From a virus, in IMG/VR virus record IMGVR_UViG_3300010885_072825, positions 64,001-128,000 of that record: 64,000 bases of DNA. The stretch is one strand, 5' to 3'. Under the pieces are notes generated by a model. It was not told the DNA's origin, made no database searches, and saw only the letters and a program-made list of their open reading frames with translations. This document shows, one piece after another, positions 1 through 64,000 of the stretch; the first letter of the stretch is position 1; every line of letters begins with the position of its first letter. A program made the position numbers and the translations under genes.

Positions 1-843
1 GCGATATTCTTTGACAAATTCACTGATCATTTTAGCAACATCATCAATCATAGCCATGTTAAACTTCAACAATTTACTTTCGGAAGTATCCACATTGAAA
101 GCTTTTAGCCAATCTTCATCTAGAGCATTTTCACTATCTACTAGAATTACATATATTCCTTGATCTTGTGCATTTTTGATAATATTGGCACTTAGGAGGC
201 TTTTGCCACTGTTGTGACTGGAAAACCCATCACCCCAATATCTATGGTTTGGATGATCAACTTCAAAATCATAGCACTCTTCGGCTGGCATAGAATTAGA
301 TACTTCAACTGTTTGTATACCTGAATCAGTCAATAATTGATCACCGACTTGTAGTTCACTAGCTAAAATCCAATTGTTATTTGCATCTTGCAATAGATGA
401 TTTACTGCACAGCACGTTTGATTGCGTTCAGTTTTGATAAATTGCATATTAAGCCGACCCTTATCAAACCAGTTAATAATTGGCTGATATCCATCCGGAG
501 TATCAATAAAGATTATGTATTGTTGACTTTGAAAAAGTTTTTTTAATTCACCAACTGTTATTTTTTCTGGTGGGAAAAATGCAAACGGATCTTTTTCTCG
601 ATCAAAATCAATTGGTTGAGCTCGAACCCGAACAATTGCTGATTCCGGCAAGCATCCTGACTCCCCGGCCAAAATTGTGGTCTTTCCCAATGGCACTCCA
701 CGATTAAAGTTACCACTGATTACATAGTTTAGTGCATAATTACCTGTTGATATCCAAGTCTTGGGATCATGAAATCCCACACTGATACCATCTATACTTT
801 TAGTTATGTTTTTACGAAAACGCGAAACATCAAATGGTTTCAT
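1..843 (-). CDS. uvsX: UvsX/RecA-like recombinase containing an intein (3' end runs off the window)
   Basis: Hand translation from ATG at 843 (SD AGGAG): MKPFDVSRFRKNITKSIDG...ISTGNYALNYVISGNFNRGVPLGKTTILAGESG-[intein]-SGKSLLSANIIKNAQDQGIYVILVDSENALDEDWLKAFNVDTS. Directly downstream of the gp32-like gene. Missing from the ORF track because it has no stop in the window. Confidence 0.92.
   Translation of the reverse strand, partial: MKPFDVSRFRKNITKSIDGISVGFHDPKTWISTGNYALNYVISGNFNRGVPLGKTTILAGESGCLPESAIVRVRAQPIDFDREKDPFAFFPPEKITVGELKKLFQSQQYIIFIDTPDGYQPIINWFDKGRLNMQFIKTERNQTCCAVNHLLQDANNNWILASELQVGDQLLTDSGIQTVEVSNSMPAEECYDFEVDHPNHRYWGDGFSSHNSGKSLLSANIIKNAQDQGIYVILVDSENALDEDWLKAFNVDTSESKLLKFNMAMIDDVAKMISEFVKEYR
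211..654 (-). mobile_element. Mini-intein (148 aa, no endonuclease) in the Walker A motif of UvsX
   Basis: Starts CLPESAIVRV, has a block-B-like CCAVNHLL, ends CYDFEVDHPNHRYWGDGFSSHN, and the +1 residue is Ser. Removing it restores GESG-SGKS. Confidence 0.93.
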
Positions 844-876
844 AATTATTCTCCTAGTTGAAAAGGGTTTTTTAAT

Positions 877-900
877 GGGGATACCGTTGCCAGTATCCCC
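877..900 (-). terminator. Stem-loop between gp32 and uvsX (terminator or mRNA-processing hairpin)
   Basis: GGGGATAC-N8-GTATCCCC; no clear U-run on the minus strand. Confidence 0.5.
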
Positions 901-914
901 GATATTAAATTGAA

Positions 915-1937
915 TTATCGAGCAGCTTGTTGGCGGCTTCGAATTACGGCCAGTATTTGTTCTGGCGTTTTCTTTTCACTAGTAGAACTCTGTGTTGGTT
1001 CAGGAGTAGTATCTACTTCTTCTTCAACAATAGGTGTCGCTTTCATTCGGCTCAATATTGAACTTGCAGAAGGAACAGCAGTTTCTGTTTTAACCGTTTG
1101 ATTAGCTTGACCAGTTGGTTGATCACTGGTTTCAGCTTTGAATCCACGAGGCTTATAGTATTGACCCCAACGATCTGGATCATACATTTCACCATCAACA
1201 CTGGCTTCAAACAATTCCATGATAGCTGTTTTATGAACTTCATCTGGTTTTTGTGGCAACCAAGAATTTAGGGTATAGAGGCCATGTGTTTCAATTACGT
1301 GTAGTTCATCAGCTGAAAGTGGACGTTCTTTCATGTGCCATGAGCTGGAAGTATAGTTAGGCCACTTGCCTTTGATAGTCTTGGAAATGTCAAAATCACG
1401 ACCATTCTCATAGTCGGTTGGTGAATTTTCCAGATCTGGGCGTAGCAAAATTCCTTTAATAATATCAAACAATTCTTGATTGATATCAAAACGTCGAATA
1501 GGATTTTCAGGTGTTGTGTCATCTGGGTTGGGATTTTTTGTAACAAATCCCTGTAGTAGAAAAGACTTCTTCCTATAATATGTGCGAGCCATGTCTTCCA
1601 AAGCAGTGTCTTTCCACCATGGAGCAATTGCGGCTGTAATACCACATGACCTGTCTTCCCACATATTGGTGCAGGGAACTACTACATCTGTTCTTTTGGA
1701 ATCGCGTTCACCTTTGATTCCTGCAAAGGGAAGTCGAATTGTTAATTTTTCTCTCCAGAAGAAATCATTAGTTGGATCTTCATCTGGTAGGAAACGCGCT
1801 GTTGCTAGTGAATTTTCCGGGTTATTCCAAAATGCATAAGTTAAATTGTTGTTTTGGAAGTTGCCTGTTTTACCTTTTTCTCGTTTTGCTTCTTGTTCTA
1901 ATAGTTTTGCTTGAATTTCTTTTAAAGTTTTTGCCAT
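915..1937 (-). CDS. T4 gp32-like single-stranded DNA-binding protein
   Basis: ARFLPD...FFW, VPCTNMW...CGI, YYRKKSFLLQG, GRDFDISK...YTSSSW, acidic low-complexity tail; next to uvsX. Confidence 0.85.
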   Translation of the reverse strand: MAKTLKEIQAKLLEQEAKREKGKTGNFQNNNLTYAFWNNPENSLATARFLPDEDPTNDFFWREKLTIRLPFAGIKGERDSKRTDVVVPCTNMWEDRSCGITAAIAPWWKDTALEDMARTYYRKKSFLLQGFVTKNPNPDDTTPENPIRRFDINQELFDIIKGILLRPDLENSPTDYENGRDFDISKTIKGKWPNYTSSSWHMKERPLSADELHVIETHGLYTLNSWLPQKPDEVHKTAIMELFEASVDGEMYDPDRWGQYYKPRGFKAETSDQPTGQANQTVKTETAVPSASSILSRMKATPIVEEEVDTTPEPTQSSTSEKKTPEQILAVIRSRQQAAR

Positions 1938-2041
1938 TTTGTTTTGCTTTCATTTAATGTTAAGACGTTCACTGTGATCCACACAGCGCCGACGAACTAT
2001 TTATGCAAAATGGCTGACTATTGATTCAATATTCATGACAT

Positions 2042-4027
2042 TTATTTCAAGTATTCACCATATTTCTCCAGTAAACTTGGGTCAATACATGATCGTGGGT
2101 TTATGAATTTGATTGCTATTGGATTTTGTTTTAACGCAGCACTTTGAACCATTGGTGCTGGTAAAATAATATATCGAATAGCTAATCCATTTTCGCTGAC
2201 CGCAGCCAATTGAATTGGTATACTAGGTTTGCTTATATATTGTATGGCATCCGGCATTGCTTTGACAGCAGCTAATTGAACTTCTAAAGAAGGATCGTTA
2301 ATGAATCTTATTGAAGTTCCATATAAATTAACGGATGCCAATTGAACAGGTATGCTAGGTTCTTCAATATGCTGAATATTAGCCCATGATTTCTCAACAA
2401 ATGCGATTTGTTGTTTCTCTGTCCAATCATTGGGTTCAACTGATTTGTTCTTTGTTTCGGTTAATGATTCATTCAATTGGTCACCATATTTCTCCAGTAA
2501 ACTAGGATTAATACATGATCGTGGATTTATGAATTTGATTGCTTCTGGTTTTTGTTTAATTGCAATCGATTGAATCATGGGTGCGGGATTTTCAATATAA
2601 CGAATTGCCATTCCATTTTGCTCCACCGCTTCCAGCTGTACTCTTATAGAAGGATTTTCAATAAGACGTATTAGGGTTCCATCTTTTCTAACAACAATTA
2701 ATTGAAGCTTCTCTGATGGATTTTTAATAAATTGAATAGCATAACCGTATCTGTTAATTGCCATTAATATAAGTTCTTCAGAGGCTTCAGAGGGATTTTT
2801 AATAAATTGAATAGCTCCTGGATTTTTTTGAACAGCAGCATACTGTATTTCAAAACTGGGATTTTTAATATATTTGAGTGCACTACCAAAAGGTGTCACC
2901 GGTTGATTCGTAACTGCACATAGTTGTACGTCAAAACAAGGATTTTTGATATACTGTATTGCATATGGATGAACTGCAACAATGGCCAATTGAACATTGA
3001 TTGAAGGATTATCAATTTGTTTAAATCTTTTAGAATAATTGAGAGTCTTTAATACCCATTTGATTTGTTCTTCATCACTCAAAGTATTGGGATCCGGATC
3101 TCGATTGATTGATTCATCTAATGGGATGATATTAGGTAAGTTATTGTACCAGTCTTTTATAGACGGTGCTAGGTCTTCCCGTTTAATACAAAATGTAACC
3201 ACCTGGTGATTTTTTTTTGCAGCGGCCCATTGGATCATTGCTGGAGGATGTTTTATATAAGCAATTGAATGTGGATCGGCGTTAACTGACGCCAACATAA
3301 CTCGAACACTAGGGTTCGGAATATATTCAATTGCAGCGCGATGGTTTTCGACTGCACACATCAAGATGTCTTCAGTGATTAACTCTGGCCAAGTATCCAG
3401 CATATCTCCAATGATCATTGAATCATCGTGGATTTTCACAACCCGGTCAATGGCCAATTTAATCAATCCAATACTTGGATTAGATAGATTGAATATCCAG
3501 TAGGGATTGTTTTTTATTTCTTCATATTTCTGTTCTTCTGAACGTAGATTACATTCATCTGAATAGGTTTCTAGAACTTGTTTTTTTAGAAAATCCAAAT
3601 TAGCTGAAAAAGAATTGAAATATTCCTGCAGCTCAACTTGTTCTCTTAATAGACCAAATTTGGGTTCAATGTCTCGATTGAATTTTGCCATGTGAATAGA
3701 CAAGCCACAATGCTTGCCAACTGATCTGATCAATTCAATCTTAGTCAACATTTTATTGAAATTCACATTACCGATCACGCTGGCGTCCGGAATTTTAATA
3801 TCGATCTGACTCTTTGCGCCATTTTCAACAAAAATAATCAAATAACTATAACTTTTTAAATTTTGTTTTTCAGTGTCAGAGTTTGCAACCGTAACAAACA
3901 TTCGTCGCATTTCAGACATGTCTTTGGTAGTTGCCCCATCTTGGTCAAACGTTTGAACGTGGCTTTCTTCCAAGCCTTTGACTATTCCCAGTATTCGTTC
4001 ACTAACATCATTCCAATCAATATTCAT
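2042..4027 (-). CDS. Late protein with three modules of DUF4116-like helical repeats (possible polyprotein)
   Basis: Repeat unit ~AIQYIKNPSxxVQLAAVxxN; late promoter at 4049-4056; L-x-E-S/T motifs precede each module. Confidence 0.7.
   Translation of the reverse strand: MNIDWNDVSERILGIVKGLEESHVQTFDQDGATTKDMSEMRRMFVTVANSDTEKQNLKSYSYLIIFVENGAKSQIDIKIPDASVIGNVNFNKMLTKIELIRSVGKHCGLSIHMAKFNRDIEPKFGLLREQVELQEYFNSFSANLDFLKKQVLETYSDECNLRSEEQKYEEIKNNPYWIFNLSNPSIGLIKLAIDRVVKIHDDSMIIGDMLDTWPELITEDILMCAVENHRAAIEYIPNPSVRVMLASVNADPHSIAYIKHPPAMIQWAAAKKNHQVVTFCIKREDLAPSIKDWYNNLPNIIPLDESINRDPDPNTLSDEEQIKWVLKTLNYSKRFKQIDNPSINVQLAIVAVHPYAIQYIKNPCFDVQLCAVTNQPVTPFGSALKYIKNPSFEIQYAAVQKNPGAIQFIKNPSEASEELILMAINRYGYAIQFIKNPSEKLQLIVVRKDGTLIRLIENPSIRVQLEAVEQNGMAIRYIENPAPMIQSIAIKQKPEAIKFINPRSCINPSLLEKYGDQLNESLTETKNKSVEPNDWTEKQQIAFVEKSWANIQHIEEPSIPVQLASVNLYGTSIRFINDPSLEVQLAAVKAMPDAIQYISKPSIPIQLAAVSENGLAIRYIILPAPMVQSAALKQNPIAIKFINPRSCIDPSLLEKYGEYLK
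2047..2545. repeat. Intragenic duplication: ~70-bp near-identical copies at ~2053-2118 and ~2478-2545
   Basis: Both copies read TCACCATATTTCTCCAGTAAACTnGGnTnAATACATGATCGTGGnTTTATGAATTTGATTGCT and encode AIKFINPRSCIxPSLLEKYG. Confidence 0.85.
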
Positions 4028-4054
4028 TCGTATTACTCCAGTAACAACTATTTA

Positions 4055-4762
4055 TCACATATCACCAAATGTGAAATGGCCCATGGGACTCAGTATTGAA
4101 TTGGGTAGATGACGTGACAATCTATAGCCAAAACTGACTTCTCGTCCTTCGGCAACATATTGAAATTTGTCAGGTGATTCTAACAAATAAAAGAAACGTT
4201 GTCCAGTATCAGTTGCAGGATCATAAAAATCAGCGTCAGCATCATCGAATTCCGGATCAATTGCCGTCGTTCCATCAGGCAATTGACTGCCAATATCAGC
4301 AAAATCAAATATGATTTGTGTTTTTAAATCTATTATTTTGGCTGTGAAAAATGGTGAACGAATCAAACTTTTCCACAATTGTTGGCCTGCAGGACTTAGA
4401 TGAGTATCACTCAATATTGGCAGTTTGGTATATTTTTTCACAAACAACATGAGCTCACTCAATATACCTTGTTTTTGATATTGTGGATCCACTGCGGCAT
4501 TAACTGCATATAAGACAGGACCTGGTGCTAATAAAAAACCACAATAACCCACCGGAGATCCTGGACCAACTGCGCGATTGACGGCAAAATAAATTTCATG
4601 CACTTCATCCTTTTGATACCAAACGTCGATTATGAATTTCACAGACCGTGGTTGAATCTGCCCTATCCTCCGTGCATTTGTTGCAGAAGGAATTGTCAAC
4701 TGTGGTTGGTCAAGTATCAATTGAAATTCTGCCAATGTTTTTTCGGTAAGTGGTAATCTCAT
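4055..4762 (-). CDS. GNAT-like acetyltransferase-fold protein
   Basis: Acetyl-CoA motif A-like AVDPQYQKQGI and SDTHLSPAGQQLWKSL; start overlaps the terminase stop. Confidence 0.55.
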   Translation of the reverse strand: MRLPLTEKTLAEFQLILDQPQLTIPSATNARRIGQIQPRSVKFIIDVWYQKDEVHEIYFAVNRAVGPGSPVGYCGFLLAPGPVLYAVNAAVDPQYQKQGILSELMLFVKKYTKLPILSDTHLSPAGQQLWKSLIRSPFFTAKIIDLKTQIIFDFADIGSQLPDGTTAIDPEFDDADADFYDPATDTGQRFFYLLESPDKFQYVAEGREVSFGYRLSRHLPNSILSPMGHFTFGDM

Positions 4763-6333
4763 TACAGCCTCATAAAAGAAAATGGCAGTGGTTCTCTGAA
4801 TGATTCTTCTTCATCATCTCGAAAAATACTGGCAATTGATTCATCCCAACTGGTTGCAATTTGCATCAATCGAACACATAATAGGGTGGCAGAAACCGCA
4901 TCATCATGTTCACCAGTCTTACCACCAAAACTATCTCCTTTGGATACATAAAATTTTAATTGACGCACTATCAATTCACTATTAAGAGTCATACGATCAG
5001 TTTCTATCAGTGTTTTTAATCGAGTACATGACTGAACTTTGGTTCTAGTATTTGTGTTTAATCCTTTGCGTTTTTTTGTTGTTTTTAAACCTGGTTCATT
5101 TATCAATTGTCCATTGATAGTATTTTCACCAATTTCATGTAAGCTGACAATGATGGCTTCACCAACTGAGTTGTTTTCAAAAGTATAGTAAATGTCAGGT
5201 TCAGATTTGGGATCCAGTGTTTTTAATTCATCATGTATATAATTGACCAAGTCTTTTAACATCTGTGTTTGTTTTTTTGGAGACGTATTATTATTAGACC
5301 ACTCAGCGATTTGAATCATGTCTGGTAACATGAATACTTGAATCACACTGTCGTCTTTTCTAACACCTGCACTTGGATCCAGTGCAAGCAAATAGGTTTT
5401 ACCTTTTTCAACTGATTGATACCAGCGTACATGTTGGTGAGTTGTGAATTCAGGTTTACGGGATTTCAATTTAGCTAGTTTGGCTGGTGCAATCAATGTT
5501 TCATCTGCGGTGATAAATTCACACTGGTACTCTCTTCGGAACCGATCTAATGTAATTTTATTAATTTCTTTTTGTGCCCACTCTTCATCACGACCAGGAA
5601 CTTCAGAATACAACGCGGTAAATGATTTAAATCCATTTCTGCCAAGTCCTCCCGGAATAGGGTTACCCCATTCATCAATAGTATTGGTTGCTCCATTCCA
5701 AATTTCAGCAAACTTGTCTTCATCACTATTAGGGGTTGATGTAATTATACATTTTCCCCCAGTTGCTAACGTTGGACTCATTGCTGTCCAAAATTCTTCT
5801 GCAACCTTTGGTCGTATAAATGCAAATTCATCACAATATAAAAGGCTCAATGACATGCCACGCCCTGTATCAGGGGTTGTGGTATAAGCCATTATTCGAC
5901 TTTTATTATCGAATTTTACACTTTGGGTATTATATTCAAGTACACCTGATTTAATAAAATTTGGCATTTCTTCATAAGCAAATTTAACACGACTCATAAT
6001 TTCACTAGCTGCTTTAAATTTATTTGCAGCAATCAGCACGGTTACATCTGGATTAAACATTGCATACCAAAGCAAGTAACCAGCAGTGCAAGTAGTTTTT
6101 CCTGACTGTCGTGAAAGCATACCAATAGACAGTCTATTATTATGCATTATATCTATAAAACGTTCTTGGAAAGGATAAGCAGTGAAAGGCAGAACCCCAA
6201 TTACGGGGTATTGCACCTTCATATAAGTATTCATAAAATATAGTGGATCATACTCACATCGCAAAAAAGACTTCATCTGTTCTTGAGTTAGTGAAGTCCT
6301 AACATGTGGTTTTTTGATTAAATCAATTCCCAT
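4762..6333 (-). CDS. terL: Terminase large subunit (T4 gp17-like)
   Basis: YPFQ adenine motif, Walker A SRQSGKTT, Walker B LLYCDEFAF, motif III ITSTPN, nuclease LALDPSAG...HDDAV. Confidence 0.96.
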   Translation of the reverse strand: MGIDLIKKPHVRTSLTQEQMKSFLRCEYDPLYFMNTYMKVQYPVIGVLPFTAYPFQERFIDIMHNNRLSIGMLSRQSGKTTCTAGYLLWYAMFNPDVTVLIAANKFKAASEIMSRVKFAYEEMPNFIKSGVLEYNTQSVKFDNKSRIMAYTTTPDTGRGMSLSLLYCDEFAFIRPKVAEEFWTAMSPTLATGGKCIITSTPNSDEDKFAEIWNGATNTIDEWGNPIPGGLGRNGFKSFTALYSEVPGRDEEWAQKEINKITLDRFRREYQCEFITADETLIAPAKLAKLKSRKPEFTTHQHVRWYQSVEKGKTYLLALDPSAGVRKDDSVIQVFMLPDMIQIAEWSNNNTSPKKQTQMLKDLVNYIHDELKTLDPKSEPDIYYTFENNSVGEAIIVSLHEIGENTINGQLINEPGLKTTKKRKGLNTNTRTKVQSCTRLKTLIETDRMTLNSELIVRQLKFYVSKGDSFGGKTGEHDDAVSATLLCVRLMQIATSWDESIASIFRDDEEESFREPLPFSFMRL

Positions 6334-6337
6334 CCCT

Positions 6338-6345
6338 TATTTATA
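6338..6345 (-). promoter_or_regulatory. T4-type late promoter TATAAATA 4 nt before the terL ATG, inside a hairpin
   Basis: Minus strand reads CCCTTATAAATAAGGG-ATG. Confidence 0.8.
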
Positions 6346-6355
6346 AGGGGGTTAT

Positions 6356-7240
6356 TTATCCAGCGATCAATTTCATTTCCATAGTTGGATTTTTCACATA
6401 TTTTAACGCTTCAGGATTTTGACAAATAGCTTGATATTGTACTTCTCGTCGTGCTCTGGACTTGAAATGCCCTAATAGGAGGCCATCTTTTTTGACTGCC
6501 GCTAATTGATATTCATATTTGTGAGGATTACCTAACTCCAAAACAACACTTGGTTGAAGGTCAATTGCTAGATACACTAGTTCATCACTGGGATTGTTGA
6601 TGGATCTTATTACACTAGGGGTTGTTCGTATTGCTGTTTCCAACAATTCTGGGAAATGCAATTTGTCTGGAATAGAACGTATTGCATATCCCGACGTTTT
6701 CACAGCTCGCATCAAAAGATCTCGGGTCACGAATTTGGATTTGGATATATCATATATGGTAGAATAACTTTCATCTATACATTCTTCCAAAAGTGACTTT
6801 GGTGGATTTGGCATTTCTAAAACTAGATCCACAACACCACTAGGCCATCGTTTGATTCCCAATGACATTATTTCTTCACTGACGTCAGTGAAGAATTTAA
6901 AGATGTTTGGTGATTTAGAAGAAATGATAGCTGTCTTTTGAAATTCAGTATCTGCTGAATATTCTTGAAACAGTTCTATCAAATTGGCGTCAATGCTCAA
7001 CGCCAGTAACTTGACTTCTCGACTAGTACTATGATCAGCAATATGTTTTTCCCAAAATTCTCTTAGGGGCCTTGTATACCGAGAGTCATACCACGTGTTA
7101 CTTTTTTGTTTTTCATAAAAACAATTGATAGCCATCCTTTGTAGAGTTTCTGTTTGTGGTTCAAGAAATCGAATCAAACTGGGATCTGACTTGATCATCT
7201 CCTCAATCTTGTCTAAAGAAAGAGTTACTTGTTCACTCAT
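6356..7240 (-). CDS. DUF4116-like helical repeat protein
   Basis: Repeats AVKTSGYAIRSIP, AIRTTPSVIRSINNPS, AICQNPEALKYVKNPT. Confidence 0.6.
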   Translation of the reverse strand: MSEQVTLSLDKIEEMIKSDPSLIRFLEPQTETLQRMAINCFYEKQKSNTWYDSRYTRPLREFWEKHIADHSTSREVKLLALSIDANLIELFQEYSADTEFQKTAIISSKSPNIFKFFTDVSEEIMSLGIKRWPSGVVDLVLEMPNPPKSLLEECIDESYSTIYDISKSKFVTRDLLMRAVKTSGYAIRSIPDKLHFPELLETAIRTTPSVIRSINNPSDELVYLAIDLQPSVVLELGNPHKYEYQLAAVKKDGLLLGHFKSRARREVQYQAICQNPEALKYVKNPTMEMKLIAG

Positions 7241-8430
7241 GCATCACCATCCCAAGAATAATTCCAAGTCACTCGATTATTCCACAGGCTTCGTGCCTTG
7301 TCAACCCTGTTCTGAGTAGACAAACTCTTCACAATACGATCAATAACTTGTTCTCGAATCGACTTGCCATCTGCGGCTGCAAACATGATGCCAGCTGCCC
7401 ATGAATCAGTTAGACCAGGCACAACTTCAACCGCGAATTTCTTGCGTTCTGAGCCACACTGTTCAACAAATACGGTGTTAAACATGTTTTGATAACGTTC
7501 AACAGTTTCAGCAACCCCCTGCCAAAAACCAGTTTCGAACTTTTCCAGACGCTGTCGTTCTTCATCTGGCAACATGGATTTGATATCATCAGTTGCTGAA
7601 TTTAGAATCAAGTCAATCACGTTCTTTTCCTGTGACAAGCTATCTCGTGCTTTGTGAATACGTACATAGTCAGCTGCCTTAATCTTTGCCATATGACCGG
7701 TATCAAAGCGAAGCACCCAGCCTTCTTGACCGATGATTGGGCGAGTGGTTTCAACCAGCTCATGAATATCGTCAACTGATCCTGGTCGCTCTTGAACAAC
7801 ATCAAGCTCCCAATTGACAAATTCTTCAAGTGGCAGATAGTCACCCGTTACATTATCTCGAACGGCAAGCAGCACCAAGCGATCAACCGGATAGTCGATC
7901 ACGATTCGTTGCTTTCGGCTACAAAACTCAAAAACTGGCGTCCAGTGATTCCGAATCATCAAATCACAAAATTCCCGATAGTTCTTTCGAGTTTGAACCC
8001 ACTCCTGAGCCATTTGAGCAATATCTGTATCACCCATCTTTGTGGCCATTGTCCAATCACCGGTGGGCAAGACCAGTGGACGCACAAAAGAACCATCCAG
8101 CTTTTCCAAAATTTTATGTGGCCGACCAAGATCAATCAAATGCGGTTGACAATCATCATTTTCACCAATATTTTTGAATTTGTGCAGGGGGCGGCTGATA
8201 ATGCGCCGTTCGTTGTTAAACAGAATTCCGCGACATTCACGCCGAATTGCCCAGTTGCGGGCCGTCTTTGAATCTGGCGCAGTGGTGGGATCAGGAAACG
8301 TATCAGAAAAGTTAACCATATAATTTACAACGTGACCCCAGTCACGACGAGCCACGATAAATTCATCTCGACCTTCAATCGCAGGAAGCACATCGGAAAG
8401 AAATTCAATGCGTGGAAAATCATAAAACAT
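7237..8430 (-). CDS. rnlA: RNA ligase 1 (T4 Rnl1 family)
   Basis: RECRGI, RPLHKFKN, motif I EKLDGS, FEF, EGWV, motif V AKIK. Confidence 0.9.
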   Translation of the reverse strand: MFYDFPRIEFLSDVLPAIEGRDEFIVARRDWGHVVNYMVNFSDTFPDPTTAPDSKTARNWAIRRECRGILFNNERRIISRPLHKFKNIGENDDCQPHLIDLGRPHKILEKLDGSFVRPLVLPTGDWTMATKMGDTDIAQMAQEWVQTRKNYREFCDLMIRNHWTPVFEFCSRKQRIVIDYPVDRLVLLAVRDNVTGDYLPLEEFVNWELDVVQERPGSVDDIHELVETTRPIIGQEGWVLRFDTGHMAKIKAADYVRIHKARDSLSQEKNVIDLILNSATDDIKSMLPDEERQRLEKFETGFWQGVAETVERYQNMFNTVFVEQCGSERKKFAVEVVPGLTDSWAAGIMFAAADGKSIREQVIDRIVKSLSTQNRVDKARSLWNNRVTWNYSWDGDA

Positions 8431-8454
8431 TTGGTAACCTCGTTGTTGTGTTTC

Positions 8455-8483
8455 ACAATAGCTGGTTTTCCTAAACTTGTCAA
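8455..8483 (-). promoter_or_regulatory. Sigma70-type promoter for rnl1
   Basis: TTGACA-17 nt-TATTGT. Confidence 0.7.
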
Positions 8484-8486
8484 ATA

Positions 8487-8494
8487 GATAAATA
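8487..8494 (+). promoter_or_regulatory. Late promoter GATAAATA, 5 nt before ATG 8500
   Basis: nATAAATA consensus; no SD between promoter and start codon. Confidence 0.7.
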
Positions 8495-8499
8495 GCTAG

Positions 8500-8988
8500 A
8501 TGACAACTGCTGAAATCCGAAAAATAATGACTGATTTAGAAACCATTGATTCTGTGGAAAATTCAGTTGATCAAGTTTCTACAGCATTGACAGATTTCAT
8601 TTCAGTTGGACGACCCTTATTAGAGTCATCTGAAATTGATTATGAAGAATTAAGCAAAAAATTTGTTCGATATGTTATGCGTGGATTGAAATTGACTGAC
8701 ATACCACGCATTGAATTCATTACTAAAAAAAGGGTAGAAACCCAACAACCATCGTTTGGTTCATTCAATCCAAATGACAATTCTATTGTGGTCAGCTGTT
8801 TGAATCGTCATCCGGTTGACGTGTTTAGAACTTTGGCACATGAATTGATTCACTACAAACAAAATATTGCCGGTGAACTGAGTACTGATTCTGGTTCAAC
8901 GGGCAGTCGACATGAAAATGAAGCAAATGCCGGGGCTGGTATTATAATGCGAAACTTTGCTAAAAAATACCCCGGCTACTTTAATTGA
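8500..8988 (+). CDS. HExxH zincin-like metallopeptidase, candidate virion-internal protein
   Basis: RTLAHELIHYKQ...HENEANA; N-terminus EIRKIMTDLE...PLLESS; lone inverted late gene. Confidence 0.7.
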   Translation: MTTAEIRKIMTDLETIDSVENSVDQVSTALTDFISVGRPLLESSEIDYEELSKKFVRYVMRGLKLTDIPRIEFITKKRVETQQPSFGSFNPNDNSIVVSCLNRHPVDVFRTLAHELIHYKQNIAGELSTDSGSTGSRHENEANAGAGIIMRNFAKKYPGYFN

Positions 8989-9448
8989 ACATTATTTTTC
9001 GTTCTAATTCTAATTCTGGGTTCAAATAATACCAACGAGCAATTAATTGCTCGTTGGTACTGCCGTCAGTATATAATTCCAATCTTTTTGATTCCGCATC
9101 AAAGTATTTTGCATGTAGTTTTCCATTCATGCTAGCATAAATTAAAGACAGTCGCTTTTTGTTGTGCATGTCTACTAGTACAACGAGGTGATTTTTATGC
9201 AGCAACCAATAAAAAATTGTTTCGACAAATTGTATAATGTGGATTCGCCATCCCAGAACAGGTATATTGATCATGGTGACTATGATTATAAATGATACCA
9301 AAACAATAGCTGATGTAGAAAAAAGTATCAAAGTTTCGACTACGCTCAAATGATTAATCTTAGATGTCCATAATATGAAATTCTCAAACGCCATCATGAT
9401 TATGAAGGGTGTTAAAAATTTAAAAATGCCAAATATAACACCCTTCAT
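8981..9448 (-). CDS. Hypothetical membrane protein
   Basis: Two to three hydrophobic segments; fits gene packing. Confidence 0.55.
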   Translation of the reverse strand: MKGVIFGIFKFLTPFIIMMAFENFILWTSKINHLSVVETLILFSTSAIVLVSFIIIVTMINIPVLGWRIHIIQFVETIFYWLLHKNHLVVLVDMHNKKRLSLIYASMNGKLHAKYFDAESKRLELYTDGSTNEQLIARWYYLNPELELERKIMFN

Positions 9449-9459
9449 AGATTTTAATC

Positions 9460-10623
9460 CTACTGTAGTTCAGTTCCGCCCTTGCGGGTAAGGTACGCTG
9501 GACTCACCATTTTGAGAATTGGACGCAGGGCGTGCTTTTCATCTGCCATTCGCTTGTCTTGCACCCCAGTGGAGGTGATAACAATACCTTCTCGGATATT
9601 ACCACCACCCATTAGTGTCACACCATCGCGAAGTTGGGTTAGGATGTCAAGATCCCAAGGACCACGGTAAAGAACAGGCGGACGTTCAATACCAATTGCA
9701 GCAAAGTTGGCAATTTTGCGATCAGTATCCATGTAGAACATATTGTCGTTAAACAGCACAGCCATATCAAATGCTCGGAAGATGGGCTTTTGTGAACCAT
9801 AGTGTAGGTCTTGAACTCCTCGGCCAAACACTTCTCCCATGATATGCACCTGTGCGCCCGCAAACGTCCGATCACAGTGCGCAATCATTCGTTCAATAAA
9901 ACCACTTTCCAGCACAGTTCGAACATAGAGATTGTATTGAATATTTTCCTCTACGTTCTTGAATACCAGGCCTTTGGCTCCCAGTCCTTTGCTGGCAATC
10001 ACAGCATCACCATTTGCAAATGCTTCAGGATTGTTTAGTCCAGGGAGGTAACTGATGCGACAAAAGGTCCCATGAATTTTCTCAAGCACTTCCACTTCAT
10101 CATTCACAAGGAATTCTGGGTAGTTTTGCCAATTTTCGATGTCATATGAAAACTGTGCTTTATGACAAGCAAACAGTTGTCCGGACATTGATGACGGAAT
10201 GGGTTCTTCATATTTTTGAATACCAAAGAACTCAACCACATTGTCATATACTGCAACATCTTGCTGAGTTTGATTGGGATGTTCAATCCAATGACGGTCG
10301 CCATCTGTTTTGACTTTCCAAACCAGGCCCTGTGAAACAACCCCTCTGAGCCGAATTGCTCGGACACGATTACCCTGACTTCCGGACAGCATGCCCTGTC
10401 CATTCTCATTGCAGTAGCCTCGATCTTTGAGAACGTCTAGTGGGATAACTGCATTTTCCGGAACATAAACAATCAGTTCACCTGCGGCAAATCGATGATT
10501 GCCGTTTTCGTCCTTATTGGTGATTGCTTCGTATCCCCGAATTTTGCAGATCGAAAGGCGGTCAGCACCCGGATGATCATAGACTGAATCGATTGGGAGT
10601 ACCAGTACTTCAAACGTGCTCAT
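9460..10623 (-). CDS. RNA ligase, DRB0094/Rnl2-like, with N-terminal OB-fold domain
   Basis: HPGADRL, RVRAIRLRGVVSQGL, motif I EKIHG, GEVFG, AFD, REGIVI, ILK. Confidence 0.88.
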   Translation of the reverse strand: MSTFEVLVLPIDSVYDHPGADRLSICKIRGYEAITNKDENGNHRFAAGELIVYVPENAVIPLDVLKDRGYCNENGQGMLSGSQGNRVRAIRLRGVVSQGLVWKVKTDGDRHWIEHPNQTQQDVAVYDNVVEFFGIQKYEEPIPSSMSGQLFACHKAQFSYDIENWQNYPEFLVNDEVEVLEKIHGTFCRISYLPGLNNPEAFANGDAVIASKGLGAKGLVFKNVEENIQYNLYVRTVLESGFIERMIAHCDRTFAGAQVHIMGEVFGRGVQDLHYGSQKPIFRAFDMAVLFNDNMFYMDTDRKIANFAAIGIERPPVLYRGPWDLDILTQLRDGVTLMGGGNIREGIVITSTGVQDKRMADEKHALRPILKMVSPAYLTRKGGTELQ

Positions 10624-10632
10624 TTGATTTCC

Positions 10633-10905
10633 TTAAAAATTCATATGTTGGTGGATAGAAGTGATGCCTGCAGGAATCATCCAAGCGGGCCAAGTAATGC
10701 CGAGGTAAATCAACGCGAGAATGGTGATGTGCGGAACCAACATTTTCACAAAAATTGCAGTTACCACAGAAACAATGAAGTATGCCCAAGCAGCCATTTC
10801 AAGAACTGCTTTTTGGGTTGCCGTCAATGTCCGATTGATAGATTGTCTAATTGGGCGTGGATTTGCAAGAGCTGTCATGTTAGTGTTCCTTGTTTGGTTA
10901 CACAT
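10633..10905 (-). CDS. Small hypothetical membrane protein
   Basis: Two hydrophobic helices ending GITWP. Confidence 0.5.
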   Translation of the reverse strand: MCNQTRNTNMTALANPRPIRQSINRTLTATQKAVLEMAAWAYFIVSVVTAIFVKMLVPHITILALIYLGITWPAWMIPAGITSIHQHMNF

Positions 10906-10918
10906 TCATAACAGGTTT

Positions 10919-11443
10919 TTATTCTGAGTCAACCCTTTCGTAGACGATTCCTTGCGGCAAGCTCATTATAATTTCAAATATGTGTTCTTCAGACCCAGAT
11001 ATAATCACATTGTTTGTCCATTTTTCAGAAAACACTTTAATATTAATTTCCCATTCTAGTTTTCTAAAATACTCGAATAACGTGTCATCATCTGACCAAA
11101 TTCTGACTGCATGCGTTCTGGGTGGGATTGCTGACAACAAATTATTAAATGACCAAAACAAATATTCATGCATCAAAATGCTGATTTCTTTGTTATCAAA
11201 ACCCCCAACATCACTGTCTGAATAATTGCTTATCAACCCGGGTACTGCTTGCCACTGATTTTGATGTAACCAACCTCGAATAGCAGTCAGCTCCATTTCT
11301 GAAAAGCTAACAATACATACAGCCGTTTTGGGATCATGAATAGGAGTAATTGATGACAGTGAAGTTTCATCAATTTTCCACCATTTTAAACAAAAACGGT
11401 CATTAACTCCTAGATCTGATTTGGGCAAACTAGTCAATTTCAA
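10919..11443 (-). CDS. Hypothetical protein
   Basis: 174-aa ORF co-oriented with and overlapping its neighbour. Confidence 0.55.
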   Translation of the reverse strand: MKLTSLPKSDLGVNDRFCLKWWKIDETSLSSITPIHDPKTAVCIVSFSEMELTAIRGWLHQNQWQAVPGLISNYSDSDVGGFDNKEISILMHEYLFWSFNNLLSAIPPRTHAVRIWSDDDTLFEYFRKLEWEINIKVFSEKWTNNVIISGSEEHIFEIIMSLPQGIVYERVDSE

Positions 11444-12185
11444 CTACTAAATTTGGATCAAAAGCAGGATTTAATTCATGCCCCACATACCCACGTGGAT
11501 TACAAACGAATCGAGTATCACCCAACTTAAAGTCAAAGCTGTCATGCATGTGCCCACTAAACCAAGCCAGCGGATTCACTTGATCAATAGTAGAATACAA
11601 TCGACTTGTATAATAGGGATTATTAGTATAATTTTTAAAACGTTCATTTATACATTCAGGAATTGCTGGATGGTGAGTTACTACAATCGTTTTTTGTTCA
11701 GGCTTGTTTGAAAATGATTCAATAAAGAATCGAGTTTGTTGATGCTCTGCTAGAATATGTTCAGGTGTTAATTTCTGACCACCAAAAGTAATTTGGTTAT
11801 AGTCATTCATTTGTGCAGGTGCATCCAGCATTGCTAGTAGTTGATTTCCGAATAGATTGAAATCTGTCCAAAGAGTTCCGCCCACAAAAGTATAGCCATT
11901 TATATCAACTGAGTTGTTTTGTAGAAAATGAATTCCTAGTTTTTGGCATTTGACGCGGAGTTCTTCTGTATGGTAAACAATATCTCGTCCATAAACCTCA
12001 TGGTTTCCGGCCACATAGATAGCAGGTATATTCTTATCCAAGAAAGTTCGTTCAATCCAGGGCAGTGCCATGCATCCCACTCCCATGTCACCAGCTAGTA
12101 CTGCTACATCACACTCAGGTGGTGTATGTCGGAACTTGCCGAACTCCAGGTGGCAATCATTCAATGAATGTATTTTTATAGACAT
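11430..12185 (-). CDS. Calcineurin-like metallophosphoesterase
   Basis: DCHLE, AGD, GNHE, THH and GHMH motifs. Confidence 0.9.
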   Translation of the reverse strand: MSIKIHSLNDCHLEFGKFRHTPPECDVAVLAGDMGVGCMALPWIERTFLDKNIPAIYVAGNHEVYGRDIVYHTEELRVKCQKLGIHFLQNNSVDINGYTFVGGTLWTDFNLFGNQLLAMLDAPAQMNDYNQITFGGQKLTPEHILAEHQQTRFFIESFSNKPEQKTIVVTHHPAIPECINERFKNYTNNPYYTSRLYSTIDQVNPLAWFSGHMHDSFDFKLGDTRFVCNPRGYVGHELNPAFDPNLVVEID

Positions 12186-12194
12186 ATTACAGCC

Positions 12195-12476
12195 CTAGAT
12201 CCTTCCAAGGAATTGCCTAGCAAACGTTTCTGCCCAACTATCCAAATTTTTCTGAAGTTCATCAATTCCAGAAGCTGTATGTAGACTTGGCGTTTTAGCA
12301 ATTGCGTTTGTAACAACTGTTGGTAATTGATCTTCAATCATATTGATGATACGTGATTTTTCCACAGGATTCATATCCTGATCTTTTATACTCATGTAGA
12401 GTTTTTCACTCACCATTATACAGATTTGAACGGTCAATTCTTCTAGTTGTGATTTATAGTCGCCGGGCGTTGTCAT
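12195..12476 (-). CDS. Hypothetical protein
   Basis: SD AAGGA; TTGACA-type promoter upstream (~12505-12534). Confidence 0.6.
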   Translation of the reverse strand: MTTPGDYKSQLEELTVQICIMVSEKLYMSIKDQDMNPVEKSRIINMIEDQLPTVVTNAIAKTPSLHTASGIDELQKNLDSWAETFARQFLGRI

Positions 12477-12536
12477 TGTTTTCCTTATAGATACGTCATC
12501 TTCAAGACTAACAGTTGTTATTCATCAATGTCAATA

Positions 12537-13853
12537 TCAATCAAAATCTGCTAGCAGATCAATGTAAGCATATGCCCCAAACGGCGGAACAATACGAGAT
12601 CCATGTCCTCCTGCGATGATCCAAAGAGTGTCACAATAATCGGACGATCCCCAGCCATAATTTGGATATCCATCTGTGAACCAAATTGCTTTCTTTGGCA
12701 AGATTTCATTTTGTTGCCAATATTCCCAAACAGCTTCAAAGCTAGTACCGCCGCCGCCTCGGCATTCATAACTTAGAAACTCTTCTTTGTTTTCATGTGT
12801 AAATTCCTGGTAGTTATGGATGCTAGTATCGAAGCACAAAACACCAATTTTAAACTGAGAATATACTTCCATGATTTCCCAGACTTCAGTCAAAAATTTC
12901 CTAGCAACTTGATCACTGATTGATGCACTCATATCAATTGCAACTTGTACATCAATTGTTTCATCCACATTAAGAACCGGCATGAAAATACTAGTACCCG
13001 TAAACCTGCGATTGGGTTCCATAAAGGTATAATCGTCTGACATACAACTGTTGATAGTTGATTGCAGTAGTTCTCGCCAATTGATTTCTGGTGTTAGAAA
13101 ATTGTTGAGCAGGCGTTGCATGCCAGCGGACATATTACCTGCCGCTGCGGCTGCTGAACTAATCAGCGCTGACTTGATATGTTCTCGAATTTCTTCTAGA
13201 TCAGCATCACTAATTTTAGGCATACTTTGCCCACCCGGATTTTTGCCATCTTCAGGGTCACTGGATCCTGCCATGGGAATATGAACATCCAGAGTCAGCT
13301 GTTTCTTGACCTTTCGTTTCATCAAGTCATCATAAACAGCTTCACTGGTCCATAGGTTGGGTTCACAATAGCGTTTGTCATAGAGTCCAACGCGTTGTTG
13401 ACCTTTGGTGGCAGAAGTTGTATCAACCACGATTTCTGTGGGCATCTTACCAATGCCTTCTTGTTCCAGAAATCCATTGACAATAAAATCCGTTGCCATG
13501 TTCCAATAGTCTGGATCGCGCAGTGAACGACGTCCAAAATGTTCAAATGCACAGTGAAGCAGCTCATGACAAAACACAAACATGAGTTCTGATGGTGCAC
13601 CAGACTGTTCAACGGCTAGTCCTAAAACAAAGTCTGCATTGTAATAGATCTTTCGACCATCAACTGCCATCGTAGGACACCATCCTACATCGGTGGCATC
13701 TACTAGACCAAAATGCATTGCCAGATTTCCCAAGAAGGGGTGTTTCATAAGTAGACTGATTCTGGCCTTAGTAATTTGACGCCGAGCTAGTTCTGACTTC
13801 TGACTTTTTTCAGCAAGTGTCAATTCTTTTGTTTTTGTTACTGCTTTTGCCAT
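12537..13853 (-). CDS. HExxH metallopeptidase-like domain fused to vWA (DUF2201-like)
   Basis: TMAVDG, FCHELLH, WNMATD, MIDAS AIDMSASIS, GGGGTSF, FTDG. Confidence 0.88.
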   Translation of the reverse strand: MAKAVTKTKELTLAEKSQKSELARRQITKARISLLMKHPFLGNLAMHFGLVDATDVGWCPTMAVDGRKIYYNADFVLGLAVEQSGAPSELMFVFCHELLHCAFEHFGRRSLRDPDYWNMATDFIVNGFLEQEGIGKMPTEIVVDTTSATKGQQRVGLYDKRYCEPNLWTSEAVYDDLMKRKVKKQLTLDVHIPMAGSSDPEDGKNPGGQSMPKISDADLEEIREHIKSALISSAAAAAGNMSAGMQRLLNNFLTPEINWRELLQSTINSCMSDDYTFMEPNRRFTGTSIFMPVLNVDETIDVQVAIDMSASISDQVARKFLTEVWEIMEVYSQFKIGVLCFDTSIHNYQEFTHENKEEFLSYECRGGGGTSFEAVWEYWQQNEILPKKAIWFTDGYPNYGWGSSDYCDTLWIIAGGHGSRIVPPFGAYAYIDLLADFD

Positions 13854-15043
13854 TAGACGATCAATTCTGCAAATTCTTTGGTGTATTCTTTCCAGATAGG
13901 CAAATCACGCCCACGGTATTGTGTTGGTTGGTGTGGGTGCCCCAAAATACCTTTACATCCCATAACAGCCAGCTCACGTTCAAAATTCCTTAGGATGAAT
14001 GTTAAATACGTGTTGGCCATTTCCTTCAGTTTTTTAACTGAATCCGGATTGGGGTTGGCTGCGGCTTTTTTATCCAGTTCAATAAGTCGATAAATGCAGC
14101 TTGTGATCAAGCTATATACAATACCAATGTCTTTAATATCTAGTTTAGTGAGTTTACCAGTCAAAATTTCATCTGGGTTGGGAAGTTTGGCGGCCTGTTC
14201 TCGATACTTCATGAACTTCAAACCACGACTTGCTCCCACTGTGCCATTTACCAGTGACGTCAGTGTTGATTCAGTGTTCCAGACCTTTTCGTGAATATTG
14301 CCCGCATCATCCACAGTCTGGAGGAACTTGCTGACAAATTCCCAGGAACGTGGTGTAGCAAATGCTTCTGAATCCATGTTCTCACCAAACGAGTTTAGGT
14401 CGTTGGGCTGGAAGCAAATATATCCCACAACATCTCGGTGGATTCGGTTTTGCATGGCCCACATCTTCCAGTCTTCAAAAGTCGTTTGAAGTGTGACATG
14501 GGTGAACCTGTTCCTGAGAGGAGTTGGCATTTTATAGCTAACGCCCTGGTCCTTCAGTCGATTGCCTGCTGCAATAATTGCACATTGTTCTGGCAGTTGG
14601 TAATTGCCAATACGTCGGTTTAGAATCATTTGATAGGTAGCTGCTTGTACACTGGGAGGAGCAGCTGAAATTTCATCATAAAATACCAGTGCTCGACTAG
14701 CTTGGTCAACTGGTAGGTCACTGGGATTACTCCAGCGGAATTCCTTTTCAACCAATGGCACCCCGGTATCATCACGCACTAGTTTACCATCAGCATCAAA
14801 TACTTTTACTTCTGCTAGATAGGGAATGCCTCGAACATCTGTAATATCCAACAGTGGCAATCGAATATCAATAAGTGGTCGATTTTGTTTTTTCGCTGCT
14901 TGCGCAACAATATCAGACTTACCAACACCTGGCCCAGCCCAAATCATAAGAGGACGTTTCATATCGATACAAACGTCGATCATTTCAGCAAGTGCTGCTG
15001 GTCCTACTGAATCACTGATATCAATCGTATTACCTTTAGACAT
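13853..15043 (-). CDS. MoxR-like AAA+ ATPase
   Basis: GPGVGKS, FYDE, AAGN, PLRNRF, ATPRSW; coupled to the vWA-peptidase gene. Confidence 0.88.
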   Translation of the reverse strand: MSKGNTIDISDSVGPAALAEMIDVCIDMKRPLMIWAGPGVGKSDIVAQAAKKQNRPLIDIRLPLLDITDVRGIPYLAEVKVFDADGKLVRDDTGVPLVEKEFRWSNPSDLPVDQASRALVFYDEISAAPPSVQAATYQMILNRRIGNYQLPEQCAIIAAGNRLKDQGVSYKMPTPLRNRFTHVTLQTTFEDWKMWAMQNRIHRDVVGYICFQPNDLNSFGENMDSEAFATPRSWEFVSKFLQTVDDAGNIHEKVWNTESTLTSLVNGTVGASRGLKFMKYREQAAKLPNPDEILTGKLTKLDIKDIGIVYSLITSCIYRLIELDKKAAANPNPDSVKKLKEMANTYLTFILRNFERELAVMGCKGILGHPHQPTQYRGRDLPIWKEYTKEFAELIV

Positions 15044-15113
15044 TCAAATACCTTTTTTCTCGGGTTGTATGTCAATTATATGGTAACTTTTTTGTTTGTC
15101 TACCTGACTAGTA

Positions 15114-15536
15114 TCAAAAAGTGCAAAAGGCTCGAACATTTCCACTGGATAATTGGAATTCAAAAGCTGCTTCTGGATTCCAGAGAAACATAGTGCCTGA
15201 TTTGAAAAACCAGGGTCCTGCTATGTAGCGATTCAAACCAATTATGACTTTGGGTGTCATTTCAGCTTGGAATTCTCGATAGGTTTTTGTTTGAAGTTCA
15301 ACTGCAATAGGTGGCCAGTGTGGGGACAATAATTCAAATCCGAATTTGGTTAACTGCCAACTCCTGTTTACCCAAACTAGGTCAGCTAATTCCTTGATTC
15401 GTTTTGCGTGTTCATCGGGACCCCGGTCAGTCAATTCCTGCAAAATAGGATTCAAGTCATTGATTATTTCAGTAACTTCCTGTCTAGATATTGCCTGTGG
15501 AAAACGATCACTCACCTTCTTTGATTTCAACTCCAC
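15114..15536 (-). CDS. Hypothetical protein
   Basis: 140-aa ORF within operon. Confidence 0.55.
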   Translation of the reverse strand: MELKSKKVSDRFPQAISRQEVTEIINDLNPILQELTDRGPDEHAKRIKELADLVWVNRSWQLTKFGFELLSPHWPPIAVELQTKTYREFQAEMTPKVIIGLNRYIAGPWFFKSGTMFLWNPEAAFEFQLSSGNVRAFCTF

Positions 15537-15804
15537 TGTTTAAAAGAAAAACTTGAAATTTAGTTGTTTTAAACATTCGATTTAATTTTTCCGCCAAATT
15601 AAAAGCATGACCCTGATTGGAAAAACTGCTTTTTTTATATTTCAGTGAATTTTCACTCAATAGACTATTTTTAATAGTTCTCAAATTAATGGGTTTGCCG
15701 TCATAGAATACAGCATAAATGCCGGTTGCTGCTAATACCTGTTCACTTTTATAAGTTTTGGGATCCGTATAATTTAATACTACTCGAGGTTTGGGACGCG
15801 ACAT
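15508..15804 (-). CDS. Basic hypothetical phage protein
   Basis: MSRPKP...IYAVFYDGKPINLR...FSNQGHAFNLAEKLN; late promoter at 15830-15837. Confidence 0.65.
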   Translation of the reverse strand: MSRPKPRVVLNYTDPKTYKSEQVLAATGIYAVFYDGKPINLRTIKNSLLSENSLKYKKSSFSNQGHAFNLAEKLNRMFKTTKFQVFLLNSGVEIKEGE

Positions 15805-15845
15805 AAAAACACCATAATGATTATATGGCTATTTATTCATTTTGT

Positions 15846-16082
15846 TCAAAAATTTCCACCTTCAAAACTTATATCAATTTGCTCAGATTTTTGAAGTTCA
15901 ATGATTTGATTTTGTAGATCAAGAATTTTAGAACTCAACGATAATTCGCGCGCTAAAACTAGACTTATTGCAGTAGATAATCTTTCTGCTTCCTGTATGC
16001 TCAAACGAATTTCTTTGCTATTTTGATTTTTAGCTGTTTGAAATTTAAGAACAAATTCTTCTATTCCATGATAATTTGACAT
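15846..16082 (-). CDS. Small coiled-coil hypothetical protein
   Basis: Heptad pattern; in operon. Confidence 0.55.
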   Translation of the reverse strand: MSNYHGIEEFVLKFQTAKNQNSKEIRLSIQEAERLSTAISLVLARELSLSSKILDLQNQIIELQKSEQIDISFEGGNF

Positions 16083-16083
16083 T

Positions 16084-16566
16084 TTATTGCAATTCCTCGG
16101 ATTTGTTTTTTTCTTGATTTACCACATGCGTTGCTTCAAGTTTCGTTTTAAATGGTCCCAAGGTTTGATACTGTTCCAAGGTTGCTTTTTTGGGGGAAAA
16201 TGCAGTTGTCCAGCCATTGGGAAATAAAATTACCCAATAACCAGCCGCATATAATACGTCTGAAGTAGCCGTTTTAGTATAAGTTGGTATTTGCCCCTCA
16301 GTTATATTGAATGGCGCGTGTTTTACCGGGAACCCTGAAATATCACCCAGTTCTTCTGATTTGTTATTGTCAGTTACTTCTTCAATCTGTATTTCTATTT
16401 TGAGCTGTTTTTCCATGTCAGCAAATGATTCAAACGTTTTGCCTTTGGCAATAGACACTCCAATCAGATGGTATGTTTCATTTATCAATGCACAAAGTCC
16501 CTGTTTATTTCCCCCTACTGAAACAATCCAGCTGGTTGTGGATATTGGTTTAAAATCATATCGCAT
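16084..16566 (-). CDS. Hypothetical protein
   Basis: 160-aa ORF overlapping the exonuclease stop. Confidence 0.6.
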   Translation of the reverse strand: MRYDFKPISTTSWIVSVGGNKQGLCALINETYHLIGVSIAKGKTFESFADMEKQLKIEIQIEEVTDNNKSEELGDISGFPVKHAPFNITEGQIPTYTKTATSDVLYAAGYWVILFPNGWTTAFSPKKATLEQYQTLGPFKTKLEATHVVNQEKNKSEELQ

Positions 16567-17563
16567 TGGCAGTATTCCTAATTGTCAATAAATGTCCGGT
16601 ATAGGGTGTAGAGAAGCAAGCACTAAAATCACTTGCCGATTTTTCTATTCTAACCAATCCATGCGTGTGACAAAATTGCAACAACCCAATACCAACTTGT
16701 GATCTACCGGGCCTATCAATTGAATCCAATATTGAACTATCAAATTTTTCAATTAGATCTGCTGGCTGTTGAGTCAAGTCAATCAGTAGTCGATTCCTTT
16801 TATAATCATCTTGTACACGGTGTTCCGCGCCTTCGTGATCCAACCAAGTACTTAACATCAAATTATTCCAAGCATAGCCCTGTGTAGTTCGATCTTCAAA
16901 CGCCAGCTGCATCTGCGTTTTTCTAACGCGTGGAAAAGCAGACATGATATTATCTGAAGAATCTCCGCGCAGACATTTTTCAAACAACATCCATTCGGGA
17001 TCGGGTTTGGCTATTTGGTTGCCTTTTTTATCAACAGCCGGGGCCCCATTTTTGTCCCAAACACCTTCAATAGTGTATAAGAGTGCTGATATACCATCAT
17101 AAAGCATTACACGATCTGATATCAATTGTTTGAAATCACTGTCACTGGAAATAATAACGTGATTATCTTCAGGATGTAATTGTATCCAACGCGCAATAAG
17201 ATCGTCTGCTTCAGCTTCTGGGTTTTGAAGAACTGTGCAATTGGTTTTTGTTCGGAGAAATTTAACAAATTCATTCATTGTTTCAAAAAAAGCAGTGTCG
17301 TCATCTATTTCACGCTGAGTTCGCTGTGCAGCAGCCGCCTTTCGATTTGCCTTATAGGGAGCATAGATATTTTTTCTCCATGAACGTCCTTCTAGCATGA
17401 AAACCAGGTGTTTGGAATCTGCATCAAACTGATCCCAAACTTTTTTAATACTTTGGAATATTATGTGCAATGCCATTCCAGAAGCTGAATCTTGATCCGG
17501 TGCTCGAATACCATGTCTTATTCGCATGAATAGATTTTGTTGATCTATTAGGATATATCTCAT
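16556..17563 (-). CDS. rnh: 5'-3' exonuclease, T4 RNase H-like (FEN family)
   Basis: LID..N, SWRK..Y..YKANR, EADD, SSDSDF.QL, GDSSDNI. Confidence 0.9.
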   Translation of the reverse strand: MRYILIDQQNLFMRIRHGIRAPDQDSASGMALHIIFQSIKKVWDQFDADSKHLVFMLEGRSWRKNIYAPYKANRKAAAAQRTQREIDDDTAFFETMNEFVKFLRTKTNCTVLQNPEAEADDLIARWIQLHPEDNHVIISSDSDFKQLISDRVMLYDGISALLYTIEGVWDKNGAPAVDKKGNQIAKPDPEWMLFEKCLRGDSSDNIMSAFPRVRKTQMQLAFEDRTTQGYAWNNLMLSTWLDHEGAEHRVQDDYKRNRLLIDLTQQPADLIEKFDSSILDSIDRPGRSQVGIGLLQFCHTHGLVRIEKSASDFSACFSTPYTGHLLTIRNTANAI

Positions 17564-17574
17564 TCACATTACTT

Positions 17575-18276
17575 TCAAAAATATTCTGTTAAATCACCTG
17601 AGATTCTTTGACTTTGTCCATTTGCCACAAATGTATTTTCAGGAATGTTTAGCTCATTTGAAACCAGTCGACAAATATCATTCAACCAATGATTTATTAC
17701 TTCTTCTTCAGTTCCATTGTAGCCATTTGCTTTTAGGAATTCCAAGAAATAATCATTGTAGTCTAGCTCAAAAAAGTTCTTTTTATCATCAACTGGATCC
17801 CAATTTATTTTGGGCATAGAAACCCAGGGTTCATGCCGGAGCTCAGCTGCTTGTTTTTCCATTTCATAATCTGTAATCAACTTGAATTCCAAATCCAACT
17901 CAAGTTTAGCTAGTTGCCATTCCACACTGTCAGTTTCACCTGGCAGTTTAGCTAGTCGATAATCATATTCAGAAATGTTATTATGCTTGAATTCAGTTTC
18001 AGCATTTAGTCGGGCCAGTTCAGTTTTATTATCAGCAATAAGTTCATTTTTTTGTAGTTCATAATCATACTGGCTAATGTGATCATATTGACGCTGTATA
18101 TCAAGTTTCTTTAATTGATATTCAATATCATTTTCAGATTCTAGAGCAGCGATTCTGAGATCAAGGTCATAACCAGTATATTCATATTCTGCTTGTGCTC
18201 TGAGTCTGGTTTTGCCTTTGAGTCCCCAGCTTGCCGGGTGTAGAAAAAATGGTATTATTGTGTTCTTTTTTGTCAT
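17575..18276 (-). CDS. Hypothetical protein with short internal repeats
   Basis: ISQYDYE, ISEYDYR, ITDYEME repeats; SD GGGGAG before ATG 18276. Confidence 0.6.
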   Translation of the reverse strand: MTKKNTIIPFFLHPASWGLKGKTRLRAQAEYEYTGYDLDLRIAALESENDIEYQLKKLDIQRQYDHISQYDYELQKNELIADNKTELARLNAETEFKHNNISEYDYRLAKLPGETDSVEWQLAKLELDLEFKLITDYEMEKQAAELRHEPWVSMPKINWDPVDDKKNFFELDYNDYFLEFLKANGYNGTEEEVINHWLNDICRLVSNELNIPENTFVANGQSQRISGDLTEYF

Positions 18277-18277
18277 T

Positions 18278-19234
18278 TTAAACTCCCCAAGCATTCCCTT
18301 TGACATTGACATGATATCTAGGACTCATTCTGTAACCATATTTAAGGCACAAATCATATACTATTTCTTGATAGTGAATATATTCTTCATAACAACCACC
18401 AACTGGCATTAGAAATACTTGTTCTACTCCCAGTTCTTTTACAGCTTGTTCAACTTCGGGAATGTGTTCTTCACCAGCAACCACAAATTTCAAATACATG
18501 ATCCGAGCTTTGACCTGTTCAAAGCTGCGAATGACTTCGGGGCGAATGGCCTGACTCCACAATTCTCCACTAGCAGACAGTTTGGGACTAACTGAAAAAG
18601 TTACTGTAATTGGTCTGGGTGGTTCTGGAGTTGTGTATATCTCTCGGTATCCACCCAGACCATCGTCTTCTAATTCACCCTCTTCCCAAGCCCATATTTC
18701 ATGTGTTTTATTACGATCGTTAAAATAGTCAACCAATGCTTTGCTGAGTGGTTGCGTGCCATTAGTTTCAAAAGTGAGATTCGTTAATTCCGGCAATAGA
18801 TCCAAAAGTTTGGGATATGCACGTTGCCAGCCCAACAGTGGTTCGCCGCCTGTAATCACTAGATGAAACTCTTTGCCATTTTCTGTGTGAAATTTGCCAT
18901 CTGGCAACAAAGCTCGCATTTCATTTACCAAGTCTTCTTCTGTTTTCATTGGTGATAGATGTTTGAATTCAGTGTAGATAGCCGCATAGCTATCACACCC
19001 TGTTCTTACCAGTGGTAAATCGTCAAATTTTTCATAATTATCGATGTTTTTGATTATTTCACCAACTTCAGTTGTCTGTTCTCCCTTAGGTAACCCAAAT
19101 GATTTACATCGAAAATTACACCCGAATGTACGTAGAAAAATACTGGGTTGTCCAAGCCAATAGCCTTCTCCTTGATGAGCTGGTCCAAAAAGTTCTGATA
19201 CTTTAATCATAATTACCTCTGATTCTATCTTCAA
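18278..19234 (-). CDS. queE: 7-carboxy-7-deazaguanine synthase-like radical SAM enzyme
   Basis: ELF...QGEG, FLRTFGCNFRC...GCDS, ITGGEP, FETNGT, SVSPKL, LMPVG, SPRYH. Confidence 0.85.
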   Translation of the reverse strand: MKIESEVIMIKVSELFGPAHQGEGYWLGQPSIFLRTFGCNFRCKSFGLPKGEQTTEVGEIIKNIDNYEKFDDLPLVRTGCDSYAAIYTEFKHLSPMKTEEDLVNEMRALLPDGKFHTENGKEFHLVITGGEPLLGWQRAYPKLLDLLPELTNLTFETNGTQPLSKALVDYFNDRNKTHEIWAWEEGELEDDGLGGYREIYTTPEPPRPITVTFSVSPKLSASGELWSQAIRPEVIRSFEQVKARIMYLKFVVAGEEHIPEVEQAVKELGVEQVFLMPVGGCYEEYIHYQEIVYDLCLKYGYRMSPRYHVNVKGNAWGV

Positions 19235-19264
19235 TTATTCTATATTCACTGGCTGCCAGTCAAT

Positions 19265-19300
19265 AAAAAACTCCGGACTTTGATATCCGGAGTTTCTTTT
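19265..19300. terminator. Intrinsic terminator
   Basis: AAAAAACTCCGGA-N7-TCCGGAGTTTCTTT, giving a U-run on the minus strand. Confidence 0.75.
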
Positions 19301-19303
19301 GAG

Positions 19304-20077
19304 TTATCGTACCCAGCTGGGAGGCGGTTGACATCCAGATGAACTACCATTTCCTGGGAATGGATTGGGAATCGTGGGAGAATTTTTTGTCCTAAGCTGT
19401 ATACCCATCTTCCGTAAATTTTCTGCTGTGTCATAATAAATGATCATTAGACTGTCTGCTGTTGTGGTATTGTATCTGACAAAGTTCACTTCTTGTGTTA
19501 TGTGATCAACAGCATTACCAAAAGCTGTTCCCACTTTTAATTGTGAGCAATTGTTGGTGGTAACAGTTGAAACTGTACTACGTAGATAAGAGTCGTGATG
19601 TGATGCAGCACTAATTAATATTGGTGTAGCAATATTAGAATGAAGATTTGCTGAATAACCGGCATAATTTGATAATGGTGTTGCATTTGAGTTCTCACCA
19701 AATACCATACACCCAATTACTCCTGTGTTAGCAACCGTACCGCCAATCTGATTTACATAGGAATTTGATTTTTTAGAGAAATAAAATTCTGCTGCTTCTC
19801 GGTTATTAAGTCTCCAGCCCGGTATTTCCATGCTTTGATTGGGTGATAACACATAACCTCTGCTGTGGATACCTGCCGGTAACCCATCAAGTATATCTAG
19901 TCCATCCACGCTTACGATGAACTGGGCACGTCGCCAATCATTGTTTTTTAGATAGATAGTGTACTTACTGCCTTCTCGTCCTTCAATCCAAATATTACCA
20001 TTGTGGAGGTATTCATCAGCAGCAGCACGACCATTTGGACGTATTTGCATTTCATATAGTGCGCCAGTATTAAACAT
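19304..20077 (-). CDS. Hypothetical beta-rich protein, partner of the vWA gene
   Basis: IEGREGSKYTI...VSVDGLDILDG...GYV...IPGWR...GVIG; ATG 20077 overlaps the vWA stop. Confidence 0.65.
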   Translation of the reverse strand: MFNTGALYEMQIRPNGRAAADEYLHNGNIWIEGREGSKYTIYLKNNDWRRAQFIVSVDGLDILDGLPAGIHSRGYVLSPNQSMEIPGWRLNNREAAEFYFSKKSNSYVNQIGGTVANTGVIGCMVFGENSNATPLSNYAGYSANLHSNIATPILISAASHHDSYLRSTVSTVTTNNCSQLKVGTAFGNAVDHITQEVNFVRYNTTTADSLMIIYYDTAENLRKMGIQLRTKNSPTIPNPFPGNGSSSGCQPPPSWVR

Positions 20078-20867
20078 GATTTGTGCCTCGCTTTTTAGAA
20101 CCACGAACTTTGACAGATGTAGTTGTTACCACATCTGCAACTGAATCAGACCATCCTGATGTTGCAGCACCTGAAGCATATATGGTTTGGGTATTCATAC
20201 CAGCAAATTTTGCACCACGCATTGCCGTAGTACTGGAACTCACTGAATTCATAGTCTTAATCATGTCAGAAGTACTATAAGATACGGTGTTGTGAGATCC
20301 CATGCCATAAGCAGATCCCACGCTGAATGCATCAATATTAGCTCCCAAGAAGATGAATGAATAATCAGCAGCTTCGCCTGCTGCCACCATTTCTTTGATT
20401 TGAGCATTGGTATATTTTTGACTAGCGTTTTCTTCACCATCTGTCATGATCACCACAATCACACCTGGACGTTCCAATTCAGGTACTGATCGAAGTACTT
20501 CATCTATATTTTGAATAGCAGACCCAATGGCATCATTCAAATTGGTCCCACCACCTGGTTGATAGTCACGAGTAGTTAATGGCTCTACCAATTCAATTGG
20601 TTTATTTTTATAAAGTGTGTGAATATGAGGTGCATTCAGCTTAGTGACTGTAAGATACGCTCGTCCGGCGCCTTCGGTGCGTTTTTGTCCATCAACAAAT
20701 TCATTGAATCCTGCGATAGTGCTGGCTTGAGCATGAGCCATGCTGCCGCTTTCATCTAAAATAATGCTGATTAATGTTCCGTTATTGGATGCTTTGGCAA
20801 ATTCCCATTTTTTATCTGCGGGGAACGCATTTGGTAGATCATTCAGAGCTGTAGTGTATGTTTTCAT
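20070..20867 (-). CDS. vWA domain protein
   Basis: MIDAS ILDESGSM, GGTNLNDAIG, IMTDGEENAS, FIFLGANID. Confidence 0.88.
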   Translation of the reverse strand: MKTYTTALNDLPNAFPADKKWEFAKASNNGTLISIILDESGSMAHAQASTIAGFNEFVDGQKRTEGAGRAYLTVTKLNAPHIHTLYKNKPIELVEPLTTRDYQPGGGTNLNDAIGSAIQNIDEVLRSVPELERPGVIVVIMTDGEENASQKYTNAQIKEMVAAGEAADYSFIFLGANIDAFSVGSAYGMGSHNTVSYSTSDMIKTMNSVSSSTTAMRGAKFAGMNTQTIYASGAATSGWSDSVADVVTTTSVKVRGSKKRGTNHV

Positions 20868-20874
20868 TTATTTT

Positions 20875-20963
20875 CCTTCTGAGGTCTTCGCTGCTCAGCA
20901 TCACCGCTGAGACTTCACCGCCTCGTGTGAATCGACCCTATGTCAACTCACATTCTATTTATA
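20875..20963 (-). promoter_or_regulatory. Late promoter TATAAATA (20956-20963) followed by a GC-rich structured 5' leader
   Basis: Hairpin UGUGAGUUGAC/GUCGAUUCACA, then GAGG..CUCAGC/GCUGAG..CCUC before the SD. Confidence 0.55.
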
Positions 20964-21006
20964 ATTTATTGAACTGAATAAAATCAAATTTCAGTAAATA
21001 AAATAA

Positions 21007-21192
21007 TCATTTGATTGCTTGAAATTCAATTTGTCTAATTCCATCACGCATTGGCAAAAAGACCGGCATATTATTGCCTGCTTTGAAGTATTCTTGTTCC
21101 TTGAGTTCTTTTGCAATTTTATCAATATAAAGTTTGGCTTTGTCATCACTAAGATTCCCAACTTCAACATATGCTATCAAAATAGTTTCCAT
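21007..21192 (-). CDS. Small hypothetical protein
   Basis: SD AAGGA; YVEVGNLS motif. Confidence 0.55.
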   Translation of the reverse strand: METILIAYVEVGNLSDDKAKLYIDKIAKELKEQEYFKAGNNMPVFLPMRDGIRQIEFQAIK

Positions 21193-21243
21193 TTAATTCC
21201 TTTTTTAAATTAAATCAAATTATATGCAGCAAATAATTAGAAA

Positions 21244-21867
21244 TCAAATCTGAGGAAATAATATTTGAGTCATGAAAGTTTTAGCAGACTGTTCACCAAT
21301 AATATTTTTCAATGCTCGGAATGTATGTTCATTCTGACGTTGTTTTTCACAATATCTATTTTGACCAATAGTAATTTCAGCAACATCACCTAATTCAGTT
21401 TGTAAAGTAGTCAAATAAGCGGTCAACACTCGCTTAGCTTCGTCTGCTATTAACCGCATTTCTGCTTCATCTGGGCGTGCTGCTATCCAGTGATCACTGA
21501 ATATATCGCCCCATGCTGGTCGTTCACGTTGTTTGACAATTGCAATGTCACTGAATGGTTTGAGTGGTTTGCTATTTGTTGGACTCAAATCTAAGAACAC
21601 ACCAGTGACTTTATTCTCACCCGCAATTACATCAAAGCCAAAGATGGGTGCTGTGTCATTAGCACGTGGAAAAACACAACAGTGAACTACCATAAATCTG
21701 TCTTGGTTGAAAATTTCAATATGTGCTAGACGAAATCGATCACTTGAATATCTATAATTTTCCCAACCCCAGTCTTCAGTTGGTATTTCGGTCAAATTAG
21801 ACTGACTTAATATTATTGCGTGTAATTCTCGAGCCAGGTTATCTAGAAAATGAATATAGTTCATCAT
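21244..21867 (-). CDS. pcyA: Ferredoxin-dependent bilin reductase, PcyA-like
   Basis: FRLAHIE, VHCCVFP, APIFGFDVIAG, FLDLSP, RERPAWGDIFS, QNRYCEKQRQNEHT. Confidence 0.88.
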   Translation of the reverse strand: MMNYIHFLDNLARELHAIILSQSNLTEIPTEDWGWENYRYSSDRFRLAHIEIFNQDRFMVVHCCVFPRANDTAPIFGFDVIAGENKVTGVFLDLSPTNSKPLKPFSDIAIVKQRERPAWGDIFSDHWIAARPDEAEMRLIADEAKRVLTAYLTTLQTELGDVAEITIGQNRYCEKQRQNEHTFRALKNIIGEQSAKTFMTQILFPQI

Positions 21868-22351
21868 AAATCTTTATTATCCATTCGAATGATTTGATTG
21901 CTAGATCGGGATCTATATGTTTGGTATTGTTTCTAATAAAATCAATGGTTCCTGCTCTATCAATATAAGTCAAATAATTCAATTTGATTGGTTGTCGATC
22001 AGCAATAATAGAACCTCCGTAGAGATCTCCCAAATAATGCACATAAATAGGCGCCCAAATATCTTGGTCAGATAAAGTATTCAACCAAGAAATATATGCT
22101 TGAGCGGTTTTTGTTATTTTGCCTGGTGACTTTAGTGTTAATAAATCTTGTGAAATTAAATTCGATCTCATGAGTTCTGTATCGGCAAATAAATCACGTG
22201 CTTCAAAATGACTGTAGATCAAAATTAAATTGTAGAGATGATTGGACCATTCTGTTTTTGTAAGTTCGCCAGCAATCATTAGTTGACTCCAAGCAGTTTT
22301 TTCTGCTTGATGGTGAATATCAGATATAACGTCTTTTATTGATAGTGTCAT
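21839..22351 (-). CDS. Heme oxygenase
   Basis: Proximal His in IHHQAE; distal helix YVHYLGDLYGG; adjacent to the bilin reductase. Confidence 0.85.
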   Translation of the reverse strand: MTLSIKDVISDIHHQAEKTAWSQLMIAGELTKTEWSNHLYNLILIYSHFEARDLFADTELMRSNLISQDLLTLKSPGKITKTAQAYISWLNTLSDQDIWAPIYVHYLGDLYGGSIIADRQPIKLNYLTYIDRAGTIDFIRNNTKHIDPDLAIKSFEWIIKIYDELYSFSR

Positions 22352-22923
22352 TTTTCAGCAATTCGAAGACCCAAGTTATTTAGGGTTTCAAAAAGCGATA
22401 GGATCAACTCGAATTCCTGCTTTTGGTATTTTTCACTTAAATTTTCCCAAGGCATGATCATGGGATGCAGTTTATTCTTTTGATCCAATCGTATACCAAA
22501 ATTCCAACCCGCTTTTACTTTGGATTTCATCCAAGCCGTATGATGTTGTTTTGCAGCAGTTTCAACAATTTCTTTTAGCTTGTTATCATACTTTTCTTTG
22601 ACCTGATGCTTCATTCGAGTCAATTGACTAAAATTGATGATGAAGTTTTTATTCGTGGTCCAAGTTTTAGACCAAGCAGCCGCAATAGAACCAGCTTCAT
22701 GTTCTTGTAGATCTCTGCATAATACAACAACATAATGGGTTTTTCCATTATGTGTTCTATGCACATGAGTTAACATGCGTGGTTTGGAATCAATGAATAT
22801 TTCGGTTGAACTCACTATAGAAGGTGGTCCAACCGTTTCAACCAAGTCATACCAAAGTTGTTTTTCGGCTGGTGAAAGTTTTTCTTTGACAATTAACTCA
22901 ATAAATGGGAATTGATATTTCAT
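22348..22923 (-). CDS. Protein with C-terminal RyR (ryanodine-receptor repeat) domain
   Basis: AAKQHHTAWMKSKVKAGWNFG..LD..NKLHPMIMPWENLSEKYQKQE; late promoter at 22928-22935. Confidence 0.75.
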   Translation of the reverse strand: MKYQFPFIELIVKEKLSPAEKQLWYDLVETVGPPSIVSSTEIFIDSKPRMLTHVHRTHNGKTHYVVVLCRDLQEHEAGSIAAAWSKTWTTNKNFIINFSQLTRMKHQVKEKYDNKLKEIVETAAKQHHTAWMKSKVKAGWNFGIRLDQKNKLHPMIMPWENLSEKYQKQEFELILSLFETLNNLGLRIAEK

Positions 22924-22946
22924 CCCTTATTTATCATTAAGTGTCG

Positions 22947-23390
22947 TTAGTCTTCTTCAACGTCGTCGTCATCAAACTCTTCGTCTGACATTTCACTGGA
23001 AAGCACAAAGCTGATATTGTCTACGTTACTTAGATCAGTTACAAAATTGTTGATTCTGCATACTGACAGTTCAACATCTCCAGACAATTTAAATGCCATG
23101 AATTGTTCTAGTACAAGATTGCCTTGTTCTTCCACATCTTCCACGGTCATTCCAGTAGTATCATTTGCATTGCAAATATGTTCAATATGTTCAGCACCCG
23201 ATTTATAATTGATGATGAATGTCAAACATGGAGGAATTTCTGCCAAGCCATCTCGTGACTTGCCAGATGTCCAACCAGCTTCTACCGCTGCTTGTGCTTC
23301 TTCAAACGTTGAATCAAATTGTTCTCGGTGTTCTTTTACCAGTTTCATTGCTGCAATTGATGAAACCTTATTCGTGTCTTTCATTACCAT
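22947..23390 (-). CDS. Acidic hypothetical protein
   Basis: 147-aa ORF with a D/E-rich tail. Confidence 0.55.
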   Translation of the reverse strand: MVMKDTNKVSSIAAMKLVKEHREQFDSTFEEAQAAVEAGWTSGKSRDGLAEIPPCLTFIINYKSGAEHIEHICNANDTTGMTVEDVEEQGNLVLEQFMAFKLSGDVELSVCRINNFVTDLSNVDNISFVLSSEMSDEEFDDDDVEED

Positions 23391-23608
23391 ACCTTTTTGT
23401 CTCCAGATGCTTCACAGTCATCATACCCTAAATTATATTCTGCAATTTCTTTGTCAGTTAGATCAATAATTTTTTCACCATGATAAGTGCCTTCGGGATA
23501 CCAATGCGGATCTCTTGGACGACCATAGTAACTGTCTGCTGACCCCCGATCATAGAGTGCACCATTTCGGTCTCGGTCAAATTGTGGTAGCATTTGTTTT
23601 CTCTTCAT
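23384..23608 (-). CDS. Small hypothetical phage protein
   Basis: YDRGSADSYYGRPRDPH motif. Confidence 0.6.
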   Translation of the reverse strand: MKRKQMLPQFDRDRNGALYDRGSADSYYGRPRDPHWYPEGTYHGEKIIDLTDKEIAEYNLGYDDCEASGDKKVW

Positions 23609-23619
23609 TTTAAAATTGC

Positions 23620-24123
23620 CTACAGTTTGTCAAATTGCCAATCTTCAGCACGAACCACCAAATCAAACCCTTCTTCGACAGTAGGCGGTTGATAGGTCGT
23701 TGCCATGTTTTTCAGGATATGGCCGGGAATGGTTTTACCAAGCCGGGAATCCAGTACTTGTTGCCAAACAGTGTCTTCCAATGCTGGAAACACTAACGCG
23801 ATCTTAAAATAAGTCGCAGGAATTTTCGACAACTTGGATCGTCTAGCTTTGGCAGATAAATTGGTTTGGTCCCAAAGGATTAGACTTTGATTCTTAACCG
23901 CGTTTTGTAATTTTTCTTCTGCTAGCTGAGTCGCGGTTTTGATATATTCTTCAAACACTGCATCATAAGTCGTGTTTTGTTTGCGAGCATAGATATCAAT
24001 GAACTTGTCAGTTGAAATGAGTGCAATGTCAGAGAATCGATTAGCTAGAGACTGTTCCAACTTCTTGAAAAACGTAGACTTGCCCGTTCCTGGAAGTCCC
24101 ACTGCCATAATCATCAAGTTCAT
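23620..24123 (-). CDS. P-loop kinase (AAA_33, polynucleotide kinase-like)
   Basis: VGLPGTGKST, ISTD, WDQTNLS..AR, P..EEGFD. Confidence 0.8.
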   Translation of the reverse strand: MNLMIMAVGLPGTGKSTFFKKLEQSLANRFSDIALISTDKFIDIYARKQNTTYDAVFEEYIKTATQLAEEKLQNAVKNQSLILWDQTNLSAKARRSKLSKIPATYFKIALVFPALEDTVWQQVLDSRLGKTIPGHILKNMATTYQPPTVEEGFDLVVRAEDWQFDKL

Positions 24124-24169
24124 TGTTTAACCCTTTTGTCTTTTGATTATAACATGATGTTATCAAAAA

Positions 24170-24739
24170 TCAACGCATCTTATAAAAAACATGCAAGCCA
24201 ATTTGACGTGTTTTTTTCAATGAACCATTATGAGACCATTGGGGTTTCACATAGTTAGCATGATAATAGGTTGCGCCTCGAGTCACGTCTGAAACATTGC
24301 CTAGATAAACATTTTCAGCCAATTTGATTGTACGCCGAAACGTTCGTCGATCTCGTATGGGACGATGTGGTTCACACTGCCATGAAAATTGACATACCGT
24401 TTGAGTACGTTGTCGAATCACACTACAAGGTGTACGTCCAAACTTACCATTGTGTATTCGATTGATTACAACGTTATTAACTGCAATAATTCCAAGATCA
24501 CCCTGATCAGCAGCTTCATAATAGGCATTCTCTGCCATACAATATATTTGTTCTCGATCTTTGACGGTTAGGTTTACCGGAACTCGGACCACCACTCGAC
24601 GTTCTACGATCTTTGGTACTTGAACTATTTGTATTCTGGGAGCAGGTTGTGAATGTATCATGCACAACAAAATTATTACTGCACCAACCAGTTTAAAATT
24701 TATGGCCCATAATACATTGTTCAATGTGATAGTTGGCAT
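24170..24739 (-). CDS. SleB-like cell wall hydrolase with N-terminal membrane anchor
   Basis: CMAENAYYEA, VVINR, CQFSW, GATYYHANYVKPQW, IGLHVFY. Confidence 0.88.
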   Translation of the reverse strand: MPTITLNNVLWAINFKLVGAVIILLCMIHSQPAPRIQIVQVPKIVERRVVVRVPVNLTVKDREQIYCMAENAYYEAADQGDLGIIAVNNVVINRIHNGKFGRTPCSVIRQRTQTVCQFSWQCEPHRPIRDRRTFRRTIKLAENVYLGNVSDVTRGATYYHANYVKPQWSHNGSLKKTRQIGLHVFYKMR

Positions 24740-24794
24740 AAGCTTGTGACCACGTTGATTACTGCTTCATAGTTAACGGATTAGCAATCAAATG

Positions 24795-25355
24795 TCAACT
24801 GTTTTTCACATACCCTCTGAAAGTCAAAGAGATTCTAGCTCCGCAAATGAAACTGGCCTTGGGAATGCGATGCAAATGGGTATCTTGCATTCCAGCATGC
24901 ATCAAACACAAACTGCCATGTGGCAACTTGACTTTGGTGATATTTTCAGGACTATTGTCTGCACCAATTTCCTTGAACCAAATTTCTCGTTCTACTCCCA
25001 AACTAATGATGCCAATTGGTCGAGCATCATCCATCTCAGGACTGTTGTCCGAGTGCCATCCCAATTGATCCTTTTGATCCAAATAGCGATTCAAGAAACA
25101 AACTTCGAACACTGCTCCAGTGTGTGCTTCCAATGATTGACGAATCGTCAAAATTTCTGGGTGCCAGGGTTGAACTTGATAGGCACGTCCATGTTCAGGA
25201 GTACCATAGAAATAAGGCTCAGGAAAATCATTGCAGTAGTATTCGCTACGCGGCGTGTTAGAGATCCTTACCCAATCCAATTCCTGATTCAACACAGCAA
25301 AAGAATCCGATGGGTTGGTAATAAAGTCGGGGATCAATGTGATAGGTACGGTCAT
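24795..25355 (-). CDS. alkB: AlkB-family 2OG-Fe(II) dioxygenase
   Basis: LNRY, GWHSD, ISLG..R, HGSL, HLHRIPK, RISLTFR. Confidence 0.88.
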   Translation of the reverse strand: MTVPITLIPDFITNPSDSFAVLNQELDWVRISNTPRSEYYCNDFPEPYFYGTPEHGRAYQVQPWHPEILTIRQSLEAHTGAVFEVCFLNRYLDQKDQLGWHSDNSPEMDDARPIGIISLGVEREIWFKEIGADNSPENITKVKLPHGSLCLMHAGMQDTHLHRIPKASFICGARISLTFRGYVKNS

Positions 25356-25378
25356 CGGATTTTTCTCATCGTTCGTTG

Positions 25379-25753
25379 TTAAATGAATCTATTTCTTGCG
25401 TCTTTCAAATGAGCAGGCAATGCTTCAGCTTCAGTATCATCAAGTTCCCAAAGATTGCAGGTGAACTGTCGTTCAATGATCACAAATTGTTGACCATCCC
25501 ATTCTGCCATAGCCCATTCACGATAGTTATTTACCGGCTTGTCCGTAGGGCAACATTTACGTCTTTGTGATTGAAAGTTCCAATGATCACTAATTCGGAT
25601 ACACCCAATTGGCGTCTTTCCCCAATCTTTTTCACTGTCTTCACAGCTATAGTAGCTTTTTGAATAGGGACTCTTGTGTACCTTATCCCAACTGCGAATG
25701 ATACGCTTAAAGTCTCGAGGAACTTGCCAAGCGATTTGCATGATCAAATGCAT
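25379..25753 (-). CDS. Hypothetical protein
   Basis: KSPYSKSYY...IRISDHWNF motif. Confidence 0.55.
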   Translation of the reverse strand: MHLIMQIAWQVPRDFKRIIRSWDKVHKSPYSKSYYSCEDSEKDWGKTPIGCIRISDHWNFQSQRRKCCPTDKPVNNYREWAMAEWDGQQFVIIERQFTCNLWELDDTEAEALPAHLKDARNRFI

Positions 25754-25944
25754 TCTGAAGTGGGTACAGCCTTAAACCAATAGCGTCCCTTCTTAGCACC
25801 CACGATATGACCACCAGCAACGGCTTGGTAACGTGCCTTTTTGATTGCATCAGACTTGGACGTCGCCGTTACGTAGAATGGGATACCACCCTTTTCATCC
25901 CATGCAGGATATTGAAAGGTCATTGTAACTTCATATTCGGTCAT
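25744..25944 (-). CDS. Small hypothetical protein
   Basis: SD GGGAG; TTGACA promoter ending at ~25998. Confidence 0.6.
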   Translation of the reverse strand: MTEYEVTMTFQYPAWDEKGGIPFYVTATSKSDAIKKARYQAVAGGHIVGAKKGRYWFKAVPTSECI

Positions 25945-26006
25945 GCTGCGCTCTCCCGTTGCATGCGTGTATACTAGCAGAATCTAATTCATTGTCAATA
26001 CCTAGT

Positions 26007-26279
26007 TCAATTCCAATTCACGGTTTTCGAAGTGGTGCAATTGTAAATAAACACCGCTGCGGATTTGCTTGAACACCAAATTTTATCAGTACAGTTTGGA
26101 TCTTCAACTTTTGTGATTCGAACAAAATACTCTGCATTCTTAAAGTCATAACTCAGTTGCTTTTGAGTTTCGCCATCTTCGGTGAACGATTCAGCAAGAA
26201 GAATAGGTTCCATTTCATCCAGGTCATTCTCTGAAATATGAAATTGATCCAAAGTAGTCATTTTGTTGTCTCCCAACAA
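26007..26279 (-). CDS. Small hypothetical protein
   Basis: SD GGGAG before the internal ATG (MTTLDQ); TTGACA promoter at ~26320-26325. Confidence 0.55.
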   Translation of the reverse strand: MLGDNKMTTLDQFHISENDLDEMEPILLAESFTEDGETQKQLSYDFKNAEYFVRITKVEDPNCTDKIWCSSKSAAVFIYNCTTSKTVNWN

Positions 26280-26346
26280 GTATTCTTCAACAATTTGATA
26301 ATAACAACTTTTGATTTTTTGTCAAATGAAAAACATAAATAGTTTT

Positions 26347-26790
26347 ATGAGAATTAGTGACTTGCTTGATACACCCTTGAATGAATCCGATAAAAAAGCT
26401 GATCAAAAAGACCGAGAACAATATAAAAAATGGCGACAACTAGTGAACATGTCGTCAGCAACCTTGTCTAAATTTCTTGAAACTCGAACTGGTGATGAAG
26501 CTGGACTTAAAAAGAAGCAAGCAGCCAAATTGGGAATTGGTACTGGTCATGAAAGTGCGCGCGCAATTTTGCGAATGAGAAAAAAGCCATTTTCTGAATG
26601 GAATGAAACTGATCGCAAATGGATGAATCGACAAATATCATTCATATCTCGGATGTCTGGCAACCCTGGCCCACTGGTGAAAAAAGATGCTGACGGCAAA
26701 AATATACCTACAAGAAAATTAACATCACTTTGGATCTGGGGTCATATTCCAACCGGATATCCGCCCGGCAAGTTTGGTGTTTTTAAATAA
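26347..26790 (+). CDS. DUF3140-like late protein with propeptide-like N-terminus
   Basis: CATAAATA (26334-26341), 5 nt, then ATG; MRISDLLDTPLNES; LVNMS..L..FL...GHESAR.I...SL..WGH. Confidence 0.65.
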   Translation: MRISDLLDTPLNESDKKADQKDREQYKKWRQLVNMSSATLSKFLETRTGDEAGLKKKQAAKLGIGTGHESARAILRMRKKPFSEWNETDRKWMNRQISFISRMSGNPGPLVKKDADGKNIPTRKLTSLWIWGHIPTGYPPGKFGVFK

Positions 26791-27172
26791 ATTCATCTAG
26801 ATCAATATATTGAATTTGTTCAATATGTAATGACTCCATAGCACCTGAACCATAATAATTACTAACTGGATAAAGAAAGAGTTGAATAACTCGTCCCGAA
26901 TCTAAAGTCATCTCAAATGTAGGATTTTTGATCTTAATTCTTTCTTGCCATGGCAATAGTTCATAATGTTTGTGTGACGCTGCAATATAAGGACTTTCAT
27001 CACCTTCACATCTTCCAAAATATCCATTCGAAGTGCCTTCAATTTTGTCTTTGATTTCTTCCAGTGTCTGTTTATTTTTGCTCATTGCCAAAATTCTTAG
27101 ATCACGAAGCGACTCATGATCAGTGCCATTGAAGCTGTAGATATATGTTGTCAATTGATATGCAGTAGCCAT
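26783..27172 (-). CDS. Hypothetical protein
   Basis: SD AGGA, 129 aa. Confidence 0.55.
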   Translation of the reverse strand: MATAYQLTTYIYSFNGTDHESLRDLRILAMSKNKQTLEEIKDKIEGTSNGYFGRCEGDESPYIAASHKHYELLPWQERIKIKNPTFEMTLDSGRVIQLFLYPVSNYYGSGAMESLHIEQIQYIDLDEFI

Positions 27173-27198
27173 TTAAAAATTCCTAAAAAAGTTAAATT

Positions 27199-27456
27199 TT
27201 ACGCTCTGTTGAAGCTTGCACAGATTACACCAGCTGGTAGATGAGTTTCACCAATATATTCTACAATTACGTTTTCTGGATTGGTCCATGAATGATCATC
27301 ACCTCCAATCCAATCAGAACCATCCCATTTAAGAAATATACCATCCGGATGAATCAGTTTCGCAGAATCTGATGTTTCAGCAGCCACAACCGCACAGTCA
27401 TAGCTGTCCCACCATTGGTTTTTCAAAACAGTACGTGAAATAAGAAATAATTTCAT
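27199..27456 (-). CDS. Small hypothetical phage protein
   Basis: WDSYDCAVVAAE...A..IHP...VICASFN; SD GAGGA. Confidence 0.6.
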   Translation of the reverse strand: MKLFLISRTVLKNQWWDSYDCAVVAAETSDSAKLIHPDGIFLKWDGSDWIGGDDHSWTNPENVIVEYIGETHLPAGVICASFNRA

Positions 27457-27638
27457 GTCAAATCCTCAATTAGTTTTGTCTGAGTCTTGAGTTTCATTCA
27501 ATGCGTCTCGGCGGCCATCCAAAAACCCAGCTACATAACCAATAATTGCTGCACTTAATGCCGTGATTACAAGTTCCAAAAACAATGCATTTGAATGTCT
27601 CCTGTTGTGCCGTCATCATAACAGGATTATTGTTTATG

Positions 27639-28892
27639 TCAATCAATTTCTCGAACATCCCATGCTTGCGGACCCCAGCTGGTATATTTTACTTGAACTT
27701 GATTTTGATGTCGAAGACGACCAACAAAATCTTTAGATCTAGCTTCCACAACTTCATTTGATCCAGGATGGATATATGAAATATTATCAAACTGATCCAA
27801 ACATGTGACGGCCAATTGAGGAGTGTTCAGTTTGATTTTGAACACTGTGGCCATTGCCTGAGATCGTTCCCAATCTGATTGAATGTTCTTATAGAGCTCG
27901 TTAAGATCCAGAGGCGCGAATCGCAAAGTATCTTGCCATGGATTGGGTTTGTTGGTTTGATCAACTACTTGAGAAAAATCCATTTTCAAATTTTCCCATT
28001 TTAGTGGACCTGCTCCATGGCGAGTGGCATAGCAGCGGGTCACATATACAGGGGTGATTTCTTTTACTCCCAGTTCAGCCGCAGTATGAATTGCACTGAG
28101 CAGTCCCGTAATCGACCTAGTCACATGGGGAAATTCACCCATAAGTTCATCCAACCCCAGACCCTGTGCACCTTCAAAAATCACAGGTGTATCTTCCCAA
28201 ATGTTGAAAGGGTTGAAATTGGGTTGAATCACTTTGAGAGTTTCTAGCATACGTTTGATCATGGCCCATTCTGAATCAACATTCATCAATGGTACAAATT
28301 TTTGATATTCGGGGAGATGTTCAAATGGTTCTAGTAGTGGTTTGTAATATTCCTGTACTCGCAAAAGACTGAGAGAACTAGTACCATAACAACAATCATT
28401 GAGAACCAACTGCGCTGATGGATCTTGATTTCTAGTTACCGTAGCATTCACACCCAAACCACAGGACCCATGCTTGCTAGTACCTCGACTAATTTCTTGC
28501 AATTGATTATATGCAATATCCCAAATTGTGGTGATGATTGCGCTGGGATGAGCCCAAAAATTATAATGATAGGGACCATCAACATGTTGGATTCCCAATG
28601 CTTGTAATTGATCCCATTCTTTTAGAAATGCAAATGGATTGACGATAAAATTACTAGATAGATAAGTTCTAGATCCAGCAAGTGTTCCAGATCCAAAGTG
28701 ACCAAACACATGACGATGTTGATCTGTTACCACAGTGTGTCCAGCTTGAGCTCCGCCATTAACACGAGCAACTAGTGTATTTTTTGGACCTAACTTTCTA
28801 GCTAGATAATCAGTAATCAAGCCTTTGCCTTCATCACCATATCCAGCACCAATAACAGCATAGTTCGTCATGACGTCACCTTGAAGTTTCAT
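27639..28892 (-). CDS. purA: Divergent adenylosuccinate synthetase-like protein
   Basis: GAGYGDEGKG, NGGAQAGHT, HGSCGLG, FEGAQG..LD, FPHVTRS, YATRHGAGP. Confidence 0.8.
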   Translation of the reverse strand: MKLQGDVMTNYAVIGAGYGDEGKGLITDYLARKLGPKNTLVARVNGGAQAGHTVVTDQHRHVFGHFGSGTLAGSRTYLSSNFIVNPFAFLKEWDQLQALGIQHVDGPYHYNFWAHPSAIITTIWDIAYNQLQEISRGTSKHGSCGLGVNATVTRNQDPSAQLVLNDCCYGTSSLSLLRVQEYYKPLLEPFEHLPEYQKFVPLMNVDSEWAMIKRMLETLKVIQPNFNPFNIWEDTPVIFEGAQGLGLDELMGEFPHVTRSITGLLSAIHTAAELGVKEITPVYVTRCYATRHGAGPLKWENLKMDFSQVVDQTNKPNPWQDTLRFAPLDLNELYKNIQSDWERSQAMATVFKIKLNTPQLAVTCLDQFDNISYIHPGSNEVVEARSKDFVGRLRHQNQVQVKYTSWGPQAWDVREID

Positions 28893-28894
28893 AG

Positions 28895-28922
28895 ATTATA
28901 ACATGCCATTGAAATCTGTCAA
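28895..28922 (-). promoter_or_regulatory. Sigma70-type promoter with extended -10, upstream of the purA-like gene
   Basis: TTGACA-16 nt-TATAAT with TG at -15/-14; CATGTTATAATC also occurs upstream of 24123. Confidence 0.7.
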
Positions 28923-28979
28923 CCTCTCTGTCAGAATGATACAAAAACAATAAATAAAAGCAGCAATCCGGAGAACAAC

Positions 28980-29561
28980 GTGTCTATTGAAGAAATTAGA
29001 AAACTTATTGATTTATTAGAATCTGTTGATCAACATCAAGTACTTGGTGAGTCTATTTGGCCAAGTGCGGAAAAACGTACTGCTAAAGAACTTAAAAGGG
29101 ATGAAGCCAAGCGAAGAAAGCTAACTCCAACAGTAGATGAACAAGCACAGGATTTGTTACCAGCTGTAAAAAAAGCATTTAATTATGTGGTAAATGGTGG
29201 AAATAGGCCAGACGGGGTTTATATTCGTATAGAAGAAAATAAAAAAATATCATTTAAACTCAGTGGTGATTATATTACATCTTATGCAACGCCATTTAAT
29301 ATATTATTATGCACCAAACGAAATAATATGTTGGGGTGGGATGCAGATAATAATAAGTTATACTTGTTTGAATACAAAAATATCGGTACGTCTAAGACCC
29401 CAATATTCATACCACACACCAGATATGTGGATTTTAAATTTCCCGGAGAATATAATCCGCAGTTACCAGGGGATGTCAAAAAGGCATCCGCTATTTTGAA
29501 GACATTATGTGATTCTCCTGAATACAAGGATTTCACAAAATATTATACATATTTCAGCTAG
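28980..29561 (+). CDS. Late hypothetical protein with propeptide-like N-terminus
   Basis: AATAAATA at 28949-28956, SD GGAG, GTG start; MSIEEIRKLIDLLESV...VLGES. Confidence 0.65.
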   Translation: MSIEEIRKLIDLLESVDQHQVLGESIWPSAEKRTAKELKRDEAKRRKLTPTVDEQAQDLLPAVKKAFNYVVNGGNRPDGVYIRIEENKKISFKLSGDYITSYATPFNILLCTKRNNMLGWDADNNKLYLFEYKNIGTSKTPIFIPHTRYVDFKFPGEYNPQLPGDVKKASAILKTLCDSPEYKDFTKYYTYFS

Positions 29562-30385
29562 CGAAACAACCAAGCAACTTTTTCATCAATCGACCAGGTT
29601 CTAAATTCAGGGCAGGGAGCACTTTTGATCACATGTCGATCAAACAAAGTATCTGGTGAGGGTCGATGTGCGGCCGGGATGCCATCAAGTTCTTTGTTAG
29701 TCAGAGGGTGTTGAACCAAGTATCGACGTACCCAAGTGCCGTGGACAAATGCAGCCGGAAACGAATCAATCAGATGGTCAAGCTCAGCCAACCGTTGTCG
29801 CATTTCTTGACTGTTTTGCCCTTGCAAACTCTTATGGGAAAAATAATGATGGGCTGCCATACTGGTGGAATTTTTCTCACAATCCAATACCCTCCAAAGC
29901 ATGGCATTGGCTGCTTCAGTTTGTGAGGGCAGAGAAAAAACCCTGGCATCAAAATGCGGAATATATTCTTGCAGTGCCTGAACTCGACCGTGATAATCGT
30001 CACTAGCATCTATTGAATGCATGAATTTAGAACTGGCCATACCAGACAGTACACTAGACATCTTAGTGACTTTGCCTGAAAACCAATCAGGTTTAGCCCA
30101 AACTAAACTGATTTCATCGCTTTGAGTGAATCCTGCCAGTGCATGGGTTTGCTCCACAAGGTACTCGGTGGTCTTGACCATGCATGCATGAAAATTGACA
30201 TCAAATGGTCGTTCTAAATTTTTGGTTAGTTTGGAAAAACTGCGCCCATCTATCCTAGCATACACGGGTAGATCTTCAGGCAATCGAATCTCAGTGTACA
30301 CTGATTCTAATTCCTTCATTCGATCACCCAGCTCGTCTTTGGATACAGAAACCAAAGGTTTACGATCTTCGTCTAAGAATGTCAT
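29558..30385 (-). CDS. tRNA(His) guanylyltransferase Thg1-like 3'-5' polymerase
   Basis: LGDRMKELE, ARIDGRSFSKLT, PFD, TQSDEISL, FDARVF, WR..DC.KNS. Confidence 0.9.
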   Translation of the reverse strand: MTFLDEDRKPLVSVSKDELGDRMKELESVYTEIRLPEDLPVYARIDGRSFSKLTKNLERPFDVNFHACMVKTTEYLVEQTHALAGFTQSDEISLVWAKPDWFSGKVTKMSSVLSGMASSKFMHSIDASDDYHGRVQALQEYIPHFDARVFSLPSQTEAANAMLWRVLDCEKNSTSMAAHHYFSHKSLQGQNSQEMRQRLAELDHLIDSFPAAFVHGTWVRRYLVQHPLTNKELDGIPAAHRPSPDTLFDRHVIKSAPCPEFRTWSIDEKVAWLFR

Positions 30386-30387
30386 TA

Positions 30388-30708
30388 TTAATCTTCTTTG
30401 TTTTCATTGTAGAAACTCAATGCTTTACGAAGCCTGGCAATTTCCTCTTCTGCTGCTGCCGCTCTGGCCAAAGCGTTATTGACGGTTTCCATCATGCCAC
30501 GTCCAGTTCGAGCAAGACTAGAGATTTGGGTTTGCAAACTGTCTACTGTTTCTTGAGAATACAGAGGTTCGATTGGTCCAAAAATCTCAACCAAATTCTT
30601 TTCCCAATACTCAACGGTGGTATCGTATTCGGTATACGTATAGTCGCAGACACCAATACCGGGATTGCGGGCTCCAATACGCCAAGCAATGGGATTAACT
30701 TCTGACAT
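30388..30708 (-). CDS. Hypothetical protein with C-terminal coiled coil
   Basis: SD GGAG; 106 aa. Confidence 0.55.
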   Translation of the reverse strand: MSEVNPIAWRIGARNPGIGVCDYTYTEYDTTVEYWEKNLVEIFGPIEPLYSQETVDSLQTQISSLARTGRGMMETVNNALARAAAAEEEIARLRKALSFYNENKED

Positions 30709-30754
30709 TTTGCTCTCCAGCAGTTCGTTATACTATTACATAGCAGATTATATT

Positions 30755-30952
30755 TTATTTGTCAATGCATCGATTGATATATTTTACAATTCCCAAAGGT
30801 ACCATAATTGGCCAACCAAAAACACAAAGCACGATGGTTTCTGAGTTTACCTTTGTGAACAGTGCTTTTGCTAACATTGCAGTATAAGGTATGAACATGA
30901 TACTAGCAAAAACACCACAAACCCAATATGCAACAAACTGTTGAATTTCCAT
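30755..30952 (-). CDS. Small membrane protein
   Basis: Two hydrophobic segments ending FGWP. Confidence 0.55.
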   Translation of the reverse strand: MEIQQFVAYWVCGVFASIMFIPYTAMLAKALFTKVNSETIVLCVFGWPIMVPLGIVKYINRCIDK

Positions 30953-31068
30953 TATCGGTCTCCTTCGATGCGATTCAAAATTTCAGTACCGATCCAATAC
31001 ACGCAGACTACCATTACAAATGCTACCTCTCCGGTTGCAAGTGCATCAAATAAAGACTCTGTTGTCAT
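30952..31068 (-). CDS. 38-aa membrane peptide (below the ORF-track cutoff)
   Basis: MTTESLFDALATGEVAFVMVVCVYWIGTEILNRIEGDR; SD AGGA; TAATG overlap with the next gene. Confidence 0.5.
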   Translation of the reverse strand: MTTESLFDALATGEVAFVMVVCVYWIGTEILNRIEGDR

Positions 31069-31092
31069 TTGAAATATTTCCTGTGAGTTAAA

Positions 31093-31120
31093 ATGATGCA
31101 GAGGTTATCTCTGCATCATT
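31093..31120. terminator. Stem-loop terminator after the vWA gene
   Basis: AATGATGCAGAG-GTTAT-CTCTGCATCATT. Confidence 0.75.
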
Positions 31121-31130
31121 CATAATCAAA

Positions 31131-32024
31131 TTATGCCGTTTGCAATGCGTTAGTAAACGCATATTCCAATTTACTAGCTATTTCAGATTCTGTCAAGACC
31201 TGTCGAATGCTAGTGCCTTCAGCAATCTTAATAGTAGCTGTGATAATAGCAGGCAGGTCTTTATGATCCTTCATCCTAATCACATTTGGCCCCAACAGTT
31301 CAGTCCAGTTTGCAACCACTAGCCCTGGGTTAGAACGAGCATAGCTACCTTGTTCAGCAACAATATGGAACACATTGTATTTTTGTTGAACCAATTCCAA
31401 CAGTTCGGCATTTGAATAAACTAGATGTTGTCCTTCTGTACCAAACACCGATTTCAATTGACTGGCCGTAAGAGGTTTAGGTGCCATTTCGTCACCGATA
31501 GTAAAGATGTAACCTTTTTTGCCACGTTTTTCGAGACAATCAATTGCAGTCTTAGTAAGAGCAAAATACCACGGTAGGTTATAAGATTCAGTGTTGTTTC
31601 CACCACCACCGCTTTCAATCCACATGGTGCGCAATTGTCCAATCAATGGGATTGCTCCTGCTTCAAACTGTGAAACTTGCAAAGGTGCTGAGTCTGAATA
31701 CACATCACCGATGCCCATAAACATTAGGTGAGGGTCAGTAACAGGACGTTGATCATAGATAGAATTCATGATCTCAGGTAGTTGTGTTTTGGCAATTTCA
31801 TGTGCCACAAATCCCATGCTACCAGTTACATCCAATCCAATGATAATGGATGTGGACATCGGATTAGCGTCTGAGTCTCTGGATTCACGAATTGTGATCT
31901 TGCGTGGATCCAATGCTTGTGGCATGTTGCGACTAGTAAACACTTCATGCTGAGATTTAGTTCCCAGCCCATGCGTGCTTGAATAAGTTCTATAAGTAGT
32001 ATCGTCAAATCTTGCGTTTCCCAT
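31131..32024 (-). CDS. vWA-like domain protein
   Basis: RESRDS, GLDVTGSMG, IGD..SD.APLQVSQFE, GGGNNTESY, FTIGDE. Confidence 0.8.
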   Translation of the reverse strand: MGNARFDDTTYRTYSSTHGLGTKSQHEVFTSRNMPQALDPRKITIRESRDSDANPMSTSIIIGLDVTGSMGFVAHEIAKTQLPEIMNSIYDQRPVTDPHLMFMGIGDVYSDSAPLQVSQFEAGAIPLIGQLRTMWIESGGGGNNTESYNLPWYFALTKTAIDCLEKRGKKGYIFTIGDEMAPKPLTASQLKSVFGTEGQHLVYSNAELLELVQQKYNVFHIVAEQGSYARSNPGLVVANWTELLGPNVIRMKDHKDLPAIITATIKIAEGTSIRQVLTESEIASKLEYAFTNALQTA

Positions 32025-32035
32025 TGTTCTTCTCC

Positions 32036-32701
32036 TTAGGTTCTAAATGGTGTTTTAGTATTGCTGGATCCAAAAAGGCTATTTCCAGATCCCATCATTT
32101 TCTGCATCATCATCATCTGCATCATGCCGGCCATTGGGTTAGCTGTGGTTGCACCATTCATTTGACTCATCAACATTAGTGGCATGATCTTTTCCAAATC
32201 CATGTCTCCGCCACCCATCATCATCATGGGCAGCAACATGCCTTGCAGAGATCCCAAGCCATCTGCGCCACTGGGCAGCATGGTAAGCAGACTGCGCACT
32301 ACCAGCACGCCTGAATCAAACCCAAACATTTGTACTTTGGGCGGAGTCCAGCGACTGGTGGTCCCACTTGGACGAAGCAGCATAAAAGTGGTCTTGCCTT
32401 CTGCTGTGGTTTTGATTTCCGTAATCCACCCAGCACCATCTGCGCTGGTATAAATCAGATCACCAACTTTGACAGTTTCCACTGGTGTTGATTGTGCGAA
32501 TGCCGGAACAGCAAACCCAAAATCATCGAATGGATTGATCACCACAGTGGTGTCTTCGCCTGTGCCTTCAATGGTAGCAATTTCACCATCTCGAGTACGA
32601 ACACCCAGCTTGCCTGTCATTAGATCCCAAACCACGGAATCTACTTGTCTAAACATGCGTCCCATCAATTTGTCGACGCTCATATTCATCATCTTTGTCA
32701 T
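32036..32701 (-). CDS. Hypothetical protein with Met-rich C-terminus
   Basis: Beta-rich N-terminal part, then MLLPMMMMGGG...MAGMMQMMMMQKMMG. Confidence 0.7.
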   Translation of the reverse strand: MTKMMNMSVDKLMGRMFRQVDSVVWDLMTGKLGVRTRDGEIATIEGTGEDTTVVINPFDDFGFAVPAFAQSTPVETVKVGDLIYTSADGAGWITEIKTTAEGKTTFMLLRPSGTTSRWTPPKVQMFGFDSGVLVVRSLLTMLPSGADGLGSLQGMLLPMMMMGGGDMDLEKIMPLMLMSQMNGATTANPMAGMMQMMMMQKMMGSGNSLFGSSNTKTPFRT

Positions 32702-32734
32702 TTTATTTTCCTCTTTGTTTTGAAAGTTAATTTA

Positions 32735-33010
32735 TTATAGTTCTAGTCCTAGTGCAACTCGTTCTTCTCTTGTGAGTTTTGTAAGTGCTGCATTTCGAAG
32801 ATCATTTGCCAAATGGTTTTTGTGCCATTTGATAAATTCTTCCTTGTCAACACCAGCTTCTTTATAGTCCAATAGTTCATATGCTTTTTCATAGCTACCA
32901 TACACAATTTTTAGTAGATTCATAGTTGCGCAAAGCACGCGTTGAGTCATCTTGAAGCATTCTTCATCATCGTTATAAAAATTGTTTTTAATATCACATA
33001 CCATTTTCAA
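32735..33010 (-). CDS. Hypothetical protein
   Basis: C-terminal ALTKLTREERVALGL; SD GAGG. Confidence 0.6.
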   Translation of the reverse strand: MKMVCDIKNNFYNDDEECFKMTQRVLCATMNLLKIVYGSYEKAYELLDYKEAGVDKEEFIKWHKNHLANDLRNAALTKLTREERVALGLEL

Positions 33011-33023
33011 ATCCTCTCTATCA

Positions 33024-34025
33024 CTACTTCTGCAAAAATGGCCGGATAGTGGTCATTTGTGGTCGATCCTGTCCATTAACAGGTTCTATTGTTTGGAAAT
33101 AATTACCCCACCAGGGTCCTCCAGCCCAGTAGGTCCATCCCATCCAAACGTCATTATTGGTGGAATAATAAGTTAGCATTGCAGTCAACCCCGACAAACA
33201 GTTGGGATCCGCACTGGCGCCAAACTCACCCACAAATGCTCGGTAATGATTAGCACGTAACCAAGCTGTTGCTGCGGTGAGATTATTGACCACGTCATTT
33301 GGGCTCATACAGGTTGTGCCAGTACCTGAGAAATTACCATCCAAATATTCATGCATTTCAATTGCAAAATTATTTGCAGGATCTTGAATGCCAGTAAATC
33401 CCGCTGCATTAGTTGCGGTCCAATCATGTGCCCCATCCCATCCGGCTCCGGGAATGAGAATCAAATTATTAGCATTAGCTGCTCTAATAGCTGGGATCAC
33501 TGCATTAACAGTTGCTCTCCATCCGGATACATTTTGAGAAGCAGGTTCATTCATTAACCCAAACACAACCTGTTTATCTGATGGCCATTGATTGGCCAAT
33601 TGGGTCCAAAGATTTACAAAAGCTGTGATGGGTACTGCGGCGGATCCAATAGGCTGACCTCGATAGTTTCCAAAATCATGTACGTCAAGAACCACAGTGG
33701 CTCCTGAATACTTGATCATAGCCACTGTGGCTTGCAAACGTGCTAGCTCACCTGGATCCAGTGGACCATTAAGTGTGGGTTGAATGCGTTCCCAAAGAAA
33801 CGGAACTCGAAATACATTGACGCCTTTGCCAACATAATAGGTGACTTCCGCTTGGTTAGGATATGTGTAGTCAAAGAATGGTCTACCAGGTAGTGCTCCA
33901 CCATTAAATTCCGCACCGGACAAATTAACTCCGGTTAGTGGTACAGGGTTAAATGCAGCTGAGCTTGCAGGTGTTGCAAGTGCAAGACTGGTAGCGGATA
34001 AAAGCAGTGCAATAGTGTGTTTCAT
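33024..34025 (-). CDS. Secreted GH5 endoglucanase (cellulase)
   Basis: Signal peptide MKHTIALLLSATSLALATPASSA; GVNLSGAEF, FRVPFLWER, LDVH, GLMNEP (acid/base), EMHEYLD, VGEFG (nucleophile), WTYWAGGPWW. Confidence 0.92.
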   Translation of the reverse strand: MKHTIALLLSATSLALATPASSAAFNPVPLTGVNLSGAEFNGGALPGRPFFDYTYPNQAEVTYYVGKGVNVFRVPFLWERIQPTLNGPLDPGELARLQATVAMIKYSGATVVLDVHDFGNYRGQPIGSAAVPITAFVNLWTQLANQWPSDKQVVFGLMNEPASQNVSGWRATVNAVIPAIRAANANNLILIPGAGWDGAHDWTATNAAGFTGIQDPANNFAIEMHEYLDGNFSGTGTTCMSPNDVVNNLTAATAWLRANHYRAFVGEFGASADPNCLSGLTAMLTYYSTNNDVWMGWTYWAGGPWWGNYFQTIEPVNGQDRPQMTTIRPFLQK

Positions 34026-34141
34026 GGGCGTTTCCTCGTGTGTGTTAATAATGCAATATATTTTTTATCTTGTCACGACATATTATCAAAATTTTTAAAC
34101 AGCATGACTAAATAATCATGTAATTTAAAAAAGGCTTCTTA

Positions 34142-35068
34142 ATGCATAATTTATGTCCGGTATGTCAATTTCCTAAAAAACATTCTATAGAAAAACCAAC
34201 AATGCCATCTTTATGGAGTAGAACATGTGGGCAAAAATCATGCATAAAAATTTTAACCCAACAAACTAATTTAGAACAGTTTGGTCATATTTCTAATTTA
34301 CATCGTAAATTAGAAAATGGAAACACTGTACTTCAAGAAACAATGTTAAATAAATATCAAGTTTTTAATGTTTCTCAAATAGATAGTGTTAAACAGAAAA
34401 AACAAGAAACCTGTTTAGAAAATTTTGGAGTACCATGGCCGATGCAATCTGCATTAGTAAAACAAAAATCTGTTGAAACTGTTCTTGAAAAATATGGAGT
34501 CACTAATGTTTCTAAATCTCCATCTGTTATTGCAAAAATTAAACAAACTCAAATTGATAAGTATGGTTGTTATTTTATGCAAACCTCTGAAGGAAAAGAG
34601 TTGTTAAAAAATATTTGCCGAGAAAAATACGGAGTAGATTGGTATTTTAATTCGGAACATTTCAAAACTCAATTAGAAGCTAGAAACCTTGAACTATTTG
34701 GTGTAACTAATCCTTTCTATTCATCTGTGGTACAATCTCAAATAGCTAAAAGAAATGGTAAGGGTAAATCAAAAGAAGAAACTAAATGGTTAGATTCTTT
34801 ATGCATTGATGAAACCTTTCGACAATATCCGATCACAGGAAAAAGTGGGAAAACATATATGGTTGATGGGTTTGATCCGATTACTAATACTGTTTATGAA
34901 TGGAATGGTTCTTTTTGGCATGGTAACCCAGATTATTATGATTCGCATATATCACATCCTGTCAAAAAGAACAAAACGTTTGGTGAATTATATGAACAAA
35001 CTGTTGCTAGAGAACAAGACATGTTAGACGCTGGATACGAACTCATAGCTAAATGGTCAGTATTGTAG
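34142..35068 (+). CDS. Putative free-standing homing endonuclease (KYGV repeats plus PD-(D/E)xK/Vsr-like domain)
   Basis: N-terminal CxxC...CxxxC, repeated (K/N)(Y/F)GV units, SKEETKWLD...VDGF...YEWNGSFWHG; ACTAAATA at 34107-34114; overlaps the nampt 3' end by 20 nt. Confidence 0.7.
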   Translation: MHNLCPVCQFPKKHSIEKPTMPSLWSRTCGQKSCIKILTQQTNLEQFGHISNLHRKLENGNTVLQETMLNKYQVFNVSQIDSVKQKKQETCLENFGVPWPMQSALVKQKSVETVLEKYGVTNVSKSPSVIAKIKQTQIDKYGCYFMQTSEGKELLKNICREKYGVDWYFNSEHFKTQLEARNLELFGVTNPFYSSVVQSQIAKRNGKGKSKEETKWLDSLCIDETFRQYPITGKSGKTYMVDGFDPITNTVYEWNGSFWHGNPDYYDSHISHPVKKNKTFGELYEQTVAREQDMLDAGYELIAKWSVL

Positions 35069-36386
35069 AATTTGCGCGACTACGGATTGTATCTAATGTG
35101 TCATTTACTAAGAGTTTTCCTTCTTTATAATAATCAATCAACAATTTATGATCCAATCTTCCACCTTTGCTACGTTTCCCATTATCAGTGATCGGACTTT
35201 TTACGGTGTCTCTCCATTCATTCCTAACTCGAATAGCAGATGTTTTTTGCGCAAATGAGAAATCATCTCGATTTACATTTTGAAGTAATCCTCCGCCACT
35301 ACCATAAATTACACATTCTGGAGCATACCCCAATTGCTCAACCATTATGGTAAGCTCTTCAAATGTACGTCGATTGATACCATCTCCTTGAATAATACCA
35401 ACATTTTTGAGCACTTTATATCCTTTACTATTAATAGTAACGCCAAAGCCTGCTTCCAGCATATTTAAAATACGCGGAATAACTTCGGTGGGTTCACCAG
35501 AATCCGGGCGCACTACCCATTTAACGCCGGATTCAACAATGCGGTCTCGATATTCATCGCATAGTAGTTGAACTTCTCGATAAATGTCATACCCGTCCAT
35601 TACTGCGGAAATAATAGCACCGGGCTTTGCAAACTTTTCAAGCAATCTATCGAAATATTCTCTGGCGCCATCGATTCCATAACTAGTTTCTACAGAATGC
35701 TCAGTGGCAACAACTGAATATCCTGCCATATCACAATTATAATATTCTCGGGCTGCTACAAGTGCAACTAAATCATCAGTGCCTCGGAAATATAACAGGT
35801 GTGCTAGACCACCAATTTCTGCGGTTTCCCTAGAACTAACACCTCGGCTTGCAAAAGAATGCAAGGAAAATTCCAACATTGTTGGATTATCACTACTCAA
35901 ATCATAAATCTTTTTTAAGTGTTCATAACTAATTCGATCTAAACTTGCAATAGTTGTTGGATACCAAATACCGCGTTGAAGACTAGTTTCAACAAATGAT
36001 GCTAACCAAAATAGTCGGGAATCATCACATTCAACAGTAACAATTGGCGTTAAACTGTTAACCAATGTTCCTTCCGGAACACCTCGAATTGTAAATGGAA
36101 TATATCCATTGTATTTTGATACTAGATATTCCCAATCAGATGTATCAAAAGGCATACCATGCTTGACAGCAATATCTTGTGCAAGTTGAATATTTTCAAA
36201 CGTAATAGGATTCATTAGATTTTTCTTGATCCACATTTGCAGACCAAAAGGCACAATAATCTGATTGGGTTTTCTTGCTTCGATATACGAAAACATAGCA
36301 TTAGTGCCTTCTGGATAGGCATATTTATGAGATAGTTTATAGGAATCTGCATCAAGCAGGAAGGAAATAGTATTCAAAATCGTCAT
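35049..36386 (-). CDS. nadV: Nicotinamide phosphoribosyltransferase (Nampt)
   Basis: DADSYKLSH, WYPTTIA, FRGTD, SVVATEHS, VVRPDSG, IIQGDG, GSGGGLLQ, KRSKGG. Confidence 0.93.
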   Translation of the reverse strand: MTILNTISFLLDADSYKLSHKYAYPEGTNAMFSYIEARKPNQIIVPFGLQMWIKKNLMNPITFENIQLAQDIAVKHGMPFDTSDWEYLVSKYNGYIPFTIRGVPEGTLVNSLTPIVTVECDDSRLFWLASFVETSLQRGIWYPTTIASLDRISYEHLKKIYDLSSDNPTMLEFSLHSFASRGVSSRETAEIGGLAHLLYFRGTDDLVALVAAREYYNCDMAGYSVVATEHSVETSYGIDGAREYFDRLLEKFAKPGAIISAVMDGYDIYREVQLLCDEYRDRIVESGVKWVVRPDSGEPTEVIPRILNMLEAGFGVTINSKGYKVLKNVGIIQGDGINRRTFEELTIMVEQLGYAPECVIYGSGGGLLQNVNRDDFSFAQKTSAIRVRNEWRDTVKSPITDNGKRSKGGRLDHKLLIDYYKEGKLLVNDTLDTIRSRANSTILTI

Positions 36387-36421
36387 GTTCAAGTCTCCCT
36401 TGAGGTTTAAGTTTAAAATGT

Positions 36422-37603
36422 TTATAGTCCAAGAATTTTAGAAATCACATCAAAATGGTCTTCAAAAAAGGGTTCGCTTGTGATTTCACTAAATGGCAAC
36501 CAAAAAGCAGCATCAGCATCATCAGCGCCTTCAACTTCCGGAAAATTATTAGCAAGCGGACCACGCACATCCGGAAGGTATGTTTGGTCATTGAGTTTAA
36601 AGTGAAACACCTTGCTGTATACTCGACCACGATCAGATCTGTGTGGATGGTCTGCGTCAAATGTGGTTGCAATAGATCCTCGCAATACCGGTTCAGGTAC
36701 CTTGAGTCGAGTTTCTTCACGTAATTCTCGAAGAGCAGCCGACAGCAGAGTTTCATCTGGGTTCACATGCCCACCCGGCATTGCCAACAGACTGTTACCA
36801 ATTTCACCAGCACGACGAATTACCAACACATGTCCTGATTGAGTTACCAGCGCGTCTGCACAGATTTCCTGAACAGGATATTCTGCGTGTCTCTGTCTGC
36901 GTTGTTTGTATTCAACGCTGGATGTAATGTATCTTTGAATCTGATCATATTCATTGTGATCTTCAAATTCCTGCAAAGATTTTAGCACAGCAGGATCCAC
37001 TCGGTTCTTCAAATAAGACCATTTGCTGTCATTAAGCAACACATTGGTGTCTACACCAAAGTAAGCATTTCGAATATCAGTTGCATTCAGAGGATTGAGA
37101 AAACGCACATTCACGTTGCCACATTGTGGGAACAGTTTGAGATAATAGCTGGAGCTGTCTTTGCTGCAACCAATCAAACCGATCTTTCGATTGCGACTGA
37201 CATTACCAAACTTGGTTTCCATAACTTCCTTGACAATGTTTTGTACTTGTGCAAGCCAAAGCTCGTCTCGATAAGTAAAATCTTCGAGTGGTTGAATCAG
37301 CAACTTGCTGTTCGGAACATGTGTAAAGCTATTGCGAATCATGTCTCGACGTTCTGTCCAAGACCAAGGATTGCGTGGATGTCTGGGTCTGTATGCTGAA
37401 CCAATCAAAACCAAAACTTTTTTGGATTTTTTCAGTGCAATATCAATTACTCGCTTGTGTCCAAGATGGAATGGTTGCATACGACCAATAAACACAAGAA
37501 GATCATATTCTTCGTCGTGTAGATTGCCTTCGTAAAGGTCTTCAATTTCAATTATGGGGTTATAGATATCGTCCGAATAGGACGGGGTGTTTTGTGTTTT
37601 CAT
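36422..37603 (-). CDS. nadM: Bifunctional NMN adenylyltransferase / NUDIX hydrolase (NadM-NUDIX)
   Basis: [35 protein letters not shown] box PGGHV...[20 protein letters not shown]. Confidence 0.93.
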
Positions 37604-37663
37604 CGTCGAGACTCCCTCGTTACCTTCTATTTATGCTCAATTGCCGATTGTTTGTCAACTAAT

Positions 37664-38029
37664 CTAAAGATTATTTTGATTTTCTTTTTGCATCCAAAGC
37701 GTCTCAAATATTTTCAATGATCTAACTTCCAAAGAATTCATTGCAATTCGCCGCCCCTGTTCAATACCAACTTGAATAGCCGCTGCAATAATTACTTCAA
37801 GTGCGTCCCGCCCCTGTTCTTCTAAATCATATGCTAGTGATGTTTGAGTGAATTTTGTTTTAATACCATGTGACACATGTAGACTACCGTGTTCATATCC
37901 ATCATATATGATGTCTTTATCTATATTCTTTCGTTTGAGATCATATGCAAATCTAATAGATTTGATAAAAGGTTTTACCAATTCTTCAAAATCAACCGGT
38001 TGATTATCGGCAGGCCAAGTTTTTGTCAT
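37664..38029 (-). CDS. Hypothetical protein
   Basis: 121 aa; AIQVGIEQGRR. Confidence 0.55.
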   Translation of the reverse strand: MTKTWPADNQPVDFEELVKPFIKSIRFAYDLKRKNIDKDIIYDGYEHGSLHVSHGIKTKFTQTSLAYDLEEQGRDALEVIIAAAIQVGIEQGRRIAMNSLEVRSLKIFETLWMQKENQNNL

Positions 38030-38053
38030 TTGTATAACTCGTGTGTTTGAAAT

Positions 38054-39475
38054 TCAATTTTCATCATAAACTTTTGCAAGTTCTTTCATTTTAGTGGGAT
38101 TACGAAGCTTTGTCAATGCCTTGCTTTCAATCTGTCGAACTCGTTCTCGAGTCACATTAAACTCACGACCAATTTCTTCTAATGTGTATTCATTCTTTGC
38201 ACCAATTCCGAACCGCATTCGAATCACACGTTCTTCCTTGCTATTCAAACTGTTGAGTACTCTGCCAACCGCTCGGCTTTTGTCAACTGCATTCAGATTC
38301 TCAATTACGTTTACGCTGGATTCATCTGAAATCAGTTCACCAATTGTATTTTCAGAATCTTGACTTGCGGGACGATCCAAACTGGTTGGTTCAATAGCTG
38401 CTCGCTGTGCTTGTATAATTTTCTCCACTGATAGATTGATTAGTGGTGACAGCTCTTCCGCAGATGGTTCTCGACCAGTCTTATAAACCCAGTCACGAGT
38501 TGCCAATTTAATTTTTTTAATATTATCTAGAATGTGTCCAGGAATTCTGATGGTCTTGGTTTGTTCACCCAGTGCTTTCATAATGCCCTGTCGGATCCAC
38601 CAGGTTGCGTATGTGGAAAAACGATAACCCAATTGCCACTTATATCTTTCAACAGCTTTGATGAGTCCAATATTACCTTCTTGAATTAGATCAAGCAGAA
38701 TCTGTTGATTATTGTGACTGTATTTCTTAGCAACACTGACCACTAGACGCAAGTTACTGACCACCATCTTTTGAATGGCCGCATCCTTCAAACTGTTCTG
38801 CGTCTTAAGTGTTCTGACAATTGACCGAAGTTCTTCACTGGTTAAACCGGTTTGATTGACCAGGGTTTCAATTTCAGCAACTATACCAGCAATTGATTCA
38901 GACTGTTCTGTTTGGAATTTTTGCCAGGACAGTGGCAATTGCTTGCTACCAATTTGAGTTTCTGAACCAATGTATTCTTGAATAAAATCAGTTCTAGTGA
39001 TTCCGGATTTTTGAGCCAGTCGAAGCATCGCACCATCACAGGCCGTGATTTTTTGATTCAATCGAGTAATTTGATCAATTAGAGTTGCAATACTAGCTGA
39101 ATTAATTGGCAGATCATTAAATTTCTGTACCAGTTCAGCCTTCTTAATCGTATCTAAAAGATATTCTTTTGCCAGAGATTTTACAATTGCTAGATTTTCC
39201 GGAGTGATATTTGCATCTTCCAGTTCTAGATCAAACACATCAGTTGGTAAAACAGTTTGTTTTTCAATACCATCAATCCAACCAATTATGGTATTAACTG
39301 TGAGTGGGATTGCAAAAAGGGTATCGATAATGATACGCTTACTGTTTTCAATTTGTTGGCTGATTTCAATCTCTTGCTTGTGATTGATCAGCGGCGCCTT
39401 CTTCACATCATTAAGATAAAGTTTAATCGGGTCTTGATACCCCGTTGGGTCTTTTTCTTTGGTCACTGTCTTCAC
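38054..39475 (-). CDS. rpoD: RpoD-like primary sigma factor lacking region 1.1
   Basis: Region 1.2 DPIKLYL, non-essential region, region 2 NLRLVVSVAKKY/DLIQEGNIGLIKAV/FSTYATWWIRQ, region 4 TLEEIG..FNVTRERVRQIE. Confidence 0.93.
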   Translation of the reverse strand: MKTVTKEKDPTGYQDPIKLYLNDVKKAPLINHKQEIEISQQIENSKRIIIDTLFAIPLTVNTIIGWIDGIEKQTVLPTDVFDLELEDANITPENLAIVKSLAKEYLLDTIKKAELVQKFNDLPINSASIATLIDQITRLNQKITACDGAMLRLAQKSGITRTDFIQEYIGSETQIGSKQLPLSWQKFQTEQSESIAGIVAEIETLVNQTGLTSEELRSIVRTLKTQNSLKDAAIQKMVVSNLRLVVSVAKKYSHNNQQILLDLIQEGNIGLIKAVERYKWQLGYRFSTYATWWIRQGIMKALGEQTKTIRIPGHILDNIKKIKLATRDWVYKTGREPSAEELSPLINLSVEKIIQAQRAAIEPTSLDRPASQDSENTIGELISDESSVNVIENLNAVDKSRAVGRVLNSLNSKEERVIRMRFGIGAKNEYTLEEIGREFNVTRERVRQIESKALTKLRNPTKMKELAKVYDEN

Positions 39476-39911
39476 TGAACTGAACTCCTACTCTGGCTAG
39501 CTCAGATAGATAAGTGAAGTAAAGTCGTTTGTCAACACCTCCCGCGGGAGGTGTTTTTGGCAATGTCAAAATCTTATAAAGCTTGTCACCGGTGATACCA
39601 TCATAATAAGCGATGATAGATTTCTGTTGCTGAATATAACGTTTGATATCGGCCATGTTGACCATCAAAGTTTTAAAATCATCAACTGACAAAACCACAA
39701 AAGTTGGATTATCAGTGCTTTGGACAGTTTTAGCTTGATCTATAAAAGTAGTCATGTTAGCTGCTGTCACAACTTGCCAGTTCACGTCTGTCAATTGAAT
39801 TGGTTCAGGAGGCGGTGGATGATTAATTACCACAGGTACAGGTTCAGTTGTTACCTTCAATGGGGTGGCACAAGAACTTAATAACAAGCATAATAGGATA
39901 ATTTTTTTCAT
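39423..39911 (-). CDS. Outer-membrane spanin-like lipoprotein
   Basis: Lipobox LLSSC, Pro-rich segment, NMADIKRYIQQQK..I.YY; ATGA overlap with the i-spanin. Confidence 0.75.
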   Translation of the reverse strand: MKKIILLCLLLSSCATPLKVTTEPVPVVINHPPPPEPIQLTDVNWQVVTAANMTTFIDQAKTVQSTDNPTFVVLSVDDFKTLMVNMADIKRYIQQQKSIIAYYDGITGDKLYKILTLPKTPPAGGVDKRLYFTYLSELARVGVQFSEDSDQRKRPNGVSRPD

Positions 39912-40336
39912 TGTTTGGCCGACACGGTTCTTAAATCATTAAAAGCGGAAATTGAAGCCGCGTTTGCTAGATCACTTGCTGCTTTATTGTCTGTTTTAGA
40001 AACAGAATTAATAGGCAGTTTGTTGATTTTGGTAGTTGTGGTTTTTACTTCAGCTTCAGCCAATTGCTGTTGGTTTTGTAAATCAGTTAACATGCTAGCT
40101 TGTTGAGCTGCTTGCTGTTGTAATGCTGTTATGGTCTTAGTTTGCAAATCGAAACCGGTTTGTAGTTTGGTCTGGTTTTGATTTAGAACTGCTAGGTTAT
40201 GATCTGTTATTTTATAGTAAATGAAACCAGCAACACCCATTCCCAACAATAAGGTAGATAATACCACAATTATTGTATTTTGCGCATTACTAAAAAAAGA
40301 AGTTAAAAATGCCATGTGAGCCTGTTTTTGAATCAA
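39908..40336 (-). CDS. Inner-membrane spanin-like protein
   Basis: N-terminal TM helix plus Gln-rich coiled coil; late promoter at 40340-40347. Confidence 0.72.
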   Translation of the reverse strand: MIQKQAHMAFLTSFFSNAQNTIIVVLSTLLLGMGVAGFIYYKITDHNLAVLNQNQTKLQTGFDLQTKTITALQQQAAQQASMLTDLQNQQQLAEAEVKTTTTKINKLPINSVSKTDNKAASDLANAASISAFNDLRTVSAKQ

Positions 40337-40355
40337 TTATATTTATGATCAAAAA

Positions 40356-40601
40356 TCAATTCAATTTTTTTATTTCACGATCATAGATATGATTATAAAG
40401 TTCATTGACTTCCAACATTCTAAAATAAGTCTCGGTTGGTAACCCTATTTTCATTTCCAAAAATGATTCCCGGGAAATTTCAGTCACAAGAAATTCACTC
40501 CCACAACTACCATCAACTTCAACAATTGCACCATGGCTTATTCCATTATCGGTAAGATGATCTGAAATCAATTCTTCATCGACATAGATTACTCGAACCA
40601 T
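40356..40601 (-). CDS. Hypothetical protein
   Basis: 81 aa, abutting the upstream gene. Confidence 0.5.
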   Translation of the reverse strand: MVRVIYVDEELISDHLTDNGISHGAIVEVDGSCGSEFLVTEISRESFLEMKIGLPTETYFRMLEVNELYNHIYDREIKKLN

Positions 40602-40880
40602 TTAAATAGTGTCTTTTTTCAAGGAATCTTTAATAGTCGCGCTTTTTATATGCGCCGTGTTATCTTCATCAATTGTCAAAACTGCTTTTTTAAATTTAAT
40701 AGACCCTTTGGTATGTGAATTATTTGGTGATTCTTTGGTAGACCAACTCATATTTGATTCTATGTGATTGACATAAAATGTTCGTCCAGCCGTTTTTGCT
40801 ACCCAGGGCGGAACTGTTTGATCTTCCAAATGTTTCTTATTGAAATGAATCACTAGATCTCGGCAATATATCTTTTCCAT
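40602..40880 (-). CDS. Small hypothetical phage protein
   Basis: HFNKKHLED...PWV.K..G.TFYVNH...WSTKE.P...HTKGSIK; SD AAGGAG; TATAAATA at 40989-40996. Confidence 0.65.
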   Translation of the reverse strand: MEKIYCRDLVIHFNKKHLEDQTVPPWVAKTAGRTFYVNHIESNMSWSTKESPNNSHTKGSIKFKKAVLTIDEDNTAHIKSATIKDSLKKDTI

Positions 40881-41111
40881 ATTTCTCTCCTTAATTGGTT
40901 GATTGGTCAGACAGAAGGAATCTCAGTCTGAAAACAAACTGAGATTCCAAATTTCTATTTTTTTGAAAGATTATCTAACGCATGTTTATATTTATAGTTG
41001 ATTTTTTATTCGAAATCAAATCAATCTGCTCGACTATGTGATTCTGCTCGGATACCATGCTGAATAAGAACTGCCACATAAGCGTAGGTAGCAAGTTCCT
41101 TGAGTGTCATA

Positions 41112-41210
41112 GTACCTCAAATCATATAATATCTTAAACTAGTTTAAGATATCACTACTATTATGATTGAGTCTTTGTTTTTTTCCAAGAGAACTATTTG
41201 TGCCCTTGTG
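41112..41210 (-). ncRNA. Candidate omegaRNA scaffold overlapping the tnpB 3' end
   Basis: CAAGGGCAC..GTTCTCTTG hairpin, then long stem CTCAATCATA...ATATCTTAAAC-TA-GTTTAAGATAT...TATGATTTGAG ending just before the junction. Confidence 0.5.
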
Positions 41211-42344
41211 TGTTTTCTTAGCTAGAGCGCCCAGACCTCTAGCCAAGATATTACGTGCGGCATTAGTATCTGCGTCGCTGTCGTAACCACAATGTACACA
41301 CACGAAATATTCGCCCCTGCGACTATCTGCATGTACATGCCCACATTCGCTACACATCTGAGATGTATAGGCAGGATTTATCCGAAATACATGAACGTCA
41401 TGTTCAGCAGCTAACTCCTCAATCCGGTTGTTGATATAACTTAAACACCATGCATGGTTTTTATATCCCCAACTTTTACCTGTTTTCATACCAGTTAAAT
41501 TTTCGGTAATCAAATAGTCTATTGCATCAAAATTAATGTCGCGTTTCAATGAATAATTAATTTCATTACGTAAAAAATTTCTAGCTCGTTTTTGTGCTTT
41601 ACTACCATGTTTCTTTGAAGCAACAATATCCATGATTTGATCAATTGGCAATCCCCTTTTGTGTGTGGTTTCCATATGCCCATCATCTCTAGCAATTAAC
41701 TTTTTACGACCAATATCAATTGCTTGAATCTTAGTTATGTCATTGCTCAAATTGACTGTTTTGTGAAAATAAAATCCCAATGACCCGTCATTATTCACTC
41801 GTAACGAATTGGTCTTTAAAACAAATCCCCTGTCAATTAATTTTTTCATATGACGCGTTAACACAAGCGGAATATAAAAATTACCCCGCATGAAGGAAGA
41901 TATTTTAATCCAATACTCACAAATCTTAGTATCTTTTGATTTTTCTATTGAAATAAATCTTGAATCCAGTTCAATATTAACTGAGTTAATATCAACTTGC
42001 AATAGACCCGAATTATATTTTGTCAATATCTCTCGTTGATATTTTTTTAAATTCTCAGAATTCCTAGCTAATTTGACTTTAACTGTAATAGATCTAGCTA
42101 TTGCTACTGCTTGTTTGGCTAAAACTTGACTCATCCGAGCAGGAAATGGCAATGCTGCAACTATTTCTTTGGGAAGAAAGTTTGGTATTTGATCAAAATC
42201 ATATATCAACTTGTTGACTAATTTATGTAATTCAAATTTATATAAGTCGAAAGGAGTATTCAAACGTGTTTGTTTCCCTGTATTCGCCAATACGGGATTA
42301 TAATTACTAATGCGGATATTGTTTTTATTGGGTTTCTTCGCCAT
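41139..42344 (-). CDS. tnpB: TnpB RNA-guided endonuclease
   Basis: RuvC-I AIDIG, RuvC-II ITENL, PAYTSQMCSECG...CVHCG zinc finger, RuvC-III DADTNAARNI; late promoter TATAAATA at 42431-42438. Confidence 0.92.
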   Translation of the reverse strand: MAKKPNKNNIRISNYNPVLANTGKQTRLNTPFDLYKFELHKLVNKLIYDFDQIPNFLPKEIVAALPFPARMSQVLAKQAVAIARSITVKVKLARNSENLKKYQREILTKYNSGLLQVDINSVNIELDSRFISIEKSKDTKICEYWIKISSFMRGNFYIPLVLTRHMKKLIDRGFVLKTNSLRVNNDGSLGFYFHKTVNLSNDITKIQAIDIGRKKLIARDDGHMETTHKRGLPIDQIMDIVASKKHGSKAQKRARNFLRNEINYSLKRDINFDAIDYLITENLTGMKTGKSWGYKNHAWCLSYINNRIEELAAEHDVHVFRINPAYTSQMCSECGHVHADSRRGEYFVCVHCGYDSDADTNAARNILARGLGALAKKTHKGTNSSLGKKQRLNHNSSDILN

Positions 42345-42820
42345 TAGTCAATTCCAAAATTAGTTTTTCTTATACAACCAATTACAAAAAGATGTTTATA
42401 ATTCATCAAAAACTTTATGTTTCCTACTTGTATTTATACTAGAAATATAGTATTGTTTGCAATATGAATGAAAATAAATAATACTTTGTGTCATTGATCC
42501 ACCTGGATTCCAAACTCGGACGCCGCCTTGATAACTGTCTTTGCGAGCAATTCCAGCTGCCACCAATTCCTTGGCAAACTTGGAATTCGCCGGGCGAATA
42601 ATTGCCCAGGCAAAACCACAATAAAATGGTTCAGGATTCTTGGCGAGATAGTCGGCTTATGCCTTTTGTGCAGCAGTCCAAGCCATATTGTGAATTTCAA
42701 TTGCAGTAGGCATCTTGTTGCTCCAACAAATTATTCCTTATCATATAATTCAAAAACCTGTTTGTCAACAGTTGATTTATTTCTCAATCCAATAAATAAT
42801 TGGGAAAATAGAGATCACCC

Positions 42821-43384
42821 ATGTCAACCACACTTCTTATGAACGCTGACTTTTCTCCACTCAGCATAATTCCACTCAGCACAGTATCTTGGAGAGAAGG
42901 CATCAAAATAAGCTTTCTTGATCATGCCAAGACACTTGAGTACTATGACGATTGGTTCGTGCATAGCCCAAGTCGAACCATGCAAGTTCCCAGTGTGATG
43001 ATCAGCCGGACTTTCATCAAGAAGAAGAATTTCATCAGATTCACTCGCCAAAATCTTTTGATACGAGATAATTTCTCTTGCCAGTATTGTGGCACGATTT
43101 TGAACAACAATACACTAACTGTAGATCACGTTATTCCTCGTGTCCGAGGAGGTAAAACTCGCTGGGATAATATTGTCTGTGCATGTAAAAAATGTAACTC
43201 TGAAAAGGGACACAAATCAGTGATGAAACCCATGCAGGCTCCATTCAAACCCAGCTATTATGATTTAGTGGGGAATGCACAGAAGTTACCAATCGTGGTT
43301 CCTGATGCCAAATGGATCCCCTATTTGAATTGGGATCCTGAAATAATCACGGTTAGACCACCAAACAAAAATAATTTCAATTAA
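42821..43384 (+). CDS. HNH endonuclease (McrA-like)
   Basis: RDNFSCQYCG, TVDHVIPR.RGG, WDNIVCACKKCNSEKG; late promoter at 42791-42798. Confidence 0.88.
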   Translation: MSTTLLMNADFSPLSIIPLSTVSWREGIKISFLDHAKTLEYYDDWFVHSPSRTMQVPSVMISRTFIKKKNFIRFTRQNLLIRDNFSCQYCGTILNNNTLTVDHVIPRVRGGKTRWDNIVCACKKCNSEKGHKSVMKPMQAPFKPSYYDLVGNAQKLPIVVPDAKWIPYLNWDPEIITVRPPNKNNFN

Positions 43385-43440
43385 ATTATTGACTTGGTCT
43401 AGATCAGTCATAAATAATTTGACTTATTTAAGGAGACTTT

Positions 43441-43641
43441 ATGACTGAACAAAACAATACTGATCACTTGATTACACTTGTTGATCTAAAGAATATCATG
43501 ACTATAATTGATCTCGCTAGTACTCGAGGTGCATTCAAAGCTCTTGAACTTCAGCCCGTTGGTGAATTGTATAATAAAATAGACCGTTTTATACAAATCG
43601 CTAATTCTGCCAGTGAATCAAAATCTGAAACCACAACCTAA
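43441..43641 (+). CDS. Small hypothetical phage protein
   Basis: IIDLASTRGAFKALEL..VG.LY; SD AAGGAG; CATAAATA at 43409-43416. Confidence 0.65.
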   Translation: MTEQNNTDHLITLVDLKNIMTIIDLASTRGAFKALELQPVGELYNKIDRFIQIANSASESKSETTT

Positions 43642-43650
43642 AAGGAACTC

Positions 43651-44412
43651 ATGACAATTACCACTTTACATGGAATGACCAAACACGTTGGGGTCATTAA
43701 TAATACTGGAAAAAACGTGGCCGTAATTTATATGCAACTCCCTGATGATCCAGGGCATGCACTGGTTCTTGATACGGATGCACTACCCGATGAATTCAAC
43801 GATGTACTTCGTCGAATTATTGATAGCCAAGATGGTCAGGATTCAAAAAATCTTGGAGATGTGTTGGGACGTAAAATGTCGCCTGATGGCAGCAATCTAA
43901 CACTGCTACAAAAATTTCATGCAGCTGGTCGACTGGAACGCAAACCAATTGAACAAATTACTATGACTCCGCGCCGTGGTGTTAATTGGCCACTAAAAGA
44001 TATTTTAGATGCCATGGCTCAACCTGAAGCAGAAATCATTCCTGGATTTAATGATTTGGATCCAGAAACCCGAGCTGAAATTGCCGCTAATCTTGGTAAG
44101 TTCAACATGCATGAAGTAAATCATGAAGCTGAATCAACAAGCTTAAATGCAAGTCAAGCCGCTGAACTTTTGGAAATGGCAAAGATGTTGGAAGCTGATG
44201 CTCATAACAAAAGAATTCAAGCATACCGCATGGATCCTTCACTGAAGCCTGCTGAAAAGAAAGCTATTGCTGAAAAGAAGGCAATCGAAGCAGAAGCACC
44301 AGCACCACAAAAAATGGTACGTATTGCCAAGACAACTAAAACCAAATCAACTGAACTTCATGCCTCAGCTGATCCCAAGCCACGTGCTAACACGGTTCGC
44401 AAAACCAAATAA
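43651..44412 (+). CDS. Hypothetical phage protein
   Basis: 253 aa, SD AAGGA, basic C-terminal tail. Confidence 0.65.
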   Translation: MTITTLHGMTKHVGVINNTGKNVAVIYMQLPDDPGHALVLDTDALPDEFNDVLRRIIDSQDGQDSKNLGDVLGRKMSPDGSNLTLLQKFHAAGRLERKPIEQITMTPRRGVNWPLKDILDAMAQPEAEIIPGFNDLDPETRAEIAANLGKFNMHEVNHEAESTSLNASQAAELLEMAKMLEADAHNKRIQAYRMDPSLKPAEKKAIAEKKAIEAEAPAPQKMVRIAKTTKTKSTELHASADPKPRANTVRKTK

Positions 44413-44426
44413 ACTTCATTTAATTA

Positions 44427-44457
44427 AATGACCAATGATTCTTCATTGGTCATTTTT
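44427..44457. terminator. Bidirectional intrinsic terminator
   Basis: AAATGACCAATGA-TTCT-TCATTGGTCATTTTT between convergent genes. Confidence 0.8.
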
Positions 44458-44461
44458 ATGA

Positions 44462-44935
44462 TTAATTGTCAAACTCGGATTCATCAGGTAATTCAATTGG
44501 TTGAATATAGAATCGACCAAAATGTTCATCTGCAATGTCACCAATTATTTCATAATTTATTTTTTTCAATTTAGGAGCAAGATATTGTGCTAGTGAATCA
44601 TAGATGCCAATATGATTACCATCAGCATTAATTTGTATTTGCTTGGGTTTGACTTTGATGATAAAAGAATAAATTCCAGAAACAATTTTTGAAAAAACAG
44701 TGAATGCTTTTCTTCCGGCTAATGAATTGATACTGGTATCTCGAATCGATCTACCCTGATACATTCTATCTGCCCAAAATGCAAAAAACCAAATCGATTG
44801 ACTTGGCCTTGCTCTGTCTTTTTGAAATGCTGCTTGATAAGTGATATTGTCTAATTCGAAAGAAAAGTGATAACGATCTTCAGAATGTTTCACCAATTCA
44901 ATGGCATTGATTTCAAATAATTCATATAGTTTCAT
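44462..44935 (-). CDS. Late hypothetical protein with MKLYELFE propeptide-like start
   Basis: GATAAATA (44940-44947), 4 nt, then ATG, within a TCTGAT/ATCAGA hairpin. Confidence 0.65.
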   Translation of the reverse strand: MKLYELFEINAIELVKHSEDRYHFSFELDNITYQAAFQKDRARPSQSIWFFAFWADRMYQGRSIRDTSINSLAGRKAFTVFSKIVSGIYSFIIKVKPKQIQINADGNHIGIYDSLAQYLAPKLKKINYEIIGDIADEHFGRFYIQPIELPDESEFDN

Positions 44936-44945
44936 CTGATATTTA

Positions 44946-45800
44946 TCAGACGGCCATGGGCGCTGATATGGCTGGGTGATGTTGATAATTTAAAATTTTG
45001 ATATCACACATTTTAAAATCATCTATGTCTTTTATGTCGGGATTGAGCCAAAGTTGTGGTAATGGATAGGGTTCTCTAGTCAGTTGTTCTCGAACTTGTT
45101 CAATATGATTCTGATATATATGTTCATCTCCCACAGACACTATTAATTCACCCACAGATAAATTACATACTTGAGCAATCATATGGGTAAGCAAAGCATA
45201 TGATGCATAATTATAGCTTGCGCCTAAAAAGCCATCTTGACTTCTCTGCGTCATCATGCAGCTCAATTTACCATTAGCAACCCACATTTGGAACATGGCA
45301 TGGCACGGAGGGAGTGCCATTTCTTCTATCTCACCGGGATTATAAGCCACTACCATATGACGACGACTTGCGGGATCTTTTTTAATACCATCAATCAAAT
45401 TTTTAATTTGATCGATTCGTTCTTGACGATAATTAAACCATTGTCTCCACTGAACCGGATATATACGCCCAGTATCACCATCAAATCTGGCGTTGGGTTT
45501 CCAATAATCGGCTTGTGCGTTTGCTGTCCAAATAGTGGTTTTATTGGTTAGTTCTTGTCTAGGCTTTTCATAACGGATTTCTGCCAATCGTCGTTCGTCT
45601 GAACTACCTTCTAAAAACCAAAGTAGCTCACTTACAATACTACCCCACAACATTTTCTTTGTAGTAACTAGTGGGAAACCCTCTGATAAATCAAATCGAA
45701 TTTGTCTACCAAATACCGATAGTGTACCAACCCCAGTTCTATCCATACGATAGACACCATTATCCAATATATATTTGAGCTCATCGTGATATTGTTTCAT
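44946..45800 (-). CDS. thyA: Thymidylate synthase
   Basis: DRTGVGT, FPLVTTKK, ELLWFL, SRR, MALPPCH, QRSQD, YNYASY, HIYQNH. Confidence 0.96.
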   Translation of the reverse strand: MKQYHDELKYILDNGVYRMDRTGVGTLSVFGRQIRFDLSEGFPLVTTKKMLWGSIVSELLWFLEGSSDERRLAEIRYEKPRQELTNKTTIWTANAQADYWKPNARFDGDTGRIYPVQWRQWFNYRQERIDQIKNLIDGIKKDPASRRHMVVAYNPGEIEEMALPPCHAMFQMWVANGKLSCMMTQRSQDGFLGASYNYASYALLTHMIAQVCNLSVGELIVSVGDEHIYQNHIEQVREQLTREPYPLPQLWLNPDIKDIDDFKMCDIKILNYQHHPAISAPMAV

Positions 45801-46323
45801 TCTTTCTTGTCCAGACTTGGTATTGCTTATTTTCCAGTAATTGAGTGTCAGTTTGTTTGAAATGTTTTAGATAGGCCATCATATCTAAACTAACATCACA
45901 ATCATACATATTATTGAACACTGTAAGTTGAATGTCATTAATTATTGGATGCGCTAGTTCTAATACCTGTTTACCTCCAATGAAGTAAATTTCTTTGTCA
46001 GGATGCTCATCATGCAGAGTAACAATTGATTCAAAAAAATCACTGGGAGTAATGATAGCATCTGGTTTTACATTATCCATTGTTTCCCAACATGGACATC
46101 TACTTACAACAATGTTCATTCGGTTTGGAAGAGGTTTTCTAGAACCCAATGAATCCCAAGTCTTGCGTCCCATAACGATAATATTGTCTGTTGTGATCTG
46201 TTTGAATCTCCGTAAATCTTCTGAATCATTTGGCCAAGGCAATGCGCCATTGTTTCCCAGTCCTCCTCGAACATCAACTGCAAATATGGCATGATGCTTT
46301 TTAGAAAAGTATATGTTTGGCAT
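45781..46323 (-). CDS. folA: Dihydrofolate reductase
   Basis: LPWP..EDL..FK..T, VMGRKTWDS, PLPNR.NIVVS, FIGG. Confidence 0.93.
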   Translation of the reverse strand: MPNIYFSKKHHAIFAVDVRGGLGNNGALPWPNDSEDLRRFKQITTDNIIVMGRKTWDSLGSRKPLPNRMNIVVSRCPCWETMDNVKPDAIITPSDFFESIVTLHDEHPDKEIYFIGGKQVLELAHPIINDIQLTVFNNMYDCDVSLDMMAYLKHFKQTDTQLLENKQYQVWTRKNETISR

Positions 46324-46328
46324 TGGAT

Positions 46329-46664
46329 TTATTTTGAAGCAGTCTTTTTTGTTTTTTTAGAAGGCGCGGTTTCTATTTGCATGGTATCCATTTCTTCCAA
46401 CAATTTTTTGCTCCAACGATTCACATCTCGTTTGATTCTATTAAAATCAATTCTAAGCCTGCAACTTACAATAGAGTTTGGTGGTATTTCATGATTTTTT
46501 TCAGATTCCAACAAATCAGTGAATTCTTCTGGACTTATTGTATATTTGTCTCCAGTATTAGTAATTACTTGTACTTCTCGAATATATTTTGCGGGAGGAT
46601 TATTTTCAATTACCAAGGAGTCAAATATGTCTTTCCAAACTGGATCATTTATATATCGTGACAT
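46329..46664 (-). CDS. Hypothetical protein
   Basis: SD AGGAG; GATAAATA at 46690-46697. Confidence 0.6.
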   Translation of the reverse strand: MSRYINDPVWKDIFDSLVIENNPPAKYIREVQVITNTGDKYTISPEEFTDLLESEKNHEIPPNSIVSCRLRIDFNRIKRDVNRWSKKLLEEMDTMQIETAPSKKTKKTASK

Positions 46665-46707
46665 GGTTGTTCTCCTATTTTACACTAACTATTTATCTAT
46701 TTTTCTT

Positions 46708-47094
46708 TTATTCAACTGAAGATCCCGGCGCAATTGGCCAAACAATTTTCGTGGGATCTGGATAAGTAACTAATATATTTCTAATAGATTGTCGATATGT
46801 AGCCCATGCTGTTTTGTTTATTGTGTTAGGCACATCAGGCAATTGTGTCCAGTCTGATTGAGACAAAATGTTATTTCTCATGTTTCGTGCTTGTTCTACT
46901 GTCAATGCTGGTTGAACTGGTTTTTGAGTTATTGGTTGACCATTGGTACCCATGACAATGACATTACCGGTTGATTGATCATCTATCAAGTGTTGATAAT
47001 AATCATCTGCCAGTTCAATTACATCATCGGGCATTGAATCATGAATATCATCAGTATAAAATCCTTTGGTAGTTGGTGAATAAAAATATGTCAT
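46708..47094 (-). CDS. Tail fiber assembly chaperone
   Basis: FYSPTTKGFY..DIH..MPDD, RNNILSQSDWTQLPD, WATYRQ..R, WP.AP. Confidence 0.82.
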   Translation of the reverse strand: MTYFYSPTTKGFYTDDIHDSMPDDVIELADDYYQHLIDDQSTGNVIVMGTNGQPITQKPVQPALTVEQARNMRNNILSQSDWTQLPDVPNTINKTAWATYRQSIRNILVTYPDPTKIVWPIAPGSSVE

Positions 47095-47108
47095 AAATTC
47101 TCCGATAA

Positions 47109-47762
47109 TTATCTAAAATCACTATAATCACTTGCTGACTCAACTTGCAATATTACATTGTTAGTTGACACTACTGCTGAATCTGATATACGTCGTATAT
47201 TGATTCTCAAATTAACTTCGCGATAACGATCCACATTTCTACCAGCTGCCACAAACAAACTGTATGATATGGCACTAGCTGATCCCAAATTATACCAAGT
47301 ATCAGGCTGGTAAGTACCATATAAAGAATTTATAGTGGCACCTGTTTCAGTAGTACTGGTCACAATTTGTGCTTGTATTTGGTAATTCGCAGCATTATCC
47401 CCAGTGGGATTCCATTCATTAGTATATACCGTTTCTGAACCAGTGTCACCAGAATCTCTCACTATCACTGATCCAGCGGGATAACTGGAATATCCTGAAT
47501 TTACGTATATAATACTGGATTGCGCATTGCCAGGCCAAGTTACAAATGAATAAACCAAGTGTGGTGCTAGAACCACGGGCATTGGGCCGTCACTTCCACC
47601 GCCCCCGCCACCACCGCCGCCGCCTGATGACACTGAATTCCAAGCTGACCCATCCCATGCACCCATGTCACTAGCAACCCATGATGTACCATTCCAAACA
47701 TAAAGCTGTGCAGTATGCCATGAACCAGTGCCAGAATTAGTAGAGTAATTAATTTGTGCCAT
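47109..47762 (-). CDS. Putative tail adhesin (Trp-rich N-terminus, poly-Gly linker, beta domain)
   Basis: Start reassigned to ATG 47762 (TAATG overlap with the fiber stop); WHTAQLYVWNGTSW..GAWDGSAW followed by SS-poly-G-SD. Confidence 0.6.
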   Translation of the reverse strand: MAQINYSTNSGTGSWHTAQLYVWNGTSWVASDMGAWDGSAWNSVSSGGGGGGGGGGSDGPMPVVLAPHLVYSFVTWPGNAQSSIIYVNSGYSSYPAGSVIVRDSGDTGSETVYTNEWNPTGDNAANYQIQAQIVTSTTETGATINSLYGTYQPDTWYNLGSASAISYSLFVAAGRNVDRYREVNLRINIRRISDSAVVSTNNVILQVESASDYSDFR

Positions 47763-50700
47763 TAGTATCCAACTGCAATATATGTATATGGACGCAATCC
47801 ATAAGATGACGTCTGAGCATAGTGTGTTTGTACTCCACATCCTGAATTACTTAATCCAAAATACTGTATCACAACCATAGCGCCACTAGTGTTACAAGTT
47901 GCTGTTACAGAAAACACAGTATTTGGGAATGTGATTGGAAAAGTGATAGTACCATTACCACCACCATCCGTAGTCCCTTGACCCCATTGAATGATGCAGC
48001 CACCAGGTAATGTAACATAACCATTACCGGTCAATGATTGAGCACCGCCTCCGCTGCCTGATGTATTGATCCAAATGTCACCAGCAGCACTGGCAGTGGG
48101 AGTAGATCCCGTAATGAATACTTGCCCTCCGGAAGTATAGCCAGCAGTAACATTTCTCAATACCGGACTATTAGCTGTGGTTACGATACTAGTAGTATCT
48201 GAACTACTAATACTAGCTGAACCAGATACTGCACCTGCCAACGCAATGGTTTTTCCAGTTATATATCCTTTGACAGCATATTGGGTGGGTGCAGTTGTGT
48301 GATCATAGCTAGCATTGACATGTGTTAGTGAAGGATCGTCGCTGACTTCCTGCAATTGAACTCCAGCTACGACGCCATTCCTAGAAAATGGACCAATTTC
48401 ACTAATACCACTCAAATTAATATTATTGGCGTTTAGTGTGATTGTACCAGTAGCAAAATCCACCCCAAAATAAGGACCAACTGAAAAATTACCAGTATTG
48501 TCAATTGTCACATAGTAGACTTTACCAGGATAATCTGAAATAGTCTTTTGCGTTAAATCTGGCACACCACCATAGGCTGGCAATGCATTAAATGTGACTC
48601 CAGATCCAGGATATTCTAACGCCAAACTACCAGTACTGATGTAACTCACATTATAAAATGCAACGGTTGTTCCAGAGCTGACACTTACGATTGCTGGTTG
48701 AATTTGCACATCATAAGTTGTACCACTTACCAGTGTGGCTGCAATCACATTATAAAACACGCTATTGATTAATGCACTGGTACCATTTTGCGGTTTGTTA
48801 GAAAGTCCACTAATTCTCAACACGTTTGGAGATTGTAAGATAACCGTTCCTGTTGCGCTTGTACCAGATCCAGCAGCAAAACTTACTGAAGGAACTGATG
48901 TATAATTCGATCCACTGGTGTTCATTTGAACAGTGCTGACGCCACCCAGATTTACTATTGCGTTGCCTGATGCTCCAGAACCGCCGCCGCCACTGAATGA
49001 AACCGGGAAATTAGCAGAATATCCTGATCCAGCAACATCAATCCTGACACCAGCCACCGTGGAATTGTATGTATTTGCTACTGTACCGGAAGCATATGCC
49101 ACGGGGTAATATCCACTTGCTCTAATTCCCTGTGTTCCAAAATCCACCACACTATTGGAAATATTGGCTACACCTCCAGATCTAGCCCAAAATCCCACGC
49201 TGGAGAAAGTAGTAAAGCAACTGACGAACTGTGCATAACCTTTATTGATAATCAAATGCCCAATACCACCTTGGTTAATTTGGGTATAACTATCACATAC
49301 CATACTGGTTATAACAGACGCATTACTTAATACTTGTCCATCAATTCTAGTACCGGATCCTGCCCCATTGGGATTGACCGCAGTAAATCCAGAACCAGGC
49401 GCTGAAATATTATATGGTGGTAGAGTAGTAATCAATTTACCTGTAGTATCATATGGGCCAGTAATACTAGAACAATTCTGTATATATGGAGATACCGTAA
49501 TAGTTAATGGAGTTGGTGGAGGAACACTAACCGTTGGTACGAAGGAATATTTACTACCACTATTAGTTATTGTAAAACTACCGATTATATTTGCTACGAC
49601 GGTGGCTATTGCTGTTGCTCCTACACCCGTAACATCACTTATTGTAACAAATGCTCCAGTACCAGTGGTATATCCAGACCCAGGAGTTACTACATTGATT
49701 GCAGTAATAACACCACCTACGGTACGTACCGTCAACACTGCATCATCTGATGTTATACTTCCACTAGCAGTAGCAGTTGGACTAGTGTATCCAGATCCTC
49801 CGGAGGTCACTGTGACTACTTGAATACCAGTTACCAAGTTAGCAGTTGCAGTAGCTTGTACTCCGGTTAAATCTACCGGAGGTTCAATGAATACCGCGGG
49901 AGCAACTGAATAGCTGCCCGGTGACCAAGCCGCAGATATTGAACTTACGATACCTGATCCCGTTACCAAGTTACCACTCATTGTTGGCAAACCAATTGCA
50001 CAACGGAATGCCACAGCAGCAGCAGGCGCTTGATGATCCCTAACAGTAAACCCATAAAAGTAGGTTGCCGAATCAGTATGGAACACATCTAATTGCGGAT
50101 ATAGTGGACGAACCGTAACTCGGCGCAGGTTATCTCCCACTATACTGACTCTAGCTGGAACATAAAGCGGATTAGCTTCGGTGTAATCACCACTGGCCAA
50201 TATGATTGTGTCGCCAGCTGCCACAGCGGCTAATGCTGCTTTTATTGTTCGATAGGGTTTGTTGACTGTGCCATTATTAGCATCATTACCGGCGGTGGAA
50301 ACATAAAGTCTATTAGATACCGTGGCATCTGCACTGTACAGTGGTACTTGTCGTATTGGAGTTCCGCCAGAACTGTTTGTAAAATAAAAATCTACTCCAT
50401 CAAATTCCACAGCTCCCAATTGAGGTGTGGCAGTTAATGTGCCAATTTGATAAGTCATTGGTGCTGTATTTGCAGTACCACCACCTATTGTTACTGGACC
50501 AGAAAACAGAGATTTTCCTGAAACAGCCAATTGGTTACTGGTTGGGGCAGTATTGATCCCCAACTGATTAAATTGTGCTCTATTACTGTATATGTTTGCA
50601 AAACGTTGTGAAGTAGATCCCAAATTTCTAGTATTATCAGAATCTGGCAAGTTATTTTGATTACTCTTAAATAAAGTGGAATCACCAATAATTGTTGTAC

Positions 50701-51334
50701 CAGAAACAGTGCTTTTGAAATTAATACCAGGATAAATTTTATTGTCATTGGCAATGCCCGTAAACCCAGCTACAACCGGGTTTGGTAAAAATGCGGCATC
50801 CTTGCTTATAATAGCAAACAATGTTCCACCAATCACTACTCGCCATACCTGATGACTTGTTCCTCCAGCATCAATTAACAAAACTGCATCAATTACACTG
50901 TGAGTTGGAACAGAAGTCGCAATAGGATCTGTGTTAACTGCTGATCCTTCGGGACCAACGAGTAACCAACTAGAGCCATTCCAAATATTCAGCTGTTGGT
51001 TTATAGTATCATACCAAAGAGACCCTGGACTGTTACCTGATGTTGGAGCAGTGGCTTGACTTATGACGCCACCAGTAGTTGCCCAAGCAGAACCATTCCA
51101 AACTTTTAGAAGCAATATGTTAGTATCATACCAAAGTTGTCCAACTAGTGGATTTTCAGGAGCTGTCAATCCTCCAAAATTTTCAAGTATCCAAATCAAA
51201 CCTTCCATTACGGTTTCACCATAGGGTTGATAGGATTTACCAGGTATTTTTATTGAAGCATGACTTGCATCTACCGTTCCATCTGCTACTTGTGTTAATA
51301 GTGTACCATCGAATTTAAATATATTGGTTGCCAT
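47762..51334 (-). CDS. Long tail fiber or tailspike with beta-helix-like and repeat domains
   Basis: N-terminal P.NPLVGQLWYD anchor; YVSTAGND..NG...PYRTIKAAL beta-helix start; xxGSGY repeats; C-terminal GYVTLPGGCIIQWG domain. Confidence 0.85.
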   Translation of the reverse strand: MATNIFKFDGTLLTQVADGTVDASHASIKIPGKSYQPYGETVMEGLIWILENFGGLTAPENPLVGQLWYDTNILLLKVWNGSAWATTGGVISQATAPTSGNSPGSLWYDTINQQLNIWNGSSWLLVGPEGSAVNTDPIATSVPTHSVIDAVLLIDAGGTSHQVWRVVIGGTLFAIISKDAAFLPNPVVAGFTGIANDNKIYPGINFKSTVSGTTIIGDSTLFKSNQNNLPDSDNTRNLGSTSQRFANIYSNRAQFNQLGINTAPTSNQLAVSGKSLFSGPVTIGGGTANTAPMTYQIGTLTATPQLGAVEFDGVDFYFTNSSGGTPIRQVPLYSADATVSNRLYVSTAGNDANNGTVNKPYRTIKAALAAVAAGDTIILASGDYTEANPLYVPARVSIVGDNLRRVTVRPLYPQLDVFHTDSATYFYGFTVRDHQAPAAAVAFRCAIGLPTMSGNLVTGSGIVSSISAAWSPGSYSVAPAVFIEPPVDLTGVQATATANLVTGIQVVTVTSGGSGYTSPTATASGSITSDDAVLTVRTVGGVITAINVVTPGSGYTTGTGAFVTISDVTGVGATAIATVVANIIGSFTITNSGSKYSFVPTVSVPPPTPLTITVSPYIQNCSSITGPYDTTGKLITTLPPYNISAPGSGFTAVNPNGAGSGTRIDGQVLSNASVITSMVCDSYTQINQGGIGHLIINKGYAQFVSCFTTFSSVGFWARSGGVANISNSVVDFGTQGIRASGYYPVAYASGTVANTYNSTVAGVRIDVAGSGYSANFPVSFSGGGGSGASGNAIVNLGGVSTVQMNTSGSNYTSVPSVSFAAGSGTSATGTVILQSPNVLRISGLSNKPQNGTSALINSVFYNVIAATLVSGTTYDVQIQPAIVSVSSGTTVAFYNVSYISTGSLALEYPGSGVTFNALPAYGGVPDLTQKTISDYPGKVYYVTIDNTGNFSVGPYFGVDFATGTITLNANNINLSGISEIGPFSRNGVVAGVQLQEVSDDPSLTHVNASYDHTTAPTQYAVKGYITGKTIALAGAVSGSASISSSDTTSIVTTANSPVLRNVTAGYTSGGQVFITGSTPTASAAGDIWINTSGSGGGAQSLTGNGYVTLPGGCIIQWGQGTTDGGGNGTITFPITFPNTVFSVTATCNTSGAMVVIQYFGLSNSGCGVQTHYAQTSSYGLRPYTYIAVGY

Positions 51335-51361
51335 TCAGTCTACCATTTTTGAGTTGTCAAT

Positions 51362-51393
51362 TATTTATCAATCGGTGATCTATTGGATAAATA
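51362..51393. promoter_or_regulatory. Back-to-back divergent late promoters
   Basis: GATAAATA on minus (51362-51369) and on plus (51386-51393) between divergent structural genes. Confidence 0.7.
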
Positions 51394-51412
51394 GTTGAAA
51401 GAGAGCAAAGAC

Positions 51413-51622
51413 ATGAGTGAATTCCAAGGCGAATATTATACCCAATCAGACGATAATTATGAAATGGCAAATATAAAAGATACTAGAAAGCCACGACTTA
51501 CGTTAAAACATTTGAATAAACTTAAAAAAATGCGTGAAGCACAGGATTTAGAAAATCTAATTCGCGCAGATTTTTTGGAAATTATATATGGTACCCCACC
51601 TGAAAATACAGGAGGATTTTAA
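51413..51622 (+). CDS. Small late hypothetical protein
   Basis: DTRKPRLTLKHLNKLKKMRE; TAATG coupling to the next gene. Confidence 0.6.
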   Translation: MSEFQGEYYTQSDDNYEMANIKDTRKPRLTLKHLNKLKKMREAQDLENLIRADFLEIIYGTPPENTGGF

Positions 51623-52614
51623 TGTCTTATAATTTAACCAAATCGAATGGTACACCATTTCTAGTTATTGCTGATTCAACGACCGACAATACTTCCACCA
51701 GTTTGACACTTGTTGGAAAAAATTCAGTTAATTTCGGACTAGCAGTCAACCAAAATTTTATCAACATGATGCAAAATTTTGCAAACAATACAAGTCCCGT
51801 CAAACCATTAGTAGGGCAGCTTTGGTATGACATGGTGTCCCAACAATTAAAAATTTATTCTGGTACCAATTGGCAAGCTTTAGTACCAAGTTGGGATGGT
51901 ATTGCAGGCACGATTGTTACTATAGCAAATAATGTTGAAATAACTTGTATTTTGAGTCAAGGTATTATTGTTGCAGTTGTGAGCCACCAATCAATTGATC
52001 GGGCTGATTTACAAACATCCATCGTGTTAAATGGTATTACTTATGACTTTGGTGCTAGATTCCCTAATGGTATTAAACCTGGGTTCACATTAGCAACTGA
52101 CACAAATGGTTATCAACTAGTTGGATCAGCAAGTTCAGCAACCCAATGGACCAAACCTGTTACTGCTACATTCAATGGTGCAATAACTGGTACAATGACC
52201 ATACAAGGTGGATCAAATATCACAGTCGCAACCAGTCTACCCAACCACTGGACTCCAAATACTTATACCAAAGTTATAGTATCAGGCAATGGATTGGTAA
52301 CTGGAGGCAATGTAACTTTAAATAGTTCTGATATTACAACTGCATTGACATATGTTCCTGTAAGCAATGTTGCAATAACCGGCTCTATTACAGGAAATGC
52401 AGTTGTTGATTCAAATGGTCTAGCCACTATTATAACACAAAGCACTGGTATGGTCAATGTGGGGGATATTATACTCACAACAAATAGTTCAATCCCAGCT
52501 GGATGGGCAGTATGTAATGGACAAACAGTATCAACGCCAACTGGTTCTGTTGTCACACCAAATCTTGCCAACGTTGTAGTTGGTTCTACTCGGTATATAA
52601 TGCGAACATATTGA
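51622..52614 (+). CDS. Baseplate or short fiber structural protein
   Basis: TSLTLVGKN..NFG...NF..MMQNFA...P.KPLVGQLWYD (paralogous to the fiber N-terminus); collar-like IPAGWAVCNG..PNL. Confidence 0.75.
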   Translation: MSYNLTKSNGTPFLVIADSTTDNTSTSLTLVGKNSVNFGLAVNQNFINMMQNFANNTSPVKPLVGQLWYDMVSQQLKIYSGTNWQALVPSWDGIAGTIVTIANNVEITCILSQGIIVAVVSHQSIDRADLQTSIVLNGITYDFGARFPNGIKPGFTLATDTNGYQLVGSASSATQWTKPVTATFNGAITGTMTIQGGSNITVATSLPNHWTPNTYTKVIVSGNGLVTGGNVTLNSSDITTALTYVPVSNVAITGSITGNAVVDSNGLATIITQSTGMVNVGDIILTTNSSIPAGWAVCNGQTVSTPTGSVVTPNLANVVVGSTRYIMRTY

Positions 52615-52704
52615 AAAAGCGCATTTTTAAAGCGTTTTTTACAATGTTTTCAATATAGTCATAAATAGTGTTTGAGTCTGTAACACTATTTAAAGGAGAC
52701 GCAA

Positions 52705-53670
52705 ATGAGTAAAGGTAAACTAGAACAAGTTCTAGAATATTTGATGAATGACCAAGAAGATCAAGCCAAAGCTTTGATACATGAAATATTTCTAGAAAAA
52801 GCTCGTGCAATTCATGAATCCATGATGGAAGATGAAGACGAAATGGGCGGCGATGAAGAAGATGATTTCAAAAAGGACATCAAAGCTGGTGGTCATTCAG
52901 ATGCTACTGAAGAGTTTGAAGAATTTGACGACGAAATTGAAAATGAAGAAATCAATATGGAATCCGAAGAAGATGATGAATTCTATTCAGATGATGAATC
53001 AGCTGATATGGATGATGGCATGGAAATGGATTCTGATGACATGGAGATGTCAGATGAAGACGGAGACATGGATGGTGAATATGGCGAAATCAACGACAAG
53101 ATCGAGGATTTGGAACTTGCGCTTGATGCACTAAAGGCAGCATTCTCAGACATCAATGATGCCGACGAGGATGACATGACAGATGTCGACATGGCTGATA
53201 ATGATGAAGACGAAGAAGTTGAGCATTCAGAAATGGATGACGATGAATTTGAAGACATGCTGGAAAGCTTAAACCTAGAAGTCTATGACGCTGACATCTA
53301 CAAAAGCGGTAAAGCTGTTGGTGAAATCGGCGCTGGTAAATATGCCAAAGTCAAAGGCACAAGCGAAAGTCCTGTTCCAAAATCACAAACCAGCCGCAAT
53401 GGTGCTGGTCCAGTGAAATTTGATCGTGGTTCCAAAGTAACAGGATATCCTGAATGGGAAGACAAGGTTGGTTACGACAAAGCTGTTGCCAAAGAACTGA
53501 AGCACGGTGGTGATAACCGTCGTAAACGTGCAGAATCTGGTATGGAAGACCTCGAAGGCGCAAAGTATGGCCAAACAAAGAAAATGGGTTCTAAGATTGA
53601 ATCCACCAAGTCTGAATTTGGTATTAAAGACCATTCAGCTTCACCATTTACAAAAACCCGTAAAATGTAA
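52705..53670 (+). CDS. Highly acidic late protein, scaffold/prohead-core-like
   Basis: D/E-rich centre, IHES and MLES motifs; CATAAATA at 52660-52667; SD AAGGAG. Confidence 0.6.
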   Translation: MSKGKLEQVLEYLMNDQEDQAKALIHEIFLEKARAIHESMMEDEDEMGGDEEDDFKKDIKAGGHSDATEEFEEFDDEIENEEINMESEEDDEFYSDDESADMDDGMEMDSDDMEMSDEDGDMDGEYGEINDKIEDLELALDALKAAFSDINDADEDDMTDVDMADNDEDEEVEHSEMDDDEFEDMLESLNLEVYDADIYKSGKAVGEIGAGKYAKVKGTSESPVPKSQTSRNGAGPVKFDRGSKVTGYPEWEDKVGYDKAVAKELKHGGDNRRKRAESGMEDLEGAKYGQTKKMGSKIESTKSEFGIKDHSASPFTKTRKM

Positions 53671-53694
53671 TTATTGAAGAAGATTAATTAAATT

Positions 53695-53725
53695 AATGAG
53701 CAGGAGTTTTCCTGCTCATTTTTTT
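53695..53725. terminator. Intrinsic terminator between convergent genes
   Basis: AATGAGCAGGA-GTTT-TCCTGCTCATTTTTTT. Confidence 0.8.
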
Positions 53726-55359
53726 CATAATTCTACACGCCATAAACCAGCGGCAACAGTCTTGGGAACCACATTTGCCCAATAATCATCAAACTCTAAA
53801 ATATTACTGTTGAATAAATTTTTCACATAATGTTTGCCGGTCGCAGCTGATGAATTAAAACTGATCACCCAAGATGTACCATTATATTCAATTATATCAT
53901 TTTCTGAAGCAGCGATTTGCCAATTTTGATTATTTACTTGTATTGATTCCAACAACAAGTATCTCTGCCCTAATGAAGCAATTGCCAATCCAGTACCTGG
54001 TATTACTTTATTGGGATCAATCACTGACAATACCGGATTCAAATTAGTGGCGGGAAGACTCGTGGGATTAATATTCCATGTCAATTTATTTTGATCAACA
54101 GCATCAATATCTATCCAACCTTCAATTTGGTAATCAGATTGAACTACATCAACCGCATCTAATATTTTAACTTTGCTGGCGGCCGCAGAGTATTGTTGAT
54201 AAGTTTTCATATTACCATATGCCAACAATGTTCTATACCAAGAAATGGTTCCTCCGGGATAAACACCTGTAGATAATCCTAGGCTACTCAAAGGCGCTCC
54301 TAATCCATCTACAAATTGATTGTCTCCGCCAGTTGAATTAATGAAACATATTTTATTACCAACTTGATTTACTGAAAACAACGTGTTAACCAAACTAGCA
54401 TTGAATGATTTAATTACAGCTTCAATGTCAGTCGATGAAACTGTAAGTGTGATACCATTAAATTCAAAACTAGTTCCTATCACTAATAGTGGATTCAATT
54501 TGGAAAATGTCCAGGTTGGTAATTGGCCAGGATCAGTTGGATCTCCATTTGATGTAATTGATAATGAATATACCAGTGATGAAATTTGACTAATAACCAG
54601 TGAATAATCACCAGGTGTGACCACGGTTTGATGCAGAAATTCAGTGGTATCCCATTCCATGTTATTTGGATCAAAGGTGCCTTCTGATATGTTGACAATT
54701 ATTTCTTCAATCAATTTTTGTGTTTTTATTTTGGCTGGAGGATTCAACCAAATTGGCACCTTAAATTTCAACGTTGATATGTCAATTGGCGTTTCTGTTC
54801 CCTGCGGAATAGTAACACTTGTCCAAGATATGGAATCAGTTAGTTCAATACTAGACAACATGGTCCAATCCAGTGGATTCATGCTGGTTTGAAAATCAAT
54901 ACGTGGGTTATACAATACTAATATTTGTTCCAGAAGTTGTTCTTTGATGTCAATATTATTAGTCCATATGCTGACATCAAAAGTCAAGTCATAAGGGACC
55001 GGCATATATTTTTCAATAGTATATCGATTGCCTATTTGACTGGTATATCTCTGTTGTTCTTCATCATAGTATCGTTCATTTACTTGAGTAGTTTCCACAA
55101 ATGTTGGGTTTTGCCGACGTTCACCACTCATTGAAAAATTTTCAATATAACAAGTTATGAATGGACAAGTAAGCATTGTATTTTCACTATTGCCTTTTAT
55201 AATAGATGCTGCAATACGAGTTTGTTCTCCATATCGACAAGGGACACGTCGCAATTCTGGGTTCGGTCCATTAGCACCAAACTGAACACTGAAATTACTG
55301 AATGCTCTAACAAACTGTAGCCTATATTGTCTTATTTGTGAATTATACCAAAAATCCAT
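53725..55359 (-). CDS. T4 gp15-like tail terminator/sheath stabilizer with C-terminal extension
   Basis: FWY..QIRQY..QF.RAFSNF, VPCRYG, MPVPYDL.F.V.IW, QLLEQIL..YNP. Confidence 0.78.
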   Translation of the reverse strand: MDFWYNSQIRQYRLQFVRAFSNFSVQFGANGPNPELRRVPCRYGEQTRIAASIIKGNSENTMLTCPFITCYIENFSMSGERRQNPTFVETTQVNERYYDEEQQRYTSQIGNRYTIEKYMPVPYDLTFDVSIWTNNIDIKEQLLEQILVLYNPRIDFQTSMNPLDWTMLSSIELTDSISWTSVTIPQGTETPIDISTLKFKVPIWLNPPAKIKTQKLIEEIIVNISEGTFDPNNMEWDTTEFLHQTVVTPGDYSLVISQISSLVYSLSITSNGDPTDPGQLPTWTFSKLNPLLVIGTSFEFNGITLTVSSTDIEAVIKSFNASLVNTLFSVNQVGNKICFINSTGGDNQFVDGLGAPLSSLGLSTGVYPGGTISWYRTLLAYGNMKTYQQYSAAASKVKILDAVDVVQSDYQIEGWIDIDAVDQNKLTWNINPTSLPATNLNPVLSVIDPNKVIPGTGLAIASLGQRYLLLESIQVNNQNWQIAASENDIIEYNGTSWVISFNSSAATGKHYVKNLFNSNILEFDDYWANVVPKTVAAGLWRVEL

Positions 55360-55360
55360 T

Positions 55361-55993
55361 TCACGCTTTCAATATGGTTAGAAATTCTTTATAATTGGCT
55401 TCTCGTTCATCTTCTCCCAGATAACCACCATTAATTCTGCGAGTTACTTCCCGGAAGTTTGCATGATCTACCAAATCATTTAAATGGCGTGTCGTCCAAA
55501 ACCAGCATGCTATTTCAACTGCCGTAACTTTATCAAGAGCTAGATCTGGATTATCAACCAATCGGTTATCATGAAATAAAAATTGACTTGCAGATTGATA
55601 ATTTGCCTTGCCTGTAATTTGAATAATGCCTCGACCTCTATATCGCCATCCATCGCCAGATTCTGGAGCTCCATTTCCCAGTCGACTAGCATATATACTG
55701 TTTGCAATCTTTTCTGGCTGTCGGGCTATTGATAGAGCAGAAGTTACTGTGGGAAAACGATTTGGAAAAGTTTTAGCCAGTCCGGCGGCACTATAATTCA
55801 AATTTTCTAACAGAACCGTATAGTTTGAGCTTTCATGCGCAGTTTGTGCAAAAAATTCAGCAACTTGTTCAACCGTAACAATGTTATATTTTGGCAATAC
55901 AGTTGACAATGCATCAAACCAAGCTGGTATTTCATGATTGTTATGTAAAATTTTTGCTAATTTATCTTGAGTAAAATTAAATGTAAATGTCAT
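55361..55993 (-). CDS. GH19 endolysin
   Basis: FFAQTAHES, ENLNYS, IANSIYA.RLGN, GDGWRYRGRGIIQITGKANY, SA/IACWFW, TRRINGG. Confidence 0.9.
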   Translation of the reverse strand: MTFTFNFTQDKLAKILHNNHEIPAWFDALSTVLPKYNIVTVEQVAEFFAQTAHESSNYTVLLENLNYSAAGLAKTFPNRFPTVTSALSIARQPEKIANSIYASRLGNGAPESGDGWRYRGRGIIQITGKANYQSASQFLFHDNRLVDNPDLALDKVTAVEIACWFWTTRHLNDLVDHANFREVTRRINGGYLGEDEREANYKEFLTILKA

Positions 55994-56002
55994 GTGATTC
56001 CC

Positions 56003-57106
56003 TTATATAATGTCTGGATCCAGTTTTGGCTTAACCGCAGTTCGAATGTTTTGTTTTTCTGGGTGCGTTGTGTCATCTGTGTAAGTAGTTATCGAATCAT
56101 TATTAATGAAAGTAATTAAAGTTTCATTTGTTGGTACCCAAGGCTGGCGATAGTCAATCTTGATTCTTTTCCACCGTTTGTCAGTCTTCTTATATAATAT
56201 CGGGGGTTGATAATCCGTTCTTAGGAAGTAACTGCCAATTGCAGCATCCGGAAATGATTCACCTGAATCAACAGGTTTACTGCCATTTGGCGGAATACCA
56301 TCTCCGGCCCAGATGGATTCTGGTTTGTCTAAATCTGCCGGCAATACATATAAATGTGCTGGTTGAAACGTTCTGAATTGCACTTGGTTTTCTGCTTCGG
56401 CAACAATTGCATCAGAAATTGCCAGTTCTTTATTATAGGTTGATAAAATGTCTGCCAACGTAGAAGGACCATTACCAGTTTTAATTGGGTCTCCATTTGT
56501 GTCAGTGGGGGGTAAATTCAAAATGTTTCTATATTCTTGCGTATCTGAGATGGGTTGACACCTAACTCGCCAAATATGACTTAGCCAATTGGGATCCCAT
56601 CCTTCTGCTGGACGAGTTCCTTCATCAACCACGTAAAATTTGGATACTGCAATATCAGATCCCAACACCAAATCATCACGTAAATGAATTACTTCAATCA
56701 CATCACCCATCATCAATTTTCTACCAATCTGATTGACCATGTCATTTAAGTGAAATGTAATAGATAGAGTATCATTCGTAATTGTCATACCAGCTAAGGT
56801 AAGTCCAAAATCATTGTCTGTAATTTGATAGTGTCCCATTAGTGAATAAATGTCAGGATCATATGTTCTGTCACGTATTTCCATGTTAAGAACATCTTGT
56901 ATATCCAACTCTGGAATAATCGATTGACTAGTTGCTGTATTTGTTAATGTCGCATCACCATTTGCAGTCTGTGTTTCTGGACCCAAATATTTGTGAATCC
57001 AAAATTCTACTCCACCGCGACGGTATTGTTCAGACACAATTCGATCCACAAATTTATAGTCCTTGGATTTTTTACCAAGTCCCTTCCAAAGGGTAAATTT
57101 AGACAT
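56003..57106 (-). CDS. T4 gp14-like neck/head-closure protein
   Basis: IQDVLNMEIRDR.YD, FGL, TFHLNDMV..IGRKLMMGDVIE; late promoter at 57134-57141; upstream of the gp15-like gene. Confidence 0.65.
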   Translation of the reverse strand: MSKFTLWKGLGKKSKDYKFVDRIVSEQYRRGGVEFWIHKYLGPETQTANGDATLTNTATSQSIIPELDIQDVLNMEIRDRTYDPDIYSLMGHYQITDNDFGLTLAGMTITNDTLSITFHLNDMVNQIGRKLMMGDVIEVIHLRDDLVLGSDIAVSKFYVVDEGTRPAEGWDPNWLSHIWRVRCQPISDTQEYRNILNLPPTDTNGDPIKTGNGPSTLADILSTYNKELAISDAIVAEAENQVQFRTFQPAHLYVLPADLDKPESIWAGDGIPPNGSKPVDSGESFPDAAIGSYFLRTDYQPPILYKKTDKRWKRIKIDYRQPWVPTNETLITFINNDSITTYTDDTTHPEKQNIRTAVKPKLDPDII

Positions 57107-57164
57107 TGACTTTTCTTTCAAACATGCATATGATATTTATGCAGAAATTTGAAAGGTATATCTC

Positions 57165-57281
57165 GTGTTCCCATTTAAAAAGCCCCGACATCTAGATGAT
57201 GTGATTCTAGTGATTGGACTTGCGCCACAGGTTGGGGCAATTGTGTTTTTCGCTTATCTTTATTTGACAGGAAAAATCTAA
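57165..57281 (+). CDS. 38-aa membrane peptide (below cutoff)
   Basis: GTG start; MFPFKKPRHLDDVILVIGLAPQVGAIVFFAYLYLTGKI. Confidence 0.4.
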   Translation: MFPFKKPRHLDDVILVIGLAPQVGAIVFFAYLYLTGKI

Positions 57282-57334
57282 TTTGATATAAATAAAATAT
57301 GCTGGGTTCCAGCATATTTTTAGGAGATATAATT

Positions 57335-57466
57335 ATGTCATTATCAGATATTTTCCGTGCTTATAATCATGCTTGTGTCACTCACAACAAGGAAGATGAA
57401 AAGAAATGGTACTTGGAAATTTTGAAACTCAGCCTTCGTCGAGAACCAACTCAACGTGCTCGTTGA
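57335..57466 (+). CDS. 43-aa late peptide (below cutoff)
   Basis: TATAAATA at 57287-57294, 12-bp hairpin, SD AGGAG; MSLSDIFRAYNHACVTHNKEDEKKWYLEILKLSLRREPTQRAR. Confidence 0.6.
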   Translation: MSLSDIFRAYNHACVTHNKEDEKKWYLEILKLSLRREPTQRAR

Positions 57467-57547
57467 TTTTTTGACTTGACAAACTGACTTTAGACGTTTA
57501 TCCTTGTTGAAATCCTAGATAGGGATTTCCGATAGAGAGAGAAAACA

Positions 57548-57784
57548 ATGAACAACCAAGATCTAAAACGTGATTTTGAAAACATTCTAACTGAAGTTCG
57601 GCTTGGAGAAATTGATAGCACGATTGGGCGAGTAATTATCGAAGCTGAAAAATATATTAGATATCTAGAAGATTTTGAAACTCGCGCTCGCAAGTTTGAA
57701 GCTGTTCTAGAAAAGATGGCAGCAACCAATGATCCAGAAATCAACAAGGTTCTGGAGACATATTTCAAGGAATTTGAAGCATGA
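57548..57784 (+). CDS. Hypothetical protein
   Basis: TTGACA-17-TATCCT promoter from 57476; ATGA overlap with the next gene. Confidence 0.6.
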   Translation: MNNQDLKRDFENILTEVRLGEIDSTIGRVIIEAEKYIRYLEDFETRARKFEAVLEKMAATNDPEINKVLETYFKEFEA

Positions 57785-58344
57785 CCAAATCTCACACCAA
57801 GTTTTTCCTAGTACTTGCAGGAGCAATTGCTATCGCGAGTACATCGATGACGCCTGCTTGGGCTCGTTTTTCTAGCAGCACTTATCACAGTAGCTCTAAT
57901 TCATACCACAGTAATTCTAGTTCTAGTTCAACAAGTCGATATTCCAGTCCACGCTATTCTAGTTCAAATTACAAGTCTTCACCAGTAACCACCACAAAGT
58001 ATACCAGTTCTGGATATGTTTCCAGCGGATCAATTACCGCTAGTCGACCAATCCAGACCGCTCCAAATTATGCGAATCGATCCACATATAATGCACCAAC
58101 AACTACGTATGTGCATCATGACTCTGGGATTCTAGGCAACCCATTCTTTTGGATGTGGGCCATGGATCGTCATCAACAGCCTGTTTATGTGAATGGGGCG
58201 CAGCCTGCGGTTCAACAGGGCGCTACAGCAGACTATAGTTCACCGAATCCAATTGGTGCATTTTTTGGATGGTTGATCCAGCTAGCTATCCTTGTGGGAA
58301 TTGGTTGGGCAATTTGGTATTTCTTTTTCCGAAAGAAATTTTAA
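57781..58344 (+). CDS. Exported Ser/Tyr-rich membrane-anchored protein
   Basis: Signal peptide ending PAWA, Ser-rich low-complexity region, FFWMW, C-terminal TM helix followed by RKK. Confidence 0.7.
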   Translation: MTKSHTKFFLVLAGAIAIASTSMTPAWARFSSSTYHSSSNSYHSNSSSSSTSRYSSPRYSSSNYKSSPVTTTKYTSSGYVSSGSITASRPIQTAPNYANRSTYNAPTTTYVHHDSGILGNPFFWMWAMDRHQQPVYVNGAQPAVQQGATADYSSPNPIGAFFGWLIQLAILVGIGWAIWYFFFRKKF

Positions 58345-58359
58345 AAATATATAATCTCG

Positions 58360-58659
58360 ATGATCTATTCCAAAAAAGAATTTATTGGTCACTTGATCAA
58401 ACAATACCCCGGACAGGTCCGGACATTGGGACAAAAATTTCTCAATAAGTGGCCTGTCTGGGAATTTGTTTTGGTTCATCATTTAACCCATTTGAAATGG
58501 CGTGTAGATCAAGAAAATTGGATAGAAAATCTCTGTGATCGAGTATCCAATGACGTTGAATTCAATATCAGTACTGGATACAAGGATAATTGGCGAATTA
58601 TCTATTTGACCTTTCATTCCAGGGAAGAGGCTTTTGAATTTCAAATGACTTATCTATGA
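58360..58659 (+). CDS. Hypothetical protein with shared C-terminal motif
   Basis: Ends FHSREEAFEFQMTYL. Confidence 0.6.
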   Translation: MIYSKKEFIGHLIKQYPGQVRTLGQKFLNKWPVWEFVLVHHLTHLKWRVDQENWIENLCDRVSNDVEFNISTGYKDNWRIIYLTFHSREEAFEFQMTYL

Positions 58660-58946
58660 AAGTCAGATTAGTTGCTGACAAAATAAATCGCGATCATTCA
58701 ACCAAATGGATGTATTCAATTTGGTGGCAAAATTTTTCAAAACATGATAAATTTCAAAAACAGTCAGAAACAAGACTCAATTCATATCCACATATAGATG
58801 TTGATTCATATAGACAAGACTACAAAAATACTGCTAATGACTTGTTAAAATCATTCAATGGGGCATATAATTATACAGACAGTGAATTTATTTTGGAATT
58901 TGAATCCGAAGAAGATTTCCTTGAATTTAAAATGACATGGAGTTGA
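58656..58946 (+). CDS. Hypothetical protein with shared C-terminal motif
   Basis: Ends FESEEDFLEFKMTWS. Confidence 0.6.
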   Translation: MKVRLVADKINRDHSTKWMYSIWWQNFSKHDKFQKQSETRLNSYPHIDVDSYRQDYKNTANDLLKSFNGAYNYTDSEFILEFESEEDFLEFKMTWS

Positions 58947-59446
58947 AATTGGAAATTATTGGTCCATTTGATTTTCAAGAATATGATGCACATCAAATTG
59001 ATTGCATCATCAGCAAATACCATCCATCCAATGATCGTTCAATCAAGCTACTAAATTTATTAAAATCGGCAACTGAAACTTCAACTGAAACCGCAACTGA
59101 ACAAATTGAGAAACGACAACAAAGTCGACGTCAACTGCTTTTTGATGAACAAATGCATATATGGACAAACGTTGAACGACCTCATATAATTTTGGGAATA
59201 GAAAAATTATTTGAAACACGGATACGACAGCCATTCCATTTTATGCATATTGAAAGGCAACACAGCTATTCAACTCGAGATCACTCAAGCGTCATTGGGG
59301 TTGTTAATGGATTGGCTGATTTTGAGAAAACCAGTTATGTTTATCCCAAAGTTCAAAGAGTTACCTGGGGCATATTCTTAGCAGATAAACCTGAATTAGA
59401 AGAGTTGAAGCAAGAAATCATACTTGAATGGAAATTCAATCAATAA
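58937..59446 (+). CDS. Hypothetical protein
   Basis: Ends ELKQEIILEWKFNQ. Confidence 0.55.
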   Translation: MELKLEIIGPFDFQEYDAHQIDCIISKYHPSNDRSIKLLNLLKSATETSTETATEQIEKRQQSRRQLLFDEQMHIWTNVERPHIILGIEKLFETRIRQPFHFMHIERQHSYSTRDHSSVIGVVNGLADFEKTSYVYPKVQRVTWGIFLADKPELEELKQEIILEWKFNQ

Positions 59447-59488
59447 TTTTTCAATAGACTCTTGACAATACAATTGCTTATAAACATA

Positions 59489-59549
59489 TGAAGCGCTGAA
59501 CGGCATTAGGTGCGTTCAAAAATCAAATCTTGCTTTTAAAGGAGAACAT
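59489..59549 (+). promoter_or_regulatory. ROSE-like RNA thermometer in the dnaK leader
   Basis: 5' hairpin UGAAGCGC...GUGCGUUCA, then UCUUGCU (59528-59534) pairing with SD AGGAGA (59540-59545) with a bulged G. Confidence 0.6.
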
Positions 59550-61394
59550 ATGACTACAATTGGTATTGACTTGGGCACAGGGAATTCCTGTGTTGCTGTG
59601 ATTGAAGACGGTAAAGCACGAGTAATTGAAAATTCAGAGGGTGCTAGAACAACTCCTTCAGTTGTCGCGTTTACAGATTCTGAAATACTCATCGGACAGC
59701 CCGCTAAACGACAAGCAGCAACGAATCCTGCTAGAACAATTCACGCTGCTAAAAGACTTATTGGCCGCAGTTTTGCAGACAAAACATTAAAAAATACTGT
59801 CAACATCCTACCCTATAAAGTAGTAAAGAACAAAAATGGCGATGCTGCCATTTCAGTAGATGACAAAGTTTTGAGTCCCGAAGAAATTTCTGCAAAAGTA
59901 CTCATTAAAATGAAGGAAACTGCTGAAGAATATTTGGGCAAAAAAGTAACTGATGCTGTTATTACATGCCCAGCTTATTTCAATGATGCACAGCGACAAG
60001 CTACTAAGGCCGCTGGGCAAATTGCCGGTCTAAATGTGCTCCGAGTAATTAATGAACCAACCGCTGCCAGCTTAGCATTTGGTTTAGATGGCAAAAAGTC
60101 AGGAAAATATGTTGTCTGGGACGCTGGTTCTGGAACATTTGACGTAAGCGTCATGGATATTTCAGATGGTGTTTTTGAAGTTCTCAGTACCAACGGTGAT
60201 GTTACACTTGGCGGTGAAGATATCGACCATCTAATTGTGGAATGGGCTATCAAAGAATTTGCAAAAGATAATTCTATTGATCTCAAAAAGGATGCCATGG
60301 CCCTGCAACGAGTTCGTGATGCTGCTGAAAAAGCCAAAATTGAACTCAGTTCAACTCTTCAAACTGAAATCAACCTACCCTATATTTCAGCTGATGCTAC
60401 TGGACCCAAGCATATGGTACTTAAACTGAATCGAGCTACTCTGGAAAACATGATTCAGCCACTTGTCGCTCGCATGATTGAACCCGCTAAAAAAGCACTC
60501 AAAGATTCTGGACTTGATGTTGGACAAATTGATGAAATCATCATGGTCGGTGGTACTACTCGTATCCCGGCAGTGCGTGAAGCTGTTAAAACATTGTTTG
60601 GTAAGGAACCCAACTATTCAGTCAATCCCGACGAAGCTGTTGCTATTGGTGCTGCCATCCAGGGATCAATTCTAAAGGGTGATATTAAAGACGTTCTACT
60701 CCTGGATGTTACACCACTTACACTGGGAATTGAAACTCAGGGAGGGGTGTTTACGCCTCTGATTGAACGCAACACCACTATCCCAATCAAGAAGCAACAA
60801 ACCTTCTCAACTGCAACTGACAATCAACCAGCTGTTACTATACGAGTATTCCAAGGAGAACGTCAGTTTGCAAACGACAACAAACTGCTGGGACAGTTTG
60901 ATCTAACTGATATTCCTCCAGCTCCGCGTGGAGTTCCACAAATTGAAGTAGCATTTGACATTGATGCTTCTGGCATTGTCAGTGTTTCTGCAAAGGATCT
61001 GGCAACCAATAAAAGTCATGCCATTAAGATACAGGACAATGGCGGCCTGTCAGAAGATGATATTAAGCGTATGATTGCAGAAGCTGAAGCTCATGCTGCT
61101 GAAGATGCTGCTAGAAAAGAACTAGTAAATGCAAAAAATACAGCAGAAATGATCATCAACTCCACTGAAAAATCACTAAAAGAAGTGGGTGACAAACTAG
61201 CTGAAACTGATCGCCTGGACATTGAAGCTGCTATTGCGGCTTTAAAAACAGAACTTGAATCGGATAATCTAGTAGCGATTCAGGAAGCACAACAAACAGT
61301 CTTGGCTCGATCACAAAAGATTGGTGAAGTAATGTATGCTGAAACCAAGTCTGCTGATTCAGTACAAGATGCTGAATTCACCGAAGTTAACTGA
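59550..61394 (+). CDS. dnaK: Hsp70 chaperone DnaK
   Basis: [71 protein letters not shown]-terminal VQDAEFTEV. Confidence 0.97.
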
Positions 61395-61446
61395 TTGACT
61401 TTCCCAGTCGATCCAAATATTATTCAGTCCACAAAAGAAAGATAAT

Positions 61447-62463
61447 ATGATGGGTCGACTGGGAACTCCCTGTAAATGGATCAGCAGTGCTGAGGATATT
61501 AATGGCATCGCCAAAGATTCTCCCACTAAAAAATTCAATACACAGACCACAACAATCACATGGCTGAACAACAATCCCGACAAAGCTGAACAGAGATTGT
61601 TAGACATTGCACTAGCAAATATCACAGCCCTCAAATTACTAGCTGCAGAAGTTGCTGCTCAACCTGCCATTATGCATATGCTGCGAATGGGATCTGATAT
61701 ACTGCCTGCATACACAGAAAATTCCTGGAGTTGGTTTTGGCAACAAGCAGATATTAAAAAATTGCTAGAGCAACAATTTGCTGAATTAGGTGAAATACTT
61801 CAAAAAAACTCAATCAAATCAAGCTTTCATCCCGGACAATTTTGTTGTATAGTGTCCGACAAGCCAGACGTGGTAGATCGCAGTTTGGCTGAATTAGAAT
61901 ATCACGCAGATATGGCACGCATGATGAATTTCGGCAAATCAAAACTGGATTTTAAAATCAATGTGCATTTGAGTGGCAAACTGGGAGCAGCTGGTTTTGA
62001 TGCTGCTTGGCAACGAATGTCGCCTGAATTGAGAAACTGTTTGACTATTGAAAATGATGAATACCAAGCTGGTATTGATGCAATTTTACCACTATCCAAA
62101 TATGTGGGTATTGTACTTGACGTGCATCATCATTTTATCAATTCTGGTGAATATTTCTCAGCAACTGATCCACGTATTTCACAAATTTGTGATAGCTGGT
62201 GTAGTGTTAGACCTACTATGCATTATAGCCAAAGCAATTGGGAATATTTGGAACCATTTACAGACTGTTTGCCCAGCTTGGAACAACTAGTTGCTAACGT
62301 ACCACGTGGTCGACTCCGAAGCCACAGTGATTTCTACAATCATCGACTACTTAATGCTTGGGCACTAGAGCATTTGAATTGGGCTGACATTATGTGTGAG
62401 TCAAAGTCTAAGAACTTGGGTGTACAACAGCTGATTCAGCAGTTGAAATCAACGACGGTTTGA
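61447..62463 (+). CDS. uvsE: UV damage endonuclease (UvsE/UvdE)
   Basis: LRMGSD.LP, SFHPGQF, LAELEYH, INVH, LTIENDE, VLDVHHH, PTMHYSQ, HSD, DIMCESK.K. Confidence 0.9.
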   Translation: MMGRLGTPCKWISSAEDINGIAKDSPTKKFNTQTTTITWLNNNPDKAEQRLLDIALANITALKLLAAEVAAQPAIMHMLRMGSDILPAYTENSWSWFWQQADIKKLLEQQFAELGEILQKNSIKSSFHPGQFCCIVSDKPDVVDRSLAELEYHADMARMMNFGKSKLDFKINVHLSGKLGAAGFDAAWQRMSPELRNCLTIENDEYQAGIDAILPLSKYVGIVLDVHHHFINSGEYFSATDPRISQICDSWCSVRPTMHYSQSNWEYLEPFTDCLPSLEQLVANVPRGRLRSHSDFYNHRLLNAWALEHLNWADIMCESKSKNLGVQQLIQQLKSTTV

Positions 62464-62467
62464 TAAC

Positions 62468-63496
62468 TTAAAATACCTTAATCAAAATACAATCTGAATT
62501 CAAACGTCCTGTTGGTTGATGTGCTTTGCCTTTGACATAGTCAGCAAACACAATCTTAGCGCGCTTGGCACTGCTCAAGTTAGTTTCAGTTAGCATTTCA
62601 CGCGGCTTTCGAATAGTTTTTCCCCAGCTTAGCGCCGGATCAAATCCCGAAATATTGCTGGTTGACAAATCCAATCCCGTTTCTGATTCATAGTACCAAA
62701 GAATTCGATTCTTGGTATTGAATACTAGTGCCGTCTTTGCGCCCACAATCTGTCCTGGATCAACTCCAACCAGTCCCCATTCCACATCCAGCTGTTTGGA
62801 TTTGACTTGGCTGGCTTTCTTCTGTGTTTTTAAACTCTGCGTCTTTCGACCAGCAACGGTAGCATTTCCAGTCCTAGCTGCCAGCACATTGTTGACAATC
62901 ATAAGTGGCATCACTGTTTCACTTACAGCAGGATTGGCTAGTGATTTTACTACCAGCATATAATCTTCATGATAATGCTTGTAGAGCTTTTTCAATAGAT
63001 TGGTTGATGGCTGAGTTTGTCGAATTAGTTGATCCAATTTGGTTTGAATCAGATCTGGGGTTTGTCGATTATGCCACCAAATTTGATCAATACGGCTAAA
63101 CATGTTGACATATTGAATTGTCTGTCTTTGACGAGCTGAGAGTTCAATATCAGGTTCTTCAGTTTGATGCGACACGTTTTGACGAATCTTTCGCATTTCT
63201 TTATCAAACCAGTCTTGTGTCTGCTCAGTCAATTCACCACCATTGTTTGAAACCCAAGCAATCTTGCCAACTGACAAGAATCGCCAATCTGGTGCAGCCT
63301 CATACCAATCCCAGTCGTGATCATTCAATTCACACCAAGTTTTTGTATGTTGTTTTAGTTCAGCATTGTTAAATTCATGTCGAGCATAACCTATTGCAGC
63401 ATGATACAACATGGCATAATCGGTATTTGAAACAGTCAAATCATTAAAGTCTGGTAAATCACCACGTTGTCCAAAAGATGTATCATGTTTCGACAT
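62468..63496 (-). CDS. Hypothetical phage protein
   Basis: 342 aa, SD AGGAG; C-terminal VFNTKNR...KTIRKP...TGRLNSDCILIKVF. Confidence 0.7.
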   Translation of the reverse strand: MSKHDTSFGQRGDLPDFNDLTVSNTDYAMLYHAAIGYARHEFNNAELKQHTKTWCELNDHDWDWYEAAPDWRFLSVGKIAWVSNNGGELTEQTQDWFDKEMRKIRQNVSHQTEEPDIELSARQRQTIQYVNMFSRIDQIWWHNRQTPDLIQTKLDQLIRQTQPSTNLLKKLYKHYHEDYMLVVKSLANPAVSETVMPLMIVNNVLAARTGNATVAGRKTQSLKTQKKASQVKSKQLDVEWGLVGVDPGQIVGAKTALVFNTKNRILWYYESETGLDLSTSNISGFDPALSWGKTIRKPREMLTETNLSSAKRAKIVFADYVKGKAHQPTGRLNSDCILIKVF

Positions 63497-63564
63497 TGAA
63501 ATCTCCTATGCCAAATGATACATTTTTTGTTGTTAAAAGTCAACAGTTTATTTTTGATAAAAAT

Positions 63565-63999
63565 TTATATGGTTGTCAGTAGTTCTTGTAATTTTTTCTT
63601 ATCAGATAGGTTCAACATGTTGAATTTTTTTGATAGTCGTTTATTGTTAGCTTGATATTCAATCTGTATTTCTTGAAAATCAATTTCACGGACGAGATTC
63701 TGTAGAGCTCGGCAGGCTTGTTTGGAGGGTTGATGCATTTCAATTTGAAGTTGGTTTGTGATGTTTCCTCCGAATATTAGTCGTATTGCTCCGTCAGCTA
63801 GGAAATCATAATTTCGGTTATATCCCATTTCACTGGCAATTTTTTCGTGTCCAAACATTCTATCAACTTTTAAAAATGTACCAGTTGGCGAAATCCAACC
63901 ACCATAAGTGCCTTTGGGTAATTGATATATTTCAGTAGCAACAGATTCAGTTAATGTATCTTTGATTTGGTCAAAATATTCTAGACAGTCAGCCTTCAA
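63565..63999 (-). CDS. Hypothetical protein, probably 5'-truncated by the window edge
   Basis: TLTES motif followed by GWISPTG.F...H; frame open to the edge. Confidence 0.5.
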   Translation of the reverse strand: MKADCLEYFDQIKDTLTESVATEIYQLPKGTYGGWISPTGTFLKVDRMFGHEKIASEMGYNRNYDFLADGAIRLIFGGNITNQLQIEMHQPSKQACRALQNLVREIDFQEIQIEYQANNKRLSKKFNMLNLSDKKKLQELLTTI

Positions 64000-64000
64000 A

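Follow-up and report, generated by a model that had tools for sequence, protein, structure and literature searches.

A putative IS607-like TnpB element, in a copy lacking tnpA, splits a small gene in a large phage from freshwater

What kind of mobile element splits a small phage gene at this locus, and how do such elements move and persist? The locus lies in the window (the whole stretch of DNA analysed, 64,000 nt), whose source is a large, uncultured freshwater phage known from metagenomes only. The earlier note had proposed a TnpB element of the IS200/IS605 kind that homes without a transposase and is wired to the phage late promoter. The interrupted gene and its signals are as follows.

42483..42713, minus strand: 5′ half of the split gene, 77 codons (matches phrog_22149, 1.9e-06, which has no assigned function)
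41021..41110, minus strand: 3′ half of the split gene, 29 codons and the stop codon (placed by alignment of homologues)
42740..42768, minus strand: sigma-70-type promoter-like site 5′ of the split gene (TTGACA, 17 nt, TATGAT; 11 out of 12 consensus positions, a consensus match only)
40917..40948, minus strand: intrinsic-terminator-like hairpin 3′ of the split gene (14 pairs, six of them G-C; a consensus match only)

The gene starts with an ATG at 42713 on the minus strand and has 77 + 29 = 106 codons once the insert is removed, the insertion point falling after codon 77. Comparison of the rejoined protein with its homologues, a check proposed in the earlier note, found six distinct proteins that are contiguous, and on these the two halves abut at adjacent alignment columns with neither gap nor overlap. 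The gene is therefore split far beyond chance, and the original description of a 106-codon gene cut by an insert holds, coordinates included. Its matches in the Atlas are viral hypothetical proteins only, and no Pfam family matches it. The in-frame TAA reported for the 5′ half is present at 42659-42657, where it aligns (as X) with Glu in five of the six distinct homologues. Since the TAA replaces a conserved Glu codon, the split gene is doubly broken, by the insert and by a nonsense codon. Read-through from the predicted promoter at 42740..42768 would transcribe the element. We also note that the locus may be decaying and the element a passenger, given that the split gene carries this nonsense codon as well.

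The element and its ends were delimited as follows.

41109..42480, minus strand: inserted element, 1372 nt including the terminal TAT (bounded by homology to the L015 copy over 42486-41109 and by X3 and X4 contigs that join 41108 to 42481)
42481..42486, minus strand: AAGTAT, host-derived target motif and putative TAM (an identical six letters flank the L015 copy)
42464..42474, minus strand: left-end box TTTTCATTCAT (found by eye in the window element, L015, L012, L017, L020, and L011)

The insert is 1369 nt long (1372 nt counting one TAT) and has TAT on each side, at 42483-42481 and 41111-41109, a structure described from the start and now confirmed both by the sequence and by metagenome contigs that skip 1372 nt. 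The homologue alignment shows that the letters AAGTAT are codons of the split gene; of these letters the final TAT recurs at the right end of the element. AAGTAT is the left flank at both sequenced sites of the two 97% identical copies, the window element and L015. Across the element family, GTAT closes 11 out of 12 left flanks, a count in which eight of the 12 boundaries were set by eye from the conserved box rather than from an empty site, L014 and L025 count as one locus, and L013 and L019 (left ends not placeable) and L016 and L023 (without upstream DNA) are left out. ACTAT closes all 10 aligned right ends. The TTTTCATTCAT box is common to autonomous relatives, with variants seen by eye in L018, L021, L014, and L022; it may be where TnpA binds.

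The insert contains a single long ORF.

41139..42344, minus strand: tnpB, 401 aa plus stop (assigned from PF07282, conserved residues and fold)

There is no second ORF: 136 nt precede tnpB and 30 nt follow it. The protein matches PF07282 (Cas12f1-like TNB, 5.5e-19). As the earlier note had it, the insert holds only tnpB with the RuvC acidic residues: across 28 relatives, D210 and E281 never vary, and D357 and D359 reach at least 90% conservation. From their position in the motifs, these would be the catalytic residues of the D-E-D triad. The CxxC...CxxC zinc ribbon at residues 331-352, between RuvC-II and RuvC-III, is present (C331, C334, C349, and C352). The predicted model (pLDDT 81.6) has the overall fold of the group, a WED/REC N-terminal part plus RuvC, and gives full-length Foldseek matches to AsCas12f (6.5e-17), ISFba1 TnpB (4.2e-12), ISDra2 TnpB (5.4e-11 and 1.7e-06), and mimivirus Fanzor2 (1.1e-10), with a TM of about 0.5 for the TnpB/Cas12f matches. 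The NCBIfam TnpB models match residues 249-389 only, and none reaches its curated cut-off (guided_TnpB, 62.9 vs 100 bits; IS200_TnpB, 30.8 vs 425; IS607_TnpB, 27.4 vs 350), which indicates a divergent TnpB lineage. Between the window element and L015, tnpB has 24 synonymous and 10 nonsynonymous codon differences, and the 5′ noncoding part differs at two out of 142 letters; the noncoding ends are better conserved than the coding part. It is reasonably likely that this TnpB is an active RNA-guided nuclease.

The closest relatives of the element (46-52% identity) are in phage contigs, as are all family members with context, next to genes for DNA ligase, clamp loader, ribonucleotide reductase, baseplate, and dNMP kinase. 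In IMG/VR, a single-protein query found no close TnpB relative and a family-alignment query found four loci. Megablast and blastn of 40300-43500 against annotated phage records gave no match. In prokaryote genomes (185,579 species), two peptide patterns gave 14 pattern matches, none confirmed, which is weak evidence of absence from prokaryotes because it comes from two peptide patterns only.

In three of the closest relatives (L011, L022, and L026), tnpA, encoding an IS607-type serine transposase, lies directly upstream of tnpB; the relatives' tnpA, for a TnpA with an HTH plus resolvase, also overlaps tnpB. The L011 gene has HTH_17 and Resolvase domains; its score on NF033518 (IS607 family transposase) is 179.5 bits, against a cut-off of 110, and both it and the L022 gene match phrog_6620. 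The IS200/IS605 framing must accordingly be given up, since transposase-bearing relatives carry a serine TnpA and not Y1. The ends are also of the IS607 type, with no terminal inverted repeats and one short core motif at both junctions. The TAT junction repeat, which the earlier note had found untypical of IS200/IS605 elements, is the kind of shared core that transposition by a serine recombinase should have at its junctions; IS607 chemistry is recombination between matching dinucleotide motifs (PMC10711439). The flanks read RGTAT, with neither a GG integration dinucleotide nor a G-rich TAM. The insert is very probably an IS607-like TnpB element.

The window element encodes no TnpA, and as L011 and L022 do have one, the window copy is a non-autonomous derivative. 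The search for a sibling copy or a transposase, suggested earlier, had a divided outcome: nothing was found in 139.6 kb of this phage genome, but a near-identical copy and tnpA occur in other contigs. Specifically, the Y1 domain PF01797 is absent from the 139.6 kb, the serine transposase domain PF00239 is absent from the same 139.6 kb (about 35% of the genome), and further copies of the element, or pieces of its ends, occur in the 139.6 kb no more than chance would give. Both transposon ends are still there, as are the element's upstream region, a tnpB that is intact though divergent, and a structured 3′ end, and tnpB is retained in many independent tnpA-less relatives. As part of the overall explanation developed below, which we consider likely, the window element belongs to a phage-borne IS607-like lineage and is non-autonomous, having lost tnpA.

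The L015 copy is 97.0% identical over 1378 nt, lies at another site on another contig, and is antisense to the ORF split there; nothing in the 139.6 kb of the window phage genome matches the DNA on either side of L015. A second pair, L017 and L018, is 98.6% identical, and in both near-identical pairs the homology stops exactly at the GTAT/ACTAT motifs. Runs X1, X3, and X4 contain loose ends at 41108/41109 and 42485/42486 with other flanks. Given a 97% identical copy elsewhere and further metagenome sites, the element transposes, presumably by TnpA in trans; homing alone cannot account for this. The claim of a mobile TnpB element splitting a phage gene is thus upheld by the L015 copy and the contiguous homologues, whereas homing without a transposase is contradicted, since near-identical copies at several unrelated sites require transposition.

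The uninterrupted site occurs in nature in close phage relatives. Contigs from X3 and X4 (5017 and 2158 nt, from one study) join 41108 to 42481 and skip exactly 1372 nt, with three ambiguous letters; the element-free relatives that the earlier note had said to look for therefore exist. Their flanks differ from the window phage at 32 out of 791 letters (about 96% identity), and up to three unlisted differences may fall where the empty allele would pair with the guide. An exact 23-mer of the left flank had zero matches in viral contigs. One plain insertion would explain the filled/empty polymorphism equally well.

Two features near the right end and past it would supply an RNA guide.

41109..41300, minus strand: predicted omegaRNA scaffold overlapping the tnpB 3′ end (from structure and conservation; its 5′ boundary is guessed)
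41089..41108, minus strand: DNA for the putative omegaRNA guide (from its position beyond the right end and from how TnpB is known to work; PMC10690162, PMC10711439; a 20-nt length is assumed)

The long 3′ stem-loop noticed near the right junction is a hairpin at 41171-41116 within the scaffold that ends 7 nt before the junction; the scaffold also takes in the conserved terminal ACTAT. The scaffold region has a structure score of z = −4.5, compensatory changes occur in 13 out of 34 scaffold pairs, and the hairpin spans the tnpB stop codon in nine out of nine relatives. Rfam over 40500-43200 gave no significant family, only seven chance-level matches, and no RNA runs containing the stretch are listed. 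IS607 elements take their guide from the sequence beyond the right end and have the TAM in the left flank (PMC10711439, PMC10690162). The anatomy here fits such an arrangement, with a guide read from 41108 downward and a TAM at the left flank; the flanks by themselves suggest that the TAM is RGTAT.

Expression of tnpB had been attributed to the phage late promoter on the strength of one motif.

42431..42438, minus strand: TATAAATA, promoter-like (87 nt 5′ of where tnpB starts, with TTGCAA 18 nt further upstream)

The perfect TATAAATA is present at 42438-42431 and conserved in L015, where the −35-like hexamer is TCGCAA, and ATAAATA-like motifs were seen by eye upstream in most relatives. However, TATAAATA occurs in the window about as often as chance predicts (five occurrences vs 4.75 expected), and a −35-like hexamer lies 16-18 nt upstream at seven of the 12 genome-wide sites, compared with 17% of controls, a spacing of the sigma-70 type. 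A scan of 142 ORFs brought up no late sigma factor. A T4-type late promoter is thus unsupported, and with it the wiring to the late promoter.

The explanation that we prefer for the locus as a whole, and consider likely, runs as follows. A serine TnpA acting in trans would insert the element by recombining its joined ends with a TAT-core target. The tnpB transcript would be processed to an omegaRNA with a 3′ guide that copies the DNA from 41108 downward. TnpB with this omegaRNA would cut RGTAT next to the guide sequence in an element-free allele, either after excision or in a co-infecting relative; the filled allele would be spared because its right end, ACTAT, has C where the target has G. 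The UvsX requirement of the original proposal has a basis in the phage, which encodes UvsX-like as well as UvsY-like and gp32-like (SSB) proteins; these would repair the break from the filled copy, so that the element stays in place or is copied (homing), and neighbouring markers, the TAA for example, would be dragged along. Of the parts of this scheme, homing between co-infecting phages is a possibility to which we give somewhat less than an even chance. More tentative still is the idea that the lineage has become resident in large virulent phages and persists there mostly as tnpA-less copies because TnpB and omegaRNA home between co-infecting phages.

Other explanations account for some of these observations. 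If the insert were an IS200/IS605-type TnpB element that homes without any transposase from a T4-type late promoter, its TnpB, its guide and TAM geometry, the real empty allele, and the lack of a transposase in 139.6 kb would all be expected, as would a TATAAATA shared with L015 and the ATAAATA-like motifs of its relatives; this nevertheless appears improbable, since the transposases of relatives are of the serine IS607 type and not Y1, copies at several unrelated sites need transposition, and the motif counts, −35-like hexamers, and sigma-factor scan above speak against a late promoter. Somewhat less remote, though still unlikely, is a passive passenger, dropped by TnpA into a dispensable gene and now inert or decaying, whose TnpB is useless here. 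The split gene is indeed broken twice, neither tnpA nor a sibling copy is found in the 139.6 kb, and a single insertion accounts for the filled/empty polymorphism. Yet the tnpB ORF is intact with conserved residues at the catalytic positions, synonymous differences outnumber nonsynonymous ones (24 vs 10) while the noncoding ends are better conserved than the coding part, and tnpB has been maintained in many independent tnpA-less relatives.

The same anatomy that suits homing would also suit a weapon, with TnpB cutting element-free competitors and lowering their yield with little or no copying. Phage homing endonucleases that kill competitors are described (PMC13565253), and homing endonuclease genes, of the HNH and other kinds, abound in this genome, one HNH gene adjoining at 42821-43384; but about 96% flank identity suffices for repair from the filled copy and recombination genes are present, which makes a pure weapon very improbable. 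We give almost no weight to an IStron, in which the element would splice out of the mRNA and the split gene would still work. IS607-type IStrons exist (PMC10690162, PMC4227781) and the insert is in sense orientation in the window, but neither a group I intron nor any other ribozyme family was found over 40500-43200 at E up to 10, only 136 nt precede and 30 nt follow tnpB, the L015 copy is antisense to its split ORF, and the split gene has a nonsense codon besides.

The trans-mobilized, tnpA-less IS607-like element that we prefer has several known counterparts. IS607, ISXfa1, and the Clostridium botulinum IStron resemble the relatives described here in having TnpA upstream of and overlapping tnpB, no terminal inverted repeats, and one short motif at both junctions. 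With the IS607 family the element also shares a predicted guide past the right end and a putative left-flank TAM (PMC10711439, PMC10690162). It departs from that family in its core (TAT in GTAT/ACTAT instead of GG) and in its probable TAM, A/T-rich RGTAT instead of the TGGG, AGGAG, and GAGGG given for canonical IS607 elements (PMC10690162, PMC13565253), and further in that no TnpB cut-off is reached, Rfam has no match, and the window copy has no tnpA. The elements ISCaje1-3 of phages CP220 and CPt10 are likewise TnpB-only, in virulent T4-like Campylobacter myoviruses, and likewise have 97% identical isoforms at different places in the genomes of related phages and a fixed short target; they are, however, of the IS200/IS605 type, with target ATTTT and a Y1 TnpA in ISCaje4, where the kin of the window element have serine recombinases (PMC2853527). 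For the window element, unlike ISCaje1-3, the empty allele is documented.

T4-like phages carry free-standing (Seg, Mob) and intron-borne (I-TevI) homing endonuclease genes. These share the setting proposed here of co-infection, recombination-dependent repair, and co-conversion of flanks, but their targets are recognized by protein rather than RNA and they do not transpose to new sites. The Fanzor2 and IS607-like elements of giant eukaryotic viruses are also virus-borne members of the TnpB family tied to serine recombinases; the present element is in a tailed phage. Fanzor2 has a shifted Glu position, whereas E281 here is about 50 residues before C331, the canonical prokaryotic position (PMC13565253).

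TnpB promotes transposon retention by cutting the vacated site. Such retention is described together with an IS607 TnpA (PMC10690162). The IS605 plasmid gene drive involves the same proposed RNA-guided cutting and copying into an element-free copy of a multi-copy replicon without TnpA (PMC11870625). That drive was shown experimentally for plasmids; here it is proposed from sequence. Where PMC13565253 treats the subject, TnpA-independent plasmid spread is non-restorative homing and phage homing is stated only as a possibility.

The locus does not bring a new principle. It is a natural case for testing RNA-guided copying between phages, with defined ends, a predicted guide and TAM, filled and empty alleles in about 96% identical phages of like habitat, recombination genes, and autonomous relatives as a source of TnpA. 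It also widens the IS607 family by a non-GG core, a small divergent TnpB, and a putative A/T-rich TAM, which are of some interest for compact editors. If the tentative idea of a lineage resident in virulent phages were true, the TAT core and RGTAT TAM would suit A/T-rich phage DNA, and the single-letter difference between ACTAT and GTAT would be a self/non-self switch. The element would then act in phage populations much as T4 homing endonucleases do, but would be programmable and also able to reach new sites when TnpA is present.

The phage gene interrupted by the element is real, as the earlier note had proposed from the rejoined frame. Its 5′ half matches positions 32-92 of 121 of phrog_22149 (1.9e-06), and a scan of viral contigs found relatives of this half encoded at eight loci (35-71% identity over the best-aligning stretch). 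At all eight the frame runs uninterrupted across the break point and ends like the window's 3′ half. When the halves are aligned as separate rows with six distinct homologs, the last residue of the 5′ half falls in column 109 and the first of the 3′ half in column 110. Opposite the in-frame TAA of the window (read as X), five of the six homologs have glutamate. Since both the insert and the nonsense codon are present, the gene is broken twice. We found no Pfam family for it, and the nearest Atlas clusters hold only viral hypothetical proteins. The coordinates of the earlier note, including the motif TATAAATA at 42438-42431 and the long hairpin at 41171-41116 near the right junction, all proved correct.

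Features in and around the split gene
42768-42740, minus: sigma-70-like promoter before the split gene (consensus match only, 11/12 positions)
42713 (start ATG) to a break after 42483, minus: 5′ part of the split gene (ORF reading)
42659-42657, minus: in-frame TAA within the 5′ half (ORF reading)
42483-42481 and 41111-41109, minus: TAT repeats at both junctions (sequence)
42344-41139, minus: tnpB, 401 aa, the single long ORF between the gene halves (ORF reading)
41110-41021, minus: 3′ half of the split gene, 29 codons and stop (ORF reading)
40948-40917, minus: terminator-like hairpin after the split gene (consensus match only)
38057-39475, minus: phage sigma-70-family protein, 473 aa, ~1.7 kb downstream of the element (phrog_351 at 1.3e-79)

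A free-standing HNH endonuclease gene (42821-43384, plus; PF14279 at 7.7e-17, phrog_16726 at 1.6e-39) is divergent from the split gene and directly adjoins its promoter, so that two selfish nuclease genes are neighbors.

We compared window positions 40700-43000 with contigs from four public freshwater metagenome runs (X1-X4; X3 and X4 belong to one study). The empty site that the earlier note expected in relatives is present there: one contig each from X3 and X4 (5017 and 2158 nt) connects 41108 directly with 42481, skipping exactly the 1372 nt of the element, with 3 ambiguous letters. These contigs differ from the window flanks at 11 of 271 and 21 of 520 letters (differences within ~30 nt of the joint not listed) and represent the uninterrupted gene in a relative ~96% identical. 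Contigs of X1 span the window's left junction and a contig of X2 the right one, both without difference, and either run may be the source sample of the window assembly. In other X1 contigs the element is bordered at 41109 and 42486 by the flanking DNA of L015, a contig locus with a close copy, and in X3 and X4 its ends also adjoin further, different flanks, at 41108 and 42485. Near-identical copies in differing flanks thus bear out the reading of a mobile TnpB element. One X1 contig has 15 other letters in place of 53 nt in the 5′ untranslated part of the element (42357-42411), between TATAAATA and the tnpB start.

These comparisons also define the ends. The L015 copy is 97.0% identical across 1378 nt, its homology running from window 42486 to 41109 and no further on either side. 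AAGTAT at the left is common to the two sites and forms host-gene codons in the window, and for these reasons we assign it to the target rather than to the element. A second pair of copies (L017 and L018), 98.6% identical to each other in different flanks, share homology that starts with AGTAT and finishes with ACTAT. Across the relatives ACTAT closes 10 of 10 aligned right ends, and GTAT ends 11 of 12 left flanks (the exception, L014, has CCTAT), 8 of the 12 left boundaries having been placed by eye where a box conserved at the left end (TTTTCATTCAT or a variant of it) adjoins TAT. The letters directly beyond the right end are unconserved, as expected of a guide. Transposition by a serine recombinase between matching motifs leaves the shared motif at both junctions (PMC10711439), and the TAT at both junctions is probably the trace of such an event. 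Whereas canonical IS607 elements have a GG core, with TAMs (target-adjacent motifs) such as TGGG, AGGAG, and GAGGG (PMC10690162, PMC13565253), the window's lineage has TAT and is therefore a variant with an A/T-type core. Right end and target differ in a single letter, C vs. G, fourth from the junction; this difference, we propose, would spare the filled allele from self-cutting.

The transposase of the lineage is visible in its relatives, around which we examined the DNA at four loci from viral contigs and 20 from metagenome contigs. In three of them (L011, L022, and L026) a reading frame lies immediately upstream of tnpB, stopping shortly ahead of its start or overlapping it. The L011 protein carries HTH_17 and Resolvase domains and reaches 179.5 bits, above the cut-off of 110, with the NCBIfam equivalog "IS607 family transposase"; both it and the L022 protein match phrog_6620 (transposase). 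The family assignment of the earlier note, made with reference to IS200/605 elements, therefore gives way to an IS607-like one, with a serine transposase in these relatives. Its description of the element as transposase-less holds for this copy, with no Y1 transposase or resolvase-type gene found in 139,590 bases of the phage record (~35% complete by CheckV), but not for the lineage, since L011 and L022 have tnpA. The L012 tnpB is 90% DNA-identical to that of L011 yet lacks tnpA, and at L020 just a remnant of the start of the transposase gene is left (read by eye), so the gene has been lost more than once. Relatives sit among phage genes (DNA ligase, clamp loader, DNA polymerase, ribonucleotide reductase, baseplate, and dNMP kinase), and two peptide patterns scanned against the genomes of 185,579 prokaryote species confirmed none. 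At L014 (= L025; 2980-4269), a 37% identical TnpB relative lies directly ahead of a clamp-loader gene, whose start codon overlaps the tnpB stop.

The window protein is apparently a divergent but intact TnpB. It matches PF07282 (Cas12f1-like TNB domain) at 5.5e-19 and reaches none of the curated NCBIfam TnpB cut-offs, the match being limited to residues 249-389. A protein search gave 87 matches at E ≤ 1e-5 (one 98% identical, one 80%, and 25 at 46-52%). In an alignment with 27 relatives, D210 and E281 are invariant and D357, D359, and the zinc-ribbon cysteines conserved; the model built on this alignment (pLDDT 81.6) has full-length matches to AsCas12f, ISFba1 TnpB, ISDra2 TnpB, and mimivirus Fanzor2. 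Between the window and L015, tnpB differs synonymously at 24 codons and nonsynonymously at 10, and the 5′ noncoding part at 2 of 142 letters, a pattern that would fit a gene and ends kept functional.

The element's 3′-terminal 222 nt have a better predicted fold than any of 200 shuffled versions (z = −4.5). RNAalifold on 10 relatives gives 34 pairs, 13 with compensatory changes, a count confounded by the region also being coding. A hairpin spans the stop codon in all nine relatives folded singly, with 6-14 nt separating it from the ACTAT end; its stem sequences vary, and the window hairpin is ~50 nt longer than in more distant relatives. No Rfam family matched over the region, and a search of sequencing runs brought up no RNA run containing this stretch.

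The earlier reading of TATAAATA as a phage late promoter survives in part: the motif is promoter-like, but lateness is not borne out. The window contains five copies, where 4.75 would be expected, and a scan of 142 ORFs revealed no late sigma factor of T4 type. Genome-wide there are 12 occurrences, nine of them in the noncoding 6.3% (~2.6 expected from composition). TTGACA at five or six of six letters lies exactly 17 nt upstream of three of the 12 sites (3% of control A/T 8-mers), and a TTGACA-like hexamer (at least four of six) precedes seven of 12 (17% of controls). Given this enrichment, TATAAATA in most cases here resembles the −10 element of a sigma-70-type promoter. The element's own copy has TTGCAA at 18 nt, the L015 equivalent TCGCAA. 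Across the genome TATAAATA often stands exactly 17 nt after TTGACA or TTGACG (e.g., G000:C1:12467, 22921, and 121287 of the phage record). At two other sites a predicted start codon follows within 2-5 nt, in one case that of the large terminase gene (window 6338-6345).

In the host, a large myovirus, distantly T4-like genes encode a gp32-like SSB, RNA ligases, the large terminase, tail sheath, thymidylate synthase, nicotinamide phosphoribosyltransferase, topoisomerase II, ribonucleotide reductase, UvsX-like and UvsY-like proteins, and the major head protein; several HNH or homing endonuclease genes are also present. With recombination genes present, recombination-dependent break repair is plausible.

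Outside the window, the record holds a second tnpB (412 aa; G000:C1:9350-10585 = L035:9350-10585, minus), unrelated to that of the element. This intergenic gene, without a transposase in its vicinity, is a canonical IS200/IS605-type tnpB (guided_TnpB 284.6 bits, cut-off 100; phrog_506 at 2.7e-108), and the phage therefore has two different TnpB lineages. Between it and a gene for a Ro/TROVE-like RNA-binding protein (L035:7651-9141; phrog_850 at 2.3e-141) lie two similar long stem-loops in tandem (L035:9160-9340, minus), with a sub-threshold Rfam match to wcaG RNA (28 bits vs. 42). These stem-loops may form the terminus of the second element or, alternatively, a small RNA that partners the Ro-like protein. 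At G000:C1:15769-18264 (L035), two ORFs match the two halves of dehydrogenase family phrog_9582 (profile 262-341 and 7-183), with an HNH endonuclease ORF (phrog_559) between them: here too a selfish element, perhaps an intron or intein, interrupts a gene. At G000:C1:61881-64843 (L038:4881-7843), the recombinase match of the 502-aa UvsX-like ORF covers just residues 211-393, and this ORF is separated from the UvsY-like gene by a homing endonuclease gene (phrog_314). Matches to a PurZ-type adenylosuccinate synthetase family (phrog_1211 at 4e-55, window 27642-28892) and to QueE-like (phrog_2076, window 18281-19234) and QueD-like (phrog_2389, G000:C1:2288-2785) proteins suggest that the phage DNA may contain modified bases, which, if present, bear on any nuclease cutting it, TnpB included.

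Virulent T4-like phages have been known since 2010 to carry TnpB-only insertion sequences, among them ISCaje1, whose isoforms in CP220 and CPt10 are 97% identical at sites that differ between the two phages (PMC2853527); TnpB is an established RNA-guided retention nuclease for IS605 and IS607 (PMC10055086, PMC10690162); TnpA-less spread is reported in plasmids (PMC11870625); and homing between co-infecting phages appears as a theoretical type in Table 1 of PMC13565253. A search of the literature outside subscription journals found no report of TnpB homing in phages or of a TAT-core IS607-like lineage. The proposed homing is a reasonable idea, its concept already in print. The novelty here lies in an IS607-like variant carried by phages, for which the ends are defined, the TAM is inferred, and filled and empty alleles occur as a natural pair.
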